Made by a program: the position numbers and the translations under genes
Notes under the pieces: model-generated
The model's database searches: none
What the model saw: the letters and a program-made list of their open reading frames with translations, nothing else
What the model was told of the DNA's origin: nothing
From: Candidatus Bathyarchaeota archaeon
GTDB lineage: Archaea > Thermoproteota > Bathyarchaeia > Bathyarchaeales > Bathycorpusculaceae
NCBI GenBank assembly: GCA_963775465.1
Contig: CAVZIW010000006.1
Location: 224,001 to 288,000 of the forward strand
Direction of reading: 5' to 3'
DNA length: 64,000 nt
In this document: one piece after another, positions 1 through 64,000 of the stretch
Position numbering within the stretch: the stretch's first letter is position 1
Layout: every line of letters starts with the position of its first letter

Positions 1-1543
1 CTTGGGCCATAGCTTTGTTGGCTCGAACAATTCTGTGATTGTTATCTAAAATCGCAATCAAGTCTGGGACGCTATCAAAAGTGCGTTCCCAATCAACCTT
101 GGCTTTCTTTAAAGCATCTTCAGCTTTAATTCGTTCTGTTATATCTACGTTAGATTCCATTATTTCTGTAATTTTTCCTTTCTGGTTCAGTTTAGGTTGC
201 CAACAACTTTGAACTGTTAATTCTCTTCCATTCTTGGCGGTGTGCAAAAGGTCTCCTGACCATGTGTTGTTCTTTTTAAGATTCAAAACTATTTTTTTGT
301 AAGGCTCGGGAAATTTTGTTTTCAACAATTCACTGGCATTTTGCCCCAAGGCTTCTTTTTTTGACCAACCGTACAATTTTTCTGCGCCTTTGCTCCAGAA
401 AATTATTGCTCCCCCTAAGTCCCGCACAAAAATGCCGTCTAGACTTAAATCGATTAAGGCAGCTTGGTTGAACACCTCAGCTTGGGCTCGATCCTTATCT
501 GCTTTAAGCCGAAGCATCATTATTCCACGCGCAAAATCACTTGCCAGTTCCGTCAATAATTTAACTTCATCGTCTGAACAAAAATCTTTTTCAGCAGAAT
601 AAAGAGTTAAAGCGCCTAAGACTGTTTCTCCTAATTTTAATGGGAGCGCAATCGATGATGCGTAGCCTCTTTTGAGTGCTTCCTTTCTCCAAGGTTTGAG
701 CGTTGGATCCGTTAGTATGTTTACGCATAGCTGGGGTTGTCCTGTACGAATTGCTCTCCCGGTTGGACCGCGACCCCTAGCTGTATCCGCCCACGTAATC
801 TTCAACGAATCAAGATATCCTTCCTCAAAACCTGCATATGCCACTGGCAGGACAGATTTTGCAACGTCTTTTTGGGCCAATCCAACCCAGACCATCTTAT
901 AGCCACAATCTATGCTAATTATTCTGCAGATTTCCTGCAAGAATGATTCTTCATCAACGGCGCGTGTGAGGGCTTGGCTGCTATTGCTCATTGCTCTCAA
1001 AGTACGGTTAGCTTTCTTAAGTTCGGTTTCTACACGTTTTTGCTTCAAAATCTTGCTTAGTTCATTACCGACTAATTCAAGTTTAGCAATATCCTCTTTG
1101 TTATAGCGCTTTTTTTTATTGCCAACTCCGAAGATAGCATAGACTTTCCCTTTTTCCAAAATAGGATAACTCACTAATCTTTCTAATGGAACATGTCCTT
1201 TTGGAAGCCCTTTTTGGTTGGGGCTCACTTTAAAGTCGTTATATATAATTGGATGTTTTTTACGAATACTGTCTGCCAAGTTACCTGCTTGCTCTATTGG
1301 GTAATGTTTATCATAATATGTGCTGCAATTTTGAAGTGTTCTTTTATTCCATAAGGTCAACTTTATTGTCTTTTGATCGTTGTTCACAAAATGGAAAAAC
1401 CCTATCTTGCTTTCGGTTACTTCTATCGCGTGATCTAAGAAGTACTCGTAGAGTTTACTTTCATCTATGTCTAACGCTTTCTTGTAGAGTTCTAGTAGAA
1501 AGCTGGTTTTTTCCTTTGTTTTTTGGCCTGAATCGTGGGTCAT
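1..1543 (-). CDS. GAF-GAF-PAS sensor protein (probable histidine kinase), runs off the window start
   Basis: Not in the ORF track. Manual translation from ATG at 1543 gives MTHDSGQKTKEKTSFLLELYKKALDIDESKLYEYFLDHAIEVTESKIGFFHFV (GAF), then ITWADTARGRGPTGRAIRTGQP (GAF), then IIFWSKGAEKLYGWSKKEALGQ (PAS). Confidence 0.85.
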   Translation of the reverse strand, partial: MTHDSGQKTKEKTSFLLELYKKALDIDESKLYEYFLDHAIEVTESKIGFFHFVNNDQKTIKLTLWNKRTLQNCSTYYDKHYPIEQAGNLADSIRKKHPIIYNDFKVSPNQKGLPKGHVPLERLVSYPILEKGKVYAIFGVGNKKKRYNKEDIAKLELVGNELSKILKQKRVETELKKANRTLRAMSNSSQALTRAVDEESFLQEICRIISIDCGYKMVWVGLAQKDVAKSVLPVAYAGFEEGYLDSLKITWADTARGRGPTGRAIRTGQPQLCVNILTDPTLKPWRKEALKRGYASSIALPLKLGETVLGALTLYSAEKDFCSDDEVKLLTELASDFARGIMMLRLKADKDRAQAEVFNQAALIDLSLDGIFVRDLGGAIIFWSKGAEKLYGWSKKEALGQNASELLKTKFPEPYKKIVLNLKKNNTWSGDLLHTAKNGRELTVQSCWQPKLNQKGKITEIMESNVDITERIKAEDALKKAKVDWERTFDSVPDLIAILDNNHRIVRANKAMAQ

Positions 1544-1692
1544 GATGTGCCATTCTTCGGTTTGCTAAAAAGAAGATGAGAGAGTTCAAAAAGTTTTCGA
1601 TAACTGATTGCTTCAGAATTCTGTTGTTGCCAGGTGAACCAACATTCATTTTTATATTATTTTGCAGTCTTGTTCAAGAAAGTGAGTATTTC

Positions 1693-1821
1693 ATGGCTAT
1701 TTGCCCCAACTGCAGAAAAGAAGTGGCGACTTCAGTGCGGAAGATAGAGAACTCGTTCTTTTGCATAGAACTCTATTCTTGTATTGATTGTGGATGCTCT
1801 TTTAAGTCTTTTAGTGGTTAA
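1693..1821 (+). CDS. small Zn-ribbon protein (42 aa)
   Basis: MAICPNCRKEV...YSCIDCG has two CxxC pairs; an ATG follows AGTGAG within the 1576..1821 ORF. Confidence 0.65.
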   Translation: MAICPNCRKEVATSVRKIENSFFCIELYSCIDCGCSFKSFSG

Positions 1822-2052
1822 GCTTGGTTTACCTTAACAGTGAAGGTTTTATTTTTAGGCTCCACGGTTTTTTCATATGGATATTTTTAGGGTATTTCAT
1901 TCAATTTGCGATGTTTTTTACTATTTTATGCCTAAAAGTTGGTGTTTTGATATCAGGTTGTCTATTTGAAACTTTTAAGTTGTTGTTGCAGGATGTAATC
2001 ACATTGTTTTATATCCTTCCGAAAAGTTATGAGTAGTTAGGAATGCAAGGGA

Positions 2053-2173
2053 TAGCCAACAAAGTTAAGCGGGTCCGGCTGCTACCGAAGGGGAAGGCGC
2101 TGCCCACATGAATTCTATGCCTTATCCCAAACTAGCACAAGGCTAGGTCCGCTTAACCCAACATTTTTGGCTA
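2053..2173 (-). ncRNA. candidate structured ncRNA (multi-stem junction), family unknown
   Basis: Nested inverted repeats TAGCCAA/TTGGCTA and GTTAAGCGG/CCGCTTAAC enclose three hairpins. G-U pairs favour the minus strand, and there is a TATA-like AAGCTTAATA at ~2211-2220 on the minus strand. Confidence 0.45.
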
Positions 2174-2532
2174 ATCAGACACTGTAGCTGCAATTGATAA
2201 GACGTTACTCTATTAAGCTTATTATGATCATTTTTTTGCATTAACTTATCTAACTTTTTTAAAATCCTCCAATTTTTATCCACATTCAGCAGTGCTGTGA
2301 AATGCGATTTGTCTGAACCTGCCAGCAGCCTATTAGTATTTTGCGAGATTTAAGGAGAAATAAATACTGACATTTTAATAGAACCATTAAAACTTGACCT
2401 TTTCTGCTTTAAACAAGGCCAAAAATAGACCCGTAGTTTTAAGATGGAATTAGGAACAAAAATATTGTTCATTCTGCGGACAAAAGAGATATAGGACTTG
2501 CACCTTTTTGATTCCAACGCAAGTGAAATCCA

Positions 2533-3678
2533 ATGTCCATTCCAAATGCTGAAGAGAACAACAATGAAATGGTGATTACCCCTTGGGAAGTTAAAGGTAA
2601 AGTAGATTATCAACGGCTAATCAAAGAGTTTGGCACTCAACCCCTCACTTCTAAACTCCTCCAGCGTATGGAGAAGCATACCGACAGGCTCCATCTGCAG
2701 CTTGAGCGAGAAATTTTCTTCAGTCACCGCGACTTAGACACTGTATTGGATCTATGCGATAAAGGTACAAAATTCGTTTTGTATACGGGCAGAGGACCAT
2801 CTGGGCCTGTCCATATTGGTCACCTCGTTCCCTGGATATTTACTCTTCACATGCAAAAGACATTCAAAACGAGGCTCTATTTCCAACTAACCGACGACGA
2901 AAAATACCTAATTAGCGATAACGCTGACCTCAAAACCACAGCCAAATGGAGCTACGAAAACGCTTTGGACCTAATTGCATTGGGCTTCAAACCAGAGGAC
3001 ACTTTCATAATATACGATACTAAAGATATAGACTTGCTATATAGCATAACATTAGAAGTTGCTAAACGTATCACCTATAGTACAGCTCGAAGTAGCTTCG
3101 GATTTCAGGATAGCACCAACATCGGCTGGGTTTATTGGCCTGCCATCCAAGCTGCGCCATGCTTTATCCACAAAAAACTCACCGGCGAAAACGTTCCTGC
3201 ACTTATCCCTGCAGCTATAGACCAAGATCCCTATTGGCGGGTAACCCGCGACATCGCTCAAAAACTCGGCTACTACAAACCAGCACAAATTCATTGTCGT
3301 TTTCTACCAGGACTCGGTGCAGGCGGAAAAATGAGTGCTAGCATGCCAGAAACCAGCATTTTCACCACTGACAAGCCTGATGCTGTTAAAAAGAAAATCT
3401 GGAATGCTCTTACCGGAGGCAAAGGTACCGCAGCGGAACAACGCAAAACAGGCGCTGATCCCACGGTTTGCAGCATTTTCCAGTATTACTTTTTCCTCTT
3501 CGAAGAAGACAACAAGAAACTTTCCGAACGCGAGCGCAAATGCCGAGGTGGCGAAATGTTGTGCGGCGAATGCAAAAAAGACTTGGCAGAAAAACTCAAC
3601 GAGTTCCTAATGAAACATCAGGAATGTCGAGAAAAAGCAAAAGACAAGATCGAACAATACAACATAAAACGCAAATAA
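2533..3678 (+). CDS. trpS: tryptophanyl-tRNA synthetase (archaeal type)
   Basis: YTGRGPSGPVHIGH (HIGH), AIDQDPY and KMSAS motifs. Confidence 0.97.
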   Translation: MSIPNAEENNNEMVITPWEVKGKVDYQRLIKEFGTQPLTSKLLQRMEKHTDRLHLQLEREIFFSHRDLDTVLDLCDKGTKFVLYTGRGPSGPVHIGHLVPWIFTLHMQKTFKTRLYFQLTDDEKYLISDNADLKTTAKWSYENALDLIALGFKPEDTFIIYDTKDIDLLYSITLEVAKRITYSTARSSFGFQDSTNIGWVYWPAIQAAPCFIHKKLTGENVPALIPAAIDQDPYWRVTRDIAQKLGYYKPAQIHCRFLPGLGAGGKMSASMPETSIFTTDKPDAVKKKIWNALTGGKGTAAEQRKTGADPTVCSIFQYYFFLFEEDNKKLSERERKCRGGEMLCGECKKDLAEKLNEFLMKHQECREKAKDKIEQYNIKRK

Positions 3679-3875
3679 ATTTAAAAACCGCTCCCAATTT
3701 CGATTATCTGAAACTAATTTTTTATTCAATATTCATTAATTTCGAAATCTTTGAACTATCAGATATACACCAAACGAATTGCAACGAAGATTCACTAACT
3801 TACTTAATTTCCTTCATTCAAGCGATTTTTCTTAAAAAATCAAGTTTTCTAAATTGATTTTTAATTTTATATAGA

Positions 3876-4163
3876 TCAATGTTTCTCTATTTTTTCTTCT
3901 TTTTTATTTAGTTCAATTTTCATTTTGGACTGTACTTTTTTTCTTTGCTTAAATATTAGATATTCTAGCCAGATGCCTATTATCCCACTGCTGAAAAAGA
4001 CTAGTCCACTGACAGCGGCGGGTAATGCTAGGGGGCGATATGGATAAATAACATTTGAGGCGCTCGTTTGCGTCTTTGAAAAAATAAAGAAAACCGTCAT
4101 TGCAAGGAACATTATGCCTATAATTGAAAAACTGTATCCTAAAAAAGCACGCAGATTTGCCAT
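3876..4163 (-). CDS. small two-TM membrane protein
   Basis: Two hydrophobic segments and a Lys-rich tail. Confidence 0.5.
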   Translation of the reverse strand: MANLRAFLGYSFSIIGIMFLAMTVFFIFSKTQTSASNVIYPYRPLALPAAVSGLVFFSSGIIGIWLEYLIFKQRKKVQSKMKIELNKKEEKIEKH

Positions 4164-4494
4164 TTTTTTTCAGTGCTAGTTTTAAGCAAATCTTACCATA
4201 TAAGGTCTTTTTATTGCTGGTCAGGAAAAGCAATTGTTGTACAGACATCCAAGAAGCAAAAGATAAAATCTGAAATCATATTTATTTTTTCGAAATACTT
4301 ACAGTGTTCGGCTCGCTCCATTTGTCTACGTTGAAGGCACCAATTTTTAGGAGCTTTCTATGTAAAAAAACTCTGAATTATGTCTTATTTTGCTTGCTCA
4401 AAAAATCGAAAAATTGCGACCAATTTTTTCAAGCATTTTGGAAAATTTAGTCAAAAAGAGTGGAGAAATTATTTTGCTACATTTCATGGCAAAT

Positions 4495-4716
4495 CTATTG
4501 ATGGCTGAAAGTGTGGTCGTTTATTTGATCGGATAGAGGTGTTGATTTTGCGTGCATTTGCTTTTCTTCGAGGTCTGGGTGAGGGTTTAAAGCGGCTATA
4601 CATTTAATGTTGTCGAGTTTATTCTGCAATTTTTTGTAGGCTACAAAATAATTTAGAAGTTTTACGGCTTCTTCTTTTTCGAACACTTGCTTTTTTTGAG
4701 GCATTTTATTCACCAT
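4495..4716 (-). CDS. hypothetical protein
   Basis: 73-aa ORF with an upstream TATA-like tract; no motif recognised. Confidence 0.35.
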   Translation of the reverse strand: MVNKMPQKKQVFEKEEAVKLLNYFVAYKKLQNKLDNIKCIAALNPHPDLEEKQMHAKSTPLSDQINDHTFSHQ

Positions 4717-4941
4717 TCGATTGTTTATTAAATGTTACGACATAATTCATTTGTTAATATGCACATGTATATGGCAATAGCAGTTTAGGTTGAGAAAGAG
4801 CTTTCACAATTAAGCCAAGAAGGCAAACGCTCAAGAAAAGACAGAGCAATTTTAATTAAATCTGTAAAATATTACGACTCAATACAGTGAAAAGAAAAAT
4901 AAATAAACCCCATAACCCTTTCGCAATCTTATAAGATCAAG

Positions 4942-5502
4942 GTGAAAAAAATGTCCGCTAAAATTCCAATAAATAATACTTCAGCCTATAGACTTCTTCA
5001 CCCAATGCACACCGTTATAGTTTCATGCATTGGCAACAATAATAAACCAAACATCACAACCATAGCTTGGGCAATGCCAACTTCTATCAACCCCCCGCTA
5101 ATAGCTATCAGCATAGCTCCAGGCAGACATAGTCACAAACTCATTGTAGAGTCAGGTGAATTCATAGTTAACATCCCAACACTTGAGCTTTTGCAAGCAG
5201 TATACGCATGTGGCTCACTCACAGGTAGAAGCTTTGACAAATTCAAAAAAACTAATCTAACACAGATGCCCGGTAAAAAAGTTAAAGTTCCCGCCATCCG
5301 AGAATGCATAGCTCATTTAGAATGCAAAGTTGATGATCAACTCGTTACTGGTGACCACACAATCTTTGTAGGAAAAATCTTAGAAGCCTACGCAGACATG
5401 GGGATCTTCGCTGAAACCTACGACCTCAAAAAAGCACGAATGCTCTATCACGCAGGTGGAAACAACTTCTCGTTGCTAGACCCTAAAAATTATAAACCTT
5501 AA
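4942..5502 (+). CDS. flavin reductase family protein (flavoredoxin-like)
   Basis: PNITTIAW, PPLIAISI, GEFIVNIP and GDHTIFVGKI motifs. Confidence 0.9.
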   Translation: MKKMSAKIPINNTSAYRLLHPMHTVIVSCIGNNNKPNITTIAWAMPTSINPPLIAISIAPGRHSHKLIVESGEFIVNIPTLELLQAVYACGSLTGRSFDKFKKTNLTQMPGKKVKVPAIRECIAHLECKVDDQLVTGDHTIFVGKILEAYADMGIFAETYDLKKARMLYHAGGNNFSLLDPKNYKP

Positions 5503-5742
5503 ATCAACTCGGAAATCCAAGTTTACAATCAAATGTCCAAGAGGTTCATAAATGATTGAAAAAGTTTGAATGATTGAGGATTCTTGGTTATTGATTTTTC
5601 GTACAACGAAAATAAACGTTAATCTTAGATTGGGTTTTTCTTACTCATGTTTATAAACTATTCTGGTTGATGCTGGCACTTGTTGGTGGGTTATGGATTT
5701 AAGTCCCCGAAGCATTAACCAATTTTACAGATGTGAATTGCC

Positions 5743-6645
5743 GTGCCATATGACAAAGAGGAATTAGAAAAGTTTCGTCAATCAGGAAAAATCCTGCAAA
5801 AAACCCGCGAAGAAATGCGAAGCTACGTAAAAGAAAACATGCCAATTATTGATGTATGCGAAAAAGCGGAATCGCTAATCTATGCCAAAGGAGGCAAACC
5901 AGCGTTTCCCTGCAACGTAAGCATTAACGAGATTGCAGCACACTACACTTCACCACCCGAAGATATTCTTCGAATTCCAAAAGGTTCAACGGTAAAAGTT
6001 GATTTAGGTGTCCATGTTGACGGCTACGTTACGGATACTGCATTCACAGCTGCTTTCAGCACCGAAGGCAAAAGCATGACTGCAGCAGCTGAACTAGCGC
6101 TAAAAACAGCTGTAGACAATATTCGAGGCGATATGGCATTGGGCAAAATCGGTGGCTTAATCGAAACCACTATAAAAAATCGTGGGTACAAACCTATCAG
6201 CAACCTTACAGGACATAGCGTTGGACGCTATCTGATTCATGCAGGTACATCTATTCCTAATGTTTCCCAGATTTCCCTAAATAAAGTGCATTCCGGCGAA
6301 GTATATGCCATCGAGCCATTCGTAACCTTTCCTGAAGCGATTGCCCGCGTGGAGGACTCCCCCCAAATTACAATTTTCCGTCTACTTAAAGCAAAATCCA
6401 CAAAAACCCAAGCCGCCAAAAAACTCTTAAAACATATTGAAACAAACTTCCACACATTACCATTTGCTGAACGCTGGTTAACTGGAGTTGTTCCACCAGA
6501 GCAACATAAAATTGCCTTCAACGAACTCTTGGCTTCAAAGTCAATAATGGGTTACCCTGTATTTGTTGAAGCAAGCAAAAAACCCGTGGCTCAAGCCGAG
6601 CACACATTGCTTATAAAAGATGAGGGATGTGAGGTTTTAACCTAA
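5743..6645 (+). CDS. map: type II methionine aminopeptidase
   Basis: AFPCNVSINEIAAHY, DLGVHVDGYVTDTA, NLTGH, AIEPF and AQAEHT motifs. Confidence 0.96.
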   Translation: MPYDKEELEKFRQSGKILQKTREEMRSYVKENMPIIDVCEKAESLIYAKGGKPAFPCNVSINEIAAHYTSPPEDILRIPKGSTVKVDLGVHVDGYVTDTAFTAAFSTEGKSMTAAAELALKTAVDNIRGDMALGKIGGLIETTIKNRGYKPISNLTGHSVGRYLIHAGTSIPNVSQISLNKVHSGEVYAIEPFVTFPEAIARVEDSPQITIFRLLKAKSTKTQAAKKLLKHIETNFHTLPFAERWLTGVVPPEQHKIAFNELLASKSIMGYPVFVEASKKPVAQAEHTLLIKDEGCEVLT

Positions 6646-6648
6646 CGT

Positions 6649-7089
6649 TTAAACGTTGTAGGTTTTTTCTTTTTCTTTAACTTCTTTATAGATGGCAACT
6701 ATCATTTGTTTGCCACCGCATTTTTCACAATTGGCATCGAGTTCTTTAAAGACATAATCTCCACGTTGAAATTCCCGAGACGTTTTGCTGTCACAGTTTT
6801 TGACGCACCCGACAGTTGTCATGACTTTAGGAATCTCGATCTTTGCATGAGCTATAGCTTGTCTGGATTGGAATAGCAGAAACACTGACATAACCATGGC
6901 GATTACACCAATCGCTGCCAGGACGCCTGCTGCAACTTGATCGCCGAGGAAGTAAGTATCCACCGCAATGAAAAGCGCTGCAATTGACAGAGCCATCACT
7001 ACAAATACTATTAGCGTGAGATATGACGAGATTTTATTGCTTTGCGGGGTAGTTTGAGTTTGATTTTGGGTCATGCGTTTGAACCTCAT
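6649..7089 (-). CDS. membrane protein with C-terminal Zn-ribbon
   Basis: Two TM helices, then C..C ... REFQRGDYVFK ... CEKCG; overlaps the DUF1512 stop codon. Confidence 0.75.
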   Translation of the reverse strand: MRFKRMTQNQTQTTPQSNKISSYLTLIVFVVMALSIAALFIAVDTYFLGDQVAAGVLAAIGVIAMVMSVFLLFQSRQAIAHAKIEIPKVMTTVGCVKNCDSKTSREFQRGDYVFKELDANCEKCGGKQMIVAIYKEVKEKEKTYNV

Positions 7090-8222
7090 TATTGTCCAAC
7101 TCCTATAGAGTTTCCGACGCCAACAATTATGACTTTGTCGCCTTCTTTGGTGCGTTCCCTTATCATCAATTTAACTTGTTCTATGGCTTTATCGATTGAA
7201 TCATTGATTTCTTTTCGCATGGGTGACACAGCATCGCCAATATCTTGTTTAATGATTATTGCATAATTGCGAATCTTGTATTTAGTTAGTTTTTCTTCAA
7301 TCTTGAATGCGTCCACGCCAGGTCCACCTATGGCTGCACCGATTCCTTCGGCAACTTCACCAACTCCCTCACCTTCAAGCTTTAAGCCTGCGTCAATCAT
7401 TATTAAGCAGGCTATTTTGCCTTCATTTTCTTCAATAGCTGCTTCAACAGCGTCGCCTGGTTTGCCAACGTTTCCGCCAGGACCTTCAGCCTTAATGATT
7501 ATTGCTGTACGTCCTTCTATTGGAACACTTGCCATGACGCAGTCTTTGGCCAGTTTGCGGGTTTCATAACCATGCATGAGTTTTCCTGCAACAAGTGGTC
7601 CTGCTCCATCGCCTATTGGTTGACCATACGCGAAGGCTTTAAGAGCTGATGCATACGCTTCAGCTTCTTTCATTACCATTGGAAGAATCATCTGAAGTTG
7701 CATTATGACATACAAACTCAGAGTTTTTTTACCTTGGATGTAGTAGTGGCGTACAACTTTGTAAATGAAGTTTAACGCCATTGCTGCCTCAAGGGTGTTT
7801 TCTAAGTTGTTAATTTGGACTTCGTCATTTTGGAGTTCGGGCGCCATGAGCTTAACTTCTTCTTTTAGACGCTCGTCTCTAGTATCTAATATATGATCTA
7901 GTTTAGCAACGATTCCAGCGGGATCCATGCTTTGAGGTGCTATAGTGAAGTATTCTAGATAGCGATCAACACGTGTCGAAGGGTCAGTGGTTGGTTTGCC
8001 CAGTTCCTTGATGACATCGATAGCTGTCTTTTTTCCTTCTTCTTTAATATGTCTAAGTTTATGCAGAGAGTTTTCAACTTCACGAATCATTATGTACATT
8101 TGAATGCGTTGACCATAGAAGATGAATCCTATGAAGAATACGTACATAACCAAGCTCAAAACTTGAGTTATTGAATCGGTTCCTGGAATTAAGCTCACTT
8201 TAGTTGCACCACTTTCTTTCAA
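7089..8222 (-). CDS. DUF1512 family protein
   Basis: N-terminal TM, then DPAGIV, PIGDGAGPLVA, IDAGLKLEGE and C-terminal GVGNSIGVGQ. Confidence 0.88.
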   Translation of the reverse strand: MKESGATKVSLIPGTDSITQVLSLVMYVFFIGFIFYGQRIQMYIMIREVENSLHKLRHIKEEGKKTAIDVIKELGKPTTDPSTRVDRYLEYFTIAPQSMDPAGIVAKLDHILDTRDERLKEEVKLMAPELQNDEVQINNLENTLEAAMALNFIYKVVRHYYIQGKKTLSLYVIMQLQMILPMVMKEAEAYASALKAFAYGQPIGDGAGPLVAGKLMHGYETRKLAKDCVMASVPIEGRTAIIIKAEGPGGNVGKPGDAVEAAIEENEGKIACLIMIDAGLKLEGEGVGEVAEGIGAAIGGPGVDAFKIEEKLTKYKIRNYAIIIKQDIGDAVSPMRKEINDSIDKAIEQVKLMIRERTKEGDKVIIVGVGNSIGVGQ

Positions 8223-8294
8223 AAACTATTATAGGACAGTTATAAAGGTATGCCAAATCTCTCAAGGTTTTTCTGCCTTAAAAATAGTTTAAAT

Positions 8295-8414
8295 GCTGCC
8301 AGCTTTCCCAGGTTCACGTGGCCTAAGACCACACTACAGCTGGGAACGGAACACGGTTTAACTTCTGAGTTCGGAATGGGATCAGGTGGAACCCGCGTCC
8401 TATGACCGGCAAAC
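8295..8414 (-). rRNA. rrf: 5S rRNA (stand-alone)
   Basis: Minus strand reads GCCGGTCATAGGACGCGGGTTCCACCTGATCCCATTCCGAACTCAGAAGTTAAACCG...GCTGGCAGC, with the conserved loop C motif and terminal helix pairing; ~120 nt. Confidence 0.95.
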
Positions 8415-8570
8415 ATCCTCTACTGCCCTCCATTCCTTAATATACTTTTAGTTTTTAAGCGGCATTTTTGTTGGAAACGCCAAATTTTGAGCTGATTTAT
8501 GTTTACGCAATTTTCGAATAACTCGTTGACCGCTTAGAACTTACCTAATTTTATAAAATAAAGAGCAGAG

Positions 8571-9842
8571 CTACTTTTTCTTGTTTAGGTCCTCTAAGAA
8601 CTCTTTGGCGCGATCTACTCGGACTTTGCCTTCTTTAACCATTAGATCAGCAACCAAATCGATTTGACCTTCCTTTGCTCCAGCATTAATTGCTATGTTA
8701 CGGGCATGCAAAGACATGTGACCCCTCTGAATGCCTTCACTTGCAAGCGCACGAAGAGCACCCAAATTTTGGGCTAAGCCAACAGAAGCCAAGATTTCAC
8801 CAAACTCATTTGCAGATTTAACATTTAATATTTTCATAGCGATTCGGGCAATGGGATGAGTTTTTACAGCCCCCCCGATTAATCCAACTGCCATAGGCAT
8901 TTCGATCGTGCCTTCCAAGTCGCCATTAACGTTCTTAGACCATTTAGAAATTGAAGTGTATGGTCCGTTCAGAGCTGCGTAAGCATGTGCTCCTGCCTCT
9001 ATTGCTCGATGATCGTTGCCTGTGGCTAAAACCACAGCAACTATCCCATTCATGACACCTTTGTTGTGTGTGGCTGCACGGTATGGATCTGCTGCCGCGA
9101 AAGCTGAAGCATAGGCAATTCCGTCTACAACTGCCTCGCCACCTAGAGCTTCTTTAGGTACAGTACACCAAGCTTTAACTAAACGTTTTGTGGCTAAATT
9201 AGAAATTATTCTAAGGTAAACGTGTCCATTAGTTAATTGTTCAATCATTGGCGCTATGGCTTCTGTCATCGTATTAACCGCATTTGCACCCATTGCATCG
9301 CGACAGTCAACATATAAATGAACAATCAACATTTCCTCCATGGTCGTATCGATAACTCGAGCATCCAAATCCTTCGCTCCACCACCAAACGAGTTGAGGA
9401 CGGGATCTTGATCATTAGCCTTCTTTAGGAGTTCTGATTTTGCGTCTATGACCTGTTCTTTGGCTTGGTTTGCATTTCTAAGTTTGACAACTTGGATTTG
9501 TCCAATCATTACAGGTGTTGTGCTGCTAGTGTGGAATCCTCCACCGTCGCGTACCATTTTTGCAGCGTAGCTTGCCGCTGCTATGACGCTTGGTTCTTCA
9601 GTTGCCATAGGTATTAAGTAATCTTTTCCGTTGATCTGGAAGTTCACACCGATGCCCATTGGTTCTGGAAAAACACCGATGACATTTTCAACCATATGAT
9701 CAGCCAAATCCATCGGGAGTGAACATGATTCTTGCAGTAAATTTGCTTCTTCATCGGTCAAGCCAGCAAAATCTTTCACAATTGCTAAGCGTTCTTTAGG
9801 GGAGAGCTTGTAGAATCCTGAGATTAAAGATGACTTAGCCAT
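8571..9842 (-). CDS. mvaA: HMG-CoA reductase, class II (degradative/MvaA type)
   Basis: ENVIG, PMATEEPSVIAA, DAMGANAVN, THNKG and GIQRGHMSLH motifs. Confidence 0.93.
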   Translation of the reverse strand: MAKSSLISGFYKLSPKERLAIVKDFAGLTDEEANLLQESCSLPMDLADHMVENVIGVFPEPMGIGVNFQINGKDYLIPMATEEPSVIAAASYAAKMVRDGGGFHTSSTTPVMIGQIQVVKLRNANQAKEQVIDAKSELLKKANDQDPVLNSFGGGAKDLDARVIDTTMEEMLIVHLYVDCRDAMGANAVNTMTEAIAPMIEQLTNGHVYLRIISNLATKRLVKAWCTVPKEALGGEAVVDGIAYASAFAAADPYRAATHNKGVMNGIVAVVLATGNDHRAIEAGAHAYAALNGPYTSISKWSKNVNGDLEGTIEMPMAVGLIGGAVKTHPIARIAMKILNVKSANEFGEILASVGLAQNLGALRALASEGIQRGHMSLHARNIAINAGAKEGQIDLVADLMVKEGKVRVDRAKEFLEDLNKKK

Positions 9843-9919
9843 ATTTAGATCACTTCGCAAGTGATTGTTTGATTTTCTACATTTAAACTTTGACTAAACC
9901 CCAACTCAAAACGCTTCAC

Positions 9920-10975
9920 TTATAATGTTGTTTGGCCAAAACACCTGGGCATAGAAACTGCAGAAACACCCAAACGCTTCCTGATCTCCATCGCTAAGGC
10001 ATCACCATTACTCCGGTAGTTATCGGTAATTACCTGCTTAGCCTTGGAACGCTTAACGTATTCAATTAAACCATCAAAATCCGAATGATCACTGAGCGCT
10101 ACTAAATGTTCGCGATCCCCAATTTGTCTACAAGGCGAATGGAATTCCCAGCCGCTAACACAGATTCGCGCATTGCGCAGACCAACATATTGACGCTGAT
10201 TCATATGATAGAAGGCAACACAAGGCAAGTTACCGTCTAAAAGCTCATGCCCTTCACTATCTGTAGAAAGCGACAAACAACCCATCCGCATACCATGCTT
10301 CTCACACACTTTGGTTACTTCAAAAACACGCTCCGGCATCACAAACGGGACTTCGACATCCGCATTGCGGAGAATTTGCATGATTTCCTGCAGTTTCCCA
10401 TGATACCCAAAAACGTAAACTGTTCCCCCCCTCAAACGCTTTTCGACCATCGAAACTAAAAGTTCTCGCACATCGACTTTGAAGTTGCGACGACACGATG
10501 GGCTACCATATGTAGCTTCAACCACCAACACATCACAATCAACAACAGGCGTTCCTTCAAGTCTAAAATCACCAGTCCACGCAATTCGAATTCCGCCTGC
10601 ATCCTCCACCAAAACTTGACAGGCTCCTAAAATGTGATCAGCTTTGAGAAGACTGATTTTTTCGTCACCGAACTCGAGGACTTTTCCGTATTCTAAGGTT
10701 TTAACGGTTTGGGTCATTTTCAATTTCAATGATCCATTGAGTGTATCGGCAAGGTCACGGGTGGCTTTGGTCATCAAAACCTTTTCGCAACTCTTCAAAC
10801 TGCTACGGAGACCGTAGAGGTGGTCAGCATGTGCATGGGTTACCACTCGCAAGGGTCTAGAAGAATCATGGGCATCACAGGAGACACTGTCACCTAACAA
10901 AACAGCGCCTTTCTTAGTTACTACAGCCCTTTCAGCCAAGTTTCTTCCTCTTAAACGGTTTTCTCTGCAAGCCAC
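9920..10975 (-). CDS. metallo-beta-lactamase-fold nuclease (beta-CASP-like)
   Basis: THAHADH, HILGA, TGDF, EATYG and SDHSDF motifs; true start probably ~10939. Confidence 0.88.
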   Translation of the reverse strand: MACRENRLRGRNLAERAVVTKKGAVLLGDSVSCDAHDSSRPLRVVTHAHADHLYGLRSSLKSCEKVLMTKATRDLADTLNGSLKLKMTQTVKTLEYGKVLEFGDEKISLLKADHILGACQVLVEDAGGIRIAWTGDFRLEGTPVVDCDVLVVEATYGSPSCRRNFKVDVRELLVSMVEKRLRGGTVYVFGYHGKLQEIMQILRNADVEVPFVMPERVFEVTKVCEKHGMRMGCLSLSTDSEGHELLDGNLPCVAFYHMNQRQYVGLRNARICVSGWEFHSPCRQIGDREHLVALSDHSDFDGLIEYVKRSKAKQVITDNYRSNGDALAMEIRKRLGVSAVSMPRCFGQTTL

Positions 10976-11352
10976 TCTACTAGCCGCTGCGGTTGGTCAG
11001 TTTCAATAGTGAATATAATAGGTCCAAGTGGGGATTCAGCGTTTTCTTCACAAAAAGAAACATGCCCCGCAAATGCAACTTGCTTGTTTAAACAAAACAA
11101 GATTTTGTTGCCTCGGGCGGACCTAAAAAGTACTTTTCTTGCAGCATCGCGGATGCGATCATTTCTTAATAAAGTTCGCAATTTAATCAATGCATCATGT
11201 CCTTCCGCCTTAGCAACTAACTTGTTGCTTTTCTGAGCAGGTTCAATGCTTATAGTTGAGTTACCCAAAACATTGTTTACAGCAAATTTAACTTTAGATT
11301 CATCTTCCGTTGGGTTTATCTCCGTTTCAACATAGACAATTACTTGTTCCAT
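10951..11352 (-). CDS. UPF0201 RNA-binding protein
   Basis: INPTEDESKV, IRDAAR, LNKQVAFAG and SPLGPI motifs. Confidence 0.88.
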   Translation of the reverse strand: MEQVIVYVETEINPTEDESKVKFAVNNVLGNSTISIEPAQKSNKLVAKAEGHDALIKLRTLLRNDRIRDAARKVLFRSARGNKILFCLNKQVAFAGHVSFCEENAESPLGPIIFTIETDQPQRLVEWLAEKTV

Positions 11353-11906
11353 TTTTTTTCAATCCTTCCAAGTGACTCTCTAATCTTGACCTTAGCTTGC
11401 TCGACACTACGATCGTTAATTACCATTTGCTCCGCCAATGCTATGACATTTCCTAAACCTACGCCCAGTTCTCGCATATCCCGATCATTAAAGATTTGCC
11501 ATTTAGATGTATCGTCGCTTCGACCCCTTCTGGCAAGTCGTAGAAACCGCGTCTCTGGCGAAGAGTGAATCGCGATCAAACTAAATTTTTGGAAATTCTG
11601 ATTGAAAATATCTGCTTCATTGAGACTACGCAATCCATCAACTAGAACTTTAGGGTTTGACATTTCTTGTATTTTAGGGACACAACGGTGAGCAATCACG
11701 TAATTGCCACTTTCTTGCCGCAATTCAAGCATGACCTTTCCTACGTTTTCCGGAGTCAACTCTAAGTCACGTTTTATTGTTTCTTCCCTAATAACATCGC
11801 CCATTACAACTATGCCGTAACCGAGTTCTCGCGCAATATCAACAACTAATGATTTTCCAGAACCAGGCATCCCAGCTAAACCAGCCACTAGTTTTTCAGC
11901 GTTCAC
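11340..11906 (-). CDS. UPF0200 P-loop kinase (dephospho-CoA/nucleotide kinase-like)
   Basis: GMPGSGKS Walker A, MGDVIREE, VDGLRS and RGRSDD motifs. Confidence 0.88.
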   Translation of the reverse strand: MNAEKLVAGLAGMPGSGKSLVVDIARELGYGIVVMGDVIREETIKRDLELTPENVGKVMLELRQESGNYVIAHRCVPKIQEMSNPKVLVDGLRSLNEADIFNQNFQKFSLIAIHSSPETRFLRLARRGRSDDTSKWQIFNDRDMRELGVGLGNVIALAEQMVINDRSVEQAKVKIRESLGRIEKKWNK

Positions 11907-11999
11907 GTTAACTTACCCTTTTTAGGTTCATATTAGCAGCCCCCTCCATTAAAAAAGATTTATGAGACGTAGGTGTTAAAAATACTTTGAAGGAGCAAT

Positions 12000-12572
12000 A
12001 TGTCCGAACAAATAAGGAGTTTCATCGCATTTGACATAGAAAACGACATAGTTCTGAGCAGATTCTCTGCAATTCAAAAGCTCCTGACCGAATTGAATGC
12101 AGAACTGAAAATTGTTGAACCGCAAAACATCCATGTTACAGTCAGATTCCTTGGAAACATCAGCCCAACTATGGTGGATAAAATTCATGATGCAATGAAA
12201 TCTGCAAAGTTTTCACCTTTTCAGATCAAACTCCAAGGTTTGGGGGTTTTTCCCAGCTTAAATTATCCAAGGGTGGTTTGGGTGGGAATTACGCAAGGTG
12301 GGGACCAGTTAAAGAGTCTTTTCAATCAACTAGAACCACAAATTCAAGCCTTAGGTTTTCCACACGACGCACATGGGTTTAGTCCACATTTAACGATTGC
12401 GAGGGTAAAGACAGGGAAGAATAAACAACGTCTCTCAGAGTTCGTGACGAAAAAATCAGAATACGATTTAGGCACAATAAATGCTGATTGCCTGCGACTT
12501 AAGAGAAGTCGTATTTCACCAAAAGGGCCAACTTATTCAACTCTTAAAGAATACTGCCCACAAAAAGGATAA
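12000..12572 (+). CDS. thpR: RNA 2',3'-cyclic phosphodiesterase (2'-5' RNA ligase family)
   Basis: Two HxT motifs (HVTVRFLG, PHLTIARVK) and RSFIA. Confidence 0.93.
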   Translation: MSEQIRSFIAFDIENDIVLSRFSAIQKLLTELNAELKIVEPQNIHVTVRFLGNISPTMVDKIHDAMKSAKFSPFQIKLQGLGVFPSLNYPRVVWVGITQGGDQLKSLFNQLEPQIQALGFPHDAHGFSPHLTIARVKTGKNKQRLSEFVTKKSEYDLGTINADCLRLKRSRISPKGPTYSTLKEYCPQKG

Positions 12573-12575
12573 CAA

Positions 12576-14000
12576 ATGCAAGAAATTCAAGCTGTAACAA
12601 AGCAGGTCTTAAAGAAAATTACACCTAAAAAAGCTGAACGAGTTAGGGTTGAGGCTTTAAGCCGCAATTTAGAGCAACAAATACTCAAAGCAAGCCAAAG
12701 CGAAGGTATTCAAGCCAAAATCAGAGTGGAAGGATCCGTTGCTAAGGATACCTGGCTAAGCGAAAACCCCGATATTGACGTTTTCATCCGTTTGCCTACC
12801 TCTATTCCACGCAAAAATTTAGGTGAAATAGGTCTAAAGATTGCACGGAAAGCAGCTGCAAATGCACGACAAGTGGAGCGATTTGCTGAACACCCATATC
12901 TTGAAGCCTTCATGGATGGGTACCGAGTCGATATTGTTCCATGCTACGACGCCAAGAAAGGTGAATGGCAAAGTGCAACTGACCGAACTCCCTATCACAC
13001 AGACTACATCAGAAAGCGCTTAGAGATCAATCTGCTTGGAGAAGTAAGACTGCTTAAGAGGTTTATGCAGGGCATAGGTGTTTATGGTGCAGAACTAAAA
13101 ATTGGTGGTTTTAGCGGGTATTTGTGCGAACTTTTAGTTATTAAGTTCGGCTCCTTTTCCGAAGTAGTGCGGTTTTTTGCAGCCTACAATCGACGTATCG
13201 TAATCGACCTTGAAGATTTCTATGTGAATAGAGAACATGAACTTGCACTTCTTTTCCCTGAGCCATTGACAATCATAGATCCTGTGGATAAAGGAAGAAA
13301 CGTCGCTTCTGCTGTACTTCCTGAAAAACTCCACAAATTTGTTGCTGCTTCCAGAGCCTTCCTTGAAAAGCCATCTATAGACTTTTTCTATCCTCCAAAA
13401 CTCAAAGCTTTCTCAACTAAAACCTTAAAAAACAATTTACAGACGCGCGGTTCAGCAATCGTGTTCTTAGTGGTGAAGCAGATTGCCGCGGTGCCTGATA
13501 TTTTATGGGGGCAGCTCTATAAGTCAAAGCGTTCGTTGACAAGACTCTTTGAACTAAATGATTACAAGGTGTTAAGAGACGCGGTTTGGAGTAACGAAAA
13601 AAATATTAGTGTTTTCGTTTTTGCGATTGAATCGCTAAAATTGGCAAATATCAAAAAACATTTTGGTCCACCACTTGAGCGAGAACTTGAATGTAACAAG
13701 TTTTTGAAAAAATACGCCAACAATAACTGCGTTATTTCCGGACCATACATTGAAGATGGACGCTGGTTGGTTGAGTTATCACGGAATAACATAGATGCCG
13801 CAACTATGTTAAAAGAAAAAGTCACAGATGGTGGAAAAAATTCGGGAGTTGCAGATTTGATTGCATTGTCAATTAAGAAAGAGTTTAGAATATTGGTTAA
13901 TGCTGATGTGGTTGAGGTGTGCAAAGAAAATGCAGAATTTGCTAAGTTCTTAACAGACTTCCTTGTCTGTAAACCGTTTTGGCTAAACTTAAAAAGTTAA
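12576..14000 (+). CDS. cca: archaeal class I CCA-adding enzyme
   Basis: GSVAKDTWL, DIDVF, AEHPY, DRTPYH and GGFSGYLCELL motifs. Confidence 0.96.
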   Translation: MQEIQAVTKQVLKKITPKKAERVRVEALSRNLEQQILKASQSEGIQAKIRVEGSVAKDTWLSENPDIDVFIRLPTSIPRKNLGEIGLKIARKAAANARQVERFAEHPYLEAFMDGYRVDIVPCYDAKKGEWQSATDRTPYHTDYIRKRLEINLLGEVRLLKRFMQGIGVYGAELKIGGFSGYLCELLVIKFGSFSEVVRFFAAYNRRIVIDLEDFYVNREHELALLFPEPLTIIDPVDKGRNVASAVLPEKLHKFVAASRAFLEKPSIDFFYPPKLKAFSTKTLKNNLQTRGSAIVFLVVKQIAAVPDILWGQLYKSKRSLTRLFELNDYKVLRDAVWSNEKNISVFVFAIESLKLANIKKHFGPPLERELECNKFLKKYANNNCVISGPYIEDGRWLVELSRNNIDAATMLKEKVTDGGKNSGVADLIALSIKKEFRILVNADVVEVCKENAEFAKFLTDFLVCKPFWLNLKS

Positions 14001-14003
14001 ATG

Positions 14004-15188
14004 TTATTGGGTTACTGAATGATACCAGCTGATGATATATTCAGGCAGATTCAAACCCCGTTCGCCAAGACGCTCCGCTAGTTTCACTGGTAATGGACTT
14101 AGTACGTAAGCTGCACGCGTATAGAAGCGTCTTGGAGTGCTGGGTTTAACTTCTTCTGGCAAAATGATTTTTAAATCCGCTTTGTTAGCAAGAGTGGAGT
14201 CTTTATTGCCTGTTATTGCGAAGACGGTTCCGCCGAATTTCTTGAGTACATCAGCCCAAATGATGACGGGGCGGGTTTCGCCTGAGAAAGACAATAGAAT
14301 TTCCAGGTCTCCAGCTCGAGGGTGCGGAGTGTTGACTCCTCTTGTGATGTAAACGTTATCGCCGAGAAAACTCTTAATGTGGAAAAGGCGAACACCAGTC
14401 ATTTTAGCAATTTCATTTCCTGTTCCTTTTCCGCCCAAAAAAACGTTTGTTCTTTTCTCCATTATGTCGACGAGTTGATTATACGTTTCTGATGTAACAT
14501 TGGAGTCTATCATATCTCCAACTTTTTCAAATTCTTCTTCACATAGACGGAAGACATCATTGACTTCAAGATTGCGGAATATTGCTTCAATCATGCTGTT
14601 CAGGAGTTCCAATGTGCCAAGCTCAAAAATGTCGCCCATCATTCCGGTTTCCGCATATTCGGTTCCTGGCTTGGATTTGCCGCGTCCCTTAATTTGAACT
14701 ACATGACCAAATTTGTTCGTAATGTCCGCTAATGGTGATTTTACTGCGGAAGTCAAAAGACCCATGGAGAAATGATTGGACTTTTTTTCTTTAATGTATC
14801 TCGCTAGATCCTGAGCCATAACCAAAGGATCGTCGCTGTAACCGCTCCCCGAATTCATCAGAAGCAAAGTTTTTTTGTATCTACGTTGAAGGTCTGGCGC
14901 TGCATCATACATACTTTTGCCAGGAAAACCGGGATCATCAGGTGTTAAAATAACTTTGTTTCGCCAGCCTACTTGACTTAACGCGATTTGGCTCATAGCA
15001 GCGTTAAGTGAATAAAGAGAACGTCCGGATCCTCCGCAAATGACGCAGTCGGCTGCTTTTAGTTCTTCATATAGAGGTGCGAGTTCTCGTTTCTTTATGC
15101 ACATAATGTTTTCTTGAATTTTATTGACGTATCCTATACTGCTGATTTTGCTTTTAATGGAAACGGCACCTTCTAGTTCAAACATCAT
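14004..15188 (-). CDS. tandem SIS-domain sugar-phosphate isomerase (HxlB/PHI-like)
   Basis: Two SIS-like halves: GGSGRS...NSGSG and GGKGTG...GDLEILLSFSGET...ITGNKDSTLA. Confidence 0.75.
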   Translation of the reverse strand: MMFELEGAVSIKSKISSIGYVNKIQENIMCIKKRELAPLYEELKAADCVICGGSGRSLYSLNAAMSQIALSQVGWRNKVILTPDDPGFPGKSMYDAAPDLQRRYKKTLLLMNSGSGYSDDPLVMAQDLARYIKEKKSNHFSMGLLTSAVKSPLADITNKFGHVVQIKGRGKSKPGTEYAETGMMGDIFELGTLELLNSMIEAIFRNLEVNDVFRLCEEEFEKVGDMIDSNVTSETYNQLVDIMEKRTNVFLGGKGTGNEIAKMTGVRLFHIKSFLGDNVYITRGVNTPHPRAGDLEILLSFSGETRPVIIWADVLKKFGGTVFAITGNKDSTLANKADLKIILPEEVKPSTPRRFYTRAAYVLSPLPVKLAERLGERGLNLPEYIISWYHSVTQ

Positions 15189-15396
15189 CTACTACTATAT
15201 ATTATTCTTGTGCTTGCTGGAGAAAAAATGGGCTATACCGACCCAATATTTGTTGGATTCAAAAAGTGAAGTTCCACATCTCTTGATATTTGTTTGAAAA
15301 TTTTTATGATTTTTTGGAAGCCCGAAACTTTTAGGATATTAGAATGTGAATTATAAAAAGTGTTATTTAGCAGTTGGGCATTTCTTCTATTTTTAG

Positions 15397-16326
15397 GTGC
15401 TGCATTTGGGGTTCAAAGACCGAGATATTGTATCAATCGAAGACTTCTCCCAAGCCGAAATCAACCATATTCTCGACATGGCTAAAAAAATGGAACCCAT
15501 CGCTAAAACAGGCTCAGACATGCTTAAGGGTAAAATCCTAGCCACATTATTCTTTGAACCTAGCACTCGTACTCGTCTTAGTTTTGAAACTGCCATGTTA
15601 AAACTCGGAGGCAACTACATCGGATTTGCTGAACCAGATATAACATCTGCTCGCAAAGGCGAAAACTTGGCAGATACCGTGCGTACAGTTGAAAATTACG
15701 CGGACGTAATAACACTTAGGCACAGTTTAGAAGGTTCAGCCAAGTTGGCGGCAGAATTCTCCAAAGTTCCAATTATCAATGCAGGTACAGGCGCCGAGGA
15801 GCATCCAACCCAAGCTTTTATTGACTTGTACACGATGCGCAAGGACAAAGGCGAAATCAATGGATTAAAAGTTGCCCTAGTGGGCGACTTGCGCTACGGC
15901 AGAACCGTACATTCGCTAGCCTATGCGTTAGCGCTCTACAACGTAGAACTCCACCTTGTTTCGCCTGAAGCGTTACGAATGAGAAAAGAAGTACTCCAAA
16001 CCATAAAAAATAAAATCTCCGTAACGGAACACATCAATCTCGATGCTTTGATCTCTCAAATCGATGTTCTCTACATCACTCGTATCCAAAAAGAACGCTT
16101 CCCTGACGCTGCCGAGTATGCTAAGGTCAAAGGCGCTTACAAAGTCGACCTAAAAACGCTGAAAAACGCTAAGAAAAATATGATTATTCTGCACCCGCTG
16201 CCCCGGGTCGACGAAATCGCTGCCGAAGTAGATAGCACACCCCAAGCGCGCTACTTTCAGCAGGTCTGGAATGGCATCGTAGTCCGCATGGCGCTACTTT
16301 CATTGGTTTTGGGCGCGATTAAATAA
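15397..16326 (+). CDS. pyrB: aspartate carbamoyltransferase catalytic subunit
   Basis: FFEPSTRTRLSFE, HPTQ and HPLPRVDEI motifs. Confidence 0.97.
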   Translation: MLHLGFKDRDIVSIEDFSQAEINHILDMAKKMEPIAKTGSDMLKGKILATLFFEPSTRTRLSFETAMLKLGGNYIGFAEPDITSARKGENLADTVRTVENYADVITLRHSLEGSAKLAAEFSKVPIINAGTGAEEHPTQAFIDLYTMRKDKGEINGLKVALVGDLRYGRTVHSLAYALALYNVELHLVSPEALRMRKEVLQTIKNKISVTEHINLDALISQIDVLYITRIQKERFPDAAEYAKVKGAYKVDLKTLKNAKKNMIILHPLPRVDEIAAEVDSTPQARYFQQVWNGIVVRMALLSLVLGAIK

Positions 16327-16397
16327 ACCACTTTGAAAATATCTTGTCCAATAAGACAAATCCTATGGAGAGACTAAATCAAGAAGAAAACCAAGTT

Positions 16398-18611
16398 CTA
16401 TGTTGAAGAGAAACGGTCAAAGGTTGTCAGGTTACTCATGGAACCGCATGAGGGACATTTATGTAACATTCTATACCAGTTCTTCTTGCAGTTATCGCAA
16501 GAGCTGATCAAGCGACTGTACGTAAAAAATTCTACAATTTGGTTTTCGATCAATCGAAGGGTTAGATCCATGAGGGCTTCGGTCTTATACTCTGCGTTTT
16601 CAAGTTCGATAATGCTTAAGTTTCCGCCGGCATTTAATCCTCTAAATCTCTGTGCTGTCTCCAATACATCTGTCTGAAGCGACAAAAGTTCAGCAGATTT
16701 AAGATGGAATCGTATGGAAGTTGAATAATAGGGTTTCTCTCGAGTTCCAGAGAACTTCACTTTAGCTACTCCGAATCTCTCTATGTCAAGTTGTGCCAAT
16801 CGTTCAGAGGCTTCAGTAGAACCCAAGATCACAGGATAGAGTCGCTTAACATATCTTCTGCCAATTTTTTGTTTGAAAGAGGTAACATTAGCTACAATCT
16901 CTTCAGCAAAAACCCGACTCTCCTCTGAGTTTATGCTTTTTCCTGTAAAGTCTTCAACTGACTCCCGAAATCCAGCTAAATTAACTATTCTAGAGCAGTT
17001 TTCGAGTCTGAAGTAGGTATCACCACCTGTTTTCTGCAAGAGAAACGGCAACGCGTTCTTTCCAAACTGCTTTAACGCATTATTCTTAATTTGCAAAGCT
17101 CTGGCGGAAAGTTCAAACCGCTCCTTGAGTAAATCTTGGAATTTATGCTTATCCTTGTCACATTCAAGAGTAATTCTGGGTAAGTTTATAGTTACTTCGC
17201 CTAAGCATCCCGTTCTAAGCGTATCGGTTTCCCAGTCACCCGTTAAATCAGCAGCCAATTTGACCCCAGAAGCCGAAAACGCCACGTTTTCGCTATTTTT
17301 TAGGTCTAAATTGGCAAAAAAGGGTGTTCCGCTTTGCAGTGCCAACTTGTGAGCTTTCAAAAGAACAGATTTTGCTTCTTTGTTTGAGAGTGCTTCCCCA
17401 TTGATTTTTATGATTAGTTTAGGACTAAGCAACGGCTTGATTGTACTCTCTTCAATGAAAACATCAATAATAAGCGAAGCGAGAAGCAAGCTTTCTTGAG
17501 CAAAATCGTTGTATATTCCGATAGCTTTGCCCTGCGGTCCAACAGCTTCTTTTTCAGCGGTTTGTTTTGGAATTAACAAGTCAAGTCCCAACGTGGTTTC
17601 CGTATGTTGGTTGAGACTTAAAATGAAAAGCCGAAGGGTTTCCTTGATTTTTGACTGCTCATTTCCCCTTATGAAAGGCGCTAAGAACACATTGAAGTAG
17701 TTGAATGTCTGCATTCTATTGGTCTCACTTGCGGTGTGGAGCAGGACATTAAACGCTATGGATAGGGCAGATTTGAGATTGCTAGGTGGACTCATTGATT
17801 GCTGTGTTGGCTTAACAAGAGCTATACCATGCTGGAAAAAAAAGCGAAGGTCGTGAACAACTTCATTGGGCTTTAGAATCCAAGTGCCTAACTCGTCGAT
17901 GTGGATCACTCCTGAAAGATGAGCGTCGGCTATGTCTCGGGGGAAAATATTTAGCAATGTATATTCACCCAGAACCGTTTGCCCCGCTTTGCTAATCGTG
18001 GTAGCGCAGTCTTGATTGGTGTCTTTTGCCTCAATTAATACTGTGACTTCATGAATCGGCATACCAACACGGGTAAGTTTATGGCGATATTCTTCATAAC
18101 CCTTTTCAACCAAAATCGAATTCACAACCTCTCGGATAAGGGAAGCTGTGAGATACTTTGTTTTTGATTTAATAAGACGTTTTTCAGCCTCTTTTGCAGC
18201 TTTCTGCGCCAGTTCTGCAGGAACTTTAGCCTCTTTAATTAAAGCGTTGGCGATCTTGTTTACGTCAAATTCTTCCATCGTTAAATGTGAAGTCCGAACT
18301 AGCATACCCCGCGGTTTAACTGCTTTCTTTTCCACGCGGTCAGCCACATCGAGAACCATCTTGCCTAGGTCAGTTAAACAATACTTTTTTGCTTCAACAT
18401 CTGCTTCAACCAAATCTGCTTTCAACATAAATTTCAAGTGATAAGCAAATCTCCCTGCGTCACGGCTCGGGTTCATTTTCAGCTGGTTCATAAGTTCCGA
18501 GTAAGATAGGGCGCTTTTATCAAAAAGAAGGTTGAGAATTTGCAGTCGTAGGGGTGAAGAAACCGCTTTGAGTACATTAACACCACGCGAACGAGGCTGC
18601 TGCTTAACCAT
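16398..18611 (-). CDS. ArsR-like wHTH + ATP-cone + class III ribonucleotide reductase-like domain (apparently catalytically inactive)
   Basis: N-terminal SSPLRLQILNLL...FAYHLKFM (wHTH); EEFDVNKIANALIKEA...LIREVVN (ATP cone); DAHLSGVIHI and VTINLPR; C-terminal CxxC-CxxC; no RxxGY glycyl loop. Confidence 0.8.
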   Translation of the reverse strand: MVKQQPRSRGVNVLKAVSSPLRLQILNLLFDKSALSYSELMNQLKMNPSRDAGRFAYHLKFMLKADLVEADVEAKKYCLTDLGKMVLDVADRVEKKAVKPRGMLVRTSHLTMEEFDVNKIANALIKEAKVPAELAQKAAKEAEKRLIKSKTKYLTASLIREVVNSILVEKGYEEYRHKLTRVGMPIHEVTVLIEAKDTNQDCATTISKAGQTVLGEYTLLNIFPRDIADAHLSGVIHIDELGTWILKPNEVVHDLRFFFQHGIALVKPTQQSMSPPSNLKSALSIAFNVLLHTASETNRMQTFNYFNVFLAPFIRGNEQSKIKETLRLFILSLNQHTETTLGLDLLIPKQTAEKEAVGPQGKAIGIYNDFAQESLLLASLIIDVFIEESTIKPLLSPKLIIKINGEALSNKEAKSVLLKAHKLALQSGTPFFANLDLKNSENVAFSASGVKLAADLTGDWETDTLRTGCLGEVTINLPRITLECDKDKHKFQDLLKERFELSARALQIKNNALKQFGKNALPFLLQKTGGDTYFRLENCSRIVNLAGFRESVEDFTGKSINSEESRVFAEEIVANVTSFKQKIGRRYVKRLYPVILGSTEASERLAQLDIERFGVAKVKFSGTREKPYYSTSIRFHLKSAELLSLQTDVLETAQRFRGLNAGGNLSIIELENAEYKTEALMDLTLRLIENQIVEFFTYSRLISSCDNCKKNWYRMLHKCPSCGSMSNLTTFDRFSST

Positions 18612-18712
18612 TGCCTTTTTTCTCTCCCTAACTCACAAATTTGATAGCGCCTACCTATTATTCCACTCGAGAGTTTAAACTTAACTAAAAAATTCTTACA
18701 TGAATTAGATAA

Positions 18713-19762
18713 TCAATCAATGCAAGGTTGCTGTTGACTGATGCAGTGGATAGTACCAAACCCATAAACCAAATCGCTGCATCTGATTCCAACAACTTTA
18801 CGTGAGGGAAAAAGTTCCTGCAATATTGATAACGCTTTTTCATCATTCTCATGGTCAAAAACTGGTACAAGCACTTTGGTGTTTCCAATGTAAAAATTAG
18901 TATAACTTGCCGGCAAACGTTCTTCTTCGTTGATAACAACTTTGGGCATAGGCAACTTAACAATTCGGATTTTTTCGCCATCTTGATCGACCGCTTGACA
19001 AAGGATATCGTAGTTTTCTTTTAGAGTATCATAGTTTATGTCATTTTGATTTTCTTCAAAAGCGCAAACAATTGTTTTTTCGTTTACAAATCTTGCTATG
19101 TCATCGATATGCCCATCTGTGTCATCACCGAAAATACCGCTTTTGAGCCATATGAAGTTGTTAACGCCAAAGTATTCACTTAGAATCTTTTCAATCTGTT
19201 TCTTGTCTAAATTTGGATTGCGATTTTTATTTAGCAGACACTGCTCAGTCGTTAACAGTGTTCCCCTGCCATTTACATCAATTGAGCCACCTTCGAGAAC
19301 CATACCTGGTTTAAAGCATTTTAACGCCAGTTTCTGGTTAATAACTTCCGGTATTTGCTTGTCTTTTAACAGAGTTTCATATTTTTCGCCCCAAGAGTTG
19401 AACTCCCACTGCACCATTGCAAGCTCATGCTTGCTGTTCCTTACGAAGATTGGGCCGTAATCCCTAAACCAAACATCAGCGTAGTCGAAAATATAGAATT
19501 CGACTCTACTCAAATCAATGTTTTCTTCTTTGAAGAGTCTTTCCGCTTTGTCTTTAGCTTTCAGACCAGTAACAAAAAGATTCACCCTTTCACTCAAGTG
19601 GATTTCTTTAACAATCTGTACATAGATTGTTTCAACAAGTTCAACTTTCTCAGGGAAAGTCGTAGGGTCATGGGGCCAAGCGAGCCAGATGGCATCGTGC
19701 TTTTCCCATTCTGCAGGCATGTAAAAACCTTGTTCAAAGCAAGATATTTCGTTATTACTCAT
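18713..19762 (-). CDS. aguA: agmatine deiminase
   Basis: MPAEWEKH, WFRDYGP, LEGGSID, DTDGHIDD and GTIHCISQQQP motifs. Confidence 0.94.
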   Translation of the reverse strand: MSNNEISCFEQGFYMPAEWEKHDAIWLAWPHDPTTFPEKVELVETIYVQIVKEIHLSERVNLFVTGLKAKDKAERLFKEENIDLSRVEFYIFDYADVWFRDYGPIFVRNSKHELAMVQWEFNSWGEKYETLLKDKQIPEVINQKLALKCFKPGMVLEGGSIDVNGRGTLLTTEQCLLNKNRNPNLDKKQIEKILSEYFGVNNFIWLKSGIFGDDTDGHIDDIARFVNEKTIVCAFEENQNDINYDTLKENYDILCQAVDQDGEKIRIVKLPMPKVVINEEERLPASYTNFYIGNTKVLVPVFDHENDEKALSILQELFPSRKVVGIRCSDLVYGFGTIHCISQQQPCID

Positions 19763-20675
19763 CCAGAGCGCCACTGTTGGTTTCTAAAAGCTGTTTGTAT
19801 GTGTCGGGGCGTCGATTGCGGAGAAATCCCCATCCTTCTTGAATTCTTTTATTATGCGTTAAGTCAACCGTTACTACCAATACCTCCTCATTTTTAGATC
19901 CGGCTTCCGCGAGGACTTTGCCAAAAGCGTTGCAGATAAAAGAGCCACCCCAAAACTCCAAAATCCCTTCCGAACCAACACGGTTAACTGCGGCGACATG
20001 GACACCGTTTGCTATTGCATGTGCGCGTTGCACCGTTTTCCAAGCATCATGCCAATCCCCATCTTGAGATGTCTGGTCAAAAATATACCCTATGGCAGTG
20101 GGGTAAAACAGGATTTCTGCGCCTTTTAACACGTTAATTCGAGCTGCTTCAGGGAACCATTGGTCATAACAAATAAGAACTCCAATTTTCGCGTATTTTG
20201 TATTGAAAACTCGGTACTTTGACTCGCCTTCCGTGAAGTATTCTTTTTCGTAAAAGTAGGGATCCTGTGGAATGTGAATTTTGCGATAAACACCCAAGAC
20301 TTCGCCGTCAGCATCAATTACAGCGGCTGAATTATGAAACTTGCCGTTTTGGTCTTTTTCAAAGATGGGAACAATTATGACAACGTGATGCTTTTTTGAT
20401 AGCTCTGAGAAAAGTCTTGTAGATTCCCCTGGGATGGTCTCTGCCAACGAAGATACCTTTTGGTTTTCTTTCTGAGGAAAATACCTCGAACGGTAAAGCT
20501 CCTGAAGGCATATTATCTGTGCGCCTCTGCCCGCAGCTTCCTCAATTTTCTTTGCAGTTTTTTGCATATTTTCTGTTATGTTTTCTGAAACGGCGGTTTG
20601 GATAAGTGCAACGGAAACTATCTGGTTGCTTTTTCTGGTATTCTTGAGACTTTGAGTAGGTATGTTCTTGTCCAT
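19755..20675 (-). CDS. aguB: N-carbamoylputrescine amidase (carbon-nitrogen hydrolase)
   Basis: CLQEL, YRKIHIP, ICYDQWFPEAAR, YPTAIG and RNRRPDTY motifs; coupled to aguA; start moved to MDKNIP. Confidence 0.88.
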   Translation of the reverse strand: MDKNIPTQSLKNTRKSNQIVSVALIQTAVSENITENMQKTAKKIEEAAGRGAQIICLQELYRSRYFPQKENQKVSSLAETIPGESTRLFSELSKKHHVVIIVPIFEKDQNGKFHNSAAVIDADGEVLGVYRKIHIPQDPYFYEKEYFTEGESKYRVFNTKYAKIGVLICYDQWFPEAARINVLKGAEILFYPTAIGYIFDQTSQDGDWHDAWKTVQRAHAIANGVHVAAVNRVGSEGILEFWGGSFICNAFGKVLAEAGSKNEEVLVVTVDLTHNKRIQEGWGFLRNRRPDTYKQLLETNSGALDE

Positions 20676-20971
20676 CCTTGTCGGTTCAACTATTCTATGT
20701 GCTGTTGATATTAACTTTTTTGAAAAAAAGAAAAACAAGCAAGGTAAAAACCAGCAACTATTTTCAGCAGCAAGAAGTAAAACAGCCACTTAAAAAAAGC
20801 CTTGTTCTTAAGTAACTTTTTTCAAGGAATACCGACAACATTAAAAAGATTTTATTCACCTGCTTAAGAAAATAACATCTTGGTTAAATGCGGTCTTTTC
20901 GTTTTGCACAAAGAAACTATTTATTAAGTTAGACTGTGGTCAATAGTTAGTTTACTAAGGGGCTATTTAGA

Positions 20972-22306
20972 ATGAAAGCGTTCATTATCCAATTTCCGTT
21001 TGGCGTAGGCGCCTTCGACGACAAGAACAGTTTAATAGACAAAGCCTTGTTTCCAAAAAAAGCGCAAGCTGCAGCAAAAAGCTTGCTAAAGACCGAATCA
21101 GGCAAACTATCTGACCAAGTTACGTCGCTTATTACTCTACTAAAAAACGTTGATTACGATATGTTTGTTTTTGAAAACGCAACTCTCGCACAAGAAGCTC
21201 AGCGTAGACTCAAAGTTGACGTTGAAGTAGCAAAACCCGCTGAAATAGCCGTATTTCATTCTCGTATGGGCGAAATCGCAGTTGAATCAGGATTTGTCGA
21301 AAATGATTCGGAACTAATCACCTGGACCCGAAATGTCAGCATGGAACTCGCAAAGTTGCGAATCAAGGGTGCCGTAGAGAAACGCGACTTAATCGTCGCT
21401 CAAGGAATCCAAACTCTTGATAGCCTTGATCAAACAGTAAACATGTTCATTGGTCGGCTCCGCGAATGGTACGGTATATACTTCCCGGAGCTTGACCGAC
21501 TAATTGAAAAACATGAAACATACTCACGTCTTGTTATGAACATTGGAAACCGAGAAAAATACACAGTTGAAGGATTAGAAGCTGAAAACATCCCCAAAGA
21601 GCGTACCCAGCTAGTTGCGAAAGCAGCCGAGTCATCTATGGGCGCAGACATATCCGAATCAGACCTTGAGCAAATCCAAGTATTAGCAAAAGATATCCTT
21701 ACATTCTATGCGTTACGCAAAAGTATGGAAGACTATGTTGACAAAACAATGGAGGAGCTGGCGCCAAACGTTCGCGCCGTCGCAGGAGCCCTTCTAGGTG
21801 CACGAATGATTGCCATAGCAGGTAGTCTTCAGAACTTGGCTATGCGTCCAGCAAGCACAATTCAAGTTTTAGGAGCAGAGAAAGCTCTTTTCCGCTCTCT
21901 AAAAACAGGCGCAAGACCGCCAAAACACGGCTTAATTTTCCAGCACACTTTGCTTCATGATGCAAAACGGTGGCAACGCGGAAAAATCGCCCGTGTCATC
22001 GCGGGAAAACTTGCAATCGCAGCTCGAGCAGATGTTTTCGGGCAGGGTCATTTCATCGGAGACGAACTGAAAGCAGACATAAACAAACGCGTAGAAGAAA
22101 TCCGTGAGAAATACAAAGAACCTCCACCACCAAAAGAACCCAAAACTCGACCACAAGGATCCGAAACAGGCAGAGAGCAACGTTTCGACAGGGGTGATCG
22201 AAGACCGCAGGGACGGGTAGGCAGCGGAGGCTTTAGAGGACGCGATAGAGGTCCAAAACGCCATGGCGGCGGTAACAAGTGGAGAAAAGACCGACGTGGG
22301 CCTTAG
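20972..22306 (+). CDS. nop5: C/D box sRNP protein Nop5 (Nop56/58)
   Basis: RLREWYG.YFPEL, PASTIQVLGAEKALF and PPKHGLIFQH motifs. Confidence 0.95.
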   Translation: MKAFIIQFPFGVGAFDDKNSLIDKALFPKKAQAAAKSLLKTESGKLSDQVTSLITLLKNVDYDMFVFENATLAQEAQRRLKVDVEVAKPAEIAVFHSRMGEIAVESGFVENDSELITWTRNVSMELAKLRIKGAVEKRDLIVAQGIQTLDSLDQTVNMFIGRLREWYGIYFPELDRLIEKHETYSRLVMNIGNREKYTVEGLEAENIPKERTQLVAKAAESSMGADISESDLEQIQVLAKDILTFYALRKSMEDYVDKTMEELAPNVRAVAGALLGARMIAIAGSLQNLAMRPASTIQVLGAEKALFRSLKTGARPPKHGLIFQHTLLHDAKRWQRGKIARVIAGKLAIAARADVFGQGHFIGDELKADINKRVEEIREKYKEPPPPKEPKTRPQGSETGREQRFDRGDRRPQGRVGSGGFRGRDRGPKRHGGGNKWRKDRRGP

Positions 22307-22994
22307 AGTAAAACCGCACGAAAAATTCAAAGAAATCTATAAAGTTACTCTCGAAGACGGCGCCAAACGGCTTGGGACTCGAAACCTGACGCCCGGCTTG
22401 AACGTTTATGGTGAACGTCTTGTCAAATTCAAAAGCGTGGAATACCGTGTTTGGGATGCTTTTCGCAGTAAACTTGCCGGTGCAATAATCAAAGGTTTAA
22501 ATAACGTTCCTATAGTGCCTGCTTCTAAGGTTCTATATCTAGGCGCTGCTTCGGGAACCACGCCGAGCCATGTTTCTGACATCGTTGGTGAAGCAGGTTA
22601 TGTTTACTGCGTAGAATTTGCGCAGCGCTCTCTTAGAGATTTAGTTAACAACGTGGCAGCTTTTCGAACCAATATTTCGCCCATGCTCGAAGACGCTCGA
22701 ATGCCCGAGCGGTATGCAATGTTTATTCCTGGCAAAGTCGACACAATTTACTGCGATGTTGCGCAACCTGAACAAGCAAGACTGTTGGCGGACAATGCTG
22801 CTGTCTTCCTCAAACCTTACGGTTGGGTTATGTTGGCCTGTAAATCACAAAGCATTGATGTGACTATGTCTCCTAATGAGGTTTACCAGCAGGAAGCTCG
22901 TATTCTAAAGAAAAGAGGGTTTAGCGTTACAGAAATCGTTGAACTTGAGCCCTATGATAAAGCACATGCAATGATATTGGCCCAAAGCCAATAA
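22263..22994 (+). CDS. flpA: fibrillarin-like rRNA/tRNA 2'-O-methyltransferase
   Basis: VYGERL, RSKLAGAI, VLYLGAASGTT.SHVSDI and DVAQPEQ motifs; true start possibly GTG at 22296. Confidence 0.96.
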   Translation: MAAVTSGEKTDVGLRVKPHEKFKEIYKVTLEDGAKRLGTRNLTPGLNVYGERLVKFKSVEYRVWDAFRSKLAGAIIKGLNNVPIVPASKVLYLGAASGTTPSHVSDIVGEAGYVYCVEFAQRSLRDLVNNVAAFRTNISPMLEDARMPERYAMFIPGKVDTIYCDVAQPEQARLLADNAAVFLKPYGWVMLACKSQSIDVTMSPNEVYQQEARILKKRGFSVTEIVELEPYDKAHAMILAQSQ

Positions 22995-23155
22995 TTCACC
23001 CAGCCGAAGAACCAGTTATGCCCAAAAGAATAATCAGAGGCAGCCTTGATCATCGTAATTTTCTGCTAACTGACTTTTTTGTTTTCGATTTTACCGTTAA
23101 TGGAAAAGTGTTATAGCTTGGAATTCTGTCAATTCAATACTCCAGGTAAATATAT

Positions 23156-23818
23156 ATGCTAATTGCAGGCGTTGATGAAGCAGGACGTGGATGCGTTATT
23201 GGACCATTGGTTATAGCGGGTGTCGCAGTCACAACTCAAAACATGCAGTCTTTAATTGATTTGGGTGTAAAAGATTCAAAACTTCTCACAGCCAAAAAAA
23301 GAGAGCAATTGCATTCAGAAATCCTCAAGCTAACTCAAAATCACCACATCATAAAAGTGCCCCCAAGCCAAATTGATATAGTTGTTCAAAACGCTAGAAA
23401 ACTCCATAAACTAAATCGCCTTGAAGCTGAAACCATGGCAAAAATAATTGAAGAGTTAAAACCAGATGAAGCTTACGTTGACGCAGCAGACGTTCTAGAG
23501 AAACGCTTTGGAAACCACATTAAAGAGCGCCTTACAATCGACACCACAATTATTTCTGAACATAAAGCTGATAGAACATTCCCAATTGTTTCTGCTGCAT
23601 CCATTATCGCTAAAGTAGAGCGTGACCGTGAGATCGCAAATCTGAGACTTATTTATGGCGATTTTGGAAGCGGTTATTTAACTGATAACAAGACAATGGC
23701 TTTCCTTAAGCAGTTGCTCTATAAGAATGGAGATTATCCTAGTTTTGTTAGGCAATCTTGGAAACCAGCCAAGAAAGCGAAAAGTGAATTTGGTGCTAAA
23801 CAGCAAACTTTACTATAG
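23156..23818 (+). CDS. rnhB: ribonuclease HII
   Basis: GVDEAGRG.VIGP, VKDSK, VSAASIIAKV and FGSGY motifs. Confidence 0.96.
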   Translation: MLIAGVDEAGRGCVIGPLVIAGVAVTTQNMQSLIDLGVKDSKLLTAKKREQLHSEILKLTQNHHIIKVPPSQIDIVVQNARKLHKLNRLEAETMAKIIEELKPDEAYVDAADVLEKRFGNHIKERLTIDTTIISEHKADRTFPIVSAASIIAKVERDREIANLRLIYGDFGSGYLTDNKTMAFLKQLLYKNGDYPSFVRQSWKPAKKAKSEFGAKQQTLL

Positions 23819-23910
23819 TTATTGTGTTTCGTTGCGTACAAAAGATACAAATTTATTAGCGTGAACATGCTCCTTTATATTAATACGCGGGCTTTATTGG
23901 TGAAAATAGT

Positions 23911-25572
23911 TTGAGTGAAAAAGACGTAACACGCTTTCTGCAAATACTCGGCTTATCCAAAAGAGAAATACAAGTATATATGTTCCTCGCCAAGAGTGGC
24001 GTCCAATCCACCAGTTTTGTGGCAAAACGCCTCAAAATGGAACGTGTTCAAGCTTACCGAACTTTTAAGAAATTGCAAGAGAAAGGCTATATAGAAGCCA
24101 CCTTAGAGCGGCCCACTCGCTTTACTATTGTTCCTTTCGAAGCTTTAGTTGACAGTTTTATCAACGCCAAAAAGAATGAAGTCGCTAACCTTAACGACCA
24201 AAAACAAGATCTCATAACAGCATGGCAATCCATCAGTGCACCCGAATCAGAATACCCTGTTGCCAAATTTTCAATTATCACCGGCAAGAAAAAGATTCAC
24301 TCAAAAATGCTAAACATGATTGAAGAATCAAAAGCCCAAATTACCATTCTAACCACTGCTTTGGGTTTTGTTCAAGAAGACATTGCAGGAATCTTCGATT
24401 CAGCAGTTACTCCAACAAATGAACGCAATGTAAAATTCCAAATCATTACCGATATCACTCCAGAAAACCTAAAAATAGTTGAGAAAATGGAACGCAACAT
24501 TCGGAAAGACAAACTAAACTTTAAGCTACGTCATGTAAACATGAACTCCAAATTTTTCCCCCGCTTCCTAATCAAAGATGAAGAAGAAGCAATCTTGTAT
24601 GCGCCATTCGGAAATGAAGCATCAGTTTTGAACCTCGAGGACGAAGGTTTATGGATAAATGACAAAATGTTCATTTCGGTTCTCAAAGCATTTTTTGTTC
24701 AAATGTGGCACACTGGGGTAGATGCTTCACGAAGAATTGAAGAATTAAAAACTGGAATACCCATAGGCGAAACTCTGATAATCAAAGATAGCGAAGAAGC
24801 CTGGAACAAAGTAACAAAGATTCTTGATTCAGCCAAAAAAGACATTGTAGTGATTACTTCTTCACAAAGCATAAACATGCTTGCTGAAAATGACCCCGTT
24901 GTAAAATACTTCAAGAAAGACTTGAAAATACGGATAATGGCGTCAATAGACCTAGATAATCTTGAACCAGCACAGAAGCTAGCCAAGAAATACGAAGTAA
25001 AGCATGTGCCCATCAACTACCTCACTATGATGTTGGTTGATAACAAGCACCTTTACATGTTCAAAATACCCCCCATTAGTGATTTCGGAAATGAATCGGC
25101 TTTCTATTTGCCAGATACATTTTACTCAAGTGACCCTGGACAAATTGAACGAGTAAGCGAAATGTTAGACGACATCTGGAAACGCGGAATTGACATTTCG
25201 GAAATCAGCAGCCAAGCTGGAACAAAACTTCCAAACATTGAAGTTACATCCACAGAATCACTCTCTATGGCAGTTGACAAGATGCTAATCAATAACGTCA
25301 CTTCTTTGTTAATAACCGAAAATCAAAAACCAATTGGTGTCATCAACGACAGAGAGTTGCTAAAAGAAATAGTCAATGAACACAAAGACCCTCTAAAAAC
25401 ACTCGCAAAAGAAGTCAAATATACACCCCTCATCACTCTAAAAGAAAACGAATCTATGATTACAGCTATGGATTATATGAGTAAAAAAGGTTTCAAACGC
25501 GCAGCCTTGGTCAAAAGTGGGCAATTAATAGGTATGTTGACTGAAAAGCCGAAAGAAAAGAAGCCGAAATAA
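23911..25572 (+). CDS. TrmB-family regulator with two PLD-like sensor domains and C-terminal CBS pair
   Basis: LGLSKREIQVY...YRTFKKLQEKG HTH; two ..IKDEEE/LVDNKH sensor repeats; CBS motifs IGVINDRELL and LIGMLTE. Confidence 0.82.
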   Translation: MSEKDVTRFLQILGLSKREIQVYMFLAKSGVQSTSFVAKRLKMERVQAYRTFKKLQEKGYIEATLERPTRFTIVPFEALVDSFINAKKNEVANLNDQKQDLITAWQSISAPESEYPVAKFSIITGKKKIHSKMLNMIEESKAQITILTTALGFVQEDIAGIFDSAVTPTNERNVKFQIITDITPENLKIVEKMERNIRKDKLNFKLRHVNMNSKFFPRFLIKDEEEAILYAPFGNEASVLNLEDEGLWINDKMFISVLKAFFVQMWHTGVDASRRIEELKTGIPIGETLIIKDSEEAWNKVTKILDSAKKDIVVITSSQSINMLAENDPVVKYFKKDLKIRIMASIDLDNLEPAQKLAKKYEVKHVPINYLTMMLVDNKHLYMFKIPPISDFGNESAFYLPDTFYSSDPGQIERVSEMLDDIWKRGIDISEISSQAGTKLPNIEVTSTESLSMAVDKMLINNVTSLLITENQKPIGVINDRELLKEIVNEHKDPLKTLAKEVKYTPLITLKENESMITAMDYMSKKGFKRAALVKSGQLIGMLTEKPKEKKPK

Positions 25573-25621
25573 ATACTTAACCTTACATCTCAAAAAGTAA
25601 CCATTTTTTATGTTCATTTAA

Positions 25622-26365
<744 letters not shown>

Positions 26366-26366
26366 C

Positions 26367-27257
26367 GTGAATATATTGAAAGTTGAACCTGAATGCGAAT
26401 CGTGCTTGCTTTCCAGAGCCCAAATACAAACATACCAAGCAACAACTAACCCGGCTTTACGTTTTAGGTGCCTTGCAGAAATCGTTAAACTACTAAACCG
26501 AGAATTCAAACATACATCGGTTGCTGCAGAAATTGGCACCAAACGAGACCGCATAATCCGAAAATTAACCAGCAACAACGATCCCTACAAGCACAACAAA
26601 AAACAGGCAAATGAGAAAGCCCTGAAAATGCGTCCACACGCCAAAAAATACGTTGAATCAGGATACAATCAACAAGAACGCTTTAAGAAAGCATGTCTGT
26701 GCGCAATAGTGGGCAACATTATGGAGTTTGACATTCCAGGACACAAGTTCACTTTGAAGAGTATGACTGGGGTGCTTCGTGAAGCAGCTAAGGACCTAGT
26801 GATAGACGATATCGACAAAGCATACAAGTTGGCAAAGAAAGCAACTTCCGTTTTGTATTTGGCCGACAACGCGGGTGAAATCGTTTTCGACACGTTATTG
26901 GTAGAACAACTTAAAAATATGGGTCTAAAAGTCACCTACGTCGTAAAAGGTGACCCAGTCATAAATGATGCTACCATGGAAGATGTTGAAATCTCCAACA
27001 TCGACAAACTTGCAGACGAAGTCATTACCACAGGTTGCGATGCTGTTGGATTGCAGAAAAAGGAAGCCTCACCCGAATTCCTAAAAGTTTACGATGATGC
27101 CGAACTGGTTTTTGCTAAAGGTATGGGCTACGCTGAAACTCTCACCGAATACAAACTAACCAAACCGCATTTGCTCATGTTCCGCACAAAATGTGCCCCT
27201 GTCGCAAACTATTTCTGTGTACCGCGTGATAAGAATGTAGCAAAGCTGATGCCATAA
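26367..27257 (+). CDS. DUF89/ARMT1-like damage-control phosphatase
   Basis: ECESC, DPYK, GNIMEF, DNAGEIVFD, INDAT and AKGMGYAE motifs. Confidence 0.9.
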   Translation: MNILKVEPECESCLLSRAQIQTYQATTNPALRFRCLAEIVKLLNREFKHTSVAAEIGTKRDRIIRKLTSNNDPYKHNKKQANEKALKMRPHAKKYVESGYNQQERFKKACLCAIVGNIMEFDIPGHKFTLKSMTGVLREAAKDLVIDDIDKAYKLAKKATSVLYLADNAGEIVFDTLLVEQLKNMGLKVTYVVKGDPVINDATMEDVEISNIDKLADEVITTGCDAVGLQKKEASPEFLKVYDDAELVFAKGMGYAETLTEYKLTKPHLLMFRTKCAPVANYFCVPRDKNVAKLMP

Positions 27258-27258
27258 C

Positions 27259-29340
27259 ATGAAGTTGCCGACCTTAACTTTCCAAAAAGAAGCGTTTGCA
27301 AGTTATAACAAACTTGTAGAGAAGGAGTGGCTAATAACCAATGGGTTGGGTGGTTACGCTTCCTCAACTGTCTTGGGGATTAACACTCGAAAATATCATG
27401 GATTGCTTGTTGCTGCTTTGGACCCTCCTGGAAACCGAACGGTTTGCCTCTCAAAACTTGACGAGGACGTTTTGGTGGGCAATGATGTTTATCGGTTAGG
27501 CTCAAATGAGTTTCACAAGACAATTTATCCCGAAGGTTACAAGCTAATTAGACAGTTTACGGTCGATCTGTTTCCAACTTACATCTATGAGTCGGGTAAC
27601 GTCCAGATTATAAAAACAGTGTTCATGCCCAAACACAAAAATGCCGTAGTAATAGCCTACAAACTTAGAAACAAAAATAACTCACAAGTCAAAATTAGAC
27701 TTTATCCGCTTCTAACATGCAGACATTATCACAACGTAATCTACCAATCAAGAGTGCCATTGAATTTTACCCTAAAAAGCACCAATGAACAATTAGAAGC
27801 AGTTTTTCAACGACCCCACGCCACAATAGTTTGCCGCGCAACTGAGGGGCAATTCAAAGAAGGTGTAAACTGGTTAGCCCATCTCCATTATCGCGATGAA
27901 TTGTTGCGCGGGGAAGCTGATGTTGACGACTGTTTCCAGCCAGGATATTTCGAATTGGAGGTGCAAGCTAACATTGAGAAAGAGTTTGCAGTTACATGTG
28001 TTGCCAGCAATGAAAGCCAAGAGACCGAAAGAATTTTGGATTCGATTGGCAACTCAATCAACGAGGTTCAGAACGCATTTCTTAAAGAAGTGAACCAAAA
28101 ATCTGAAATGCTTTTGACTTTTCAACGTGATCATCCAGAAGCGTCTATGAATGATTGGCTAAACTGGGCGTTGCTTGCTGCCAACTCTTTCCTTGTAGAG
28201 GGCGCAAATGCAAGAAAAGCCGTTATTGCAGGATACCATTGGTTTGAGGCTTGGGGTAGAGACACTTTCGTCTCGTTGCCTGGGTTGTTACTGGTTACAG
28301 GCAAATATGATGATGCCAAAAATGTACTGCGAAGCTTCATCAAGTACAGCAAGAGTGGGTTGATTCCCAATTTTGTTCCTGACAAATCAGCTATTCCCGT
28401 TTACGATACCGTTGACGCAACTTTGTGGTACATTAACGCTGTATTGCAGTACGTTAAATACACTGGCGATTTTGCTTTTGTTAAAGACGAGTTGTGGGAA
28501 AAACTGCAGGAATTAGTTGAGAATCACCAGAAGGGCACCCTATTTGGTATCCAAGTTGACCGTGACGGTTTGCTCAAGCATGGTCCAAGACTCACTTGGA
28601 TGGACGCTGCTGTTGGAAACGACGCAATTACTCCAAGAACAGGTAAAGCAGTGGAAATTCAAGCCCTATGGTATAATACCTTGAAAACCATGGAGTTGCT
28701 TGCGAACGTATTTGAAGGCCCCGAATTAGCTGAAAAGTACGGCTTCACGGCAAACCAAGCTAAGCAAAATTTCAGCGAGAAATTTTGGAACCCGCAGAAA
28801 AACTGCCTCTACGATGTAATCGATGAAGAGAGCTTAGATGCTTCTATTCGTCCAAACCAAATATTCGCAGTCTCCCTTGACTATACTATGCTTAACATCG
28901 AAAAGAGTCAAAGTGTTGTTGAACTCGTAAATCGTGAACTTGTAACACCCTACGGTTTAAGGACACTATCTCTGGGCGACCCCAAGTTCATTGGGAAATG
29001 TGCAGGAGACAGCCGAAGCAGAGATAGGGCTTACCACAATGGAACGATTTGGCCATGGCTACTAGGACCCTACGTTACGGCGTACCTAAAAGTCAATGAT
29101 TACACTGAAAAGGCACGTCAGCAAATGCTCGAAAACCTTGTGCTGCCTCTTTTCACTACAGCAATCCATCAAGGTTGTTTAGGAACCATAAATGAAATAT
29201 ACGACTCTGATCCCCCAAACGAACCCCGAGGCTGCATCTCGCAAGCATGGAGCGTTGCAGAACCCTTACGAGCCTATGTTGAAGATATAATGCAAGTTAA
29301 GCCCAAGAGATCTTCGGGGTTCTTAGTCCTTAAGCATTGA
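27259..29340 (+). CDS. glycogen debranching enzyme (amylo-alpha-1,6-glucosidase)
   Basis: EWLITNGLGGYAS, AGYHWF.AWGRDT, TWMDA, YHNGTIWPWL and QAWSVAE motifs. Confidence 0.94.
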   Translation: MKLPTLTFQKEAFASYNKLVEKEWLITNGLGGYASSTVLGINTRKYHGLLVAALDPPGNRTVCLSKLDEDVLVGNDVYRLGSNEFHKTIYPEGYKLIRQFTVDLFPTYIYESGNVQIIKTVFMPKHKNAVVIAYKLRNKNNSQVKIRLYPLLTCRHYHNVIYQSRVPLNFTLKSTNEQLEAVFQRPHATIVCRATEGQFKEGVNWLAHLHYRDELLRGEADVDDCFQPGYFELEVQANIEKEFAVTCVASNESQETERILDSIGNSINEVQNAFLKEVNQKSEMLLTFQRDHPEASMNDWLNWALLAANSFLVEGANARKAVIAGYHWFEAWGRDTFVSLPGLLLVTGKYDDAKNVLRSFIKYSKSGLIPNFVPDKSAIPVYDTVDATLWYINAVLQYVKYTGDFAFVKDELWEKLQELVENHQKGTLFGIQVDRDGLLKHGPRLTWMDAAVGNDAITPRTGKAVEIQALWYNTLKTMELLANVFEGPELAEKYGFTANQAKQNFSEKFWNPQKNCLYDVIDEESLDASIRPNQIFAVSLDYTMLNIEKSQSVVELVNRELVTPYGLRTLSLGDPKFIGKCAGDSRSRDRAYHNGTIWPWLLGPYVTAYLKVNDYTEKARQQMLENLVLPLFTTAIHQGCLGTINEIYDSDPPNEPRGCISQAWSVAEPLRAYVEDIMQVKPKRSSGFLVLKH

Positions 29341-30403
29341 TCGATTTTTTTAGGCTTTCAGCAGCGCTTTCTGGCGTGACTGTATTGATGTAGACGCCCG
29401 TGCTTTTCTCAAAACCTGCCCACGTCACCAGTTTGGGGTATACCTCCAAATGCCAATGATAATAATCTACTGCATTTGGGTCAATTGAGATGTGGAAGCC
29501 GAAATTGTAGGGAGGGTCATTGACAACATCTTTTAGGGCTCTGAGGCTTGTTTGAAGGGTTCTTGCAAACGATAAAGCCTCATTCCCAGATAAATTTAGG
29601 ATGTTCGGGGAGTGTTTTTTAGGAATTATCCAGAATTCCATCGGGTTGATGCTGGCGTAGGGAGCAAAAATCAAAAATTCACCGTTTTCTAATATATTTC
29701 TTGAACTTTGTGCTTCCTTCTTGATTATACCGCAGAAAACACATTTTTTATGTTCCTCAAAAAATGATTTGCTGGCTACTTGCTCTTTTTGTAGTAATGT
29801 GGGTATCATTGGGGTTGCTATTATTTGGCTGTGAGCATGGGATAATGATGCTCCAGCTTCTCTGCCATAGTTGCGGAAAATCGACACATACTTAACATAG
29901 GGTTTGTTACGTAGTTCGTTTAGTCGGTCAATATAGGCTTTTATTATAAGTTCAAGTTGATCCAGCTTCGCATCGGTCGGTTCTTCGTTATGGATTGGTG
30001 ATTCAACAATGACCTCATGATGTCCGATTGCGTAACCGAAGTCTTTATTTCTAAATATCTTTGTTGTTTCTTCTGGAACTTTGGGCGGAGTGAATGCAGG
30101 GAATAAGTTTGGTATAACTCTCACAAGCCAATCTTTAGATCGCTCTCCCAGGCTTGGGTCTTGAAGGCGTTTTATCTCGCCGTTTACCTTCTGGTAGAGC
30201 ATGATTGCGGGGGGTGTCATATTTTCGTTGCCAACGCACAGAGGACAAACAGATGTGTTTATTTGTGCGGGTTTGGGTTTCGCCAAGTCAGTGGGTCGGC
30301 GTGCTCGTTCCATGGCAATGACTACCCAGCGGTCGAGTAAGTAATCCTTTCTTAGTTCATTGTAAGGCATGCTTTCCACAGGCAAATGGGGGCACTGAGT
30401 CAT
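29330..30403 (-). CDS. galT: galactose-1-phosphate uridylyltransferase
   Basis: ERARRP, CPLC.GNE, AGASLSHAHSQ and AGFEKSTG motifs. Confidence 0.92.
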   Translation of the reverse strand: MTQCPHLPVESMPYNELRKDYLLDRWVVIAMERARRPTDLAKPKPAQINTSVCPLCVGNENMTPPAIMLYQKVNGEIKRLQDPSLGERSKDWLVRVIPNLFPAFTPPKVPEETTKIFRNKDFGYAIGHHEVIVESPIHNEEPTDAKLDQLELIIKAYIDRLNELRNKPYVKYVSIFRNYGREAGASLSHAHSQIIATPMIPTLLQKEQVASKSFFEEHKKCVFCGIIKKEAQSSRNILENGEFLIFAPYASINPMEFWIIPKKHSPNILNLSGNEALSFARTLQTSLRALKDVVNDPPYNFGFHISIDPNAVDYYHWHLEVYPKLVTWAGFEKSTGVYINTVTPESAAESLKKSINA

Positions 30404-30888
30404 TTTAGCATAACAATAGAATCAATATTGGTATTGTTTCCATTGCCAAGCTCACTCCCACTGTCTTTTTTCACCCCACAAGTTTTCAACTTTCAAAAGT
30501 TCAACGGCATTATTAAGGTTTAGTGGAAAAAAAGTGACCATTCCTTTCATTTAGAGTCAATCTTTTTACTACTTTCAGATATTTGATTGGAATATCACGG
30601 TCAATAATTCTTATGTAAATAAGGTGTTTTCTATCTATAACTAAAGGGTTCTTATTTTCATCTCTCTTGAATTTGAAAGGGTAATTCCAATCTAAATAAA
30701 TTGGACACCCCATCTGCCTCAACCGTCTACCTGTAATTTGCAGAATAATTCCGACTGTACTTTGGTCATTTTTATTTTTACAACTCTTTGAAAACTACCA
30801 ACTAAATTTGACTTTTTCAGTTTATTTTGAAATGCTGTGAACCATAGTTAAACTAAAAATGGGGGTAAAATGAAAAACAAACAAATGT

Positions 30889-31614
30889 TTATGAATATTT
30901 TTCTAGCAATTCTTTTACTGCTTTTAGCAACTCTGCGGGGTTATCCTTTAGCTGTTCGCTTAATCTGAAATGCGCTGGTTCCATCACTTCCGGTCGAACG
31001 ACGCGTATTTTGTCTCTAATGGTGCTTATCCGAGAAGCAAGGGTCAATTCAGGATATATTTCATCAATGACAGCAATAAGAACAGATTCTTCAGGTTGCA
31101 GGACCACTTGCGGATCAAACCAGTGAGCGGGCTCCATGACTTCGGGTCTTACGGCTATCGATGCACCGTGGGATGCAGTAGTTAATACTGGAGCAGTAAG
31201 GATTGGTTTTTTGAAGTGGGCGGGTTCCATCCAATCCGTCTTAAGTTTAAGTCTTAGTGCATCAAACCAAATTGCGTATAGACAGTATTTGCCTACAGAA
31301 GCTTTGATAGTGGTTTCTTTAATCTTGGAAAGCGCATTTTTTAGTTCACTTTCAAAGAGGGTTCCTCTAAGGTTATCGCCACCTATGATGAGGTTCGCGA
31401 CATTTCCTTTTTCACCGATTTCAACTACAATTGGAATTGTTGTCGTAACAACAAAACCAATTTTTCTTGAAACGCTATCGAAAGCATTATCGATCGCCTT
31501 TTGATATTTTTCCTTAATGACTCGATATATTGCAAGCAGATCTTCGTAATGTTTTATGATTCCAGGGTGTGCGGGTTCCATCCAATCGCGCAGTCGAAGG
31601 TTTTTCTCAGTCAA
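30889..31614 (-). CDS. MEPAH-repeat protein, putative substrate of the adjacent B12-radical SAM enzyme
   Basis: Four motifs: DWMEPAHP, DWMEPAHF, EVMEPAHW, EVMEPAHF. TTG start preceded by GGAGGTGA, which overlaps the radical SAM stop codon. Confidence 0.75.
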   Translation of the reverse strand: MTEKNLRLRDWMEPAHPGIIKHYEDLLAIYRVIKEKYQKAIDNAFDSVSRKIGFVVTTTIPIVVEIGEKGNVANLIIGGDNLRGTLFESELKNALSKIKETTIKASVGKYCLYAIWFDALRLKLKTDWMEPAHFKKPILTAPVLTTASHGASIAVRPEVMEPAHWFDPQVVLQPEESVLIAVIDEIYPELTLASRISTIRDKIRVVRPEVMEPAHFRLSEQLKDNPAELLKAVKELLEKYS

Positions 31615-31618
31615 TTTT

Positions 31619-33373
31619 TCACCTCCTTTGTTCTTCTTCTAGTTTCTTTTTGAAGAAGTTATAGGGAATCACATCTGGAGAAAGACCAATAAAATCAAGT
31701 ACACTGGCCTGAGGACCAAGTGCCTGATTTTGAAAGCTGTTTTTCATGTGATTGAATGATTGTTGTCCAGAGTTTTCTAAAATTGCATGAGCATAAATCG
31801 AGGGGACAGTTTTTTCCAGGTTATTCTTGTTTTTGTATGCCTCTTCGATCCAATCGATTATGGTTTGCCCTTGTAACCGTAGAATGCTACTTCTCATATC
31901 AATTTGCGCCCGCGTTTCTTGCGTAAAGTTGGCAATAGTTGCTTCGTCATGTTTTCCTTTAGATACGAAATCGTAGATTGTGCTTAGCCAGTGGTATGTA
32001 TCGAGATTGGTTTGTTTTATAAAATTCTTAACTTCGCTGCGTAAGGTTTCAGAAAGTAAGTCGGGGTAGAAACGTCTTAGAAGTTGGAAGTAGAAATCCA
32101 CTTGCATGTTGAAGTAATGCAACCCATAGTCGCTGAAATTGCGGTCAAAGAAGGCGTAGTTTGCTATCTGATGGAATAATTCGCATTTTGGGTCCGTTAA
32201 GCGATAGTCGAAGCCGAAATAACTTCCTAAAAGGCGGTTTTCAGCTTTTAGTTTGGCTTCTAAGCCGGTGCCTGCATAGGCTTCTGCACGGCAAAAGTTA
32301 AATGGGTTATCAAGGTGTCTTTCCATGAATCGGATATTTAGCAAAATGTCTTCCATTGAGGCGTCGGGTTCAAACATCAAGAAGTTGTAGGCTACATGGA
32401 TGTCAAAGTCGTTGAGTACCGTAAGGGCATTGAGTGTCTGCTCGATCGTTTGTATGCGATTTAAGTTTTTTAGGCCATTTGCTGAGGCATTTTCCACTCC
32501 TAAGAAGACTCTGAATAGTCCTAATTCGTCAAGTATTTTGATGGATTCGCGGTTTATGCTTTCAGGTCTAGCTTTGATGGCAATAGCGATTCCTTCTATT
32601 TTCTCTTGCTTTAACTGATCACGCAAAAGTCTGAAACGTTTAACTGTTTGTTGCTGGTTGGGAAGGAAGAAATTGTCGTCTTGAAAATTAAAAATTCGAA
32701 TGCCATGCTCAAAATAGAGTTGCTTCATCTCTGCAACTATGTTGTCGACGCTACGATAACGGAACTTCTTACCTCCACCTTGTTCATACCAAGCGTTGAT
32801 GCTGCAAAAGGCGCAGTTTCGCCAGCAACCACGGCTGCTTAGAATGCTGCTGATTTTTTTTCCAAAGTATTCGTGGAAATGCTCTCGTTTGGGGAAAGGT
32901 AAAGAATCCAAGTCCTCCTTATTGCTGCTGGCTGGATTACAAGTAATTTTGCCGTCTGTGTTTCGGTAGCATAAAGCTGAGACAAGAGAGAGGTGGTTGA
33001 GGTTTTTTGCAAGTGAAACCATTAGGTCTTCGCCTTCACCTAGTGCAACTGAGTTTATGGATGGATATTCGATGAGTAGCTGTTCGCTGTTGAAAGATGC
33101 AAAATGTCCTCCAGCAACTATATGCCCCTTATAACCTGCATCTCGAAGGCCTTGTGCTATGTTGAGAAACTCCCTGGCACGGCTGGTAAATACCATGGAT
33201 AAACCTACAATTTGAGGATTAAAGTTGAGGATGTCTTGAATTACTTTTGGCTGGTCGTAGTTTGAGTTGAAGGGAATTATTTGGGCGTGTTGCTTTTTAG
33301 CTTCAAGTGAGGAGGCTATGTAGCGTAGCCCCAGATTTTCTTCTAGTTCGGCTCCTACAAGTGCTATTTTCAT
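31619..33373 (-). CDS. cobalamin-dependent radical SAM enzyme (class B methylase-like)
   Basis: B12-binding domain (NLGLRYIASSL, VGLS, AGGHFAS, GEGE), SRGCWRNCAFC, FQDDNF and LGVEN; start moved to MKIALVG after a GGGAG SD. Confidence 0.92.
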   Translation of the reverse strand: MKIALVGAELEENLGLRYIASSLEAKKQHAQIIPFNSNYDQPKVIQDILNFNPQIVGLSMVFTSRAREFLNIAQGLRDAGYKGHIVAGGHFASFNSEQLLIEYPSINSVALGEGEDLMVSLAKNLNHLSLVSALCYRNTDGKITCNPASSNKEDLDSLPFPKREHFHEYFGKKISSILSSRGCWRNCAFCSINAWYEQGGGKKFRYRSVDNIVAEMKQLYFEHGIRIFNFQDDNFFLPNQQQTVKRFRLLRDQLKQEKIEGIAIAIKARPESINRESIKILDELGLFRVFLGVENASANGLKNLNRIQTIEQTLNALTVLNDFDIHVAYNFLMFEPDASMEDILLNIRFMERHLDNPFNFCRAEAYAGTGLEAKLKAENRLLGSYFGFDYRLTDPKCELFHQIANYAFFDRNFSDYGLHYFNMQVDFYFQLLRRFYPDLLSETLRSEVKNFIKQTNLDTYHWLSTIYDFVSKGKHDEATIANFTQETRAQIDMRSSILRLQGQTIIDWIEEAYKNKNNLEKTVPSIYAHAILENSGQQSFNHMKNSFQNQALGPQASVLDFIGLSPDVIPYNFFKKKLEEEQRR

Positions 33374-33771
33374 TTTCTTAACTCCCATAAATTCGAAAGC
33401 AGGTATCTGCCTTCTACTGACATATTTCTTGCTTCTCAAAGTTTAATGCAAGATATAGGTAACTTCAACTCACGAATCATATTTAATAATATGTGACTGT
33501 AAGGAGACTATGACAGAATTATGTTAGCATCACACAACCCCTACTCTCTCCGTTGAAATCAGCTTTTGATTAATGCTTCATCAAAAAAATGAATAAGTGA
33601 TAAGGCGTATTTTTTCACTCATTAATTATTTGTTTTGGAAGACCAACTTAAGCAGACAATCAAAGCAAAAGTCTCAGTTAAGTAAACGAAAAAACTGTAG
33701 GTTCAAAAGTAGAAATAGGAATGGAGGATAAACCTCTCACGTTTACATTTTGAGTGGCTATTAAGTGGCTA

Positions 33772-35769
33772 TTAAGGTGTTAAGGCGAAGGCTATTGTGC
33801 GTGAAGCATCGTACTGGCTTTGACGTGAAATTCCGTTGATTGCTCGCGCAGCTACGTACAGCTGAACTGCAAACGCAGCGCTTGGGCATATTCCCAGCAG
33901 GTTGGCAACGGTTTCTTTGTAGATGAAAGGGGCAAGTGAGACTGACCCTGAAGTGCTGGAGATGACGTTTGGTCCTTTGATGATTCCGAAGGAGTAGTTA
34001 GCCATGAGAGTTGGATGAGAAGCAACATAGAATATATGGACAAAATCGGTTTTATTGTTGAATTTAAGCATTCCACATTGGTTCGCGGCTACACCTGCTA
34101 CTGTTGGCATGTCAATTGAAGCAATACATTTGTTGTTGTCGACTAGAACTTTTAGAGATTGAGTATGCAAGACAACGCCAGCTGCGTTAGTAAAGTCAAT
34201 TTTTAATGTGTGCAAGCCATTAGTTAAAGATGAACTATCTAATATCATGCCTAGGTCAGTGTTCATGAAAAAGTCACCCAGCTGATGGATAGCAAAATAC
34301 CCCGATTGAGCATTTATAATGTTAGGAACAAAATGAATTGGAATTTCATATTTGCCATTAATGGTGTTGAGCTTTAGGTCCCACCAAGTATCAAATCGCA
34401 AGGCACCATCCACAAACACTCGATAGTAACGCACCCCACTCTGCCAAGATAATAGTTGATTGATTTGCAGTGACAGAACTCCGCCGAATGGGACATTCTT
34501 GGCGAATTGGTATGGGTACAATGGCTGAGTTGTTGTGTCAACTTTCCCTGCGGCGGTAACCAGATTCCATGGAATCAGCCCTATTCCTTTGAACAGCCCT
34601 GAAGTGACGAATCCGCCTAGAATATTGATAAGGTCAATTTCCTGATCAGAGCACACCAATATACGCATAGCATCAATGCAGGCGACGCTTGACGGGCGGA
34701 CTCCTACGCTGTCGGTCAGATGCCGAACACTACCGGGGTGAGGAACAGTATCCACTAAAGTTATGTGGTTTGCAGGATCACGTTCAGGCAAGATAATCGT
34801 AGTTTGAGCAGAATCAAGCCATGTGAGGAAAAACGGATTAGTCAATCCTGAAGCAATTGCCATTGGAACTCCACCTTGTAGTGAATACCTTGTTATGCGT
34901 CCGCCACCTGACTGCTCGCTTATGTAAGCATAGGCGAGATCCGAAGATACCAACAATCCAACCGCATTGTTCAAACTGTTTATAAGAACGGTTTTTTGTA
35001 GAGTATTCAAGTCTACTCTTATGAGTCGACCTGGATTTGCGTATTCAACAACGTAAGCTTGATGATGATTCTCATCAAGGAATATTTGCTGAGGTGCCAG
35101 AAACCCTGAGGTTAGCACGACAGCTGCCGATCGGTTGGCATTTGTAAGGTTCACTTTGAGCAAGTTTCCTGTTCGTTCTGTTACGTAGGCGGTCTTCTCG
35201 TCGCTGCTAACCGCGATGTCTTCTGGGTTAGTATAACCTGTTCCAATTATGTGATAAGGACTTGCAAGTTTGTAGGTAACCCACTCAATTGTCATATCGT
35301 ATCCATATTGAGCAACCCGGATTTTTGCGACGTTTCCATCTTTTGTCTGAACTGCAAAAACGTCGTTGTTTACAAGCTGATTTGAAGCGTCATTGTTGCC
35401 GATGATTGAAGTATTACCGTATGTTAAGGCTTGAAGTGCAACAGGGGTCAAAGCGGCAAAATCAATGTTTCCTAAATTCATTATACTAGCTCCGCCTGCC
35501 GGAACCATTTGTCTCTTTATACTATCAATCTGTTCCCACCAAATATCTCCAGGACCATTCAAGTTCCCGCTTAATGTCCCTGTCTCACAGTCAAACACCC
35601 ATGTTCCTTTAAGCACGGTTGTTCCTGAAGACAAAACTGAGCTAGAACGAATCAAATCCAAGAAACTAATAGTACCTTTAGAATATTCCACAAAAACTAG
35701 TTGATTCCGTTTAGAAAGAAAACGGCACCCAATAGCGGCACCTACTCCACCTAATAATTTAGTTGTCAA
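33772..35769 (-). CDS. large beta-propeller protein with inserted beta domain and C-terminal Ig-like region
   Basis: Blade repeats GYTNPEDIAVSSDEKTAYVTE, GFLAPQQIFLD..AYVVE, SLNNAVGLLVS..AYISE and GLTNPFFLTW; LTNGLHTLKIDF; no clear signal peptide. Confidence 0.78.
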   Translation of the reverse strand: MTTKLLGGVGAAIGCRFLSKRNQLVFVEYSKGTISFLDLIRSSSVLSSGTTVLKGTWVFDCETGTLSGNLNGPGDIWWEQIDSIKRQMVPAGGASIMNLGNIDFAALTPVALQALTYGNTSIIGNNDASNQLVNNDVFAVQTKDGNVAKIRVAQYGYDMTIEWVTYKLASPYHIIGTGYTNPEDIAVSSDEKTAYVTERTGNLLKVNLTNANRSAAVVLTSGFLAPQQIFLDENHHQAYVVEYANPGRLIRVDLNTLQKTVLINSLNNAVGLLVSSDLAYAYISEQSGGGRITRYSLQGGVPMAIASGLTNPFFLTWLDSAQTTIILPERDPANHITLVDTVPHPGSVRHLTDSVGVRPSSVACIDAMRILVCSDQEIDLINILGGFVTSGLFKGIGLIPWNLVTAAGKVDTTTQPLYPYQFAKNVPFGGVLSLQINQLLSWQSGVRYYRVFVDGALRFDTWWDLKLNTINGKYEIPIHFVPNIINAQSGYFAIHQLGDFFMNTDLGMILDSSSLTNGLHTLKIDFTNAAGVVLHTQSLKVLVDNNKCIASIDMPTVAGVAANQCGMLKFNNKTDFVHIFYVASHPTLMANYSFGIIKGPNVISSTSGSVSLAPFIYKETVANLLGICPSAAFAVQLYVAARAINGISRQSQYDASRTIAFALTP

Positions 35770-35781
35770 AAGTAAAGCCTC

Positions 35782-35812
35782 TAACTATCACCGTAGGTTA
35801 CGGTAATAGTTA
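35782..35812. promoter_or_regulatory. 31-bp near-perfect palindrome (operator or 5' hairpin) upstream of the beta-propeller gene
   Basis: TAACTATCACCGTA-GGT-TACGGTAATAGTTA; the single mismatch is a U-G pair on the minus strand. Confidence 0.6.
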
Positions 35813-35867
35813 AGTCTTTTTACCAATACTTCAACAAACGCATAACGCATCCACAACAAAGCAAAAG

Positions 35868-36128
35868 TTAAAGTTCGCTTTCATTTAACGGTTCAGATTT
35901 GCGTTTAAAATCTAAAGGTAGATCCCGACAAAGTTCTTTTAATACTTCTTTAGCCAAGGCGTCTTCAAGTTCCTCTCCTGCAAGCAGGATTTGATGTTTC
36001 GAAACGTTGCTTTTCTTTATTTGCCTAATGTGAAGATTAACGTGATAGTCAATTGCTTTCGTCATCGCTTTTAGATCAGGAACTAAGAGAATCCTTTCTT
36101 TGCATTTTGGACAAACTATTTCAAGCAT
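35868..36128 (-). CDS. small C2H2-like Zn-finger protein
   Basis: CPKC...ILLVPDLKAM..AIDYHVNLH. Confidence 0.65.
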   Translation of the reverse strand: MLEIVCPKCKERILLVPDLKAMTKAIDYHVNLHIRQIKKSNVSKHQILLAGEELEDALAKEVLKELCRDLPLDFKRKSEPLNESEL

Positions 36129-36227
36129 AACACGATCACGTTAGAATGAAACTTGATAATATTACTATATAGATAATGTATAGGTTTGTTGTAGGCTACA
36201 TACAGTCACAAAAAACAAAAATTCTTA

Positions 36228-36578
36228 ATGACTCTAATTACCTCTAATAATGAACAGGGGAAAATTTCTTATACTGTACCGCTTGATTATACCTTCAACC
36301 AGTTGAAAAAAATGCAACATTCAAAACTCATCAGCTACATCGATATGCTCAAAGTTTTGTTTAATACTGGTCCATTGAATAAGAATCAGTTGATTTTTGA
36401 GACAAAGCTAAAGGAAGATGAGTTAAGCGAAAAAATTGACTTACTCTTAAAGTTACAGTTGATAAAGAACAAGGTTAATAGAAAAAACGAAATACTCTTT
36501 TCTATTTCCCAAAAAGGGATTAGCGCTCTAACGTTTTTCAAAGATGTGAATCTGCTTATTCATTATAATAAAGAATAA
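36228..36578 (+). CDS. winged-helix DNA-binding protein
   Basis: YIDMLKVL..GPLNKNQLIFETKL...LLKLQLI...FSISQKGISAL; true start may be further downstream. Confidence 0.72.
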   Translation: MTLITSNNEQGKISYTVPLDYTFNQLKKMQHSKLISYIDMLKVLFNTGPLNKNQLIFETKLKEDELSEKIDLLLKLQLIKNKVNRKNEILFSISQKGISALTFFKDVNLLIHYNKE

Positions 36579-37136
36579 GAACTCCATCTAAAAACAATTC
36601 ACAGCCTAAATTTCTAGTTTGCCGCAGGTATTTCATATAGTTTAATATCAAATTGTTAGCTTAAAAGTGGACGGAGTTCGTCGTTTAACCAGGCAAAAAC
36701 AGATTGTATTTGAGGAAAGAACGGCGATCTTTCTAACGTGAGGACTAAACGGCGAAATCCGCATCACAAAATAAAGTTCAATCAATCCTTTAAACAGTTG
36801 TTGGCACTAGCACACAGCAACAAAAAGTGATGGCTTTTCTTGCAAACAAACTTGATATTTTCATTGAAGCTATTTTCTAATTGTTGCTTATCCTTGAGGA
36901 TTTTCAAAGAAAAAATATGATAACAGGCAAACCAATCGAAAACTGCATTTGTCATAACTGAAATTGCTTTAAGAACCTTTGGGAAAACTTTTAATAATTT
37001 GAGGGTTTTGGAAGTCATGGTGGTTTCTTTTCCGCTTTCTAACTTTAGCAACAAGCAACTTAAGAAAAATCATGGTTCTCTTTTGAATGCAAAGGCGACA
37101 ATTGAGCATAAACATCGAGAAAGGTCTGATCAATTA

Positions 37137-38483
37137 ATGTTTTCTCCGTTCGTTTACATATTTAACATAAATGACGATACGAAGTGTCTTTTCCATTCTT
37201 TGACGTTAAAGAAAGCATACCTAAAAAATGATGAATATATCACTGTATTAACTGATATGGCTACGGATAACCTTACCGAATCTGTAAAGAGCTTACTTAA
37301 TCTCGAATTTATTGTACCCCAAAGCTTTGATCAAGAGAGAGTTTTTTGCACATTGGCAGATAAAATGCTTAGAAAGACGCCATCTCCATTTCTATCCTAC
37401 GTTTTAGTAACGGATTACTGCAACTTTAGATGCGGCTATTGCTTCATAGAGCACTCTCTTAAAGGACCGAGCGTAAAAATGTCTAAGGAGGTAGCCGACA
37501 AAGTCATAAATGCTCTTATTACAACAGCAAAAGAAGTTAAAGAATACAAAGTTACATTTTACGGAGGTGAACCTCTTAGTAATAGCGAAATCATCTTTTA
37601 TATAATCGAAAAGCTTGAGAGGGAAGTCAAGAATAAGTTTACCTTTTCATGCGTAACGAATGGAAGCTTTGTAACAAAGGAATTAGCGAAAAAACTTAAA
37701 GAAAACAATGTTAGCGTTGGTTTATCTCTTGATGGTTGGCATGGAATTAATAGGAATCGTGTTTTTACTGAAGGAATCGAAACCTTCAATTCTACACTCC
37801 GAGCGCTAACTCTCTTGAATGAAGCTAGCGTAAATGTGGGAATATCCTGCACGATTACCAAGCAGAACTACGAATATGCGGAGGAAATAGTCGATTTCTT
37901 TCACAAATTGGGAATTAAGAGTTTAGGTTTTAACTTGCTCACCAGAATCAAGGACTCTACTCAATTCGAAGTGCCAGATCCAAAACAACTTGCTCATCAT
38001 CTCTTTAAGGCGTACTTAAAAGCAAAAGAATTGCATATGTTTGAAGATCGGATAGACAAGCGAAGGGCGAGATATTTCTTTAGAGAAATTTTCCACGTAT
38101 ATGATTGCCCGGCATTTGGTCAGCAAATATTCTTTTCTCCATCCGGAACAGTTGGACCTTGCCAAGCCTTCTACCCGTCGGGAAAATATCAAATTCCAAT
38201 TAAAGATGATTTAAAAGTTCAAGAAGAACCTCTTTTTTATAAATGGTTTGAATTGGGGACTCTAAAGAACAAAGAATGTATGAATTGCCCTGCGCTTGGA
38301 ATATGCGGTGGTGCATGCACATATGATGTCTATATTAAAACTGGTCAATTAGGCATAAAAGAAGACTATTTCTGTGCGTTTCAAAATGAAATTTTGAAAT
38401 TGTTATTGGCGTATGATTTTCTAACAAAATCACAAAATAGTTCCAAAAGAAAGAATCGGAAGCGAATACAACGCAAACTCTAA
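37137..38483 (+). CDS. radical SAM/SPASM peptide maturase with putative N-terminal RRE
   Basis: CNFRCGYC, FYGGEPL, VTNGS and SLDG; SPASM cysteines CPAFG...GPC...CMNCPALGICGGAC...YFC; start moved to MFSPF. Confidence 0.92.
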   Translation: MFSPFVYIFNINDDTKCLFHSLTLKKAYLKNDEYITVLTDMATDNLTESVKSLLNLEFIVPQSFDQERVFCTLADKMLRKTPSPFLSYVLVTDYCNFRCGYCFIEHSLKGPSVKMSKEVADKVINALITTAKEVKEYKVTFYGGEPLSNSEIIFYIIEKLEREVKNKFTFSCVTNGSFVTKELAKKLKENNVSVGLSLDGWHGINRNRVFTEGIETFNSTLRALTLLNEASVNVGISCTITKQNYEYAEEIVDFFHKLGIKSLGFNLLTRIKDSTQFEVPDPKQLAHHLFKAYLKAKELHMFEDRIDKRRARYFFREIFHVYDCPAFGQQIFFSPSGTVGPCQAFYPSGKYQIPIKDDLKVQEEPLFYKWFELGTLKNKECMNCPALGICGGACTYDVYIKTGQLGIKEDYFCAFQNEILKLLLAYDFLTKSQNSSKRKNRKRIQRKL

Positions 38484-38672
38484 CAATGCCTTCTCTAATA
38501 TTTTGCTTCTGTAATTTGTTTTGAGTGATTTCGATAAAGAGCGCTTACGTTAGCATCAGTAAAGTTATTCATAGAAGCCAATTGCAGGGTCGGCAGCCTT
38601 ATTTCTGGAGCGGGTTGTTTTAACAATAAATATAAATAACTGACATTTCATAGGTCATATTAGTGATTATTT

Positions 38673-39254
38673 TTGGCAAAAGTTAAAAAAGCTCCTAAAG
38701 CAAAATTAAAAAGACCAGCTGTTTCTCGTTCAACAAAAAAATCGGTCTCAAAAGTTTCTGCTAAAAAACTCACTGAAGCGCAAAGTAAACGTTTTCGGGT
38801 GCTTCTTTCGAGGAGTCCGTCAATTGAAAAGATTGATCCTCAAATGTATGCAAAACTGCAATCAGCCATACATGAAGCCGTTGAAAAAACGATGCCAGAA
38901 TATGTGGAATGGTTAAATCAAGCTTTCGGCGAGACTATTGTAGCAGAAGATTGCCCTCAACCAGCATGTTGGTCGTGTGGTACAGGTCCTGAACCGGCGT
39001 GTTGGTCGTGTGGTACAGGTCCCACTCCAGTTTGTGATAAGTGTGATAATGGTGACTTTACTTCGTCAATTGATAAGATCGCAAACAAGGTTTCTAAAGC
39101 GGTTATCAATGCTGCCATGAGTGCCGCGATAGGTCTTACTTTAGCTGATGCTGTTGCAAAAGAGAGTGGAATAATAGTTAGCGAGGTCCAAATGCGCAAT
39201 ATAGTTAAGAAACAACTCAAAGAAGTAGCCAATGAAATAGGAAAAGGCGCATAG
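38673..39254 (+). CDS. Cys-rich repeat protein, putative SPASM substrate/precursor
   Basis: Central CPQPACWSCGTGPEPACWSCGTGPTPVCDKCDNG flanked by helical regions, with a Lys-rich N-terminus. Confidence 0.78.
   Translation: MAKVKKAPKAKLKRPAVSRSTKKSVSKVSAKKLTEAQSKRFRVLLSRSPSIEKIDPQMYAKLQSAIHEAVEKTMPEYVEWLNQAFGETIVAEDCPQPACWSCGTGPEPACWSCGTGPTPVCDKCDNGDFTSSIDKIANKVSKAVINAAMSAAIGLTLADAVAKESGIIVSEVQMRNIVKKQLKEVANEIGKGA
38961..39026 (+). repeat. 33-bp tandem repeat encoding PACWSCGTGPx
   Basis: CCAGCATGTTGGTCGTGTGGTACAGGTCCTGAA followed by CCGGCGTGTTGGTCGTGTGGTACAGGTCCCACT. Confidence 0.9.
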
Positions 39255-39432
39255 TGCTGCTTAGAGTCAGGCAAGGCCTTTTCCCTTACCCAAATTCCGA
39301 GAATTTTATCTTTGCCCTCTTCAAAACAATAACTACGGTTACTGCTATGGTTATGGCTACGGTTCATGCTGGGCAAGATAAACACCCAGTTCTTTCTTTC
39401 TAAATACTTTTTAGCGCGCGCTTAGAAGTCAA

Positions 39433-39693
39433 ATGCTCTTAGACTTCGCAAAACTTCAAGGCTTTGAAACTGAGCAGCTAAAGAAGCTGGAAGAAGTCCT
39501 TGCTCGGAGCAAAGATATTGAAGAAGGTATATCAGAATTTCGTAAGCTGGGAGACCAGGCTCAGTCTAAAGAAACTCCAAGGCAATCGAAGCACATCATA
39601 GTAAAAGGCGATAATGAACTTCTTAAGAAACTGGAAAGTGGCTACAGTCTAGTCCAAACTTTAGATGAGGAAAAATTCTTAATGAAATTCTAA
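39433..39693 (+). pseudogene. probable C-terminal fragment of an archaeal tyrosine integrase
   Basis: The ending HIIVKGDNELLKKLESGYSLVQTLDEEKFLMK resembles a tail I recall on archaeal integrases; no catalytic domain upstream; next to a tRNA fragment. Confidence 0.45.
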
Positions 39694-39776
39694 AGGTCTG
39701 TCTAAATAAACAGAAAGTGGCATAATCACCGCTCAACTTTTTCCTTTTTTCTTTTTAGAATAAATAAAAAGAGTCA

Positions 39777-39793
39777 GCCGAGGTAGCTCAGCC
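39777..39793 (+). mobile_element. tRNA 5' fragment, putative att site
   Basis: GCCGAGGTAGCTCAGCC matches an acceptor 5' strand plus TAGCTCAG D-arm start (tRNA-Phe-like); the following sequence is not tRNA. Confidence 0.6.
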
Positions 39794-39981
39794 ACATTTG
39801 AAGTGGATACTTCTCCCATACAAATTAATTTCTTTTCTTTTTTTCTCTGAAAGAACAGTATTTCAAAATCCAATAAATTTTACCTTATTTTAGTTGTTGA
39901 TTGCACATAGGGTAGACCCTAAGTTCTTTGAACCCTCCCAAAGTGAAGATTCATAACTAATGAAATTCTTGTTCGCCTCAA

Positions 39982-41142
39982 TCATTCAGTCGCTGCTGAT
40001 CCGCCTTGCCATTGAGATATACGAAATATAACAAACTCAGCCGGCTTCACCGGAGCAACACCGATCAACATTATTAATCTTCCATTATCTATATCATCTT
40101 GCGTCATTGTGTTGCGATCGCATTTCACGAAGAAAGCTTGTTCCGGAGTTGTTCCCATCAGAGCGCCGCCTTTCCATACAGTTGTCAAAAATTGTGATGC
40201 AGCCTGCTTTACCCTTGCCCAAAGTCTCTCATTATTAGGTTCAAAAACAACCCATTGGGTTCCCTCTTCAATCGATTCCTCAAGGTACAAAAACAAACGC
40301 CGAAGGTTGATGTATTTCCAAACGGGGTCATTTGAAGTTGTTCGAGCGCCCCACACACGGAAACCTCGACCACTAAATTCTCGCAAACAGTTTACCCCAA
40401 GAGGATTTAGCATTTCTTGTTGCGCTCGGGAGATTTGCTGTTCTGGACCGAGAACCCCTTCTATGACTTCATTGACTGGCGCTTTGTGAACCCCGCGTTG
40501 CAAGTCGGCTCGTGCATAGATCCCGCATATGTGTCCGCTGGGCGGGATACACAAAATTTCTTCTGTATCAGGATGTCGGATTTTTATCCAGGGATAATAT
40601 AGTGCAGCATACGATGAGTTGTACAAAGACCGCTGCTTCCGAATCACGTCCAGATTCGCACATTTTTTTGAGTCAAGCACGGCAAAGCGATTCTTCAGGT
40701 TTTCACAATGCTCAATCATAGCATTATGAATTTTCTGGGTTGTTCCATTGGGAATTGCTAAGATTTTGATTTCGTCGATTCCATTAAACGCCCAAAGCCC
40801 AGTTCTCTGACTTGGTTCTCTGGAGTCTTTGCCTATAATAGTTTCATCGATAACCACGCCTTCTGTAGCTGAAACACGATTTATGTAGACTCTGTGACCA
40901 CCGTTCTGAAAAAAGCCTTCGACAGCATGAGGCAGATAACGGTAATCACCATAACTTGTGTCCAAATAACCACCGAATAACCTTTGAAATTCGGAGAAGC
41001 TCGTAACAAGTGTGGGTTGGTTGAGCGGCCCTTTCTGAGTTAAACCCACCATGCCTGTTGTACTGGTGCTCACGCCTTCGATAGGTTTTGCACCTATTTC
41101 TACTTCTTCAATGTAAACTTTGGGTGATAAATATTCTGGAAT
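39982..41142 (-). CDS. contractile tail sheath protein (eCIS Afp2/3/4-like)
   Basis: (I)PEYLSPKVYIEE N-terminus, FFQNGG, AALYYPW, PPSGHICG, RGVHKAP, VWGART, WVVFEPN and APVKPAEFVIFRI. Confidence 0.93.
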   Translation of the reverse strand: MPEYLSPKVYIEEVEIGAKPIEGVSTSTTGMVGLTQKGPLNQPTLVTSFSEFQRLFGGYLDTSYGDYRYLPHAVEGFFQNGGHRVYINRVSATEGVVIDETIIGKDSREPSQRTGLWAFNGIDEIKILAIPNGTTQKIHNAMIEHCENLKNRFAVLDSKKCANLDVIRKQRSLYNSSYAALYYPWIKIRHPDTEEILCIPPSGHICGIYARADLQRGVHKAPVNEVIEGVLGPEQQISRAQQEMLNPLGVNCLREFSGRGFRVWGARTTSNDPVWKYINLRRLFLYLEESIEEGTQWVVFEPNNERLWARVKQAASQFLTTVWKGGALMGTTPEQAFFVKCDRNTMTQDDIDNGRLIMLIGVAPVKPAEFVIFRISQWQGGSAATE

Positions 41143-41296
41143 TGGCTATTCCTCTGGTTATTGCTATGTGAGTTTTTTCTTATAAAATGTGGCTTAAATT
41201 TAAGTGGGCGCTTTAGATTCTGTCCCGATTTCTTAGACTGTATTAATCGATAATGATAAATGTTAAACTAATCATTAAAGACTGGGAGCTGATTTA

Positions 41297-41809
41297 ATGC
41301 CGGAGTTTAGTGTTAATGCAACTCGTTTTGATCCATACAAGAATTTTAAATTCAGAATTAAGTGGGATGGCAAATATGTCGCTGGTTTGAGCAAAATGTC
41401 AGCTTTAAAACGAACCACTGAGGTAGTTAAACATCGATCAGGTGGAGATCCAAGTTCAAGCAGAAAGTCTCCAGGTCGAACTGAATATGAGGCAATCAGG
41501 TTAGAACGTGGAGTCACTCATGATTTGGAGTTTGAAAACTGGGCTAACAAGGTATGGAACTTTGGTGCTGTATTGGGCGGTGAAGTTTCCCTTAAGGATT
41601 TTCGCAAGGACATAATAATTGAAATCTATAATGAAGCAGGACAAATGGCAATAGCTTACAAAATTTATCGTTGTTGGGTTTCAGAATACCAAGCACTGCC
41701 AGAGTTAGATGCTAACTCAAACGCTATTGCTATTCAGAGTATAAAGTTGGAAAATGAGGGTTGGGAAAGAGACACCGATGTCACTGAGCCAACTGAGCCT
41801 TCAATTTAG
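41297..41809 (+). CDS. contractile tail tube protein (T4 gp19/Afp1-5-like)
   Basis: RFDPYKNFKFR, RKSPGRTEYEAIRLERGVT, FRKDIIIE and LDANSNAIAIQSIKLENEGW motifs. Confidence 0.93.
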   Translation: MPEFSVNATRFDPYKNFKFRIKWDGKYVAGLSKMSALKRTTEVVKHRSGGDPSSSRKSPGRTEYEAIRLERGVTHDLEFENWANKVWNFGAVLGGEVSLKDFRKDIIIEIYNEAGQMAIAYKIYRCWVSEYQALPELDANSNAIAIQSIKLENEGWERDTDVTEPTEPSI

Positions 41810-41845
41810 CCTTCAATTTTCCTGTTAATTCTGGAGAATACCCTC

Positions 41846-43000
41846 TTGGCTCCACTAATTTCAAGCCGATCCAAAACTGTTAAAGGAGCGTTAGTTTTAG
41901 TCAGATCTGCTTCAAAGTCTTCTGTTAGCGATCTTGATCCTCTTAGCTTTATTTTTCAATACAATCCTGAGATGCTTACTCACACGTTTTCCTCTTCAGA
42001 CTGCGAAGAAGTAGAAAGGCAGGAAAAAGGGCAGAGTGCTGCAAGCAAAATCGTTGAATTAATAAACTTGAACTTAGAACTCGATGCAACCGATCCGCTT
42101 ATACAACCAAATCTGCACCAAGAAATTGTTGAATACGGCCTTCATCCAAGCCTTGCCATTCTGGAATCAATCCTGCTCTCTCAAAACTCCACATCATCTA
42201 TCGTTCTCTTTACGTGGGGTCCCAATCGGTCAATTCCTGTTTCAGTAGAAAACATGAGAATTTTAGAGGAGGTTTTTGATACCAAGTTAAACCCAATTCG
42301 GGTAAAGATTGAACTTGCTATGAGAGTACTTGATATCTCGAAATTTAGAAAAGGTTCAAAGGGTTACACTCTTTGTCTACTTCACTCAGATCGAAGAAAT
42401 TTCTTCATAAAAAAACGTGTCGACAGAAGTCCACTCAATGTGTCATTTGCGACAAAAATTGTTCCTCAACATAGCTGGAAAGATTTAGTTATGCCTATTG
42501 ATAAGAAAGAACAAATACGCAAAATATGCAATTACGCAAAGAATAACCCTAAAACTTTTGAAACTTGGGGCTTTGATAAACATTCTCGACGAAAGGGGTT
42601 CAACATTCTGTTTTTAAATCCATCTGAGTCTGGAAAAACTATGGTTGCTGAAGTCATCGCCAGTGAAATTAAACTTGATTTGTTCAAGATTGATCTTTCG
42701 AGGGTTGTCAGTAAGTATATTGGGGAGACAGAGAAGAATCTGAATAGAATTTTTAAAGATGCAGAAGATTCTGATGCGGTTCTGTTTTTCGACGAAGCAG
42801 ATGCTTTATTTGGGAAAAGAAGTGAAGTAAAAGATGCCCATGACAGGTACTCCAATATTGAAGTCAACTATTTGCTACAGAAAATAGAAGAACACCCAGG
42901 AATCGTTATTCTCGCCACTAATACCAGCGGGAAAGTTGAGGAAGCATTCGTGAGACGGATGAATTTCATTGTAGAGTTTCCATCTCCAAATGGAAATTAA
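41846..43000 (+). CDS. fusion of eCIS tube-initiator-like domain and Afp15-like AAA+ ATPase (degenerate Walker A, truncated)
   Basis: N-terminal FQYNPEMLT...LELDATD...LFTWGPNRSIPV...EEVFDTKLNPIR. C-terminal WKDLVMP, NPSESGKT, VVSKYIGETEKNL, FFDEADALFGKRSEVKDAHDRY and RRMNFIVEFP, then a stop. Confidence 0.8.
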   Translation: MAPLISSRSKTVKGALVLVRSASKSSVSDLDPLSFIFQYNPEMLTHTFSSSDCEEVERQEKGQSAASKIVELINLNLELDATDPLIQPNLHQEIVEYGLHPSLAILESILLSQNSTSSIVLFTWGPNRSIPVSVENMRILEEVFDTKLNPIRVKIELAMRVLDISKFRKGSKGYTLCLLHSDRRNFFIKKRVDRSPLNVSFATKIVPQHSWKDLVMPIDKKEQIRKICNYAKNNPKTFETWGFDKHSRRKGFNILFLNPSESGKTMVAEVIASEIKLDLFKIDLSRVVSKYIGETEKNLNRIFKDAEDSDAVLFFDEADALFGKRSEVKDAHDRYSNIEVNYLLQKIEEHPGIVILATNTSGKVEEAFVRRMNFIVEFPSPNGN

Positions 43001-43539
43001 ACCTGGAGATAATTTTTCCTTAGCTAAGAGAAGGCATCATCGGTAAATCCTACGTTTTATCTATTTCTCTCTTATCTACTATAGAATGAGGTAGTTCTCT
43101 ATTTGATGGTGACTTTTTTGCTTACATAGATACATGGACAGGTTACTGAATAAAATGACAAAATAGGCAACCCACGATTTGAAGGATGCGCGCGCTTCTT
43201 TTCCCACACAAACTAATCCCTCATCTTTTTTGTTTGATTTAACTAAAGTAAAATATTATAAATCTACTCAGCATAGAAAGAACCTATATTGAATTTCCTC
43301 TATAATCAACTTACATTTAAAGTGAGAGTTTGTCTCAAAAAATGAACAGATTTGCGCGCGCTTTTTTGGATTAAATTAAATTTTACACGCATAAAATACG
43401 TGTTTATGAATTTAGTTTAAACACTTTAGCATTTCTGGCAACTAAATTCGGCCTTTCTAGAATAAAGCATGCTAATTGAAAGGTTTTATATCTATGCCTC
43501 TCATAATTTGAACAGCTGATCTTGTAGCGCTGAAAAATT

Positions 43540-45156
43540 ATGATTGCCTCGTCAGATGAAAGCTGGAATATATCAAAGTTCAAATTTTACTTCACTAAAT
43601 GGCGAACAATCTTCGTCGTTTTTGCCCTAATCTACTTTGCTGTTCTACTTTTGAATCTGGTAAATCAACCTTTTAATTGGGATGAAGTTACACATCTAAA
43701 CCGCGCGTTAGAGCTAAGAAACGGTCTCTTCCATGACTTTGTCCGGGACTCATTTTATCCGCCACTTTTCTCCCTTTTCACCACTGTTACTTTTGATTTA
43801 TTTGGTGCAAGTTTGTTCTCTGCCCGATTGGTATCAGCACTATTTAGCGTCCTAACCCTTTGGATTGTATATGAATTGACAAGCAGCATGTATGACGAAA
43901 AAACTGCTCTACTTTCTGTCGTGCTTTTAGCGGTTATGCCTGGCTATTTTTGGCTTGCTCGTCTTGCTTTAATTGAAGTAACCCTTGTTTTCTTCTTCAC
44001 ATTGTCACTGTTTTTCTTTTATCGCTGGTTAATTACCCAAAAAAACTATATGGCGGTTTTAAGCGGCTTAGCTTTAGGCTTTGGGCTTTTAGCGAAGTAC
44101 CAGATTATTGCTGCTGTGGTTTGCATGGCAGTAAGCATGCTATTCTTGGGAAGAGGTCGATATAAATGGATGTTCTCACGATTTTCGATATTAATTGTAA
44201 CAGCATTATCAGTTATTATTCCATGGCTTGTAATTGCCTACAATGTCCTATCTTCCTACGTTTTTAGTCAATGGATATATGCTTTGCAGATGGGCAACCC
44301 TGGAAGGTCACTCTATAGCATTCGTTTCCCCACTCCAATATTCTATCTCGTAGAGATGGTTTGGCCATACCTTGATGTCCATCCGATATCTCTGCTACTT
44401 TACATTGTTGGTTTAGCTGGACTAGGATTGTTTGTTTGGCGAAGGAGACGTGAAGATAAATTTGTTTTTGTTTGGTTCATCACTGTATTTGTGTTTTTTA
44501 CATTGATATCAAATAGGGAGTGGCGTTATGTATTAACGCTGTTTCCAGCCTTAGCAATCTCTGCTTCGGCTTTGATGATATTTACTTATGAAAAATTCTG
44601 TGGTTATTTTGTAAACAGAGTGAGATTAAGTAAAAAGACAGGCGCAAGAATTGCGGCTGGATTATTAATTGGGTTTCTTTGTTTTTCGGTGGCGTACAGT
44701 GTAAACGACGTTTACCTAAATGTCAAACAAAATAGCTTTAATATTGAAATCAAACAAGCAACCGACTACGTTATTGCTAATGATCCTGGAAACCAATCCA
44801 TCATTGTACTTTGTCCCTTTAACTATTTTAGTCAAGACATGGTGAAATTTTACCTCTGGGAAGCAGGCTACCCTCAAATCCAAACTTACCAATATCCTGC
44901 TTTACCAGTGGATACATACACACCTACTTTCAACATAACTGAATTGATCGCATTGTGTAAACAATACAACGTAAAATTTGTTTACACCTATGAAAATGGA
45001 GGCACAACACCCTACTTCAACACTACACTGAGTTTAGTGGATATTTACATACAAATATATAATTCAGAAGCATTCAGTGAAATTTCCCCACAAACAACAT
45101 TTGGAGTAAACCCCAGACGAGTAATAGTTCTAACCTTTCTCGGAGATGTCAGTTAA
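43540..45156 (+). CDS. glycosyltransferase family 39 (ArnT/PMT-like) membrane protein
   Basis: WDEVTH, YPPLF, ARLVSALF, GLLAKY and REWRY motifs; many TM helices. Confidence 0.88.
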   Translation: MIASSDESWNISKFKFYFTKWRTIFVVFALIYFAVLLLNLVNQPFNWDEVTHLNRALELRNGLFHDFVRDSFYPPLFSLFTTVTFDLFGASLFSARLVSALFSVLTLWIVYELTSSMYDEKTALLSVVLLAVMPGYFWLARLALIEVTLVFFFTLSLFFFYRWLITQKNYMAVLSGLALGFGLLAKYQIIAAVVCMAVSMLFLGRGRYKWMFSRFSILIVTALSVIIPWLVIAYNVLSSYVFSQWIYALQMGNPGRSLYSIRFPTPIFYLVEMVWPYLDVHPISLLLYIVGLAGLGLFVWRRRREDKFVFVWFITVFVFFTLISNREWRYVLTLFPALAISASALMIFTYEKFCGYFVNRVRLSKKTGARIAAGLLIGFLCFSVAYSVNDVYLNVKQNSFNIEIKQATDYVIANDPGNQSIIVLCPFNYFSQDMVKFYLWEAGYPQIQTYQYPALPVDTYTPTFNITELIALCKQYNVKFVYTYENGGTTPYFNTTLSLVDIYIQIYNSEAFSEISPQTTFGVNPRRVIVLTFLGDVS

Positions 45157-45475
45157 TATTCATTGATTAGCTAAAAAATAATCTGGAGTTTTACTTCCTG
45201 ATAAGGGAACTTTAATTTTTCGGCAAAATATTGTCACTGTTGATTGCGCATTAAATTAAGCTTATTAAGTACCCGAGTTCCCAAGATTTTGATGACTTTG
45301 TTCTGCACCGATTTCTATAATGTGGTGGCTGCGTATAATATACCATAAGAGATTATTTTAATTATTTAAAATTATTTTCTTCATTTAAGTAGAAATCTTT
45401 TCTGTCAAGGGTAAAGGATATATCTGTTAACTATTCCTTGTTTTTTTACATCCTCAAACAAAACTAGGCGAAATT

Positions 45476-46387
45476 ATGGCTTTAGCGGATAAAATTCTAA
45501 AACTCAAAAAAGAAAAGAAAGCCATCATATTGGCTCATAATTATCAGCGTCCAGAAGTTCAAGAGGTAGCTGACTATGTTGGTGATAGCATTGAGCTTAG
45601 CCGTAAAGCAATTGTAGAAAAAGACGCTGAAATGATAGTGTTTTGTGCAGTCGATTTCATGGCTGAATCTGCCGCTATCTTAAATCCTAAAAAAAAGGTT
45701 CTTTTGCCTTGTTTGGGCGCGCGTTGTCCTATGGCACAGATGATTACGGTTGATGAAATACGTCGTGCCAAAATTAAATATCCGGGTGCACCCGTTGTTT
45801 TGTACGTTAACACTTTAGCTTCATGCAAGGCAGAATGTGATATTTGTTGCACAAGTGCAAATGCAGTTGAAGTTATAAGATCTCTCAAAGAGGAAACCAT
45901 TCTCTTTGGACCGGATAAAAACTTGGCTGAGTATGTTAGCGAGGAAACAGGTAAAAAACTTATTCCAATTCCCGAAAACGGTTTCTGCCCTACGCATCTT
46001 CTCTTTCAACCTGAAGATGTGATAGTCTTGAAGATGCAGCATCCAAACGCCACTGTTATGGTTCATCCTGAATGCAGTCGTGAAATGCGTGAAGTTGCCA
46101 ACTTTATCGGCAGTACTTCAAAGATGTGTCGCTATGCCAAAGAATCAAATGCACAAGATTTCATAGTGGGCACTGAAGAAGGCATTTTGGATCGATTGAG
46201 AAAGGAAAACACTGGTAAAAATTTTTATCTTGCATACGAAGGAGCTATTTGCCCTAACATGAAACTAACTACACTTGATAGGCTTTATGCTTCCTTGAAA
46301 GAAGAAAAAAACGTTGTTAAAGTTCCTGAACATATTGCCAAAAAAGCCCGTTCTTCACTCGAACGAATGTTTGAAGTTAAAAATTAA
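45476..46387 (+). CDS. nadA: quinolinate synthase
   Basis: ILAHNYQ, FMAESA, CPMA, CTSANA, HPEC and CPNMK motifs. Confidence 0.96.
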   Translation: MALADKILKLKKEKKAIILAHNYQRPEVQEVADYVGDSIELSRKAIVEKDAEMIVFCAVDFMAESAAILNPKKKVLLPCLGARCPMAQMITVDEIRRAKIKYPGAPVVLYVNTLASCKAECDICCTSANAVEVIRSLKEETILFGPDKNLAEYVSEETGKKLIPIPENGFCPTHLLFQPEDVIVLKMQHPNATVMVHPECSREMREVANFIGSTSKMCRYAKESNAQDFIVGTEEGILDRLRKENTGKNFYLAYEGAICPNMKLTTLDRLYASLKEEKNVVKVPEHIAKKARSSLERMFEVKN

Positions 46388-46791
46388 ACGGAAACAATCA
46401 TTGATTTGATGATTTTTACGCCTCTTCTTGTTGCCAATTCGTCGCTTAGGTGACGTATTTCTGAGCCTTTGCCTTTCACAGCGATTACTTCAAGGCAGTC
46501 ATGTTCTCCGAGGTGTATATGCATTGTTGAGGAAATTAGGTCGGTGTGGTGGTGTTGGGCTTCGGTCAGATCGCTTTCAAGTCCTCGAGTATCATGATTG
46601 TAGACCATTAAGATGACGCCTGTTTGCATAATGTTTTCTTCTTTAACCCATTTACGTTCAGAAACGTAGAGGCGCACAGCATCTTGGATGGCTTTACTTC
46701 TGCTTTTGTGACCCATTTTTTCTATTATGTCGTCGAAGTCCTTTAGGAGTTCGGGTGGAAAGGATACTCCGATTCGTGTCACTTTTGGCAT
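46384..46791 (-). CDS. nikR: nickel-responsive regulator
   Basis: RHH N-terminus (RIGVS...SRSKAIQDAVR) and the HIHL...CLE nickel site. Confidence 0.92.
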   Translation of the reverse strand: MPKVTRIGVSFPPELLKDFDDIIEKMGHKSRSKAIQDAVRLYVSERKWVKEENIMQTGVILMVYNHDTRGLESDLTEAQHHHTDLISSTMHIHLGEHDCLEVIAVKGKGSEIRHLSDELATRRGVKIIKSMIVSV

Positions 46792-46843
46792 TTTAATCCA
46801 GTGTAGAATTTGGTTGTTGTGCCTAAAAGCTTTTATTTTTTGA

Positions 46844-46871
46844 GTAACACGTTTTTTTAAAAAGGTGTTAT
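46844..46871. promoter_or_regulatory. putative NikR operator
   Basis: GTAACA-N16-TGTTAT dyad just upstream of nikR, with the same 6-N16-6 geometry as the E. coli NikR box. Confidence 0.55.
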
Positions 46872-47161
46872 TGGAACGGTTTGAATGTTTAAAATAGCTG
46901 TAATCAGAGATTAAGCATTTAACTCATAAAAAACTTACAAGACAGAACAGCAAATAACTGATTATCTCGAGCATTTCCATCGCATACTAGAATAATTTTT
47001 TGAGTTTAAAGAAGCGAATAATAAACTCTGAAGTGTGCGCATTCTCAATAGAGTAGCCTGTAATTTTATTATCACCTAGCTGATTAATATTTAGAACAAC
47101 CACTAGGTACCGCACCAAGATATTCCAAAGTTGAAAGCTTTTTATCCGCAATCTCCTAATC

Positions 47162-48061
47162 ATGGGGTTGATGTCGGGCAAAGATTTCTTCATTGATCGA
47201 TACCAACAGTTGGGTTGGACCTACCGCGAAACAAAGTTAAGGCAGACTATCCGAATCAATGAGACAAACGCTAAAGGGAAAAATCTCGTTGATCGACTTG
47301 AACATTTGGGTGTTAGCCTTGAAAAGATCCCTTTCCTTAAATCTGGTTATTGGGTGCAATCCTCTAAAGTTTCGTCAGGTGCAACTGCCGAATACCTTTT
47401 AGGCTTCTATTCAATTCAAGAGGCAGCTGCGCAAATCCCTGTTTCTCTTTTCACTAGATTGAAAGGAAAATTTGTACTCGATGCGTCAGCAGCTCCTGGA
47501 GGTAAAACTGTGCAATTAGCAGACTTAATGGAGAACACAGGAATAATTGTCGCTTTGGATGTGGAAAAGCGCCGCTTATCTGCCCTCTCAAACCATCTGG
47601 AACGGTGCCATGTAAGAAACACTTTGGTTTATTTGCTGGATGCAAGACTAACATCAAACCTAAAATTCAAATTTCATAGAATCCTGATAGATGCACCGTG
47701 TTCTGGAAACTTTGCTTCCGATCCTATCTGGTTTAAAAATCGTACTATAAAAGATGTAGAACGTAACTCGGCTTTGCAGCGGCAAATTTTAACTAAGGCA
47801 GTCGAATGTTTAGCTGATGATGGTGAACTTATTTATTCGACATGTTCACTGGAGCCCGAAGAAGATGAGCTTAATATAGATTGGGCGATAAAGAATCTCA
47901 AGTTAAGCATCGAAGAAATCAGCTGTCATGGTGAAAAAGGCTTAACGGAAATTTTCGGCAGAAAATTGGACCCTTTAGTCGAACGTTGCAGGAGGCTTTG
48001 GCCCGGAGAAACGCAGGGGTTTTTTGTATGCAAATTAAAAAAACGGAGCGTTGTGCTATGA
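47162..48061 (+). CDS. RsmB/NOP2 family RNA m5C methyltransferase
   Basis: AAPGGKT, DAPCSG and YSTCSLEPEEDE motifs. Confidence 0.93.
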   Translation: MGLMSGKDFFIDRYQQLGWTYRETKLRQTIRINETNAKGKNLVDRLEHLGVSLEKIPFLKSGYWVQSSKVSSGATAEYLLGFYSIQEAAAQIPVSLFTRLKGKFVLDASAAPGGKTVQLADLMENTGIIVALDVEKRRLSALSNHLERCHVRNTLVYLLDARLTSNLKFKFHRILIDAPCSGNFASDPIWFKNRTIKDVERNSALQRQILTKAVECLADDGELIYSTCSLEPEEDELNIDWAIKNLKLSIEEISCHGEKGLTEIFGRKLDPLVERCRRLWPGETQGFFVCKLKKRSVVL

Positions 48062-48534
48062 AAGCAGCTTCTCTATTCAACTTTATTTCTCAATTTAATG
48101 TTCAAATGGCTTTAAATCCTGAATTAATTTTCGAGAAGAATGGGCGTTTCTTTTTGCTCAACGATTTGATAAAGCCACTAGTTAATCGAGACTTTTTTTA
48201 CGCTGGTGTATATTTGGGGAAAGCTAAAGCAGGCAAGTTTTTTCCTAGCTTCATTTTGTTATCTTTACTTGCTAAGGAAGGGCAAGCTAACCGTATTGTA
48301 GTTGACAGAAAGTCTGCCTGGCTTTTCATTTGTGGAAGAGATGTTTTGAGAAAAAGTATTGTGCGGATACACGGTCAAGCAAAAAAGGGTACGAATACCT
48401 TGGTTTTAAATGAGTTTGGCGAATGTTTAGGTTTCGGAAGAATTCTTGGAAAGGTGACTGGTTTGAGTTTTGGCAATGAAATTGCAATCCGAAATGTATC
48501 GGATATTGGGGATTTCCTTCGACGTGAACGTTGA
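48058..48534 (+). CDS. NIP7-like PUA-domain ribosome biogenesis protein
   Basis: AGVYLG, AWLFICGRDV and DIGDFLRRE motifs; ATGA overlap with the upstream gene. Confidence 0.8.
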   Translation: MKAASLFNFISQFNVQMALNPELIFEKNGRFFLLNDLIKPLVNRDFFYAGVYLGKAKAGKFFPSFILLSLLAKEGQANRIVVDRKSAWLFICGRDVLRKSIVRIHGQAKKGTNTLVLNEFGECLGFGRILGKVTGLSFGNEIAIRNVSDIGDFLRRER

Positions 48535-48748
48535 AGAAGTTTTTTTTGGTCATTTGTCTAGAAATGAACTTATTTTTAGTGTTTTTTATCGCGCTAATTT
48601 TGGTGGAGTCTCATTACATTTTTTCAAGTTTTTATCTTATTACTGAACATTTATCAATTATATTAAAGCGATAGACTTATATATGTTTACGTTTAATCTG
48701 ATTTCCATAACATATGGAGAGCATTGCCAAGCCCAGGAGAAATTAAAA

Positions 48749-50113
48749 ATGAAAAATTTTAAAAATCCAGCATGGAAAGAAGCTGTAAATAAAGTCATCC
48801 AACAAATTCAAGAAAACGACATTAAATTTGTTAGACTGCAATTTACAGACATAAACGGCCTGCTGAAGAATTTAGCTGTAAGCGCGAAAAACATAGAAAG
48901 CATCTTTGAAAACGGTCAATCCTTCGACGGATCATCGATCACCGGTTATAGACCGATCGAAGAATCCGACATGGTCTTGTATCCAGACCCAACAACTTTT
49001 GCAATTCTACCTTGGAGACCGAAAGAAAAATCAAGTTGCAGACTAATTTGCGATGTTTATACACCGCAAAACAAACGTTTTGAAGGTGACCCGCGATATA
49101 TTCTGGAACGAGCTATTGAGAAAGCAAACAAAGCTGGCTATACCTTCATTTGCGCGCCCGAACTCGAATTCTTTATGGTTAGAGAAAGTGAAACAGGTGG
49201 TCTACCCACTCCCATAGACCTAGCGGGCTACTTTGACTTCCATCCAGGCGACTTAACAGATGACTTGCGCCGAGAAATCGCAGACACAGCCGAAGCCTTT
49301 GGCATTGAAATCGAAATCAGTCACCACGAAGTAGCCTTGGGTCAAAATGAAATTGACTTTAAATATGGTGAAGCTTTGGAGACTGCTGATCGTGCTATAA
49401 CCATGAAGATGTGTGGCAAAGTTGTTGCAGCCCGCGCTGGTTACGTCGCAACCTATATGCCCAAACCTTTCCAAGGAATCAATGGCAGTGGCATGCACAC
49501 CCATCAAAGTCTCTGGAGCAAAGACATCACACAAAACATGTTTTATAGCGACGATAGCAAAAATGGCTACCTTTCCGACATCGCTCGCAACTTTATCGGA
49601 GGACAACTTGCTCACGGCCGTAAAATGGCAGCAATCCTAAACTCATGGCCAAACAGCTACAAACGACTCGTCCCAGGATACGAAGCACCAGTTTACCTTG
49701 CATGGGCACACAAAAATCGCAGCCCACTTATCCGAGTCCCCAACTTTGGTGGCAGAAAGACCGCGGCAAGATGTGAAATTCGCTGTCCAGATGGTGCAGG
49801 CAACCCGTACCTACAATTCGCAGTACTTTTGGCAACTGGCTTAGATGGAATAAAGAACAAGATTGACCCAGGCGATCCTGTAGAACTAAACGTTTACCAC
49901 ATGAGTCACGAAGAACGCAAAGAACGAGGAATAATTTCATTGCCAGAAAACCTTAAAGAAGCACTTGATGAACTTGAAACCAGCGAATTGATGCATGAAA
50001 CACTCGGTCCAGTTACCTTTGAGAACTTCCTCAAAGAGAAACGCTACGAATGGGATCTATACAGAACCCAAGTTACCGAGTGGGAAGTCAACCGATATAT
50101 CAAACGACTCTAA
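48749..50113 (+). CDS. glnA: glutamine synthetase type I
   Basis: FDGSSI, PELEFF, HHEVA.GQNEI, NGSGMH, YKRLVPGYEAP and EIRCPD motifs; start at MKNFK after an AGGAG SD. Confidence 0.95.
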   Translation: MKNFKNPAWKEAVNKVIQQIQENDIKFVRLQFTDINGLLKNLAVSAKNIESIFENGQSFDGSSITGYRPIEESDMVLYPDPTTFAILPWRPKEKSSCRLICDVYTPQNKRFEGDPRYILERAIEKANKAGYTFICAPELEFFMVRESETGGLPTPIDLAGYFDFHPGDLTDDLRREIADTAEAFGIEIEISHHEVALGQNEIDFKYGEALETADRAITMKMCGKVVAARAGYVATYMPKPFQGINGSGMHTHQSLWSKDITQNMFYSDDSKNGYLSDIARNFIGGQLAHGRKMAAILNSWPNSYKRLVPGYEAPVYLAWAHKNRSPLIRVPNFGGRKTAARCEIRCPDGAGNPYLQFAVLLATGLDGIKNKIDPGDPVELNVYHMSHEERKERGIISLPENLKEALDELETSELMHETLGPVTFENFLKEKRYEWDLYRTQVTEWEVNRYIKRL

Positions 50114-50159
50114 ACTCAGAGAAAACGAGCCCTTTTTGGGCTAACCTTTTTCCTTTTTA

Positions 50160-51431
50160 TTATTTGAATTTTTCGACCAATTTCTCGAGCGGCACAGTAC
50201 TTTGCTGCCTATTAGTCAAGTCTTTCAAAACCACAGCGCCTTCTTTGAGTTCACGTTCTCCAACAATAATTGCAAAATCGACTTTTCGTTTATCCGCATC
50301 TTCCAATGCTTTGACCATTTTTCGACCCATTACCTCAAATTCAACAGGTATACCGGCATTTCTCAAATTTTGGGCGATTTTGAGAGCTTCAAGTTTTAAG
50401 TTTTCAACTATAGGTATTACAGCAACTTTTTTCTCTACTTTGCTAAATAAGTTTGCCTTTTGGGTTTGTAATGCAATTGCAACACGGTCAATTCCATGTG
50501 CGCATCCAACTGCTGGAGTGGGCTCTCCACCGAAAATTTCAATTAATCTGTCATATCGTCCTCCCCCGCCTAGCGCAATCTCTAACTGGGGGGTGTAGAT
50601 TTCAAAAATAATGCCTGTATAGTATTCCAAGCCTCGAGCAAATCCAGCTTCTAATTTGATAGGGACATTGGTGTTTTCGGCAACTAGTTCTAGAACTTCA
50701 GATAATTTTTCAACAGCATCTCTGGCTTCTTCGTAACTCGCTGTATAATCTTGCAGTTGTTTAGCAACATCCAGCCAATCATTGCCCCGAATTTCAATTA
50801 ATCCCGTAAGCATTTTGCGGCATTTCTCTGATGCAATGAGTTGGAATGCTGCATCGTATTCTTTTTTGTCCATTAGCTGCAAAACAGCATTTTGGGTTTT
50901 TTCGTTAATACCCTCTTGGCTAAGAATGCTACGGATAATGCCTATGTGTCCGATTTTGAAAGCATAATCTTTCAACCCTAGCAATTTCATTAGGTTGTTA
51001 GATAGCAGAATGATTTCTGCATCGGCTTCAGGTTTGGAAGAACCAATTAGTTCAAAGTTTGATTGCCAAAATTCTCGGTACCTCCCACGCTGGGGCTCAT
51101 CATAACGATAGACGGTTCCAACAGAAAAAAGCCGCAAGGGTTTGGGATCTTTTTTCAGTGTCGTTGTTGCTAATCGTGCGATTGAGGCAGTGAATTCTGG
51201 ACGAAGCGCTACTTGGCGCTCGCCGAGGTCTTTGAAGACGAACATACGTTGACGGATTTCGTCTCCGGTCTTGGCGCTCAACAGATCAAGCTGCTCGACA
51301 TGTGGCGTAATAACTTCTTTAAAGCCGTAAAGCGATGCGGTTTCTCGTGCTTTATCTGTAATATATGTGAATGTTTGTGCTTCTTCCCCTATTAGATCTC
51401 TCATTCCGCGGACAGGTTGGAAATCAGGCAT
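50160..51431 (-). CDS. hisS: histidyl-tRNA synthetase
   Basis: RGMRD, LRPEFTAS, YRYDEPQRGRYREF, RGLEYYTG and GGGRYD motifs. Confidence 0.97.
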   Translation of the reverse strand: MPDFQPVRGMRDLIGEEAQTFTYITDKARETASLYGFKEVITPHVEQLDLLSAKTGDEIRQRMFVFKDLGERQVALRPEFTASIARLATTTLKKDPKPLRLFSVGTVYRYDEPQRGRYREFWQSNFELIGSSKPEADAEIILLSNNLMKLLGLKDYAFKIGHIGIIRSILSQEGINEKTQNAVLQLMDKKEYDAAFQLIASEKCRKMLTGLIEIRGNDWLDVAKQLQDYTASYEEARDAVEKLSEVLELVAENTNVPIKLEAGFARGLEYYTGIIFEIYTPQLEIALGGGGRYDRLIEIFGGEPTPAVGCAHGIDRVAIALQTQKANLFSKVEKKVAVIPIVENLKLEALKIAQNLRNAGIPVEFEVMGRKMVKALEDADKRKVDFAIIVGERELKEGAVVLKDLTNRQQSTVPLEKLVEKFK

Positions 51432-51473
51432 TTATTTGTGCTCCTAATCAAGCTAAATGGCACCATTATTCTA

Positions 51474-52292
51474 TTAAACTCTCGCTAAAGGTTTGCATGC
51501 TTCTACTTCAAGGCGCATCATACGCAAATGGACGGTGCCTTCAGCGTCTGTTGGGTGGTTATCGAGATAGCGGCGAGCTATTTCTTTAACAAACAAATCT
51601 CTTTTTTCGATGGGTAATCGTTCGGTGTAGGGCAGCCATGTGGTCCTTATCCACCCAATAAACCCTTTTTGACCAGAATGCTTCATGTCCCTTGGAAAAA
51701 GCTCAACACGTGTAGGCTTAAGACCTGCTTCATCCAAAAAGACTCGGTACTCTTCTGAACTAAAAAAGCCGTAAGGAAATTTAAAGTCGTCGAAATATTT
51801 TTTCCAATGGCTTTCAATTAACATATCGGTCAAAATGCTAATTATATCTTGGGCATTGCCTTTTCCAGCCATCTGAACAACAAGCCTTCCATTTGGTTTT
51901 AAAATCCTTTGCACACCCTGCATAACTGATTTCTGATCGACAATCCAGTGTAACGCTGCGTTAGAAAACACTACCTCGAATTCTTGGTTAAATATAAGTT
52001 TTCGAGCATCCATTACCTGAAAATCGAGGTTTGGGTAATCTTTTCTGGGAAAGGTGGTTTGGGCGAGTTTAATCATTTGGGGTGAAGAATCGATTCCAAC
52101 CGCTTTGCCTTTTGGAAGGCATCTTGCGAGTTTCGCGGTGATTTTTCCGTCGCCGCAGCCGATGTCTATCAAAGCTTCGGTTCCTTGGAGCTTAAGTTTT
52201 GGAATTAGTTCTTTTGCCCATTGGAGCTGGTTCGTAGAGTTCCTAGCGTAGTCTTTTGCATCCCAAGAGTAACCTGAGTTATTCATCTTCAT
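51474..52292 (-). CDS. class I SAM methyltransferase (Tam-like)
   Basis: WDAKDY, DIGCGDG and FSNAALHW motifs. Confidence 0.88.
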   Translation of the reverse strand: MKMNNSGYSWDAKDYARNSTNQLQWAKELIPKLKLQGTEALIDIGCGDGKITAKLARCLPKGKAVGIDSSPQMIKLAQTTFPRKDYPNLDFQVMDARKLIFNQEFEVVFSNAALHWIVDQKSVMQGVQRILKPNGRLVVQMAGKGNAQDIISILTDMLIESHWKKYFDDFKFPYGFFSSEEYRVFLDEAGLKPTRVELFPRDMKHSGQKGFIGWIRTTWLPYTERLPIEKRDLFVKEIARRYLDNHPTDAEGTVHLRMMRLEVEACKPLARV

Positions 52293-52869
52293 TTTGGTTC
52301 TGGTCGATTTTATTAAAGCTCAGTGGGGAAACAGAGTAATGAACAACTTCGCCACGTCGGTTTGTGACTGCTAAAATTAGCTCTTTTTTTTGGTTGTTGC
52401 ATTTGGTCAATGCATCTGATAGGTCGTTTACAGGTAGTGGTTTCCCCTCTTGCGTTACCATAATTAGATAGGGAGCGGTGTCTTTGCCGTAGGTGCCTCG
52501 CTCATAGATACGGAAGTCAATGCCACTCCCGAATCCATCGCGTACGACGTAGCCGCGGCTACGAAGGTCACGGTAAACAAGGTAGTTGACCCATGCGTTG
52601 TTGTTTTGAGCTGAATAGACGTACAAAAGGCTTTGGAAATCAATGGCTTTGCATTTTGCATCTTTGACTTCAAGCATGCCCTTATCTAGGAGATATAGTG
52701 CCTCGTAAAAAGTCAGTGTTAAAACCTTTTTCTCCAAAGTGCCGTATCCCCGAGAAGAGAGAGCATCTATGTTGCTCTGCTCAAAGATTACGATGCCTTT
52801 CTCTGCAAGGACCCCTGTAGTCCGAAATTCTACAGGTGTCGTCTTCTGGGATTCGCTCATTTTTAGCAA
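52279..52869 (-). CDS. endA: tRNA splicing endonuclease subunit (probably structural)
   Basis: YEALYL, VYRDLRSRGYVV and DFRIYERG; the catalytic His position reads T (KDTAPY). Confidence 0.85.
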   Translation of the reverse strand: MLKMSESQKTTPVEFRTTGVLAEKGIVIFEQSNIDALSSRGYGTLEKKVLTLTFYEALYLLDKGMLEVKDAKCKAIDFQSLLYVYSAQNNNAWVNYLVYRDLRSRGYVVRDGFGSGIDFRIYERGTYGKDTAPYLIMVTQEGKPLPVNDLSDALTKCNNQKKELILAVTNRRGEVVHYSVSPLSFNKIDQNQNEDE

Positions 52870-52877
52870 CTCTTCTT

Positions 52878-53906
52878 TTAAGCTAAAATTTTTCCTTTTT
52901 TGAAATCGCCAAAGTCCTTATTGTAGATAATGCGGTTCTCCGTTATGATGGCAGTGATATATTTGAGGGGTGTAGCGTCAAAGGCGGGGTTCATAACTTC
53001 AATGCCCTTTGGAGCGATTTGCATCCTTTCTATCTGGGTGACTTCTTCGGGTTTGCGTTCCTCTACCTCAATGTTGGCGGCTTTGCGGGTTAAGTCGAAG
53101 GTTGATTTGGGCGCGGCAACGTAGAATGGAATTTTGTGTTCATGTGCCAGAACAGCGACGCTATACGTCCCAATTTTGTTGAATACTGCGTCTTGCACGA
53201 TACGGTCAGCACCTACAATGACCAAATTGACTAGACCCTTACTCATGACATACCCTGCCATGTTGTCGGTGATAAGAGTGACTGGGATACCGTCGCGTTT
53301 GAGTTCGTAAGCTGTGAGTCTTGAGCCCTGCAATAGTGGTCTTGTTTCGTCGGCGATTACTTTGATTTTTTTGCCCTCTTCCCAGGCCTTACGGATAACG
53401 CCTAGAGCGGTTCCGTATTCAACGGTTGCTAATTCGCCCGCATTGCAATGAGTCAGAATAGTGTCACCGTCTTTGATTAGAATTGATCCGTGTTTGCCTA
53501 TTTTTCGGTTTTGGGAGGCATCTTCGTCTGCGACTTGTTGTGCTTCCAAAATTACTGCTTTCTTGACTTCGGCGGCGTTTCCTTTGACAGCTTTCGCCTT
53601 ATATAAAACTCGGTCAACTCCCCAAAACAGGTTCACTGCTGTGGGTCTTTGACGCTTAATGAATGCGCCTGCGTTTTCGAGTTCAACCAACAATTTTTCT
53701 CGGCTTGTTGCTGTAGAATGATAAGCTGCCAATGCAATACCAAAGCTGGCTGCTACCCCTAAAAGTGGGGCGCCTCTAACGCGGAGAACCTTTATCGCTT
53801 CAGCCATTTGGTCAACGCTATTAATTTCAAGGGTGACTTCTTGGAGAGGGAGTTTTGTTTGGTCGAGTGTGATGACGGTTCCATTTTGCCACTTAATCAT
53901 TCGCAT
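52878..53906 (-). CDS. mtnA: S-methyl-5-thioribose-1-phosphate isomerase
   Basis: LDQTKLP, VRGAP, RPTAVNL, THCNAG.LAT, ETRPLLQGSRLT and NKIGTY motifs. Confidence 0.92.
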   Translation of the reverse strand: MRMIKWQNGTVITLDQTKLPLQEVTLEINSVDQMAEAIKVLRVRGAPLLGVAASFGIALAAYHSTATSREKLLVELENAGAFIKRQRPTAVNLFWGVDRVLYKAKAVKGNAAEVKKAVILEAQQVADEDASQNRKIGKHGSILIKDGDTILTHCNAGELATVEYGTALGVIRKAWEEGKKIKVIADETRPLLQGSRLTAYELKRDGIPVTLITDNMAGYVMSKGLVNLVIVGADRIVQDAVFNKIGTYSVAVLAHEHKIPFYVAAPKSTFDLTRKAANIEVEERKPEEVTQIERMQIAPKGIEVMNPAFDATPLKYITAIITENRIIYNKDFGDFKKGKILA

Positions 53907-54096
53907 GCTCTTATCCTCGTTTTAGTTGAGAATAGTTTAGTTGGCGGCGGCAATGTTAAAGATTTTCTGTCAACTAACGATTACGCATTTGAATAAATGG
54001 TGCAGAAATTGGGTCAAAAATGTAACCTGAATTTTAGTTTTCATTTTAGGAGCATTTTTCATTTTTGATGAATAAAGAAAGAGGCTTTGAGTGAAC

Positions 54097-54849
54097 TTAA
54101 GTGGAATTATCAAAGGGCGATTTAAGTTGGGTAACGACTTCGACTGGAGAATCTGCTCCTGACTTTAGACGTTTTTTCCACTCTTCGCCCACTGCGATTA
54201 GCGAAAAGATACCTGAAACCTCAGCTTTGCTCTTCTTAACAAGATTAACGAGTGACTCTTGGGTTTCACCGCTTTTAATCATGTCATCGACGATTAGGAC
54301 GCTGTCACGTTTTTTAATGGATTCTTTGGGGATGTATAGAGTTATGGTTACGCCAGAGTCGCGCCCTAAAATAAAAGTTTCTTCTAAGAAAGATTTGACT
54401 CCGACTTCTTTGTTGCGTTTAGCAACGATGAGGTTGACGCCCAATGCATTGGCAACCATAGTAGCTAATGGAACACCGTCAACTGCGGCGGTTAATATTT
54501 TTGTTACGCGTTTTCCGGCGAAATTTGCTAATGCATGATTCGCAGCTTGTTGGAGTATGTTGTAGTCGCCCACGATTTCAGTGTTGTCAAAGTAACCTGT
54601 ATCGTCGAATTTGATGCGGCTTCGAAGTTCTGCTTCTAAACCGACAAGCTTAGTTAAGACACGCCAGAGCTGTTTGGCGCGTGTTGTGTTTGGTAAGACA
54701 TGACCTTTTGCGTATCGACTTAAAACTGTGACGGGTAAGCCTGTTTTGGAGGCGAGCTCCCGGTAAGTTATATTTCGTTTGTACTTCGCTGTCCGAAGTA
54801 ATTCAATTGTCATTAACCGAAGTTTTAAATCTTCTGCGTGAGTGCTCAA
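54097..54849 (-). CDS. HTH + phosphoribosyltransferase domain protein (PurR-like)
   Basis: TYRELASKTGLPVTVLSRY HTH and VLIVDDMIKSGET PRPP-binding loop. Confidence 0.88.
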   Translation of the reverse strand: MSTHAEDLKLRLMTIELLRTAKYKRNITYRELASKTGLPVTVLSRYAKGHVLPNTTRAKQLWRVLTKLVGLEAELRSRIKFDDTGYFDNTEIVGDYNILQQAANHALANFAGKRVTKILTAAVDGVPLATMVANALGVNLIVAKRNKEVGVKSFLEETFILGRDSGVTITLYIPKESIKKRDSVLIVDDMIKSGETQESLVNLVKKSKAEVSGIFSLIAVGEEWKKRLKSGADSPVEVVTQLKSPFDNST

Positions 54850-54978
54850 TTTTTACCTTATCCCCGATTTACATTTATGCGTCAAATATTAAACATTTAC
54901 TAAATATTATAACTTGAAGATTTATAACTTTCCGTCAAAAATTGAAGTAAACCGCGTGGAAGACTTTTTAACAACAAC

Positions 54979-55350
54979 TTATGTGGAGAATTTTGTTATA
55001 TAGACAGTCTTTCCCTCTTTGAAGGCACGCAGTAACTCACAATGGCGTAAAACTGCAAATTGGCGTTCCATCTCTTCTGGAGTCAAACTCAACTCAGCTA
55101 TTAATTCTTCCCTCTTGATTGTTCTTTTTTCGGCTACTATATTGTAGATCTGCTTTTGTAAGTCAGTTAACCCTTCGGTACCGTTTTGTCCCAGTTCTTT
55201 TCGGATAGTAAGAGTCGAATGCACTGCCAAAGGGTCACATGTTTTGGGTGGGTTCATAAGTTCAAAACAACAATCTTCACAAACGTCTTTTCCTTCAAAA
55301 TGATTCACTTGATTTGTTTCAAGATTACACCCACAGCGTGCACATTGCAT
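54979..55350 (-). CDS. Zn-binding + winged-helix hypothetical protein
   Basis: CARC...CEDC, CDPLAV and C-terminal FAVLRHCEL. Confidence 0.75.
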   Translation of the reverse strand: MQCARCGCNLETNQVNHFEGKDVCEDCCFELMNPPKTCDPLAVHSTLTIRKELGQNGTEGLTDLQKQIYNIVAEKRTIKREELIAELSLTPEEMERQFAVLRHCELLRAFKEGKTVYITKFST

Positions 55351-55394
55351 AAGATAATCCCCTTACATTTATTACTCAGCTAACCTAAAAATTA

Positions 55395-55973
55395 ATGTTT
55401 TTAAAATGGAGACCTGATTCTATAGTTCAAAGAGGGGCGCACACATTGCAGAAACTACAGCGGTTGTTCATAATTGCACTTTTCGGTTCAATAATTTTCG
55501 TTACCAATGTCTTTCTTCCATCCCCACTAAACTACCTCATAATAGTGGTTCAAGCTGTCCTTCTTGCTTTAAGTGGGGTATTCATCCCTAAAATCGGTGC
55601 TATGTCGGCCGGCGCAGTAGGGGGTCTTCTGACAGCATTAATCAGCGGAACTGCATTGGGTCCCTTCACATTCTTTTTTGCATTTCTCTTTGGCTTATTT
55701 GTCGACGTGTTTCTATTAATTTTCAAAGTAAAAGGTTCTACTCAAAGCATACGCAGAAATAGGATGATGGGTGCAATGGCTGTGAGTACGCTCTTAATTG
55801 CAGTTTCTAGCTATTTGGCATTTACAACAGGGTTTTTGTCATTTAGTCTATTTATTGAACGTAGTCTCATGTTAGATGCTCTAGTATTGTTTATGGGTCC
55901 AGTGACAGGTGCAGTTGCGGGTTACGCTACTTCTTACCTCTGGAATAAATATCTTCGTCATATCAACATCTAA
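55395..55973 (+). CDS. integral membrane protein (ECF S-component-like)
   Basis: About 5-6 TM helices of small residues; true start probably TTG ~55446. Confidence 0.6.
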   Translation: MFLKWRPDSIVQRGAHTLQKLQRLFIIALFGSIIFVTNVFLPSPLNYLIIVVQAVLLALSGVFIPKIGAMSAGAVGGLLTALISGTALGPFTFFFAFLFGLFVDVFLLIFKVKGSTQSIRRNRMMGAMAVSTLLIAVSSYLAFTTGFLSFSLFIERSLMLDALVLFMGPVTGAVAGYATSYLWNKYLRHINI

Positions 55974-56260
55974 AGATTTAGATCCTTTATTTGTTGGTCA
56001 ACGAGTTTGGCAATCATCAAATTAGAAATAAATACGCACCTAACTCCTAAAAGCTCAGCAAGTTCTGCGGGTTTCTGATCTTGTGTCACTAACAAAAGCC
56101 CCTTTTTGCCAGCGTACTCCACGATATCCCTGTCCTTGGCGCTCTTTAGTCCAGCTTCCTGAGCAGTTGTAACTTGATAACCTAAAGCCTCAAAGTATTC
56201 TTTTAGACCAGTATACATTTCGTCAAGGAGAAGTTTCATGTTTCCTTTTTTATGCTGCAA
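55970..56260 (-). CDS. DUF5615/Mut7-C PIN-like protein
   Basis: MKLLLDEM, KDRDIVEYA and LLVTQD motifs. Confidence 0.8.
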   Translation of the reverse strand: MQHKKGNMKLLLDEMYTGLKEYFEALGYQVTTAQEAGLKSAKDRDIVEYAGKKGLLLVTQDQKPAELAELLGVRCVFISNLMIAKLVDQQIKDLNL

Positions 56261-56278
56261 GATTATTAGCTTTTGCTT

Positions 56279-56923
56279 TTAGTCTATTAAGAGGATTGCA
56301 AAGGACTCAGGATTTTTTGCGAAGGGAAAAGTAACGGTTATGCCTGCATTGGCCGCGGTCTTTTTAACGTTGACTCCAACTGCATCTTCTGACCAACGTG
56401 CCAATTCAGGGTGTCTGCAAATGCGAGTCTCGGTGTTGCATTTTTCGCAGAGTTGGCAATGTCCAGAAATGAATGACAAGGCTAAACTATAGCCCTTGTT
56501 CATGGCAGCTTTTTCCAAATCTACCACGCTTTGTAGTATGTTTTGTTTGTCTTCTTTCCAGTCCTTCCAAAACTTTGCCGCCTTTTCCTTGATTTCCTTT
56601 GAGACTGTGGGGTCTGTTTCGGCAACCATAAGTTTCTTTAAAACTTCAGTGTCGGCTTGTGCGTTTGAGACGAACTTCATAAACATAGCATAGCTATATT
56701 CGCTGACAATTTTGCGAAATTCCTCAGCGGAAGGTGTGTATGGTGGACAGGCCAAAGTTTTGCCATATTGTTTGCAGCCGACTTTACATTTAAGGACCAC
56801 GCGGTCTTCTACAACGACTTTAGTCGTGGGAATTATTTTTGCATCTGCTGCGCCTTTTTCAAGTGCTAATTTTGCTAGAAACTGATATTTTTCAGTTCCA
56901 TTTTTATTTGGCATCTTTTTCAC
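56279..56923 (-). CDS. DUF2284 metal-binding protein
   Basis: KC.VGC..YG..LACPP, GHCQLCEKC...CRHP and EDAVGVNV motifs. Confidence 0.88.
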   Translation of the reverse strand: MKKMPNKNGTEKYQFLAKLALEKGAADAKIIPTTKVVVEDRVVLKCKVGCKQYGKTLACPPYTPSAEEFRKIVSEYSYAMFMKFVSNAQADTEVLKKLMVAETDPTVSKEIKEKAAKFWKDWKEDKQNILQSVVDLEKAAMNKGYSLALSFISGHCQLCEKCNTETRICRHPELARWSEDAVGVNVKKTAANAGITVTFPFAKNPESFAILLID

Positions 56924-57402
56924 TTAAGCTGGTTTGACAGAGTCTTTTGATATAAACATTTTAGTTAAATCTGCATAAGATGAACCATTGCCTTAGTCAT
57001 ATACAAATGATTTAGCAAAACCACTCCGCCGGTGCATTTTCTTTTCTAAAGTCAGAGGATAAGCTTCAACTGTTTCCTTACTCATCATTGTCCCCTTTAA
57101 ACATTCGGTTGATTCATTTTCTTACTTCTCCACACGTTAAAGAGCAATAAAAAACATTTTTTGAAAACTTTTAAAGAGTCACTTTACAAAACCTTTCGAT
57201 AGAATAGAGAGGGCTCTTAAAGTAGTCTACAGTATTATTCTCAGCTTTGCTCTGAGTCAATTTCTTTCTGAAAAATCAAGCTTTGGCAAGTTAGTGCTTA
57301 TATGTATTTGTTGTTGTGCAACGACTGTAACACATTTTAATTAACAACCCTTGAGAGATAATAATTTAAAATCTGTTGAAGCGAGTTTGAGGTTGTTTTT
57401 GA

Positions 57403-57597
57403 ATGGAAACAATGATGAAACAAATATCAAAAAGAGAAAACCGCCAAGAAACTTTTTGCAAACGCGAATACATGCCAAGAGTGCATGAAGTTAGAGCGCC
57501 ATGTCAATGGCTAAACCATTGTAACGACGGAAAATGTCCTGCTTTTGTAAGGCTGAACGGTAACTTTTATTGTGCTAAAACTCGTTCAATTACCTAA
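57403..57597 (+). CDS. small Cys-rich hypothetical protein
   Basis: 64 aa with five Cys (FCKR...PCQW..HC.DGKCPAF...YCAK); GAGG upstream. Confidence 0.5.
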   Translation: METMMKQISKRENRQETFCKREYMPRVHEVRAPCQWLNHCNDGKCPAFVRLNGNFYCAKTRSIT

Positions 57598-57607
57598 TTT
57601 CTTTTCT

Positions 57608-58519
57608 TTAATCCTTCAAAAATGATCTAGCTTCTTTTAGAATATTCACCGACTTTGAAAACTTTGCTTTTGTTTTCTCCGAGAGTTCGAGTTCGATAAT
57701 TTTTTCAACCCCTTCTTTTCCCAAAACTACGGGTACTCCGATAGACAAACCTGAATGGCCATATTCGCCATCTAGAGAGGTGGATACACTCATGACACGA
57801 TTTCTTCCCGTTAAAATCGCATCTGCCATTATAGCAATCACCATACCCGGAGCATAAACAGTGCTACCTTTGAGTTGAATAACATCTGCACCTGACGTTA
57901 CAGTGGCATGAACAATTTTGTCAAGTTGTTCGGATGTGAGTAAGCTGGTTACGGGTATGCCTGAGACAGACGCGTATTCAACAAGAGGAACCATACTATC
58001 ACCATGTTCACCAATCACTAATCCTCGTGTGTCTTCCCGCGAAACACTCAACTCGTTAGCTAAGTATGTTCTAAACCGCATTGAATCTAAAATGTTGCCC
58101 ATTCCAAATATGCAACATCTAGGTAATCCGCTCACCTTAGCTGCCATATAGGTCATTATGTCAACAGGATTTGTTACTATCATAAGCTTGCAGTCAGGCG
58201 CGTTTTTAATCACTTCTCTCGCTATACCGCTAACGATTTGGGCGTTGGTGTTCATTAGGTCAAACCGAGTCATATCAGGACGTCGGCCAAGACCTGCTGT
58301 GATAATTACAAGTTCTGAACCTGCCATTTCTTTGTAATCGCTAGTTCCGCGGATTTTGCCGTCAAACCCGATGGCTGGCGCTGCTTGCATCATATCCATA
58401 GCTTCACCTTTAGCTGCTTTTTCGTTAGAATCAATCAAAACAACATCGCTTATTTTGTAACGTAGAATATCAAAAGCTGCGGCGCTTCCAACTTTGCCTG
58501 CGCCAATAACAGTTATCAT
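57608..58519 (-). CDS. mdh: malate dehydrogenase (LDH-like)
   Basis: ITVIGAGKVG, RRPDMTR, VTNPVD, LDSMRF and GEHGDSM motifs; start moved to MITVIG. Confidence 0.92.
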   Translation of the reverse strand: MITVIGAGKVGSAAAFDILRYKISDVVLIDSNEKAAKGEAMDMMQAAPAIGFDGKIRGTSDYKEMAGSELVIITAGLGRRPDMTRFDLMNTNAQIVSGIAREVIKNAPDCKLMIVTNPVDIMTYMAAKVSGLPRCCIFGMGNILDSMRFRTYLANELSVSREDTRGLVIGEHGDSMVPLVEYASVSGIPVTSLLTSEQLDKIVHATVTSGADVIQLKGSTVYAPGMVIAIMADAILTGRNRVMSVSTSLDGEYGHSGLSIGVPVVLGKEGVEKIIELELSEKTKAKFSKSVNILKEARSFLKD

Positions 58520-58960
58520 TGTATAAAACCTATAGAATAAGATTAACAAGTTGAATATAACTAACGCGCTTAAAAGCCAATTTTGGTGATTATCTGATGG
58601 AATATTATTTCGCAACATTTCCAATTCTTGGTGTGGTTGTCAATAAAATCACGGGGAAAAAATGACTGATTGATCTTGACAAATTAATTCCATCAAGAAT
58701 GTGGTTCAGAAACCTTCAAAATCGTCTACCGCGACGCAGGCATTTTTCACTATATAGAGATCAAATTTCAGAGGCATTTTAGAATTTTTAGAGGTATTAT
58801 TTGCATTTAGAATTTTTTCACGTAAATTTAAATTATCCTGTAGAAAAATAATTCTTCTTCTAAATCTTGAGTAACGACAATCGCACTGTGGGTGTTTTAA
58901 GCGCTTACAATATAAGGGTAGAGTGTTATTTTATTAACTAACAAAGCTCTTGGGGGAAAT

Positions 58961-60580
58961 TTGATAAATAAGCCTCGCACAATTTTGGCTATCGTGCTTA
59001 TCGTATTTACCCTTTCAGTAAACTTCGACTTTGTTCCGATTAAGGCTGCTGATTCACAGGCTTCCTGGAGTTTGTTATCTCCCATGCCTACTCCCCGAGG
59101 AGGACTCGGGTTGGCTGTTGCAGGTGGCAAAATCTATGCCATTGGTGGGGTAACAGAAGATAATAAGCCAGTTAGTATAACTGAAGAGTACAATCCCGCT
59201 ACAAATCAGTGGACAAACAAAATGTCGATGCCTACTGCCAGAAGTGCCTTTGCTATATCAGTCTATCAAGGAAAGATTTACGTAATTGGTGGTACAGTTG
59301 GCAATAATGGGTATGTTGGAAACAACGAAGTATATGATCCGGCGACTAACACTTGGCAAACAAAAGCCTCCATGCCAACTCCAAGAAGTGACCTGTCTGC
59401 AAACATAGTTGACAATAAAATCTATTTAATAGGCGGAAAAAGATATTCGAGTGCTAGCCCCTTTTATGGTGAAACCAATATTAACGAAGTCTATGACCCT
59501 ACAAGCGACACATGGACCACAAAAAGTCCGATTCCAATTGCAGTTGAAGGATATGGTTCTGCAGCTATAGATAGTAAAATCTACATTTTAGGGGGCTCAA
59601 GATATCTGAGCAGCTCAGGAAGTTCCACCAGCATTTCAAACAATCAAGTTTATGACGCTCAAAATGACAACTGGACTTCGGCTAAGGTTTTACCTGAAGG
59701 TGCAAGTTACGGGGCAACAGCAACCACTGAAGGATTTATGGCGCCGATTTTGACCTATTTTATTGGTGGACTAATAGACGGCCAAAATAGTGGCGAAACC
59801 CAAATTTTTAACTCTACAGACAATTCTTGGGTCTCTGGCGACCCGATGCTAACTCCTAGAGCTTACTTTGGTTTGGCAGTTCTTAATGATGTTCTTTATG
59901 CAATCGGTGGATTTGATGGGCAAGAATGGTTAGATATCAATGAGCGTTACCAACCAGTGGGTTATGGTACTATTCCTCCAAAAGTGCTGGTTACTTCACC
60001 TGAAAATAATACCTATGCTGAAGCCAAATTATCTTTTACAGTTAATCGTGGTGTTGATTGGATTGGATATAGTTTGGATAATCAAGCCAATGTGACAATC
60101 AAATCTGAAATTGCCCTCACAAATCTTACTGATGGAAGTCACAAAATAACTTTGTTTGCTAATGATAGTTTTGGTAATATGGGTAATTCAAATACTGTTT
60201 TCTTTTCTATAGATACTCAACCGCCGGTTATCAATGTGCTGCTGCCACAAAATCGAACCTACGATTCAACTGACATTCAATTGACATTTGTATTGAACGA
60301 GCAAGCTGCAAACATTTCTTACAGTTTAGATGAACAAGAAAAAATATCAATTATCGGAAACGTTACTCTTCCAGCATTATCGGATGGTTCACATCATGTA
60401 ACACTTTACGCATCAGACGAAACTGGAAATTCAGGTGACGTAACAGTTTACTTCAATATTTCCTCTTTTCCAACCCTCGAGGTAGCCGCGGGGGTTGCGC
60501 TCGTAATAATCGCGTTAGCGTCAGGGTATATATTCTTAAAACGAAAAAACCCCACTCCCTCAAAAGGGAAGGTAACTTAA
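58961..60580 (+). CDS. secreted Kelch-repeat protein with two Ig-like domains and C-terminal membrane anchor
   Basis: Signal peptide; repeats MPTPR...KIYAIGG...EEYNPATNQW; LTDGSHKITLFAND and LSDGSHHVTLYASD; TM followed by KRK. Confidence 0.92.
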   Translation: MINKPRTILAIVLIVFTLSVNFDFVPIKAADSQASWSLLSPMPTPRGGLGLAVAGGKIYAIGGVTEDNKPVSITEEYNPATNQWTNKMSMPTARSAFAISVYQGKIYVIGGTVGNNGYVGNNEVYDPATNTWQTKASMPTPRSDLSANIVDNKIYLIGGKRYSSASPFYGETNINEVYDPTSDTWTTKSPIPIAVEGYGSAAIDSKIYILGGSRYLSSSGSSTSISNNQVYDAQNDNWTSAKVLPEGASYGATATTEGFMAPILTYFIGGLIDGQNSGETQIFNSTDNSWVSGDPMLTPRAYFGLAVLNDVLYAIGGFDGQEWLDINERYQPVGYGTIPPKVLVTSPENNTYAEAKLSFTVNRGVDWIGYSLDNQANVTIKSEIALTNLTDGSHKITLFANDSFGNMGNSNTVFFSIDTQPPVINVLLPQNRTYDSTDIQLTFVLNEQAANISYSLDEQEKISIIGNVTLPALSDGSHHVTLYASDETGNSGDVTVYFNISSFPTLEVAAGVALVIIALASGYIFLKRKNPTPSKGKVT

Positions 60581-60691
60581 GCAACTTAAGACCCTACTTG
60601 ACTAAATATGTTAAAAAAGATCTCTGTTACTGTCCTTTGAACCAGAAAATCTTAATTAATAAAAAACAATGCATCCAGAGCAGGAAATCAA

Positions 60692-60943
60692 ATGGGCTAC
60701 AAAATCGATTATCTTTGTGCTGAAAGAGTTTATTGTTCATCCAAGATTGTTATTGCGGACAGGATTTTTTATGCTAAACACTTTTCTGGTGGTACCTCAC
60801 ATTTTTTTTCAGGAGATCAACAAGGTGTTATTCAAAAAGAAATTTCAGAAGCTGAATTCAATTTATGGATAAATGTTTTAGCTGATAATGAAAAAGATGT
60901 GGCTGAAATTCAAAAGAAAATGTCGTTGGGAAAAAAATACTAA
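60692..60943 (+). CDS. hypothetical protein
   Basis: 83-aa ORF with an AGGA SD and plausible composition. Confidence 0.55.
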   Translation: MGYKIDYLCAERVYCSSKIVIADRIFYAKHFSGGTSHFFSGDQQGVIQKEISEAEFNLWINVLADNEKDVAEIQKKMSLGKKY

Positions 60944-61368
60944 TATTCTCAGTTGTCTATGATGAGTTTTCTTGACAGCTATTAACATAACTTGATGAAA
61001 TATCATTTAAGACTATTCAGTTAACAACTAGAATAATAAAATAATAATCGTTATATTCCGGTGCTAATGCGGATTGCTTTGTTTTAACTAAAAATTGCTA
61101 GATGAAAGATAGGTTATATAATTGAATTGTTTAGGGGCTAACGAAACGCTTCGTATTTCTTGATTAATATTTGAGTAGTTCTGTTTTGGTCATTTTTTAT
61201 ATACTGGCTCTTTGAGAAGTTTTATCAAGTGCGTTATAGCGGTCTCTTCGTAAGCCTTTGTTAATTCTTTGCATTTTCAAGGCACCCATAAATATCTTAT
61301 CTGAAAACAGAAAGAAGTTTAAGTTTATAGGCTCTGTTATGTGTAATTAGAAGAGGCTAAGATAAGCT

Positions 61369-62394
61369 ATGCCTGTTGATTTAGTGCCTTGGGATACGAA
61401 CCACAATATGCTTGATGAAGCTAGCAGTCTATATGATGAAGCTGGAACCTTTGACTGCATAGAAAAAGGAGACTTAGTCGCAGTAAAACTCCACGTTGGC
61501 GAATTAGGTAACCCATATTATGTTCAGCCTTTCTTTGTTCACGATATTATTCGCCGGGTTTTAGAGGCTGGTGGCAAACCCTTCCTTACCGACTCAAGCA
61601 CTGCCTACCAAGCTCAAAGGCACAACGCTGTGGATCATATAAAAACTGCTTTCATGAATGGTTTTAACATGGCCCCTTTCATAGTTGCAGACGGATTGAA
61701 AGGCGAAAACTTCCAAAAAGTAAAAACCAAAGGAATCCTTCACGAAATTGAAGTGTCAGGAGCGATCGTGAAAGCTGATGCTATGATAGTAGTTTCGCAC
61801 TGCAAAGGTCATGAACTCAGCGGGTTTGGAGGAGCCATCAAGAACATAGGTATGGGTTGCACATCTGAAGCTGGCAAAATTAGGCAACACAGAGTTGTAG
61901 GTTTAGACATTGACATTTCGAAATGTGTTGGTTGTGGTAAATGCAAAGAAGCATGCATGTTACACCTCCCAAACATAATCGAAGGAAAAGCCCACAACAA
62001 TTCGCCGCTTTGTATGCGTTGTCCAGTTTGCATAGAAGCTTGCCCGATGGATGCAATAAGCTTCATGGGCAAAGAAAATCTCAGCAAAGCATTGGCATCT
62101 GCAGTTGTGGGCGTTTTGTCAACATTTAATCCTAGAAAAGTCGCTTACGTAAGTTTTGCCAAGGATATTGCTGCTGGATGTGATTGTTTACCTAATCCCG
62201 GAGAAATAGTGCTCAAAGATGTGGGTGTTTTTGCATCTGATTCAGCCATCTCGATCGACTCGGCTTTTTTGCGTTCAGTTAATTATGAAGTATTGAACGC
62301 TTTGTCAGAAGTGGATTGTTGGACACAAGTTAAAGAAGCTAAAGCCCTTGGTGTTGAAGGAGAACTTAACCCTTTAATCAATATCTTAGGCTGA
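61369..62394 (+). CDS. DUF362 protein with 2x[4Fe-4S] ferredoxin domain
   Basis: VAVKLHVGE, SHCKGH..SGFGGAIKNIGMG, CVGCGKC and CMRCPVCIEACP motifs. Confidence 0.9.
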   Translation: MPVDLVPWDTNHNMLDEASSLYDEAGTFDCIEKGDLVAVKLHVGELGNPYYVQPFFVHDIIRRVLEAGGKPFLTDSSTAYQAQRHNAVDHIKTAFMNGFNMAPFIVADGLKGENFQKVKTKGILHEIEVSGAIVKADAMIVVSHCKGHELSGFGGAIKNIGMGCTSEAGKIRQHRVVGLDIDISKCVGCGKCKEACMLHLPNIIEGKAHNNSPLCMRCPVCIEACPMDAISFMGKENLSKALASAVVGVLSTFNPRKVAYVSFAKDIAAGCDCLPNPGEIVLKDVGVFASDSAISIDSAFLRSVNYEVLNALSEVDCWTQVKEAKALGVEGELNPLINILG

Positions 62395-63132
62395 CTATTT
62401 TGTAAGACGTTTTCTTCGTTTTCTTTTTAGGACAAGGAATAATCCTAGTATTATAATGAAAGCAAAAGTTCCGATAATTATGTAATGTGATACATTGGCG
62501 ACTTCTCTCCAGTTCGATCCTAAATAGTACCCTACATAAATGAGCAGTGTATTCCAAATTGCACAACCTGCTAATGTGTAGGCAACAAACTTTGATAGTG
62601 GCATTTTTACTGCCCCAGCTGGGAAAGAAATCAGTGTGCGAAAGCCAGGAATTAAACGTCCAAGAAACACCATGGCTGGACCGTATTTAGTAAACCATGA
62701 TGCAACAATTTTTAGCTGGTTTTCTGAGAAGATAGGACGACCAAGCACTCGGTATTTGGTTATAGCTTGAGTTCCTTTGAGTCCAATAAAATAATCTATA
62801 AGAGAACCGATAACGGCTGAAATAGTTGAAACAAAAATCATTATGACGATGTTTAGATTGTACTGTCCAGTCGAAATCAGGTAACCTGCAAACGGCAAGA
62901 TAACTTCACTTGGAATCGGCAGGGAACTGGCTTCAAGTAGCATTAAGCCGAAAACACCAAAATAACCCATTGAACGAATAGTTGTCTTTACATCTTTGGT
63001 GAACGAGAATACAGCACTAATATCGGTTAATATTATAAAAATTATGTAGCTTATCAACACTGCAACTATAGCCAAGATTATGAATTGTGGCGCTTTCCGT
63101 TTTAGTATCTCAACTTTTGAGTGCAAGACCAA
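62395..63132 (-). CDS. DedA family membrane protein
   Basis: LEASSLPIPSEVILPFAG and GRLIPGFRTLISFPAG motifs. Confidence 0.93.
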   Translation of the reverse strand: MVLHSKVEILKRKAPQFIILAIVAVLISYIIFIILTDISAVFSFTKDVKTTIRSMGYFGVFGLMLLEASSLPIPSEVILPFAGYLISTGQYNLNIVIMIFVSTISAVIGSLIDYFIGLKGTQAITKYRVLGRPIFSENQLKIVASWFTKYGPAMVFLGRLIPGFRTLISFPAGAVKMPLSKFVAYTLAGCAIWNTLLIYVGYYLGSNWREVANVSHYIIIGTFAFIIILGLFLVLKRKRRKRLTK

Positions 63133-63368
63133 AGATAACCGTTCTACCTATTTAAACAAACAAGAATTTTAACTTGTACTATATTTCTTGATAAAATCAG
63201 GAAACTACACCAGAATAGGGTATTAATTGGCCGAGCTGTTTTTTGGCTCTGTTTTTTTTTAGATCACATATCTTCGATAAAGCCTTTTATTAATGAAAGA
63301 TTAGTGCCAGTTAGCATAGAGATATTAGGTGGGCTTCGTATTTTTACTTCTCTTTAAGTGCTGATTGT

Positions 63369-63785
63369 ATGGAGTGTAAATTACAAGTTTTTAAGCGGCT
63401 ACAAACGGAAAGTTTAGCAAAAACTTATCGTTTTGCCGTACTGGATTTTAGTAAGTCTAAAGATTATCCTGCGAACTTCGTTTGTATGTTACCTATAAAA
63501 GTTGACCAGCGAAAGGGAAAAACTCCAAATGTATTCGGTGAGCTTTTTGGTGAAAAAAGCCTTAAATTTGCAATAGAACTGCTGAACGATGCTCTTGAAA
63601 GCGAGAGTGATGTCGAAGTCAAAGCAGAGTTAGAAAGAAGACTCAAGCTCATTGATCCCAATCAAATTACTCTCATCAAGTGTAGTCAGTGTAAAAAGCC
63701 CTTTCAACCGCGAAAAATAAGAAAATACAAGAAAAACTTTTGCGATGATTGTATCAAGTCAAGATATAGCCAAAGACAATACTGA
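63369..63785 (+). CDS. hypothetical protein with C-terminal Zn-finger
   Basis: YPANFVCMLP; CSQC...CDDC. Confidence 0.7.
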   Translation: MECKLQVFKRLQTESLAKTYRFAVLDFSKSKDYPANFVCMLPIKVDQRKGKTPNVFGELFGEKSLKFAIELLNDALESESDVEVKAELERRLKLIDPNQITLIKCSQCKKPFQPRKIRKYKKNFCDDCIKSRYSQRQY

Positions 63786-64000
63786 TTAATAGCCGCTTTC
63801 CTCTGAACGAGAATGGCAATTAAAAATTGTAAAAAAGTCTTTCAATAATTAAATGGATATTGGTTCCTGAAGCAAGAGTTATATTTTTACAAAGTTTGTA
63901 GATTTTGCTCAAAAAAAGCGTTTTTGATATAATGTTATCTGAAAAAACCAGAATTCAGTTTTGTTCTTATTGTCGAGGCAAAATGGAATTTATTTTCCAT

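Follow-up and report, generated by a model that had tools for sequence, protein, structure and literature searches.

To our knowledge, the transcriptional control of how DNA building blocks are made is largely unknown in Archaea. NrdR is a bacterial repressor specific for ribonucleotide reductase (RNR), which consists of a Zn ribbon and an ATP-cone and binds to tandem NrdR boxes upstream of RNR operons under the control of ATP/dATP. Another type of DNA-binding domain, the ArsR-type winged helix, is typically found in gene-specific regulators. NrdR is described as rare in archaea (PMC9110341). The class III RNR, NrdD, carries its thiyl-radical Cys at the tip of a finger loop, which is Cys416 in P. 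copri NrdD, and its NxN and HxHD motifs have been defined (PMC11226230). A basic Lys-Arg pair in the β-hairpin that forms the ATP-cone's roof contacts the phosphates, which is Lys7/Arg8 in the P. copri enzyme (PMC11226230). Solved NrdD structures include those of T4 (1h78), T. maritima (4coi), P. copri (8p23), and S. thermophilus (9d3x). The gene described below was found in a genome of Bathyarchaeia.

Domain layout and predicted fold

The gene was identified in the window, i.e., the whole 64-kb stretch of DNA that was analysed, as an ORF with an ATG start and no internal stop codon (Table 1). The Pfam models HTH_5 and DUF7347 matched residues 19–69 (28.6 bits, cut-off 22) and 13–88 (32.7 bits, cut-off 27.6), respectively, followed by ATP-cone (PF03477) on residues 104–175 (30.6 bits, cut-off 25.8) and NRDD (PF13597) on residues 202–732 (202.5 bits, profile positions 9–537 of 562). 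This is the order of domains given in the original prediction, namely an ArsR-like winged helix-turn-helix (wHTH), an ATP cone, and an NrdD-like body. The N-terminal ~90 residues resemble ArsR/SmtB proteins (PF01022) in exceeding the HTH_5 cut-off, but they differ in being fused to ~640 residues of RNR-derived sequence, and the NCBIfam ArsR/SmtB subfamily model NF033788 gave 30 bits, which is under its cut-off of 55.

Table 1. Position of the gene, its parts, its promoter region, and the convergent neighbour in the window.
Feature	Position	Strand	Basis
Whole gene: wHTH, ATP-cone-like domain, and NrdD-like pseudoenzyme, 737 aa	16398..18611	(-)	ORF
ArsR-type winged helix-turn-helix, N-terminal, ~residues 12–97	18321..18578	(-)	Pfam HTH_5 and DUF7347
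ATP-cone-like domain, ~residues 102–190, best-conserved part of the protein	18042..18308	(-)	Pfam ATP-cone
NrdD-like ten-stranded barrel body, ~residues 196–700, without radical and substrate-binding motifs	16512..18026	(-)	Pfam NRDD
C-terminal four-Cys zinc ribbon (C705, C708, C719, C722)	16446..16499	(-)	Alignment
Vestigial glycyl-radical loop R733-F-S-S-T737 and stop codon	16398..16415	(-)	Alignment columns
Promoter region of the wHTH-cone-NrdD-like gene	18612..18712	(-)	Aligned upstream regions of relatives
pyrB, aspartate carbamoyltransferase catalytic chain, convergent neighbour	15397..16326	(+)	TIGR00670

An AlphaFold model of the 737-aa protein was obtained with a pLDDT of 87.6 and a pTM of 0.79. 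When this model was used for a Foldseek search, ranks 1–36 were occupied by class III RNR structures only (E = 1e-26 to 7e-19), with target-normalised TM-scores of 0.58–0.75. The barrel fold with its C-terminal Zn ribbon is hence of the NrdD type in the model. A profile of the family likewise matched solved NrdDs (E = 1.9e-45 to 6.8e-34), while its matches to solved ArsR/HlyU structures were weak (E = 1.5e-3 to 9.5e-3).

Two copies of the body (residues 196–690) were further modelled as a homodimer, which scored 0.51 versus 0.00 for the best of three controls. Among proteins with a solved same-chain pair, 20 of 30 attained that mark, compared with 1 of 23 among those whose structure is a single chain. 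The runs agreed in at least 97% of the contacts with a partner pLDDT of at least 78, and the modelled interface is formed by the helices and hairpin of NrdD dimers. Since such dimers are solved, this pass may echo the likeness to NrdD dimers alone. Conservation at the predicted interface, to which the former specificity-site hairpin belongs, does not exceed that of the remaining body (0.41 vs 0.47), and a retained effector site is thus neither supported nor firmly contradicted.

Fate of the catalytic residues

The original prediction also stated that the thiyl Cys, the second Cys, and the glycyl-radical loop have been lost and that the C-terminal Zn site is kept, all of which was borne out by alignment. 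The segment FSASGVKL occupies the finger loop of the thiyl Cys, where T4 NrdD has pmgCRSF and the catalytic NrdD of the same genome has SMCCRLRI; the motif opposite reads MCCR or QCCR. Opposite the strand of the second Cys, which reads GPYCVGWD or RPFCQEHD in catalytic NrdDs, we found KPNEVVHD. In a motif table of 44 family members and 12 catalytic relatives, the thiyl Cys occurs in 0/44 versus 12/12 and the second active-site Cys again in 0/44 versus 12/12. Neither Cys was present in any of 52 family members from ~50 genomes, and such an absence is, as judged from these alignments, far beyond chance. The Cys of the RTGC segment was examined as a stand-in for the thiyl Cys and dismissed, as catalytic NrdDs have Ser in this column and the residue varies within the family.

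The C-terminal tail DRFSST* aligns to SR[IV][TV]GY, which places Ser736 at the position of the radical Gly, with the stop codon one residue on; the rest of the radical domain beyond Ser736 is absent from the window protein. The radical Gly is present in all 12 catalytic relatives, and the commonest residue of the members at this position is Ala (15/44). A frameshift or truncation artefact was rejected as the origin of this ending. No RxxGY was found downstream of the stop codon in the two other frames, both of which are stop-rich, and 119 of the 120 best database matches (72–99% identity) possess all four domains with the same length of ~737 aa. The distance from the stop codon to the end of the convergent pyrB is only 71 nt.

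The substrate-binding motifs were lost as well. The NxN flap is replaced by gaps in 44/44 members, compared with ENxN in 12/12 catalytic relatives, and HxHD reads H-I-D-E in the window protein, the family keeping the first His alone (39/44). Because of these losses, the old active site is unlikely to serve as the (d)NTP sensor. The fold, the Zn ribbon, the NLPR, RxxxxD, YY, and GG motifs, and the predicted dimer are shared with NrdD, and the four Cys of the ribbon are invariant in 49/49 aligned relatives. Unlike NrdD, the protein has neither Cys, no radical Gly or radical domain, no NxN flap, and of HxHD the first His alone; it has gained an N-terminal winged helix, has no nrdG partner nearby, and persists in genomes without a catalytic NrdD.

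Taken by its sequence, the protein is dead as an enzyme. Relatives are labelled “anaerobic ribonucleoside-triphosphate reductase” by database sources, and these names together with the Pfam NRDD match speak for a working anaerobic RNR. The chance of such an activity is practically nil, since the thiyl Cys, second Cys, radical Gly, and radical domain are missing, which already refutes it at the sequence level. In addition, the score for the NCBIfam NrdD equivalog TIGR02487 (231.4 bits) is under the cut-off (326.35), and a complete canonical nrdD-nrdG is encoded elsewhere in the genome.

Conservation, distribution and gene neighbourhood

The mean pairwise identity among the 44 members is 0.64 for the cone, 0.47 for the wHTH, and 0.33 for the body, compared with 0.51 for the cone and 0.58 for the body in the catalytic sister clade. 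Residues L29, H58, Y77, and G83 of the winged helix are invariant, and the ATP-cone-like domain contains 13 of the 23 columns that show no variation in alignment A1. These identity values indicate a shift of constraint to the head, with a relaxed body. Several lining residues of the former active site (N476, R479, R604, D609, Y629, G662-G663, and E550) are nearly invariant in the 44 members, as would be expected if the barrel were still an enzyme or a ligand-processing protein with non-radical chemistry and the head only targeted or regulated it. We regard this as quite unlikely, as the motifs for binding triphosphate and base (NxN, HxHD) are gone, the body is the least conserved part, in marked difference to the catalytic sister, and no co-occurring partner enzyme was recognised in the gene neighbourhoods of 40 genomes; the residues that are kept may be structural.

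The cone can be aligned to those of the NrdR and NrdD of the same genome, and its region is predicted by the AlphaFold model to form a β-hairpin followed by helices. The C-terminal YxxYR...R helix is retained (Y172, Y175, R176, and R181). Thr107-Ser108 are found opposite Lys-Arg in this NrdD and Lys-Lys in this NrdR, and Arg106, one position before, is the sole invariant residue of these. As Thr-Ser replaces the Lys-Arg of functional cones, ATP/dATP sensing is not to be assumed. No solved ATP-cone was matched by the cone in a single-sequence search against solved structures, and the cone of the catalytic sister stays below the Pfam ATP-cone threshold at E ≤ 1e-4.

The conservation across Bathyarchaeia that was queried earlier extends throughout the class and beyond. 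Of the 201 genomes examined in the class, at least 132 have a match at E ≤ 1e-100, nearly all full-length (counted by hand), and the fused N-terminus was matched in 280 of 401 genomes across the phylum, where many other families also carry the gene, aerobic ammonia oxidisers among them. In the tree, the 44 members form one clade (SH-aLRT 100), whose sister comprises 10 archaeal-type catalytic NrdDs (SH-aLRT 99). By this tree and distribution, the family has a single origin and is ancient, widespread, and selectively maintained, not decaying.

The pseudoenzyme is the sole PF13597 match in 52 genomes, 51 of which carry a PF02867 RNR (counted by hand), and it is independent of catalytic NrdD. These 52 genomes bear on a further possibility, that the protein is a non-catalytic partner or decoy that heterodimerises with catalytic NrdD and modulates it. 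By origin it is a paralogue of catalytic NrdD, it stands in tandem with one in some genomes, and an NrdD-like dimer interface is predicted. Such a role is nevertheless very unlikely, given the 52 genomes without a catalytic NrdD, the close relatives in aerobic ammonia oxidisers, and the NrdD of its own genome, which belongs to a different type with just 23% identity; it would also leave the conserved winged helix unexplained.

The convergent neighbour pyrB was verified by TIGR00670 (394.6 bits, cut-off 236.95), in agreement with the original prediction, and its tail-to-tail arrangement is an unusual geometry for a regulator and its target. The other neighbours are a SIS-domain gene, an agmatine-deiminase-like gene, and an N-carbamoylputrescine-amidase-like gene; no nrdG adjoins the gene among these neighbours, as had been noted. 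The genome does possess a separate intact RNR, encoded by an nrdR-nrdD-nrdG operon on another contig, whose canonical NrdD scores 651 bits on PF13597 versus 202 for the pseudoenzyme. Of 40 genomes that were picked blind to the gene context, 8/40 have an RNR gene at a distance of no more than two genes, 22/40 have pyrB or pyrI there, and 29/40 have either, where the relatedness of the genomes means that the shared gene order may be inherited in part. The gene was found in tandem upstream of a catalytic nrdD (e.g., L015) and upstream of the class II RNR gene nrdJ in 7 genomes of one family and in 3/3 complete genomes of one ammonia-oxidiser family.

A candidate regulator of nucleotide supply

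To look for an operator, the 150–200 nt preceding the gene were taken from 48 genomes and compared with 618 upstream regions that served as controls. At 18672–18681 of the window lies the TATA-like 10-bp palindrome AGTTTAAACT, followed by a genus-conserved block GGAATAATAGGTAG, for which the role of an operator is putative. AGTTTAAACT occurs only 4 times in the genome, and the genus-conserved promoter-proximal block AATAATAGGTAG is unique in it. GTTTAAA (either strand) was detected in 34/48 upstream regions of the gene versus 32/618 controls, and TTTTTTAAA in 17/48 versus 4/618. These enriched TATA-like words may be merely a conserved core promoter. They were not enriched upstream of pyrB, pyrI, or catalytic nrdD, where TTTAAA was present in 3/38, 1/13, and 4/14 regions, respectively. 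Visual footprints gave no motif common to the promoter of the gene and those of pyrB, the nrdR operon, nrdD, and nrdJ, and no regulon could be derived from the operator search. In one metatranscriptome, a single 235-nt contig with a depth of ~2 covered 17766–17999, which is too little for transcription, its start, or its strand.

The failure to find a shared operator is what would be expected of a DNA binder that is no gene-specific transcription factor, such as a protein of the nucleoid or one linked to replication, by which replication or repair would be coupled to the nucleotide pool. The conservation of the winged helix and cone fits this as well, and so does the persistence of the pseudoenzyme in the genus although an NrdR accompanies the RNR operon. 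The repeated tandem position directly upstream of nrdD or nrdJ, however, suits a local regulator better, and so does the usual gene-specific action of ArsR-type winged helices, so that we consider this role unlikely.

We lean instead, with some reserve, towards the reading that this dead descendant of an archaeal-type class III RNR regulates nucleotide-supply genes by binding DNA in response to a ligand, because its wHTH and cone are best conserved and the gene repeatedly adjoins nrdD, nrdJ, and pyrBI. The body would keep an NrdD-type homodimer, so that DNA would face a pair of ArsR-type winged helices, one from each N-terminus. A nucleotide, for which ATP/dATP is the obvious guess, would be bound by the ATP-cone-like domain that lies between head and body, and the ligand would alter the conformation or oligomeric state and with it the DNA binding. 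Its targets would be genes for deoxyribonucleotide and pyrimidine supply, probably including its own promoter. Several observations count against this regulator, namely the lack of a shared operator, the cone without Lys-Arg, the NrdR that the RNR operon has of its own, the tail-to-tail pyrB, the NF033788 score below cut-off, the lack of a match to a solved cone, the catalytic sister's cone below the Pfam threshold, the predicted interface that is conserved no better than the body, the promoter-proximal block that is unique in the genome, and a gene order that relatives may partly have inherited.

The original prediction proposed a nucleotide-sensing transcription factor analogous to NrdR. This proposal is best supported in its general form, by the conserved wHTH and cone and by the neighbours, and is weakened by the atypical cone and the coexisting NrdR. 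A DNA-binding domain is joined to an ATP-cone-type domain in both proteins, the NrdR gene is also often located beside RNR genes of different classes, and the EEFDVNKI of the pseudoenzyme cone is close to the ERFDVNKI of NrdR from the same genome. By analogy, they probably work similarly, through DNA binding that depends on the nucleotide pool. In contrast to NrdR, whose head is a Zn ribbon, the pseudoenzyme possesses an ArsR-type winged helix, a whole dead NrdD body of ~540 residues, and a cone without the basic pair. PF22811 and TIGR00244 are absent among its Pfam and NCBIfam matches at E ≤ 1, and by these profiles it falls outside the NrdR family. The true NrdR of the genome matched both models, and NrdR-box-like repeats (TAGTGT...ACACTA) were observed upstream of its nrdR-nrdD-nrdG operon, which presumably serve NrdR itself; no equivalent site was found for the pseudoenzyme. 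With a bona fide NrdR beside the RNR operon, the pseudoenzyme is here not simply an archaeal replacement of NrdR, and its regulon in the genus must lie at least partly elsewhere.

A broader role is conceivable though rather doubtful, in which much of the Archaea, where NrdR is rare, would rely mainly on this family to regulate the supply of deoxyribonucleotides and pyrimidines. A whole RNR would then have been recycled, and its allosteric machinery, consisting of the cone and perhaps also the specificity site of the dimer interface, would sense the nucleotide pool and pass the signal to the two DNA-bound winged helices. Control would extend alike to pyrBI and to the RNR genes of class II and class III, and in this genus the protein would work in parallel to a horizontally acquired bacterial NrdR.

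No description of the family was found in full-text searches, with subscription journals and supplementary files outside their scope. By term look-up, an RNR phylogeny preprint (10.1101/2022.04.23.489257) mentions no helix-turn-helix, winged, DNA-binding, or inactive form, and no description of the family was found in PMC9110341 in this way either. The gene probably represents a so far undescribed switch for nucleotide supply. Thousands of database entries label the family as anaerobic ribonucleotide reductase. Metabolic reconstructions can be led astray by this name, for instance towards an anaerobic synthesis of dNTPs in obligate aerobes or where class II RNR is the only one in the genome. 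An RNR-derived protein with a DNA-binding head, present in most sampled Bathyarchaeia and in ammonia-oxidising archaea, offers a concrete and testable candidate for the control of DNA building-block synthesis, and, if the regulator reading is true, it would clearly exemplify the conversion of a large radical enzyme into a pseudoenzyme-based sensor.

Domain composition and loss of the catalytic residues

The pseudoenzyme encoded in the window carries an ArsR-type winged helix, an ATP-cone-like domain and an NrdD-like body. Its NRDD match ends at position 537 of the 562-position profile, so that the final 25 positions, including the glycyl-radical loop, are unmatched, and its score against the NCBIfam NrdD equivalog TIGR02487 (231 bits) is below the cut-off of 326. 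A confident AlphaFold model was obtained (pLDDT 87.6, pTM 0.79), for which the 36 top-ranked solved structures were all class III ribonucleotide reductases (RNRs; E 1e-26 to 7e-19).

The original prediction held that three catalytic elements were missing, which was borne out by alignment. Against T4 NrdD, the canonical NrdD of the host and 15 catalytic relatives (NrdDs keeping the radical residues), FSASGVKL lies opposite (M/Q)CCR of the enzyme finger loop, and KPNEVVHD lies opposite P(F/Y)C..., where the enzymes hold the second cysteine. The tail DRFSST, which ends at the stop, lies opposite SR(I/V)xGY; Ser736 occupies the radical-glycine position, leaving a single residue before the stop codon. 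A frameshift origin of this short C-terminus was ruled out, since the remaining two frames 3' of the stop are full of stops and contain no RxxGY. Together with the end of the convergent pyrB, 71 nt from that of the pseudoenzyme gene, this indicates a genuine truncation.

The same losses were observed across the family. Neither catalytic Cys was found in any of 52 members (homologues with the same fusion) from about 50 genomes. PMC11226230 highlights the NxN flap, the HxHD triphosphate motif, the radical Cys, the sixth-strand Asn and the radical-loop Gly-Tyr, and these motifs were scored across 44 members of the family and, for comparison, 12 catalytic relatives. All 12 relatives retain ENxN, HIH(D/E), the second Cys, the CC finger loop and the radical Gly. 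In the members, the flap is replaced by gaps (44/44), the first His of HxHD survives in 39 of 44 with the remainder gone, the second Cys and the CC finger loop are each absent (0/44), and Ala is the most frequent residue at the radical position (15/44). Six of the 52 members have a Gly at or beside this position, and both Cys are missing in those six too. Retained elements include the Asn and Arg of NLPR (44/44 each), RxxxxD (R 42/44, D 44/44), the second Tyr of YY (44/44), GG (42/44 and 41/44) and the zinc ribbon, whose four Cys are invariant. A degenerate radical domain is still recognisable in more distant members (...SRSSAKYLPLQWW), and is cut off in the genus of the window.

Coordinates of the pseudoenzyme, its domains and neighbours in the window, and of the RNR operon of the host
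Feature	Position	Strand	Remarks
HMG-CoA reductase gene	8571-9860	-	~7 kb from pseudoenzyme gene
SIS-domain protein gene	14004-15188	-	394 aa; divergent from pyrB
Pseudoenzyme ORF	16398..18611	-	737 aa, ATG start, no internal stops
DUF7347	residues 13-88		Pfam match
HTH_5	residues 19-69		Pfam match
ATP-cone	residues 104-175		Pfam match
NRDD	residues 202-732		Pfam match, profile positions 9-537 of 562
TATA-like palindrome AGTTTAAACT	18672-18681		pseudoenzyme promoter
Agmatine-deiminase-like gene	18713-19774	-	directly upstream of pseudoenzyme gene, same strand
N-carbamoylputrescine-amidase-like gene	19755-20789	-	directly upstream, same strand
nrdR	698-1147 of locus L001		L001 = host (G000) contig C10, 22865-27592
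nrdD	1144-3270 of locus L001
nrdG	3284-3961 of locus L001

Spread, origin and separation from NrdD

Conservation across Bathyarchaeia, for which a check had been proposed, was confirmed: 133 places in 132 of 201 genomes of the class matched at E ≤ 1e-100 (counted by eye), nearly all spanning query residues ~5–15 to ~725–737. In one large family of 43 genomes and in a few further ones, the matches were all weak (~1e-25 to 1e-38) and are taken to be cross-hits to catalytic NrdDs. The four-domain layout was found in 119 of the best 120 database matches (72–99% identity), of which 118 have 734–747 aa and one is a partial entry of 725 aa; the odd one is an N-terminally short entry of 692 aa. Their source labels, from Bathyarchaeia, read 'anaerobic ribonucleoside-triphosphate reductase' or 'ArsR family transcriptional regulator'. 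Within the genus, the pseudoenzyme is present in 12 of 12 genomes (the host and 11 others sampled, 61–75% identical to the window protein), and further database relatives reach up to 99% identity. Among 50%-identity representatives, an E-value limit of 1e-3 gave 1656 matches and a limit of 1e-30 gave 312. A search with the first 260 residues alone gave matches at E ≤ 1e-8 in 280 of 401 phylum genomes, usually over residues 9–256 and in open frames of 700–780 aa. This included all 56 genomes of a family with complete 1.2–4.3-Mb genomes, and none in several other families, some with complete genomes (0/23, 0/16, 0/15 and 0/12). Close relatives of a member from the 56-genome family bear the source names Candidatus Nitrosotenuis and other ammonia oxidisers; these are aerobes, where a glycyl-radical enzyme would be out of place. 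One genome (G085) holds two full-length copies, on its contigs C13 and C11 (E 3.9e-176 and 3.1e-165). Relatives of 1000–1700 aa (P0177, P0180, P0196, P0200, P0218, P0240, P0242 and others) showed 2–4 separate matching stretches, which may mark NrdD-type proteins interrupted by inteins or other inserted sequence.

A rapid IQ-TREE phylogeny (LG+G4, 56 rows) was constructed with the winged helix trimmed before alignment, omitting 18 loci of genomes close to kept ones, 6 loci of genomes already represented and one protein with masked residues. All 44 members fell in a single clade (SH-aLRT 100), sister to 10 archaeal-type catalytic NrdDs (SH-aLRT 99); the root, on the bacterial-type NrdD of the host, is provisional because the outgroup has only two rows. 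The unusual cone start V-R-T-S is common to the pseudoenzyme and the sister enzymes, and in several genomes the pseudoenzyme gene is followed immediately by a sister-enzyme gene. This fits an origin by tandem duplication, followed by winged-helix fusion and loss of the chemistry. Mean pairwise identity of the cone is 0.64 among members and 0.51 in the catalytic sister clade, a conservative result since the member set is taxonomically broader; that of the body is 0.33 and 0.58, respectively, the lower value being due in part to this broader sampling, and that of the winged helix is 0.47 among members. Of the 23 invariant columns of the family alignment (A1), 17 are within the first 185 residues. 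The best-conserved body parts are residues 210–254 and residues on the former active-site floor.

The host assembly (2.42 Mb, 92% complete) contains exactly two matches to PF13597 (class III RNR), including the pseudoenzyme, and no match to PF02867 (class I/II RNR). A separate intact RNR, which the prediction had left to be checked, is present as an nrdR-nrdD-nrdG operon on a different contig. Its NrdR (TIGR00244, 150.5 bits; cut-off 124.65) and NrdG (TIGR02495, 186.6 bits; cut-off 131.15) exceed their thresholds, and its 708-aa NrdD (PF13597, 651 bits) carries MCCRLRI and RVVGYLRP, with only 23% identity to the pseudoenzyme. Inverted repeats TAGTGT...ACACTA just upstream of the operon are conserved in the genus and its family (NrdR start locatable in 16 of 17 regions compared); we take them to resemble NrdR boxes and regard them as candidate boxes. 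Such a bacterial-style operon was observed here in an archaeal genome, and NrdR is rare in archaea according to PMC9110341. The difference in type between the host NrdD and the archaeal-type sister suggests horizontal acquisition.

Among genomes with the pseudoenzyme, 52 gave no PF13597 match better than ~1e-88, that is, no catalytic NrdD was found, and 51 of these have a PF02867 RNR (both counted by hand). Inside the window's family, the RNR complement varies between bacterial-type class III and class II, and a match at E ≤ 1e-20 was obtained in 27 of 27 other sampled genomes. The pseudoenzyme is thus not tied to its enzyme of origin (INDEPENDENCE from NrdD).

Gene neighbourhood and promoters

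Forty loci (L023–L062) were picked for taxonomic spread and contig size, their context not being known beforehand, and were counted by eye; loci fetched for an adjacency already seen were left out of the counts. Within two genes of the pseudoenzyme gene, pyrB or pyrI was found in 22 of the 40, an RNR gene (nrdD or nrdJ) in 8, either in 29 and neither in 11. In a second blind set, drawn from further classes of the phylum and comprising 11 loci, nrdJ lies directly downstream in three, all of the ammonia-oxidiser family and encoding a canonical ATP-cone (80 bits); pyrB or pyrI adjoins in five, and three have neither. Tandem pairs with the pseudoenzyme gene first and nrdD second were observed in L015–L022, and in seven genomes of one family (L063–L068 and L047) the pseudoenzyme gene is upstream of a ~755-aa class II RNR (PF02867, 500 bits). 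The remaining flanking genes vary widely between loci, which argues against plain inherited gene order, although related genomes are not independent.

HMG-CoA reductase recurs as an upstream neighbour, no more than two genes away, in 7 of the 67 loci (L015, L019, L051, L052, L067, L069 and L070). In the window, the agmatine-deiminase-like and N-carbamoylputrescine-amidase-like genes overlap by 20 nt, and both are under their NCBIfam equivalog cut-offs. The two enzymes so named synthesise putrescine from agmatine; within the genus, the pair adjoins the pseudoenzyme gene in a subset of genomes only. The C-terminal SIS domain of the 394-aa protein resembles 6-phospho-3-hexuloisomerase, under the cut-off, and its N-terminal half is unassigned.

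Motif comparison of the pseudoenzyme's own promoters with pyrB and RNR promoters revealed no identifiable target. The counterpart of the palindrome AGTTTAAACT in other orders is (C)TAATTTTTTAAAC; if it doubles as an operator, self-repression by occlusion of the TATA box can be speculated. In one Bathyarchaeia family, nrdJ promoters directly downstream of the pseudoenzyme gene contain a strongly conserved block with the 7-1-7 palindrome TTTTTTGTCAAAAAA (L064, L065, L066 and L068), which reads CTACA-N16-TGTAG in two other genomes (L063 and L047); these blocks are candidate operators. In three of three ammonia-oxidiser genomes (L077, L078 and L079), an imperfect inverted repeat TGATC(A/T)AAAA ... 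TTTTAGATCA is conserved upstream of the pseudoenzyme gene, just upstream of a TATA-like element.

Proposed sensing and relation to known regulators

Two copies of the body (residues 196–690) were modelled as a homodimer, which scored 0.51 (the highest of three controls, 0.00), a mark that 20 out of 30 proteins solved as same-chain pairs attained, as did 1 out of 23 whose structures are single chains. Contact agreement between runs was at least 97% and partner pLDDT at least 78. The modelled interface comprises helices 202–214, 280–296 and 324–336 with hairpin 263–273, the counterpart of the dimer and specificity-site region in NrdD; as solved NrdD dimers exist, the score shows likeness rather than binding. 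Such a dimer would display a pair of winged helices, in the manner of ArsR-type regulators, and the cone, sited between head and body, would be the obvious sensor.

Thr107-Ser108 of this cone lies opposite Lys-Arg in the host NrdD and Lys-Lys in the host NrdR; the equivalent pair of P. copri NrdD, Lys7/Arg8, contacts nucleotide phosphates according to PMC11226230. The invariant cone arginines Arg106, Arg160, Arg176 and Arg181 might stand in for the Lys-Arg pair. A sequence search of the cone against solved structures found no ATP-cone, and the cone of the sister enzyme is below the Pfam ATP-cone threshold. The cone is atypical in these respects, and ATP/dATP is the leading guess for its ligand. 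The former active site is unlikely to be an NTP sensor because NxN and HxHD are gone, and the former specificity site shows no special conservation.

By descent the pseudoenzyme is a member of the NrdD superfamily, but none of the catalytic hallmarks qualifies it as an enzyme. NrdR is nearest in likely function, although the pseudoenzyme stands outside that family, differing in its DNA-binding domain and giving no match to TIGR00244. No description of the family was found in searches of the openly available full-text literature or by term look-ups in the RNR phylogeny preprint 10.1101/2022.04.23.489257 and in PMC9110341. We rate the pseudoenzyme as a putative variant of the ATP-cone-type regulators of nucleotide supply. 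The host lacks the archaeal-type catalytic sister and has as its sole RNR the class III operon of bacterial type, which includes an NrdR of its own, yet keeps the pseudoenzyme; the role of the pseudoenzyme there must hence extend beyond a neighbouring RNR gene.

Follow-up and report, generated by a model that had tools for sequence, protein, structure and literature searches.

CrpC of Methanococcus voltae is an archaeal RRE-bearing radical SAM/SPASM enzyme that modifies the Cys-repeat protein CrpA with ranthionine links, as published in 2026 (PMC13692751). The product is a protein whose role is suspected by the authors to be metal-related, and the C-x-x-Q/D pattern is called suggestive of radical-SAM thioether formation. 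A second protein of the cluster, CrpB, has the N-terminal region of CrpA, and no protease is known for the system. CteB (SCIFF; PDB 5WGG/5WHY) and PapB, both ranthipeptide maturases, also act on Cys-rich substrates. Our literature search found no paper on radical SAM RiPPs of Bathyarchaeota, its Thaumarchaeota counterpart gave one unrelated paper, and the main text of PMC12144867 makes no mention of Bathyarchae, SPASM or radical SAM.

We analyzed a two-gene cassette of a soil archaeon that is composed of a peptide-modifying radical SAM enzyme and an adjoining small Cys-repeat protein. The window (i.e., the whole stretch of 64,000 nucleotides that was analyzed) presents both genes where they had originally been placed. 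The features of the cassette and its surroundings are as follows.

36893..39328, + strand: two-gene cassette block, the only stretch common to the window and a 95%-identical relative (L023)
36999..38483, + strand: RRE-radical SAM/SPASM maturase gene (ORF)
37134..37367, + strand: RRE-like N-terminal domain, strands then three helices in the AF2 model
37419..37442, + strand: CX3CX2C motif, found by a regular expression on the translation
38106..38375, + strand: SPASM Cys set, seven Cys for two auxiliary clusters (C324, C342, C381, C384, C390, C394, C413)
38673..39254, + strand: gene of the 193-aa putative substrate (precursor), an orphan family (ORF)
38673..38774, + strand: Lys/Arg-rich disordered N-terminal tail, residues 1-34
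38775..38927, + strand: conserved helical leader-like domain, residues 35-85, from alignments and AF2 helices (pLDDT 73-76)
38952..39044, + strand: Cys block, residues 94-124, with two 11-aa units (core C-W-S-C-G-T-G-P) and a diverged third
38955..39022, + strand: 33-bp tandem DNA repeat under both units, 2.1 copies, 91% matches
39057..39242, + strand: C-terminal helical follower domain, residues 129-190, from alignments and AF2
39982-41073 (sheath), 41297-41809 (tube) and 41846-43000 (tube/AAA): contractile-injection genes downstream of the cassette

The comparison of L023 (14.5 kb) with the window using blastn yielded a single 2,440-bp block of 94.75% identity, and the flanks were unrelated. 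Repeats flanking the cassette were limited to short matches that are probably due to chance. A link between the cassette and the contractile-injection genes was rejected: none of 28 related loci presented a sheath, tube or AAA match (E<=1e-5), and L023 departs from the window before those genes. The window cassette is a minimal two-gene form without the extra tailoring genes of most relatives, namely those for a B12-radical SAM enzyme and for a class I methyltransferase. The B12-radical SAM gene of the window (31619-33439) was considered as the B12 enzyme of the cluster; this assignment is unsupported, with 25% identity to the canonical enzyme. The cluster methyltransferase was not found in the window's genome.

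The ORF of the enzyme opens at TTG 36999. Judging from the sequence, translation most likely starts at ATG 37017 (488 aa), upstream of the ATG 37137 (448 aa) chosen in the original prediction, because P0029, a database protein of 96% identity, has a length of 488 aa and relatives possess a similar basic N-terminal extension. Pfam matches were found to Radical_SAM (PF04055, 8.4e-22) and Fer4_12 (2.5e-10), and the AF2 model reached a mean pLDDT of 89 and a pTM of 0.87. The intact CxxxCxxC motif and full SPASM Cys set that had been predicted are both present: the former at residues 95-102 and the latter as C324-x12-G-x4-C342, C381-x2-C384-x5-C390-x3-C394 and C413 (448-aa numbering), in agreement with the tested pattern C-x9-15-G-x4-C ... 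C-x2-C-x5-C-x3-C ... C. All ten Cys (three of the CX3CX2C motif and seven of SPASM) are invariant across an alignment of 65 sequences. The N-terminal strand/helix segment thought to resemble an RRE is also real in the AF2 model, where residues 40-117 of the 488-aa form comprise four short strands and three helices (pLDDT 94-98) and present the topology of an RRE, a three-stranded sheet with three helices. Residues 43-471 of this model superpose on chain 1-450 of CteB, N-terminal domain included (Z 34.2, rmsd 3.5, 405 aligned). Pfam PqqD gave no match to the enzyme at E<=0.01, so that the RRE assignment is purely structural.

We then compared the enzyme with known families. The best NCBIfam models, among them CefB (118 bits), are all RiPP maturases for Cys-rich or repeat peptides, and several align from residue 2. 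No curated cut-off was reached. FibroRumin (TIGR04136), the highest-scoring curated model, aligned over residues 2-403 including the N-terminal domain, and its score of 179.5 bits (cut-off 400) indicates that the window enzyme is not a member. The second-best model, PapB, scored 142.8 bits against 340 and SCIFF 94.2 against 425, and the enzyme thus falls far under the cut-offs of the CteB and PapB families. Its putative substrate, with a leader of ~90 residues and a follower, also differs from a short SCIFF-type peptide. The enzyme is also outside the CrpC family TIGR04463 (109.1 against 525) and scores below the cut-off of the QhpD model TIGR03906 (94.9 against 453). Models of cyclophane maturases were likewise below cut-off (AmcB 109.5/425, YhhB 97.5/445, GrrM 95.8/310, FxsB 65.4/370).

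Among solved structures, that of the thioether-forming CteB is the nearest by sequence (1.3e-23), and the match covers the RRE domain. By fold score, CteB (Z 34.2) cannot be told apart from ChlB (31.4), anSME (31.3) or TigE (29.7). At the six catalytic-site proximity positions defined in PMC10288494 (F112, F152, T186, S210, H363 and Q364 in CteB), the residues of the enzyme, read off sequence alignments, are F-Y-V-S-Q-A. Two of six are identical to those of CteB (F-F-T-S-H-Q) and one is similar, whereas three of six are shared with TigE (F-F-V-S-K-G) and three of six with SuiB; the match to CteB is therefore no closer. Clustering with anaerobic sulfatase maturases had been named in advance as evidence against the prediction, and the comparison speaks against this reading: the enzyme scored 102.2 bits against a cut-off of 349.45 for TIGR03942, and anSME shares its radical SAM/SPASM core fold (over 339 residues) but has no RRE, aligns to the enzyme model from residue 123/124 onward only, and carries an extra Cys insertion that is absent from the window enzyme. 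These results support an RRE-bearing radical SAM/SPASM protein of the RiPP-maturase kind rather than an anaerobic sulfatase maturase.

The 193-aa protein opens with a basic tail (pI 12) that has 13 K/R and lacks acidic residues. The leader-like domain comes next and contains the motif that is invariant in the family, located around D-P-x-x-Y-A-K-L-Q and P-E-Y-x-x-W. It has exactly seven Cys (residues 94, 99, 102, 110, 113, 121 and 124), all in one block of 31 residues as originally described. The two near-identical 11-aa units correspond to a 33-bp tandem DNA repeat and, on this evidence from the sequence, arose by duplication and not by chance. The block is internal and not C-terminal, in line with the prediction: in the AF2 model it falls within a loop of low confidence (residues 86-128, pLDDT ~40-44) between helices at 35-85 and 129-190, and conserved sequence is found on both sides in alignments. 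The first helix of the follower is kept across the family, and the extension past approximately residue 165 is found only in a long-form subgroup. The model of the whole protein is of low confidence (mean pLDDT 61, pTM 0.31). The earlier view that the CxxC motifs are not heme c sites also holds, as there is no CxxCH and the only His (residue 67) lies outside the block.

No family was found for this protein in Pfam or NCBIfam, where a single NCBIfam row was at chance level (0.0086). No match below E 0.14 emerged from a profile search of PDB sequences, and the ESM Atlas gave no usable match. Homologues numbered 8 among 5.8 billion clusters and 20 among 1.84 billion representatives. No longer homologues were detected at E<=0.01 among 1,156 candidates, and a 367-aa fused methyltransferase was recovered only through genome and profile searches. 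One 265-nt metatranscriptome contig spans 38692-38956 with one mismatch and gives a hint that the 193-aa gene is transcribed, although the RNA library behind this lone contig may hold DNA. The enzyme gene was covered by no RNA contig, which is a hole in the contigs and not a finding.

The Cys-rich gene proved to be a conserved neighbor in other genomes, a point on which the original prediction depended. In 24 of 28 related loci (19 assemblies), the precursor gene is located directly downstream of the enzyme, and the four orphan precursors are each found in an assembly with a full cluster elsewhere. The enzyme was detected at >=63% identity in 10 of 60 other genomes of the genus, and all ten possess the precursor family. 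When 24 genomes were searched with both queries, the same five were found to hold both genes and the other 19 neither. At E<=1e-50, a sample of 400 other genomes from the phylum yielded no member of the enzyme subfamily, which indicates that the subfamily tracks the narrow range of the precursor. The adjacency of the two genes is not due to chance, and they very probably represent an enzyme and its substrate. The 193-aa protein has the traits of a RiPP precursor, namely a conserved recognition region, a variable core and a maturase-adjoining gene; RiPP precursors often come in multiple copies, and a second precursor is present in some clusters. For the sister clade, a single metagenome locus was recovered as context.

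The original prediction also called for a search for variation in repeat number among homologues. The 46 unique precursors comprise 117 CxxC units, with one to five units per protein, and the leader is conserved while the number of units varies. A D, Q or E is found three residues after the second Cys in 95 of the 117 units (81%), whereas all three units of the window present a Gly at this position. A conserved P-T-P closes the canonical cores. The position of the Trp in the window units is occupied by Ser in 88 of the 117 units, by Trp in seven and by Tyr in two. The aromatic residue is therefore not conserved, and the Trp-x-Cys (triceptide) link that had been put forward cannot be the chemistry of the family.

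These characteristics resemble those of the Crp system (PMC13692751). CrpC is likewise archaeal, combines an RRE, a radical SAM domain and a seven-Cys SPASM domain, and has nearly identical ligand spacing. Both substrates are proteins that exceed 100 aa and carry a tandem Cys motif that includes C-x-x-Q/D. In both clusters, a second protein carries the N-terminal region of the substrate, and neither has a known protease. The two systems also differ. CrpA presents ten C-terminal repeats of 17 aa, whereas the window family has one to five units of 10-12 aa that are internal and helix-flanked. The scaffold-sharing partner of the window family, unlike that of Crp, is a methyltransferase with the whole scaffold minus the loop. 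CrpA and the window substrate are unrelated by sequence, and homologue searches gave no CrpA-like match. Finally, the hosts are Bathyarchaeota rather than a methanogen. The prediction of an undescribed archaeal RiPP with leader and follower stands for the internal Cys block and its conserved sides, but "undescribed" needs qualifying, since an archaeal enzyme of this kind acting on a Cys-repeat protein has been published (PMC13692751).

By analogy, the window system most likely represents a variant of a recently reported type of enzyme, which staples Cys-rich archaeal proteins with thioethers. The more specific reading, in which the cassette is a maturase-substrate pair that puts thioether crosslinks on an internal loop in the manner of CrpC/CrpA, chemistry included, has about an even chance of being correct. 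We infer that the enzyme uses its RRE to bind the 193-aa protein at the conserved, leader-like helical region of the latter. Using 5'-deoxyadenosyl radical chemistry and its two auxiliary clusters, the enzyme would then turn the Cys thiols of the loop into intramolecular thioether crosslinks. These links would most likely be non-alpha (ranthionine-type), with the acceptor a few residues further downstream and one or more links per unit. As reported for CrpA, the product is probably retained as a scaffolded protein, in which the N- and C-terminal helices flank the stapled loop; we regard its release as a short peptide as the less likely outcome. In the fuller clusters of most relatives, the same scaffold would undergo further tailoring by two enzymes, the B12-radical SAM enzyme and the class I methyltransferase. 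A predicted complex of the enzyme with the full 193-aa protein gave no answer (score 0.01, mark 0.32) and has no bearing either way.

Other explanations must be weighed against this one. It is possible that a housekeeping or distant protease cuts the leader of ~90 residues and the follower, and frees a crosslinked peptide of ~35 residues that acts outside the scaffold, as in a classical RiPP. A conserved leader, a variable core and extra precursor copies are the usual RiPP pattern, and the P-T-P that ends canonical cores could mark a boundary. Long leaders in clusters that also encode a tailoring methyltransferase and a B12-radical SAM enzyme further recall proteusin-type clusters. Across the window and the 28 related loci, however, there is no recurrent family of peptidases or transporters, and proteases, exporters and immunity genes do not recur near the clusters either, which fits a retained protein. 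In addition, the helix of the follower is conserved, and the scaffold minus its loop recurs as the folded N-terminal domain of the relatives' methyltransferase, which argues for a structural domain and not a disposable leader. The product is also a protein in the CrpA precedent (PMC13692751). We consider the release of a peptide unlikely. A third view takes the 193-aa protein as an unmodified Cys-rich protein that binds metal (Zn, Fe or Cu), with the enzyme having another substrate or a regulatory or assembly link. CxxC pairs parted by Pro/Gly-rich turns resemble metal-binding loops, strict conservation of the core is limited to Cys, and the metal-related role suspected for the CrpA product (PMC13692751) points in the same direction. 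Yet the gene is strictly adjacent to an RRE-bearing maturase and co-occurs with it, both genes move together as one block, and the enzyme subfamily tracks the range of the precursor. This view therefore appears very unlikely, and metal binding is in any case not exclusive of crosslinking.

The nature of the reaction is a separate question. The enzyme might catalyze the formation of a sactionine, a Cys oxidation similar to that of sulfatase maturases, C-C crosslinks or, in the window variant only, a Trp aromatic crosslink. SPASM enzymes of differing chemistry obtained near-equal fold scores: TigE is reportedly a cyclopropyl synthase that performs cyclopropanation, anSME carries out formylglycine formation and SuiB performs C-C coupling. 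The enzyme is also under every curated family cut-off, its active-site proximity profile equals that of no characterized enzyme compared, and the window units have a Trp and no D/Q/E acceptor. On the other hand, Cys and Pro are the sole residues kept over all core variants, Trp is rare among the units, and the models of the cyclophane maturases AmcB, YhhB and GrrM score under PapB. Moreover, the seven-Cys SPASM set without the extra Cys of anSME equals the ligand count of CrpC. Such a different reaction is distinctly unlikely.

Thioether stapling of a retained loop may be extended by the observation that relatives' methyltransferases possess an N-terminal domain that equals the precursor scaffold without the Cys loop. 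We tentatively propose that the substrate departs from the usual leader-core-follower layout and is a small helical scaffold showing an expandable Cys-repeat loop to the radical SAM enzyme, that a loop-less copy was fused to the methyltransferase as a docking module, and that the product is a stapled-loop protein; this proposal is more doubtful than thioether stapling itself. Enzymes would then be recruited through a shared leader domain: the methyltransferase might compete for or join the RRE, or its scaffold might pair with that of the substrate. The end product would possibly be metal- or redox-active and confined to one genus of Bathyarchaeota.

In archaea, CrpC/CrpA is the one case in which radical SAM chemistry has been shown, and only very recently, to staple a whole protein and not a short peptide with thioethers. 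The 2.4-kb two-gene form is compact and easy to express, and the number and sequence of the repeat units vary naturally across relatives. Because the window units lack the usual D/Q/E, they offer a simple test of the choice of acceptor residue. The sister clusters whose scaffold is fused to a methyltransferase constitute a natural handle on the recruitment of tailoring enzymes. If our reading is true, the cassette would represent a second, unrelated substrate family for this type of stapling, in a different uncultured archaeal lineage.

The enzyme and its presumed substrate were recovered as two consecutive open reading frames, the second of which contains a short tandem repeat:

36999-38483, + strand: maturase open reading frame, containing the 448-aa reading from ATG 37137
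38673-39254, + strand: 193-aa precursor open reading frame, downstream of the maturase
38955-39022: 33-bp tandem repeat (2.1 copies, 91% matches) encoding two near-identical 11-aa units

The radical SAM motif CX3CX2C is found at residues 95-102 of the enzyme and the seven-Cys SPASM pattern at C324, C342, C381, C384, C390, C394 and C413 (448-aa numbering). All of these cysteines were invariant in an alignment of 65 homologous sequences, down to 27% identity. The 193-aa protein presents exactly seven Cys, all within residues 94-124, and it possesses no CxxCH motif, its sole His being residue 67. These results confirm the original prediction of a maturase with an intact CxxxCxxC and a full set of SPASM Cys, followed by a protein with a single Cys block, two near-identical 11-aa units and CxxC motifs that are not heme c sites. 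ATG 37017 is the probable start codon of the enzyme gene, since a database protein 96% identical to the enzyme (P0029) is 488 aa long and relatives present a similar basic N-terminal extension; a TATA-like A/T-rich stretch (36989-36998) lies upstream of this codon.

The sequence comparisons argue that these two genes travel as one unit: L023, a relative with a 95% identical cassette, shares with the window a single block of 2,440 bp (36893-39328) holding only the two genes, and its flanks are unrelated. When both genes were searched in 24 other genomes of the genus, the same five were found to hold precursor and enzyme (≥63% identity) and the remaining 19 presented neither, two of them showing only unrelated matches of 25-28%. 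The precursor family was also present in all of five more genus genomes with the enzyme. A phylum-wide sample of 400 other genomes, with four candidates scored in each, gave no match to the enzyme at E≤1e-50. Our scan of one genome per species yielded 28 loci in 19 assemblies, most of them titled Candidatus Bathyarchaeota archaeon and one, a 10-kb contig, labelled Acidobacteria. The precursor gene is directly downstream of the enzyme gene in 24 of the 28, as expected if the Cys-rich gene is syntenic with the maturase elsewhere, and four are orphan precursors whose assemblies each have a full cluster at another place; because these loci overlap the genus genomes counted separately and are close kin, the counts are not independent.

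The enzyme matched only Radical_SAM and Fer4_12 in Pfam. In NCBIfam, 83 families were matched at E≤0.01, with peptide maturases at the top, and the enzyme scored below the cut-off for every family among the best 25: FibroRumin TIGR04136 (179.5 bits, cut-off 400, aligned over residues 2-403), PapB (142.8, cut-off 340), CefB (118, cut-off 600), TIGR04463 (109.1, cut-off 525), anSME (102.2, cut-off 349), QhpD (94.9, cut-off 453) and SCIFF (94.2, cut-off 425). The nearest solved structures by sequence are CteB (1.3e-23), TigE (6.8e-20) and anSME (2.3e-16). An AF2 model built from 65 sequences (mean pLDDT 89, pTM 0.87) predicts four short strands and three helices for residues 40-117 of the 488-aa form (pLDDT 94-98). 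Using VIA-align, CteB was superposed with a Z of 34.2 and an rmsd of 3.5 over 405 residues (model 43-471 on chain 1-450), which includes the CteB N-terminal domain, and TigE with a Z of 29.7 (model 36-473). For anSME (Z 31.3) and ChlB (Z 31.4), the alignment began only at model residues 123/124 and 119/120, respectively, and the Foldseek ranking was consistent with these comparisons. The predicted fold and the CteB superposition therefore support the proposed N-terminal RRE structurally, although the PqqD Pfam model had no match in the enzyme. Unlike anSME, the enzyme lacks an extra Cys-bearing insertion (phmmer alignment) and so retains seven SPASM Cys, whose spacing is almost identical to the published CrpC ligand list (PMC13692751). 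Some sister-clade enzymes (P0084, P0085 and P0089) carry a fused GNAT acetyltransferase domain. Directly upstream of another, 45% identical and located on a metagenome contig (L052, 3816-5377), is a 66-aa ORF whose seven Cys all fall within 20 residues and which presents no similarity to the leader of the precursor family.

No Pfam or NCBIfam family, PDB relative or Atlas match was found for the 193-aa protein. A word-indexed search of 5.8 billion clusters returned eight relatives, and searching 1.84 billion representatives with a full HMMER profile gave 20 proteins at E≤0.001. The alignments divide the precursor into four parts. It begins with a Lys-rich tail, which is followed by a helical region that is strongly conserved and whose A-K-L, P, Y and W positions are invariant; then come the Cys block and, after it, a conserved helix. 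AF2 predicts helices at residues 35-85 and 129-190 of the 193-aa protein and a low-confidence loop at 86-128; with a mean pLDDT of 61, this model is usable for secondary structure only. Repeat number varies among homologues: the 46 unique precursors, from loci and database matches, contain 117 CxxC units, with one to five each and two most commonly. The common unit is 12 residues long and includes three Cys (P-x-x-x-C-S-S-C-G-N-D-C), and the variants P0012 and P0024 present CxC pairs instead. Three residues on from the second Cys, 95 of the 117 units carry D, Q or E and 13 carry Gly; the Gly type is that of the window, whose three units all lack a D/Q/E acceptor. The second unit position is Ser in 88 of 117 units and Trp in seven. 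Because Trp is confined to near relatives of the window, the Trp-x-Cys or cyclophane link that had been put forward is unsupported for the family.

The closest precedent for the cassette is CrpABC of Methanococcus voltae, in which an RRE-radical SAM/SPASM enzyme with seven SPASM Cys puts ranthionine-type thioethers on a Cys-repeat protein. PMC13692751 also describes 47 N-terminal residues common to CrpA and CrpB, and processing that partly depends on N-terminal domain contacts; the system has no known protease. By analogy, the RRE of the maturase would dock on the conserved helical region of the precursor, the loop Cys would be converted to thioethers and the modified product would remain a scaffolded protein. 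The thioether proposal is weakened by the position of the enzyme outside every curated thioether family, by the missing acceptors in the window's units and by the residues near the catalytic site. At the positions taken from PMC10288494, alignments give F-Y-V-S-Q-A for the enzyme, F-F-T-S-H-Q for CteB, F-F-V-S-K-G for TigE, F-Q-Q-S-D-F for anSME and F-L-T-S-I-A for SuiB, a comparison that discriminates among none of them.

Across the 28 loci and the window, all-against-all ORF clustering identified as the only maturase-cluster partners three families present in more than six loci, with no recurrent peptidase or transporter. Of the 28 loci, 20 encode a 529-aa B12-binding radical SAM protein after the precursor; its best models (HpnJ, the RiPP C-methyltransferase TIGR03975 and ApyD) all scored below cut-off. 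A 367-aa class I methyltransferase is present in 22, and its first ~120 residues align with the precursor leader and follower, the Cys block being missing. Some loci possess a second precursor. Lys-rich N-terminal tails of similar sequence (M-S/P-K-N/K-K) are present on the maturase (37017-37130) and precursor (38673-38774) of the window and on cluster proteins of the related loci L009-L017, the methyltransferase included; they may reflect a signal common to these proteins, or an effect of codons or of translation start. Several loci (L029, L035, L041, L044, L047, L048 and others) have their maturase, B12 enzyme or methyltransferase split over frames; these may be long-read MAG sequencing errors or decaying copies.

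The surroundings of the cassette in the window are as follows:

31619-35769, - strand: B12-binding radical SAM protein (606 aa) and 665-aa protein, 1.2-5.4 kb upstream of the cassette on the opposite strand
35868-36128, - strand: zinc-ribbon-like protein (86 aa), just upstream
36228-36578, + strand: winged-helix protein (116 aa), just upstream
39982-43000: three contractile-injection-system genes, directly downstream

The window holds the cluster in a minimal form of two genes, in which the C-terminal follower is longer: its genome lacks the methyltransferase, its nearby B12 enzyme is not the canonical one and its maturase branches apart. The B12 enzyme at 31619-33439 shares only 25% identity with the canonical one and is not supported as that of the cluster; L050 has a 52% identical relative of it ~6 kb from the cluster. 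In the maximum-likelihood tree, family enzymes form one clade (100/100), and the window and L023 form a sub-clade (100/99) outside the 16 full-cluster enzymes (100/99), with L024 in between; long outgroup branches make deeper placements unsafe.

The 665-aa protein presents only weak beta-propeller-like matches. L024, L025, L044 and L046 have relatives of the zinc-ribbon-like family no more than a few kb from the cluster, a grouping that leaves out the window's own copy, which L046 matches directly; winged-helix relatives are similarly close in L027, L039 and L044. Both proteins may be regulators. Of the contractile-injection genes, one encodes a small sheath (363 aa, - strand), another a tube protein resembling T4 gp19, and the third a protein in which a region with a weak CIS_tube match is joined to an AAA ATPase. 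The set looks incomplete, as the next gene is a PMT-type glycosyltransferase, and the 28 related loci show no link between it and the cassette. In L023, just after the cassette (8034-11413), a 70-aa ORF with a Cys-rich C-terminus is followed by two 330-aa radical SAM ORFs, which looks like a second, different RiPP-like set.

Soil, wetland and salt-marsh runs of several studies include contigs with near-identical DNA, and the best-matching run, which may be the source sample, covers the whole stretch. A single 265-nt contig of a metatranscriptome run covers 38692-38956 with one mismatch and ends at the start of the repeat. It hints only weakly at transcription of the precursor, as DNA may be present in an RNA library.

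Already known are the enzyme class, the idea of a Cys-repeat substrate and, as of 2026, thioether stapling at the protein level in archaea. Our literature search found nothing on radical SAM RiPPs of Bathyarchaeota, and the main text of an archaeal RiPP survey (PMC12144867) mentions neither Bathyarchaeota nor SPASM; the supplementary datasets of PMC13692751 and PMC10288494 might already list the family. What is new is an orphan family of substrates whose Cys loop is internal, expandable and flanked by conserved helices, the reuse of this substrate scaffold by the cluster methyltransferase as its N-terminal domain, and a distinct enzyme clade limited to part of one Bathyarchaeota genus.
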